Shown one piece after another: positions 1 to 8,199 of a stretch of DNA of 8,199 nt (position 1 is its first letter; each line of letters starts with the position of its first letter). The position numbers were made by a program, and so were the translations under genes. This stretch comes from Amoeboaphelidium protococcarum X5. Lineage: Eukaryota; Fungi; Aphelidiomycota. The notes below the pieces were generated by a model. That model worked only from the letters and a program-made list of their open reading frames with translations, did not search any database and was not told the origin of the DNA. Where the stretch lies: the NCBI GenBank assembly GCA_023515725.1, contig JALDTO010000189.1, forward strand, positions 1 to 8,199, in the 5' to 3' direction.

Positions 1-80
1 GCTTTGAAAGACTCTTCATCCCACTGAGTATACGCAAATTGGTAGTTACAGAAAAACTGATATGTTAATATCTACAGCAT
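1..80 (-). CDS. Possible 5' end of a divergently transcribed gene running off the window start
   Basis: ATG at cat 78-80, preceded by an AT-rich leader, opens a frame MLQILTYQFFCNYQFAYTQWDEESFK with no TGA to the window edge. It is too short to recognise and could be chance. Confidence 0.2.
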
Positions 81-284
81 TAAATGCAATAATAAATTGG
101 TAGTGACTTGAATTAAAAATATACATTAATAAAGTGCATTGAAAATTCAAATTTATGAAACGAACAATGAAGATTTTAACGATCAAAGTGAAACGCGTTT
201 CAGTCCCTCCGACAGTCGTGATCCTTTTCACAATTCCTCCGGCTCATTGTTATTTTTCGATTCAGTAATACTATTGTTTTAAGT

Positions 285-1598
285 ATGGTTATCGCTAATC
301 ATTTATTATTGGTAGCTTTTACAGCTATTACTGCTGGTGCCAGTTTAATTTAGCATCCACTTATGTAAAGCGATCATGTACAGCCGCTTAAAGTGTATCG
401 TTGTCCATTAAGTGATGAGAAGGCTGCGCAGGCACTGAAGGCTTGGGTGGAGGATCAACAAGCCATCAACCTGCTGGATCACTCGGCAGTTGATATATGG
501 TCTAATGAGCAATATCAAGTAGGTAGGGATTTGGATTTTGCCACATCTGCAGAAGGTGAAATTTAGCCGCCTTCTGGATGTCGATTGCTTCTAAACTCTG
601 CAGAATTGTCTGATCTGATATCAATGGAAAAGCTGGCTTTTCGAGAGATGTTCGCTCCTGATGATGCTGATTGGTTCAAGAATTATCACTCTTTCGATGA
701 TATGACTGCTTCCATAAAGTCTTGGATTAGCGGATGTCCTTCAGCTTCAATGTCCTCTATTGGATAGTCCCATGAAAACCGTGATATAAATGTGGTTCGT
801 TTTAGTAGCGAGACTGGTTCCGCAGCGAAAAATGTGATCTGGATATCTGGCGGTATACATGCCAGAGAATTTATAAGCTCTCATGTGGCCTCTTTCATCA
901 TTAGAAGCATTGCTGATATGTACAACTCTGGTGATGAGCTAGTGACCGAATTTTTGCAGCATTATGAATTCGCCATTGCATTCCACATCAATCCGGATGG
1001 GTATGAATTTGCTCGTACTCAGCGCCGAATGTGGAGAAAGAATCGTCGCGCCAACCGTGACAGATCGTTTGGAGTTGATCTCAATCGTAATTTTGATGTG
1101 TTTTGGGGTAATGGTGGCTCATCTAGATCTCCATGGTCTGATACGTATATGGGTCCATCTGCTGCATCTGAGCCGGAGGTGGCTGCGATTTAAAACTTTT
1201 TGACTGGTCTGATTCAGGAGGGAAGAAATGTTACCGTGGGTGTAGATTTGCATTCTTATGGACAGTTGATTATGCGTCCATATGGATACACTATGGATGA
1301 TCACCCTGATGAAAAGTACAACAAATAGTTGGGAGATAGTATCAGAGATGCTATTGCTTCACATTAGGACGGTTCCAGGTACAAGTCTTAGAAATCCGCT
1401 GGACTCTACCCTGTTACCGGTGGCTTTGATGACTACATGACGGAGAAGATCGGTGCCATTGGTTTCACGTGGGAGTTGCGTGATACTGGGCGTTATGGTT
1501 TCATTCTACCCGCCAAGTATATCGAGCCAACTTGTGAAGAAGTGTGGCTGGGTGTGAAGGCGATGATGAGATTCCTGCTTGACAATCCCAAGAATTGA
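285..1598 (+). CDS. Secreted zinc metallocarboxypeptidase, M14A (carboxypeptidase A/B) family, pre-pro-enzyme, 437 aa with TAR=Gln
   Basis: One continuous frame from ATG 285 to TGA 1596-1598 if 8 in-frame TAA/TAG are read as Gln; it joins supplied ORFs 585-767 and 792-1193. Hydrophobic signal-like N-terminus (MVIANHLLLVAFTAITAGAS), then a ~100 aa pro-region. M14A motifs: WFKNYHSFDD, GGIHARE (Zn ligands H69/E72), NPDGY, MWRKNR, GVDLNRNF, GPSAASEPE, DLHSYGQ (H196), LYPVTGG, FTWELRDTGRYGFILP (catalytic E270). Confidence 0.95.
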
Positions 1599-1784
1599 AT
1601 TGCTGCTTTTTGCTAGTAGTTCTGATGAATGAATTTATGACGACTTTGATAAAAATCTTTTTGTTGACTCGATAGTTTAATTATTTCCTGCATATCGAAG
1701 GTCGTTGCTGTTTGAAAACTACGATTTAGACCAGTTAGAGACATGTGTTTATAGCACTGAATTTCCTCTTCAATCCACGCTTTG

Positions 1785-1814
1785 TCTCCTCTTTCTTTTT
1801 CCCTTCCTCTTTTT
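1785..1814 (+). promoter_or_regulatory. 30-nt pure pyrimidine (CT-rich) tract upstream of the phosphatase gene, possible core-promoter element
   Basis: TCTCCTCTTTCTTTTTCCCTTCCTCTTTTT ends 57 nt before ATG 1872. The tract is seen directly. Its function is inferred from the CT-rich tracts common in fungal promoters. Confidence 0.35.
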
Positions 1815-1871
1815 AAACGTTAGAAAACTGTTAATTAAAAACTAATCAAATATTGAAGTATAGGACTAATA

Positions 1872-2828
1872 ATGAATGTCGATCTACTTTTAGACAATCT
1901 CAAGAACAAGTAAAAGTTGCCCACTGAGAATATGGTGCGCAAGATTTGTGAGCGGATGAAGGAGATCTTGATAGATGAGCCGAATGTGATGCATATAAGT
2001 ACCCCAGTATCAGTAGTTGGAGATGTACATGGATAGTTTCATGATGTTCTGGAGATATTTAGGATAGGCGGAGAGTGTCCGGATACTAATTATTTGTTTC
2101 TTGGAGATTACGTGGACAGAGGGTATTATAGCGTGGAGACAATGCTGCTCCTGTGTCTTCTAAAGATCAAGTATCCGCAGCGGATTAATCTACTTCGGGG
2201 AAATCATGAGTCCAGAGCTGTGACTTAAGTTTATGGATTCTATCTGGAGTGTCAGCGAAAGTATGGATCATCCAATGTATGGAACTACTTCACTGATATG
2301 TTTGACTATCTCACACTCTCAGTCATGATTGACAACTCTATATTCTGTCTGCATGGTGGCTTGTCGCCTTGTATTCATTCAATAGATTAGATCAGAGTAC
2401 TGGATAGATTTAAAGAGATTCCTCATGAAGGAGCTATAGCTGATATAATGTGGTCGGATCCTGAGAATGATAAAGATGATTTCTAAATGAGTCCGCGAGG
2501 TGCTGGCTACACGTTTGGCGCAGAGGTGGTGAAGCATTTTAGTTATGTCAACGATGTGTCTCACATACTGCGGGCGCATTAACTTTGCATGGAAGGCTAT
2601 CAGGTGCTCTTCGAGAATCGACTCTCCACAGTATGGTCTGCCCCAAACTATTGCTATCGCTGCGGAAATGATGCCAGTATACTGGAGATATGGGGAGTGG
2701 ATCCGCAGCAGAGGCGATTCAACGTATTCTCAGCTGCCCCGGAAAATGAACGAGACACTGCCGCTGGTAATGCAACTGCAGATGGATAAGTTGGGCGGCG
2801 ACAGGCGGAAAATTAGTACTTTCTCTGA
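1872..2828 (+). CDS. PPG1: Ser/Thr protein phosphatase catalytic subunit, PP2A-like PPP family, PPG1 subtype, 318 aa with TAR=Gln
   Basis: ATG 1872 to TGA 2826-2828 with 8 in-frame TAR. PPP motifs: GDVHG[TAG=Q][37 protein letters not shown][TAA=Q][13 protein letters not shown]-terminus is ...AEN[TAG=Q]YFL-stop, the methylatable YFL tail of PP2A/PP4/PP6/Ppg1. Segments [48 protein letters not shown] match my recollection of fungal Ppg1 better than PP2Ac, PP4 or PP6; the subtype is less certain than the family. Confidence 0.93.
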
Positions 2829-2927
2829 CACTTTGTATATACTGTAGAATGATTAAATAGTCTTGTTTATTGATCTTTGAAGTTTCCCGATGAGGTAAAA
2901 ATTTACTACATTTCTATTGCGGATTCT

Positions 2928-4589
2928 TCAAATGTCTAAATTGCATTCAAGTAGCAACTCGTCCAGCAGTAGCATGTGCCGTTAATCTCCAATCTGACTT
3001 TCAAAAAATGGATCTTGGTCATCATCTTCCACAGTCACCTTTCGATCATAATTATTCTGGCTGAGTTTATCAAGCAAGCTGTCATGAGATGTAAAGTAGA
3101 ATCGCAGATCATCGATGAATGGAACAGAGTCAGTCTCTTGTCGCGCTTTGATAGAGCTAGCACTCTGTATAATCAAAGTCTTCAATTCATTACGCTCATA
3201 TCCGTCCTTTAGAATCTAATCAAAATGCTTGGCAATATATTGAATGCATTTCTGTTCGACACGATCAAGATTAAGTTGTAAGGAGACTTTAATAATCTCC
3301 CAAATGGACACATCCATCACACTTAGAGTTGTGTTTTAATCAGCACTAAAATCTGACGGTTTAATGACATTACTCAGAGCCACGCATAGAGACAGTGCAG
3401 CCAGCGAACGCAAGCCATCCATCAGAAAAAAGTCTGCAACTATCAATATTTTGAATGCAGTCGACACTCTATCCACCTTAATTTTTAAACGGCCACAATA
3501 AATAAACTCCAAAACACTCATAACGGTAGACTCATCAATATATCCAGCTGGTTCATTCAGTTTAATACTTTGACATGCGGAGTCTCCAACACCATAATCC
3601 AGAAGATCATTGAAAAAGTCGGACCCCATCATCAATATAGCTTTGTGTGCTGGTATTCGCAACTAACCGATATTAAGTATGATATCAGCATGAAACCGGT
3701 GCATAAGATCTTGATCAGGCAAATTTTATAACGCTTAATCACTCGCAATTGGAATAATGTAATTTCGCTGTATATCATCCTACACCTGCTGGCTATAATC
3801 GGAAATTTTCACCAACTACTTTCTGTTCTAACTTTTGCCGATATCAAGCAATTATTTCTCGAGCGCTGTCAACTTCCAGGCTTTAATGACGATTTCTAAG
3901 CACTCCAATTCAAACCGATCAAGTTTGGATACCGTAATTGTACCAGTGTAAAGCCAGAATAATACAGATTACACAACTAGCGGTAGAGCTGAAGGGTGGG
4001 AGATTGTTATAGAAGATCGATCTTTAAATCGGCCGTTAAGAATATCATTAAAGTAACAACTTCTCCAACGCAGAATGCATTTATGAACTTTATACTCGCT
4101 CTAAACACTTCCACCAGCACCCTTAACCACAAAAGTCAAGTCAGTAAGCTTCTAATCAAAAAATAATCGAGACATTACGGAGACAAACTGATTCGAGTTT
4201 TCAAATGACTTGGAAAAGTTATAATCACGCAACAAGTTCCGAATCTTGTTATTCAATGCTCCGTAATACAATCTCTCAGCATCGAAACTATTGGGCTCAA
4301 TCTTGACAGCGCCACTATCTAGAAAGTAATGTACAATCTAGAGGTGTCCACAGAGTACCGCGTAATATAGAGGCGACGCAGAGAACATATCCTTGTCATT
4401 GATGGGTGCATTCTCCATTTCTACCAAGTACTTTACTCTATCAATGTCATTCATCTTAACTGCCAAGATGAGCTCTTATGAAAGTTGACTATTTCTCCCA
4501 CTAAATTGCGTCTCACTCTACGTGAAGTTATGAGCGATACTATCGACATCAGTTGAAGCGTTCTAGTCATTAGAGTATGGTAAAGACAT
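2928..4589 (-). CDS. ABTB1: Ankyrin repeat and double BTB/POZ domain protein (ABTB1/BPOZ, fission yeast Btb3-like), putative Cullin-3 adaptor, 553 aa with TAR=Gln
   Basis: Single minus-strand frame from ATG (cat 4587-4589; upstream in-frame TGA at 4629-4631) to TGA (tca 2928-2930); it joins supplied ORFs 3336-3662 and 2982-3185. Ankyrin region: ELILAVKMNDIDRVKYLVE...SPLYYAVLCGHLQIVHYFLDSGA...FDAERLYYGALNNKIRNLLRDY. BTB1: TDLTFVV...YKVHKCILRWRSCYF...WLYTG. BTB2: ADIILNI...IPAHKAILMMGSDFF...VLEFIYCG. ABTB1-type C-terminal motif: SASSIKARQETDSVPFIDDLRFY. Confidence 0.92.
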
Positions 4590-5207
4590 GATAGCTGTAC
4601 TGTTTTAATGAAAATGAAATTTCGGGTTTCAAGATCAGCAGATTGTCGTCTGTACGGTAGTAGAAACAAGAAATCGCCAAAAGAGTTTCAATAAATCGTC
4701 AAATGATCGTCAGGCTACGTCCATCTACTGCAAATCCAAGAATATCTCTATTCTGTACTAGACAACAGAGAATAAATAGCGACCAATTCTTCCAGGAGTG
4801 CGAATGGTTCTCCTTTTCCATTTGCGAATCGTAACCACTGTCTGACTATATATGAGACACACTGATAAAATGATCTCCATTCAGATATAGTCTTCAGTAA
4901 CTATTCATCTGATTTCTATAGTTTTTCACAACCACTACTGCGAGCCACATGCTTTTCTCTCCTCGATAATCGATAAGTTTTCCATTCTGGGAATGAGATG
5001 ATCTGCAGAATGATGAACAGAATGACACATGATCGTGACTAGCATTGTTGAAGTGACTCATAATGATTGTATCAATTTACACTTATGACTTCTCACATTG
5101 CCTCTATCATCATCGTCTTTGTTCAGTACATCAAAGCTTCACCTTTAGTTTTATTATTATCATAAGTACTCAAAGTACACACAGTGATTAACAGTTAAAA
5201 ACTTGAT

Positions 5208-6299
5208 ATGAAGTTGATTCGTTTGACACAACGCAACTTGAGCTACTTGCGCATCTCCACCTCGACTGCGCGCTATGCTTCTGCCGCTGCTCCTAATCCA
5301 AAGCCTTCTGCATCCAATTAGTCTAGTGATAAGGGCCACCTGTCTGAGACTTCAAAGAAGGATCCTAACTCTGCCTACTATTAGGAAGAAGCTGAAACGT
5401 ACTCTGAACAATAGCATAATGTTGATAGTCCACTTAAGCATAAGACTATGAAGATTGGTTGCGATGGTGAACACTAGGCACAGACCGAATAGGGCGCCTT
5501 AGGTGAAGATAGTAGCGAGAATATAATGAAGAATACCAGTCGCGTTGATGGCTATGGCCCGCTGAATACAGGCCAGGATGATGCTGGTGATTCTGCACAG
5601 TAATAAGGCAGAGTTCACGTATCTGGCGTGAAGAGCGATGGAGATTTCCAGTCAGTAGGAGACCAAGAAGCGATGGGAGAAAGATTAGGAGGTACTATGA
5701 GTAATTCAGATACCAACTAAGATGAGTCAATGACTGGCCGCTTGAAGAGTCTCGGCATGAAGATCATTGATGGGCTGAATCCGCAGAAACATCGCGCCTC
5801 TGATGATGGAAGCCACACGTACCAGGAGGGATTGAAAGAACGTGCTGAGAATGCTGGATAGTAGTTGAAGCACACCGCTTAGCAAGGAAAAGGCTACTAT
5901 GAAGATTTTAAAGATACTGCAAAAGATTATGGTGATGAGGCGATGGACCGCTCCCAGGATATGGTAGATTAAGCCAAGCACAAGGCATCGCGCGTTGCTG
6001 ATCAGGCCAAGAGAGGAGCCGCCAATGTTACGTAGAAAGTCTCGCACGCTATGGATGATACTGACATGAAGCACAGTGCTCACCAGGAGAAGGAGAATCT
6101 GATGGGCAAGATTCATCACTCTGAGTAAAAGGTCAAGGAAATGGCTCATGAGGCAAAGGAAGCTATGACGGGAAAAGTGAAGAACGTTGCTGAGCATATT
6201 AAGAAAGACGCTGCGGATGCTCATGAGAGAATGTTCGATGACAAGTAAGAGTACAAGCGTGCCTAGCATATTGGACTTAAACATAAGCACAAAGATTGA
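5208..6299 (+). CDS. Hydrophilic LEA-like (group 3 / LEA_4-type 11-mer repeat) protein with predicted mitochondrial presequence, 363 aa with TAR=Gln
   Basis: ATG 5208 to TGA 6297-6299, open only under TAR=Gln and missing from the supplied ORF track. N-terminus MKLIRLTQRNLSYLRISTSTARY/AS is Arg/Ser/Thr-rich with no acidic residue in the first 40 aa. The body is rich in D/E/K/A/G/Q/H/S with no Trp. The C-terminal half shows 11-residue periodicity: YYEDFKDTAKD YGDEAMDRSQD MVDQAKHKASR VADQAKRGAAN VTQKVSHAMDD. Coding status is well supported; the family call is moderate. Confidence 0.75.
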
Positions 6300-6428
6300 T
6301 ATGCTAATGTTTATGTGGTGTAAGACGCGTATAAATAAAGAATTATCTGATATTCAGTGTTAAGTTTCGTTTTTCTACTGCCTTTTTTAGGTTTAAGCTT
6401 TAACGTCAAGAAAGAGAATTTATTAAAG

Positions 6429-7175
6429 ATGGTGCAAGATACAGAGTGGGATGACATTTTGCGTGAAAAGGGCATAATTGGTCCAAAATAGGATGCCGAT
6501 GAGAAGTAGGCACCGTATATAAGGTCCTCCTAGTAGAGAACGGGCTACGTTGGCGGACATGGTAGCCGTGATGACACGGATGCATCTCGCCATGAAGATT
6601 AATCAGATTCAGAATTGGACAGTCTACTTTCTAATGACGATGATGATGGGGAAGATGAATTCATGGCCAAGTACCGGTAGTAGAGACTGATGGAGATGTA
6701 ATAGGAATAGTATGGACGGTAGTAGAGGAGCGCTCAAGGATCATCTACGCGACAAGATTTAAGTGAAATCACTCGCCAAGACTTTGTATAAATGGTGACT
6801 CGAGCACCCAAAGACCAGCTTGTTATTGTATGTCTTTATAAAACTGGTCTTCCCTAGAGCGATTTGATGGTGAGAATATTACAATAATTGGCTGATGGTG
6901 AGCGTGGCGATGGTGTTAATATGGCGTTCTATAATATTAAACACGATGATTGCATCCCAAATTACCCAGATCGTAATGTACCTACTCTATTCTTTTATTT
7001 GAATGGAGATCTTCTGGTTCAGAAGGTTAATCACCAGATACCTGGCCTGTCAATACCATCTGGTCGTGCTAGTTAACCTCAACTAGATGATGATCAATTT
7101 GAAATGCTTTGTTAAACCATAGACTGTCTATTCTCCCAATGGTGTAGTCAATACAAATCTCTCCTGAAGAAGTGA
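6429..7175 (+). CDS. PLP2: Phosducin-like protein 2 (PhLP2 / Plp2 / PDCL3-type CCT co-chaperone), 248 aa with TAR=Gln
   Basis: ATG 6429 to TGA 7173-7175 with 17 in-frame TAR. N-terminal signature DTEWDDILREKGIIGPK, acidic linker then EDEFMAKYRQQRLMEM, thioredoxin-like domain EITRQDFVQMVTRA...VIVCLYK...CIPNYPDRNVPTLFFYLNG. Confidence 0.9.
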
Positions 7176-7247
7176 ACATTTTATTGTTATTACTGTCAAT
7201 AAAAATAATATCTGTTCATAGAAATAATAATAATTTTTACATTCCAG

Positions 7248-8199
7248 TCATACAGTGGAAGTGTTGTCGTATTCAATAGTGGGTATAATGGCATTCATAA
7301 ACTTGAGAAATACCACCATGTACTGATCAACGCGGATTTCATTACCACTCGACTGGAACATGTCCATCAACTTCTTCATAACGGCAGCATGTTTGCAAGG
7401 ATGTACACACACCATATGGATCATGGACAAGTGTGGGAACTCTTCCACGGTCACAGTCTTGTTCGCATGATCTTGTGAAATGTCTTGAAAGATATCTTTA
7501 GGCTTCAGTGGCTTCCCTTAAAAGTATCCTTGTAACCAGAGTCTAGGCGTCTGGTAATACTTGTCATACGTGATGTAAAGATCATACTTGCGCGCCATAT
7601 AATTACTGCTTGTATTGCTGACAGCACTGTTCAAGCGACTTAACTGATTTGCACTCTTCATAGAAGATGTATCTTATTGCAGCATCTAAGACGGAGGAGG
7701 AGGTAGATTCTTCATATTATCTGAGACCGCTGCAGCAGGATCTTCTTCAATCATCAACTCTTCAATATCCGGAATATCTTCATCATCATCGTCATGTTAA
7801 TCCTGATTCTATTCGCTCTTACCACTAATAGGATCATCATTATTCACATTAGAACTTTCATCACCTGCTGATCGCTACTACAAAGCAGTGGATTTATCAT
7901 CTTGGCCTTAAACTTTATTCTACAAATTACCACTACCGCCATCAGCAGCAGCGACAGTCTCATCATCAATATCTACAATTTCAGGTTCATCATCATCCTA
8001 CATCTCCAACACATATCCAACCCAATCATCCTCAACCGAACTACCATCATTGTCTCCATCGTGTCGCGATTACCAAGTCACCTCTCTGACAACTTGGTCA
8101 TTGAATATATCAGCGACTCGCCGTGTGCACTACACTCCTTTAGCACATAAATACTACTTGATACCTCTAGAATTCAAATAATCCTTCCGCTTAGTATCT
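7248..8199 (-). CDS. ATG3: Autophagy E2-like conjugating enzyme Atg3, 5'-partial (N-terminus lies beyond the window end)
   Basis: Open minus-strand frame from the window edge to TGA (tca 7248-7250) with TAR=Gln. Motifs: KRKDYL...K[TAG=Q]YLCAKGVQCTRR, long acidic flexible region, [52 protein letters not shown], catalytic HPC (7395-7403), FLKF (7299-7310), [10 protein letters not shown]. Confidence 0.95.

Follow-up and report, generated by a model that had tools for sequence, protein, structure and literature searches.

In-frame TAA and TAG codons in the window

The 8,199-nt stretch analysed here (the window), from strain X5 of the alga-parasitizing Amoeboaphelidium protococcarum, raises the question of how genes with so many TAA and TAG codons (TAR) are read and where they end. 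The original prediction was that both codons stand for glutamine and TGA is the sole terminator, i.e. translation table 6. We found six intron-less genes, all with many in-frame TAR, zero internal TGA, and a TGA at the end, just as had been described:

285 to 1598, + strand: M14 zinc carboxypeptidase, 437 aa (table 6), 2 TAA and 6 TAG, TGA end
1872 to 2828, + strand: PPG1-type PPP Ser/Thr phosphatase catalytic subunit, 318 aa, 5 TAA and 3 TAG, YFL-TGA end
2928 to 4589, - strand: ankyrin and two-BTB protein, 553 aa, 7 TAA and 10 TAG, TGA end
5208 to 6299, + strand: hydrophilic LEA-like protein, 363 aa, 6 TAA and 10 TAG, TGA end
6429 to 7175, + strand: phosducin-like protein (PhLP2/PDCL3 type), 248 aa, 6 TAA and 11 TAG, TGA end
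7248 to 8198, - strand: Atg3, truncated at its 5' end where the contig stops, 5 TAA and 8 TAG, TGA end

Protein searches were made with stop-free pieces, and X was placed at TAR in the homologue alignments. In the carboxypeptidase, whose N-terminus is signal-peptide-like, two separate pieces match Pfam Peptidase_M14 (768-1190, E 7.7e-46, profile 24-165; 1392-1595, E 4.3e-12, profile 234-285 of 286). The phosphatase has Metallophos matches in pieces and is at most 64% identical to fungal PPG1-like proteins. Ank and BTB matches (Pfam) were likewise found in separate pieces of the third gene, whose product appears ABTB1-like by its domain order and whose frame is preserved in a second genomic copy despite indels. 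For the phosducin-like gene, the match is to phosducin-like protein 3 (E 7e-8) and lies in the piece 6888-7073. Atg3 is recognized by PF03987 in two pieces, the C-terminal one aligning as far as EYDYT with the Atg3 of plants and human, and the protein ends in [11 protein letters not shown]. The LEA-like protein has no significant Pfam match, its frame being open under table 6, and it is covered by a contig from an RNA run. An Rfam search of the window gave no match.

The six frames comprise 2,235 sense codons, with 31 TAA and 48 TAG (79 TAR) next to 31 CAA and 37 CAG, all four codons being in use as had been claimed. From position-specific base content, 39 TAA and 48 TAG would be expected. For TGA, 16 would be expected and none is seen (P about 1e-7), with 75 and 155 TGA in the two off-frames, a comparison that is partly circular since the frames are bounded by TGA. 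Kinase domains are free of this circularity because they are defined by Pfam: the 126 domains found genome-wide contain 377 TAG, 219 TAA, and no TGA, with TAR present in 122 of them. The essential genes eRF1 and Dom34 also contain TAR and no TGA. In all, about 290 kb of loci were examined, plus the kinase domains.

TAR codons at conserved glutamine positions

The five codons originally quoted as falling on conserved glutamines are all where they were said to be, the phosphatase columns being scored over 102 full-length homologues:

2034 to 2036, + strand: TAG, Gln of PPP GDxHGQ; Q in 101/102 homologues and in 131/133 of another alignment
2226 to 2228, + strand: TAA, Gln of PPP T-Q-VYGFY; Q in 90/102 homologues and in 131/140 of another alignment
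2388 to 2390, + strand: TAG, Gln of PPP D-Q-I; Q in 99/102 homologues
2580 to 2582, + strand: TAA, Gln of PPP RAH-Q-L; Q in 102/102 homologues
8154 to 8156, - strand: TAG (CTA on the + strand), Atg3 K-Q-(F/Y)L position

For the phosphatase, the claim of conserved glutamines holds at these four sites (Q in 88 to 100% of the 102 homologues), while the other four TAR are in variable columns. The Atg3 position pairs K-TAG-Y-L of the window with human K-Q-F-L, matched by eye and not through a computed alignment of that position. Outside the window, the TAG column of the ADP/ATP carrier gene is Q in 114/114 homologues, and TAG columns of eRF1 correspond to Q44 (20/25 homologues) and Q80 (47/61). The catalytic Gln of the eRF1 GGQ motif (58/63 homologues) is TAG in one gene copy and CAG in the other. 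Both codons are found on conserved Gln columns.

Codon swaps were counted over 9,539 codon pairs, drawn from 28 pairs of duplicated genes. Between CAR and TAR the rate is 0.116, compared with 0.101 for the synonymous Leu pair CTR-TTR, 0.011 to 0.017 for non-synonymous C-T controls, and 0.006 to 0.010 for Glu, Lys, Tyr, or Trp codons against TAR. The TAA-TAG rate, also 0.116, is synonymous-like, and for both codons CAR is by a wide margin the most frequent exchange partner. Homologue columns, codon swaps, and kinase domains all support table 6, and we consider it almost certain that in the nuclear DNA of A. protococcarum X5 UAA and UAG mean glutamine and UGA is the terminator.

tRNA genes and release factor

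The tRNA genes that had been predicted, one with a UUA and one with a CUA anticodon, were found in two copies each on contigs C158 and C200. BLAST with tRNA-Gln(TTG) recovered just its own two copies; the CUA/UUA tRNAs are too diverged from it, so a pattern search was needed. The search for CTA and TTA anticodons gave four places, all coinciding with RF00005 matches of 48.6 to 52.1 bits; a backward control pattern gave 2 chance matches, and the four true ones rest on this coincidence with the covariance model. From D-loop to T-loop, the bodies of these tRNAs are nearest to tRNA-Gln(CTG) (score 27.5 versus at most 21.5 for others). The gene for tRNA-Gln(CTG), missed by a first pattern because of its D-loop and recovered by a looser one, is located 0.6 to 15 kb from the CUA/UUA genes on the same contigs.

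Judging from these sequences, the two tRNAs are probably charged with Gln and would serve as dedicated decoders of UAG and UAA. The linked CUG/CUA/UUA trio suggests that local duplication of tRNA-Gln(CUG), followed by anticodon mutation, probably produced both. The pyrimidine-28:purine-42 pair of the readthrough rule occurs only in Gln(UUG), the CUG, CUA, and UUA tRNAs having G28:C42. The unpaired 27:43 (4-bp anticodon stem) of both new tRNAs was dropped as a special feature because Lys and Arg tRNAs of this genome show it too. ARAGORN also proposed a "tRNA-Stop" at L046 whose intron would span 1,071 nt, which was rejected as a low-threshold artefact. No scored candidate matched tRNA-Sec at E 0.001, which does not prove its absence.

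A UGA-specific eRF1 had also been predicted. The recognition motifs are altered where this had been foreseen (AAVNIKS and YQCDNRF), and UGA specificity may follow from them. The substitutions are T58A, S60V, R68K, L124M, and L126Q; the same residue is seen in none of the homologues for T58A (0/45), S60V (0/46), R68K (0/53), and L126Q (0/111). L69Q and F56Q also occur in homologues (11/53 and 5/44) and were for this reason not counted as code-related. GTS, E55, NIKS, S70, Y125, C127, and F131 are kept. By analogy with ciliates, the five substitutions may leave an eRF1 without efficient UAR recognition. With UAR free, TAR and CAR interchange by drift as synonyms, so that about half of the Gln codons are TAR.

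Alternative readings of the in-frame codons

TAR could have a dual meaning, being glutamine inside genes and a terminator at some gene ends, with a partly omnipotent eRF1 outcompeted by the tRNAs. Context-dependent stops of this kind exist in Condylostoma and Blastocrithidia, and the eRF1 of A. protococcarum keeps GTS, E55, NIKS, and the core residues of YxCxxxF. Tetrahymena eRF1 recognizes all three stops in vivo (PMC4695839), outcompetition by tRNAs having been proposed there. Against this, and in contrast to Condylostoma and Blastocrithidia, no gene ending in TAR was met among those examined (about 290 kb). Family-type C-termini at TGA, originally described for four genes, were confirmed in the three checked (phosphatase, Atg3, and M14), YFL being the C-terminus of 60/102 phosphatase homologues; eRF1, Dom34, and the ADP/ATP carrier, whose C-termini were also checked, end at TGA as well. 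TAR codons are found only 3 to 13 codons upstream of TGA in the phosphatase, eRF1, and LEA-like genes. In 18/18 fully aligned duplicate pairs, the alignment continues beyond the last TAR up to TGA with coding-type conservation (third-position bias 16/10/64). In another strain, 14/14 annotated genes end in TGA, in an annotation that already assumes table 6. We regard a dual meaning as unlikely. The codons could instead encode another amino acid (Glu, Tyr, Leu, or Lys), or TAA and TAG could differ in meaning; other-amino-acid reassignments of stops are known in other protists (PMC5304391). The phosphatase columns place both TAG and TAA on Gln, and the swap rates tie the two codons to each other and to CAR, which makes this very improbable.

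Under a standard code, TAR could be corrected by mRNA editing, either U-to-C (giving CAR) or A-to-I (giving UGG). A-to-I editing of TAG does occur in some filamentous fungi, but TAR aligns here to Gln and not to Trp, and the cognate tRNA genes together with the altered eRF1 make editing unnecessary. An 860-nt contig from the RNA run spans 13 TAR. Full editing would call for more changes than the 10 T>C places (one of them non-TAR) and 10 A>G that the whole run has, although this test is weak because the run is an environmental metatranscriptome that may hold DNA. Editing seems to us highly improbable. The idea that the genes are pseudogenes, or the TAR assembly errors, has nothing in its favor beyond the stops themselves. 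Most TAR are common to both duplicate copies, a second strain carries TAR too, and contigs from a run of the source sample match the window letters with 0 differences. Together with the TAR-rich, TGA-free kinase domains, eRF1, and Dom34, this genome-wide pattern already refutes such a reading, whose probability is negligible.

Comparison with known systems

The glutamine reading of TAR has parallels in the ciliates Tetrahymena, Paramecium, Oxytricha, and Stylonychia, where UAR is also Gln and UGA the stop. To our knowledge, A. protococcarum is the one case in the animal-fungal lineage of nuclear stop codons turned into sense codons, and its code, in a fungus-related lineage, is of independent origin from that of ciliates. 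UUA and CUA anticodons are also found in Tetrahymena, on additional Gln tRNAs (PMC4695839). The eRF1 motif AAQNIKS of Oxytricha and Stylonychia has T58A in common with AAVNIKS, and the Stylonychia UGA-only set T122Q/S123F/L124M/L126F has L124M in common (PMC3384315), whereas YQCDNRF carries L126Q instead of L126F and T122 and S123 are kept. TAG is at least as frequent as TAA in A. protococcarum, while most of those ciliates favor TAA (bioRxiv 2023.06.19.543857). Identical codon meanings are found in the unrelated Hexamita, Streblomastix, and ulvophyte green algae (PMC11687900, PMC4695839). Paraphelidium tribonemae, from the same phylum, has the standard code and transcripts without in-frame stops (PMC6299283), which indicates that the change arose within aphelids.

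The recoding itself is already known for this species since 2013: UAR as Gln is attributed to Karpov et al. 2013 in the citing papers (PMC5304391, PMC6299283, PMC11687900), and X5 is the strain of that study (PMC3975115, PMC10057920). The original caveat, that the code would be new only in a lineage not recorded as using it, applies here, so the high interest first claimed is not justified. GenBank proteins of this assembly already carry Q at TAG; the spliced carrier gene, compared exon by exon with exons unjoined, is KAI3634525.1 (MIR68_007436), with Q at TAG, the next best non-aphelid carrier being at 87%. For the tRNA genes and eRF1 residues, no published description was found in a search that did not cover the 2013 report and Mikhailov et al. 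2022 (Curr Biol). It is possible, and we propose it only tentatively, that the machinery is undescribed, namely the linked tRNA-Gln trio, which may have arisen by local duplication, and an eRF1 whose five substitutions partly converge on hypotrichs. These tRNAs and eRF1 offer a handy test of whether identical release-factor residues change at each UAR-to-Gln capture. Annotation of this genome must use table 6. The assembly has 23.65 Mb, 40% GC, and paired copies at 82 to 92%; for the species, 24.7 Mb, 40.5% GC, and a genome-wide duplication are reported (PMC10608142).

Coding content of the window and the distribution of in-frame stops

The 23.65-Mb assembly comprises 346 contigs, of which the window is one complete contig of 8,199 bases. 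Under the standard code, no frame in it runs the length of a gene. If TAA and TAG count as sense codons, it is tiled by six genes without introns. Five were named through their stop-free pieces, each searched apart, and the same search gave no family match for the LEA-like protein:

285-1598, plus strand: M14 carboxypeptidase
1872-2828, plus strand: PPG1-type PPP phosphatase
4589-2928, minus strand: ankyrin-BTB protein
5208-6299, plus strand: hydrophilic LEA-like protein, open under table 6
6429-7175, plus strand: phosducin-like protein
8198-7248, minus strand: Atg3, 5' end cut

These genes contain 31 TAA, 48 TAG, 31 CAA and 37 CAG in frame, have no internal TGA and all end at TGA. The original prediction had described the six genes in these terms and the counts agree with it; every TAA or TAG (TAR) codon it quoted was read in the window at its position. 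Contig C13 probably carries the rest of the Atg3 5' end, since window 8124-8199 is identical to C13:157,639-157,714 (minus strand).

Chance would give 16 in-frame TGA in the window genes against the 0 observed, with TAA and TAG close to expectation, a count that is partly circular because the frames had been bounded by TGA. A non-circular test on protein-kinase domains was therefore added: across the genome, 122 of 126 domains contain stops (377 TAG, 219 TAA and 0 TGA). In-frame TAR without TGA is thus a genome-wide pattern.

The ends of the genes also fit TGA as terminator. The phosphatase ends in YFL, as do 60 of 102 homologues, and Atg3 terminates directly past its EYDxT motif, the two examples first given of gene ends that match their families; the M14 domain finishes 15 residues ahead of TGA. 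In 18 duplicate gene pairs aligned to TGA, the 565 codons past the last TAR show a third-position bias (16/10/64 differences), so that the codons up to TGA are coding rather than UTR. No tRNA-Sec match was found at E 0.001 among the scored candidates. Rare use of terminal TAR may occur elsewhere in the genome.

Amino acid encoded by TAA and TAG

Four TAR sites of the phosphatase fall in columns with Gln in 101, 90, 99 and 102 of 102 full-length PPG1-type homologues, and its remaining four TARs sit in variable columns. A TAG of the ADP/ATP carrier is opposite Gln in 114 of 114 homologues, and the two eRF1 gene copies spell the catalytic Gln of the GGQ motif differently, one with TAG and one with CAG. 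Because the genome is duplicated (C98 carries another copy of the window, at 89% identity), a reference-free exchange test could be run on 28 duplicate gene pairs (9,539 codon pairs). Exchange between CAA/CAG (CAR) and TAR was 0.116, compared with 0.101 for synonymous Leu CTR/TTR, and about ten times higher than non-synonymous first-position controls (0.011-0.017); TAR exchanged with Glu, Lys, Tyr or Trp codons at 0.006-0.010. TAA and TAG exchanged with each other at 0.116, the synonymous rate, and therefore have a single meaning. Homologue columns, duplicate-copy exchange and TAA-TAG exchange, all sequence comparisons, agree on TAR as Gln, which bears out the reading first proposed.

RNA editing and sequencing artefact were also considered. 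Several pieces of the window are matched without any difference by contigs of the source-sample run. The window is also present in another strain with the same species label; that strain's annotated genes have TARs inside and TGA at their ends, in an annotation that itself assumes table 6. In the LEA-like gene, 13 TARs are covered by a single contig from an RNA run, and the T>C and A>G differences in that run are too scarce for all 13 to be edited. This speaks against full editing, but weakly, because the run is an environmental metatranscriptome.

The UAR=Gln feature is real, was correctly interpreted and is already known for A. protococcarum, so the proviso attached to its novelty applies. 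It is cited as established in PMC5304391, PMC6299283 and PMC11687900, and GenBank already translates TAR as Gln for this species. In an exon-by-exon comparison, the ADP/ATP carrier gene is identical to KAI3634525.1 (MIR68_007436), which has Q at the TAG; a stop-free piece of the gene has 99% identity to MP228_008392 of A. protococcarum and at most 87% to other organisms. KAI363xxxx accessions are from strain X5, KAI365xxxx from FD95 (PMC10057920), which makes X5 the most likely source here; it is the strain that Karpov et al. 2013 studied (PMC3975115). The genome duplication, size and GC content in PMC10608142 agree with the assembly. Paraphelidium, unlike A. protococcarum, has the standard code (PMC6299283).

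Decoding machinery

The two eRF1 copies are one residue apart. Compared with human eRF1, GTS, E55, NIKS, S70, Y125, C127 and F131 are kept, and T58A, S60V, R68K, L124M, L126Q and K130R are changed; T58A, S60V, R68K and L126Q are absent from all 45-111 homologous fragments. Oxytricha and Stylonychia, UGA-only ciliates, have AAQNIKS, with the same motif changed as here (PMC4695839), and human eRF1 was made UGA-only by T122Q/S123F/L124M/L126F (PMC3384315). Of the UGA-specific eRF1 that had been predicted, the motif changes are thus present, and UGA specificity itself is likely by analogy, since UGA-only ciliates alter the same motifs.

The predicted tRNA genes with UUA and CUA anticodons were found in two copies each. 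Four places fit a generic tRNA pattern that required a CTA or TTA anticodon, all coinciding with RF00005 matches above cut-off; they are listed with tRNA-Gln(CTG):

C158:362,956-363,027: tRNA, CTA anticodon (pattern and RF00005)
C158:369,043-369,086: tRNA-Gln(CTG), between the CTA and TTA genes
C158:383,536-383,608: tRNA, TTA anticodon (pattern and RF00005)
C200:16,432-16,504: tRNA, TTA anticodon (pattern and RF00005)
C200:30,752-30,795: tRNA-Gln(CTG), between the TTA and CTA genes
C200:31,431-31,502: tRNA, CTA anticodon (pattern and RF00005)

The trio has identical order and orientation on the duplicate contigs (C200:16,432-31,502 and C158:362,956-383,608), with a CTG-CTA spacing of about 640 bp on C200 versus about 6 kb on C158. 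Over the D-loop-to-T-loop stretch, the nearest kin of the CTA/TTA tRNAs, among the tRNAs seen, is tRNA-Gln(CTG). They probably arose from it through local duplication followed by anticodon change, and we infer that they are charged with Gln. In the literature searched, two primary papers (2013, 2022) aside, eRF1 or suppressor-type tRNAs of A. protococcarum are undiscussed; it is possible that neither the trio nor the eRF1 changes have been described so far, and we lean slightly against this.

Other observations

Window 4627-4977, in the spacer of the divergent gene pair ankyrin-BTB/LEA-like, corresponds to a 344-nt RNA-run contig. The minus frame 5071-4688 is TGA-free without ATG, and the second copy is strongly diverged at 4736-4934. 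The region could be a small spliced gene, UTR or library DNA. Window 5270-6187, in the LEA-like gene, is the best-covered stretch in a freshwater metatranscriptome run, where contig depth cannot rank expression. Sequencing runs X5 (distinct from strain X5) and X7-X20 share 5-46% of the window's words. They include metagenomes of biofilm, freshwater and sediment as well as runs deposited for other organisms, a hint that related strains occur in nature and in algal samples.

Elsewhere in the genome, C346:4,445-7,646 (locus L008) has 26% GC and tightly packed Trp, Gln, Asn and Tyr tRNAs, and is probably the mitochondrial genome. A 122-codon frame at L048:6544-6909 (minus strand) presumably resembles a Crinkler-type N-terminal domain. 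Two further loci (L041:5295-6242 and L013:1865-2530) encode secreted-looking proteins rich in Lys/Asp/Tyr repeats, in which all types of Gln codon are very scarce.
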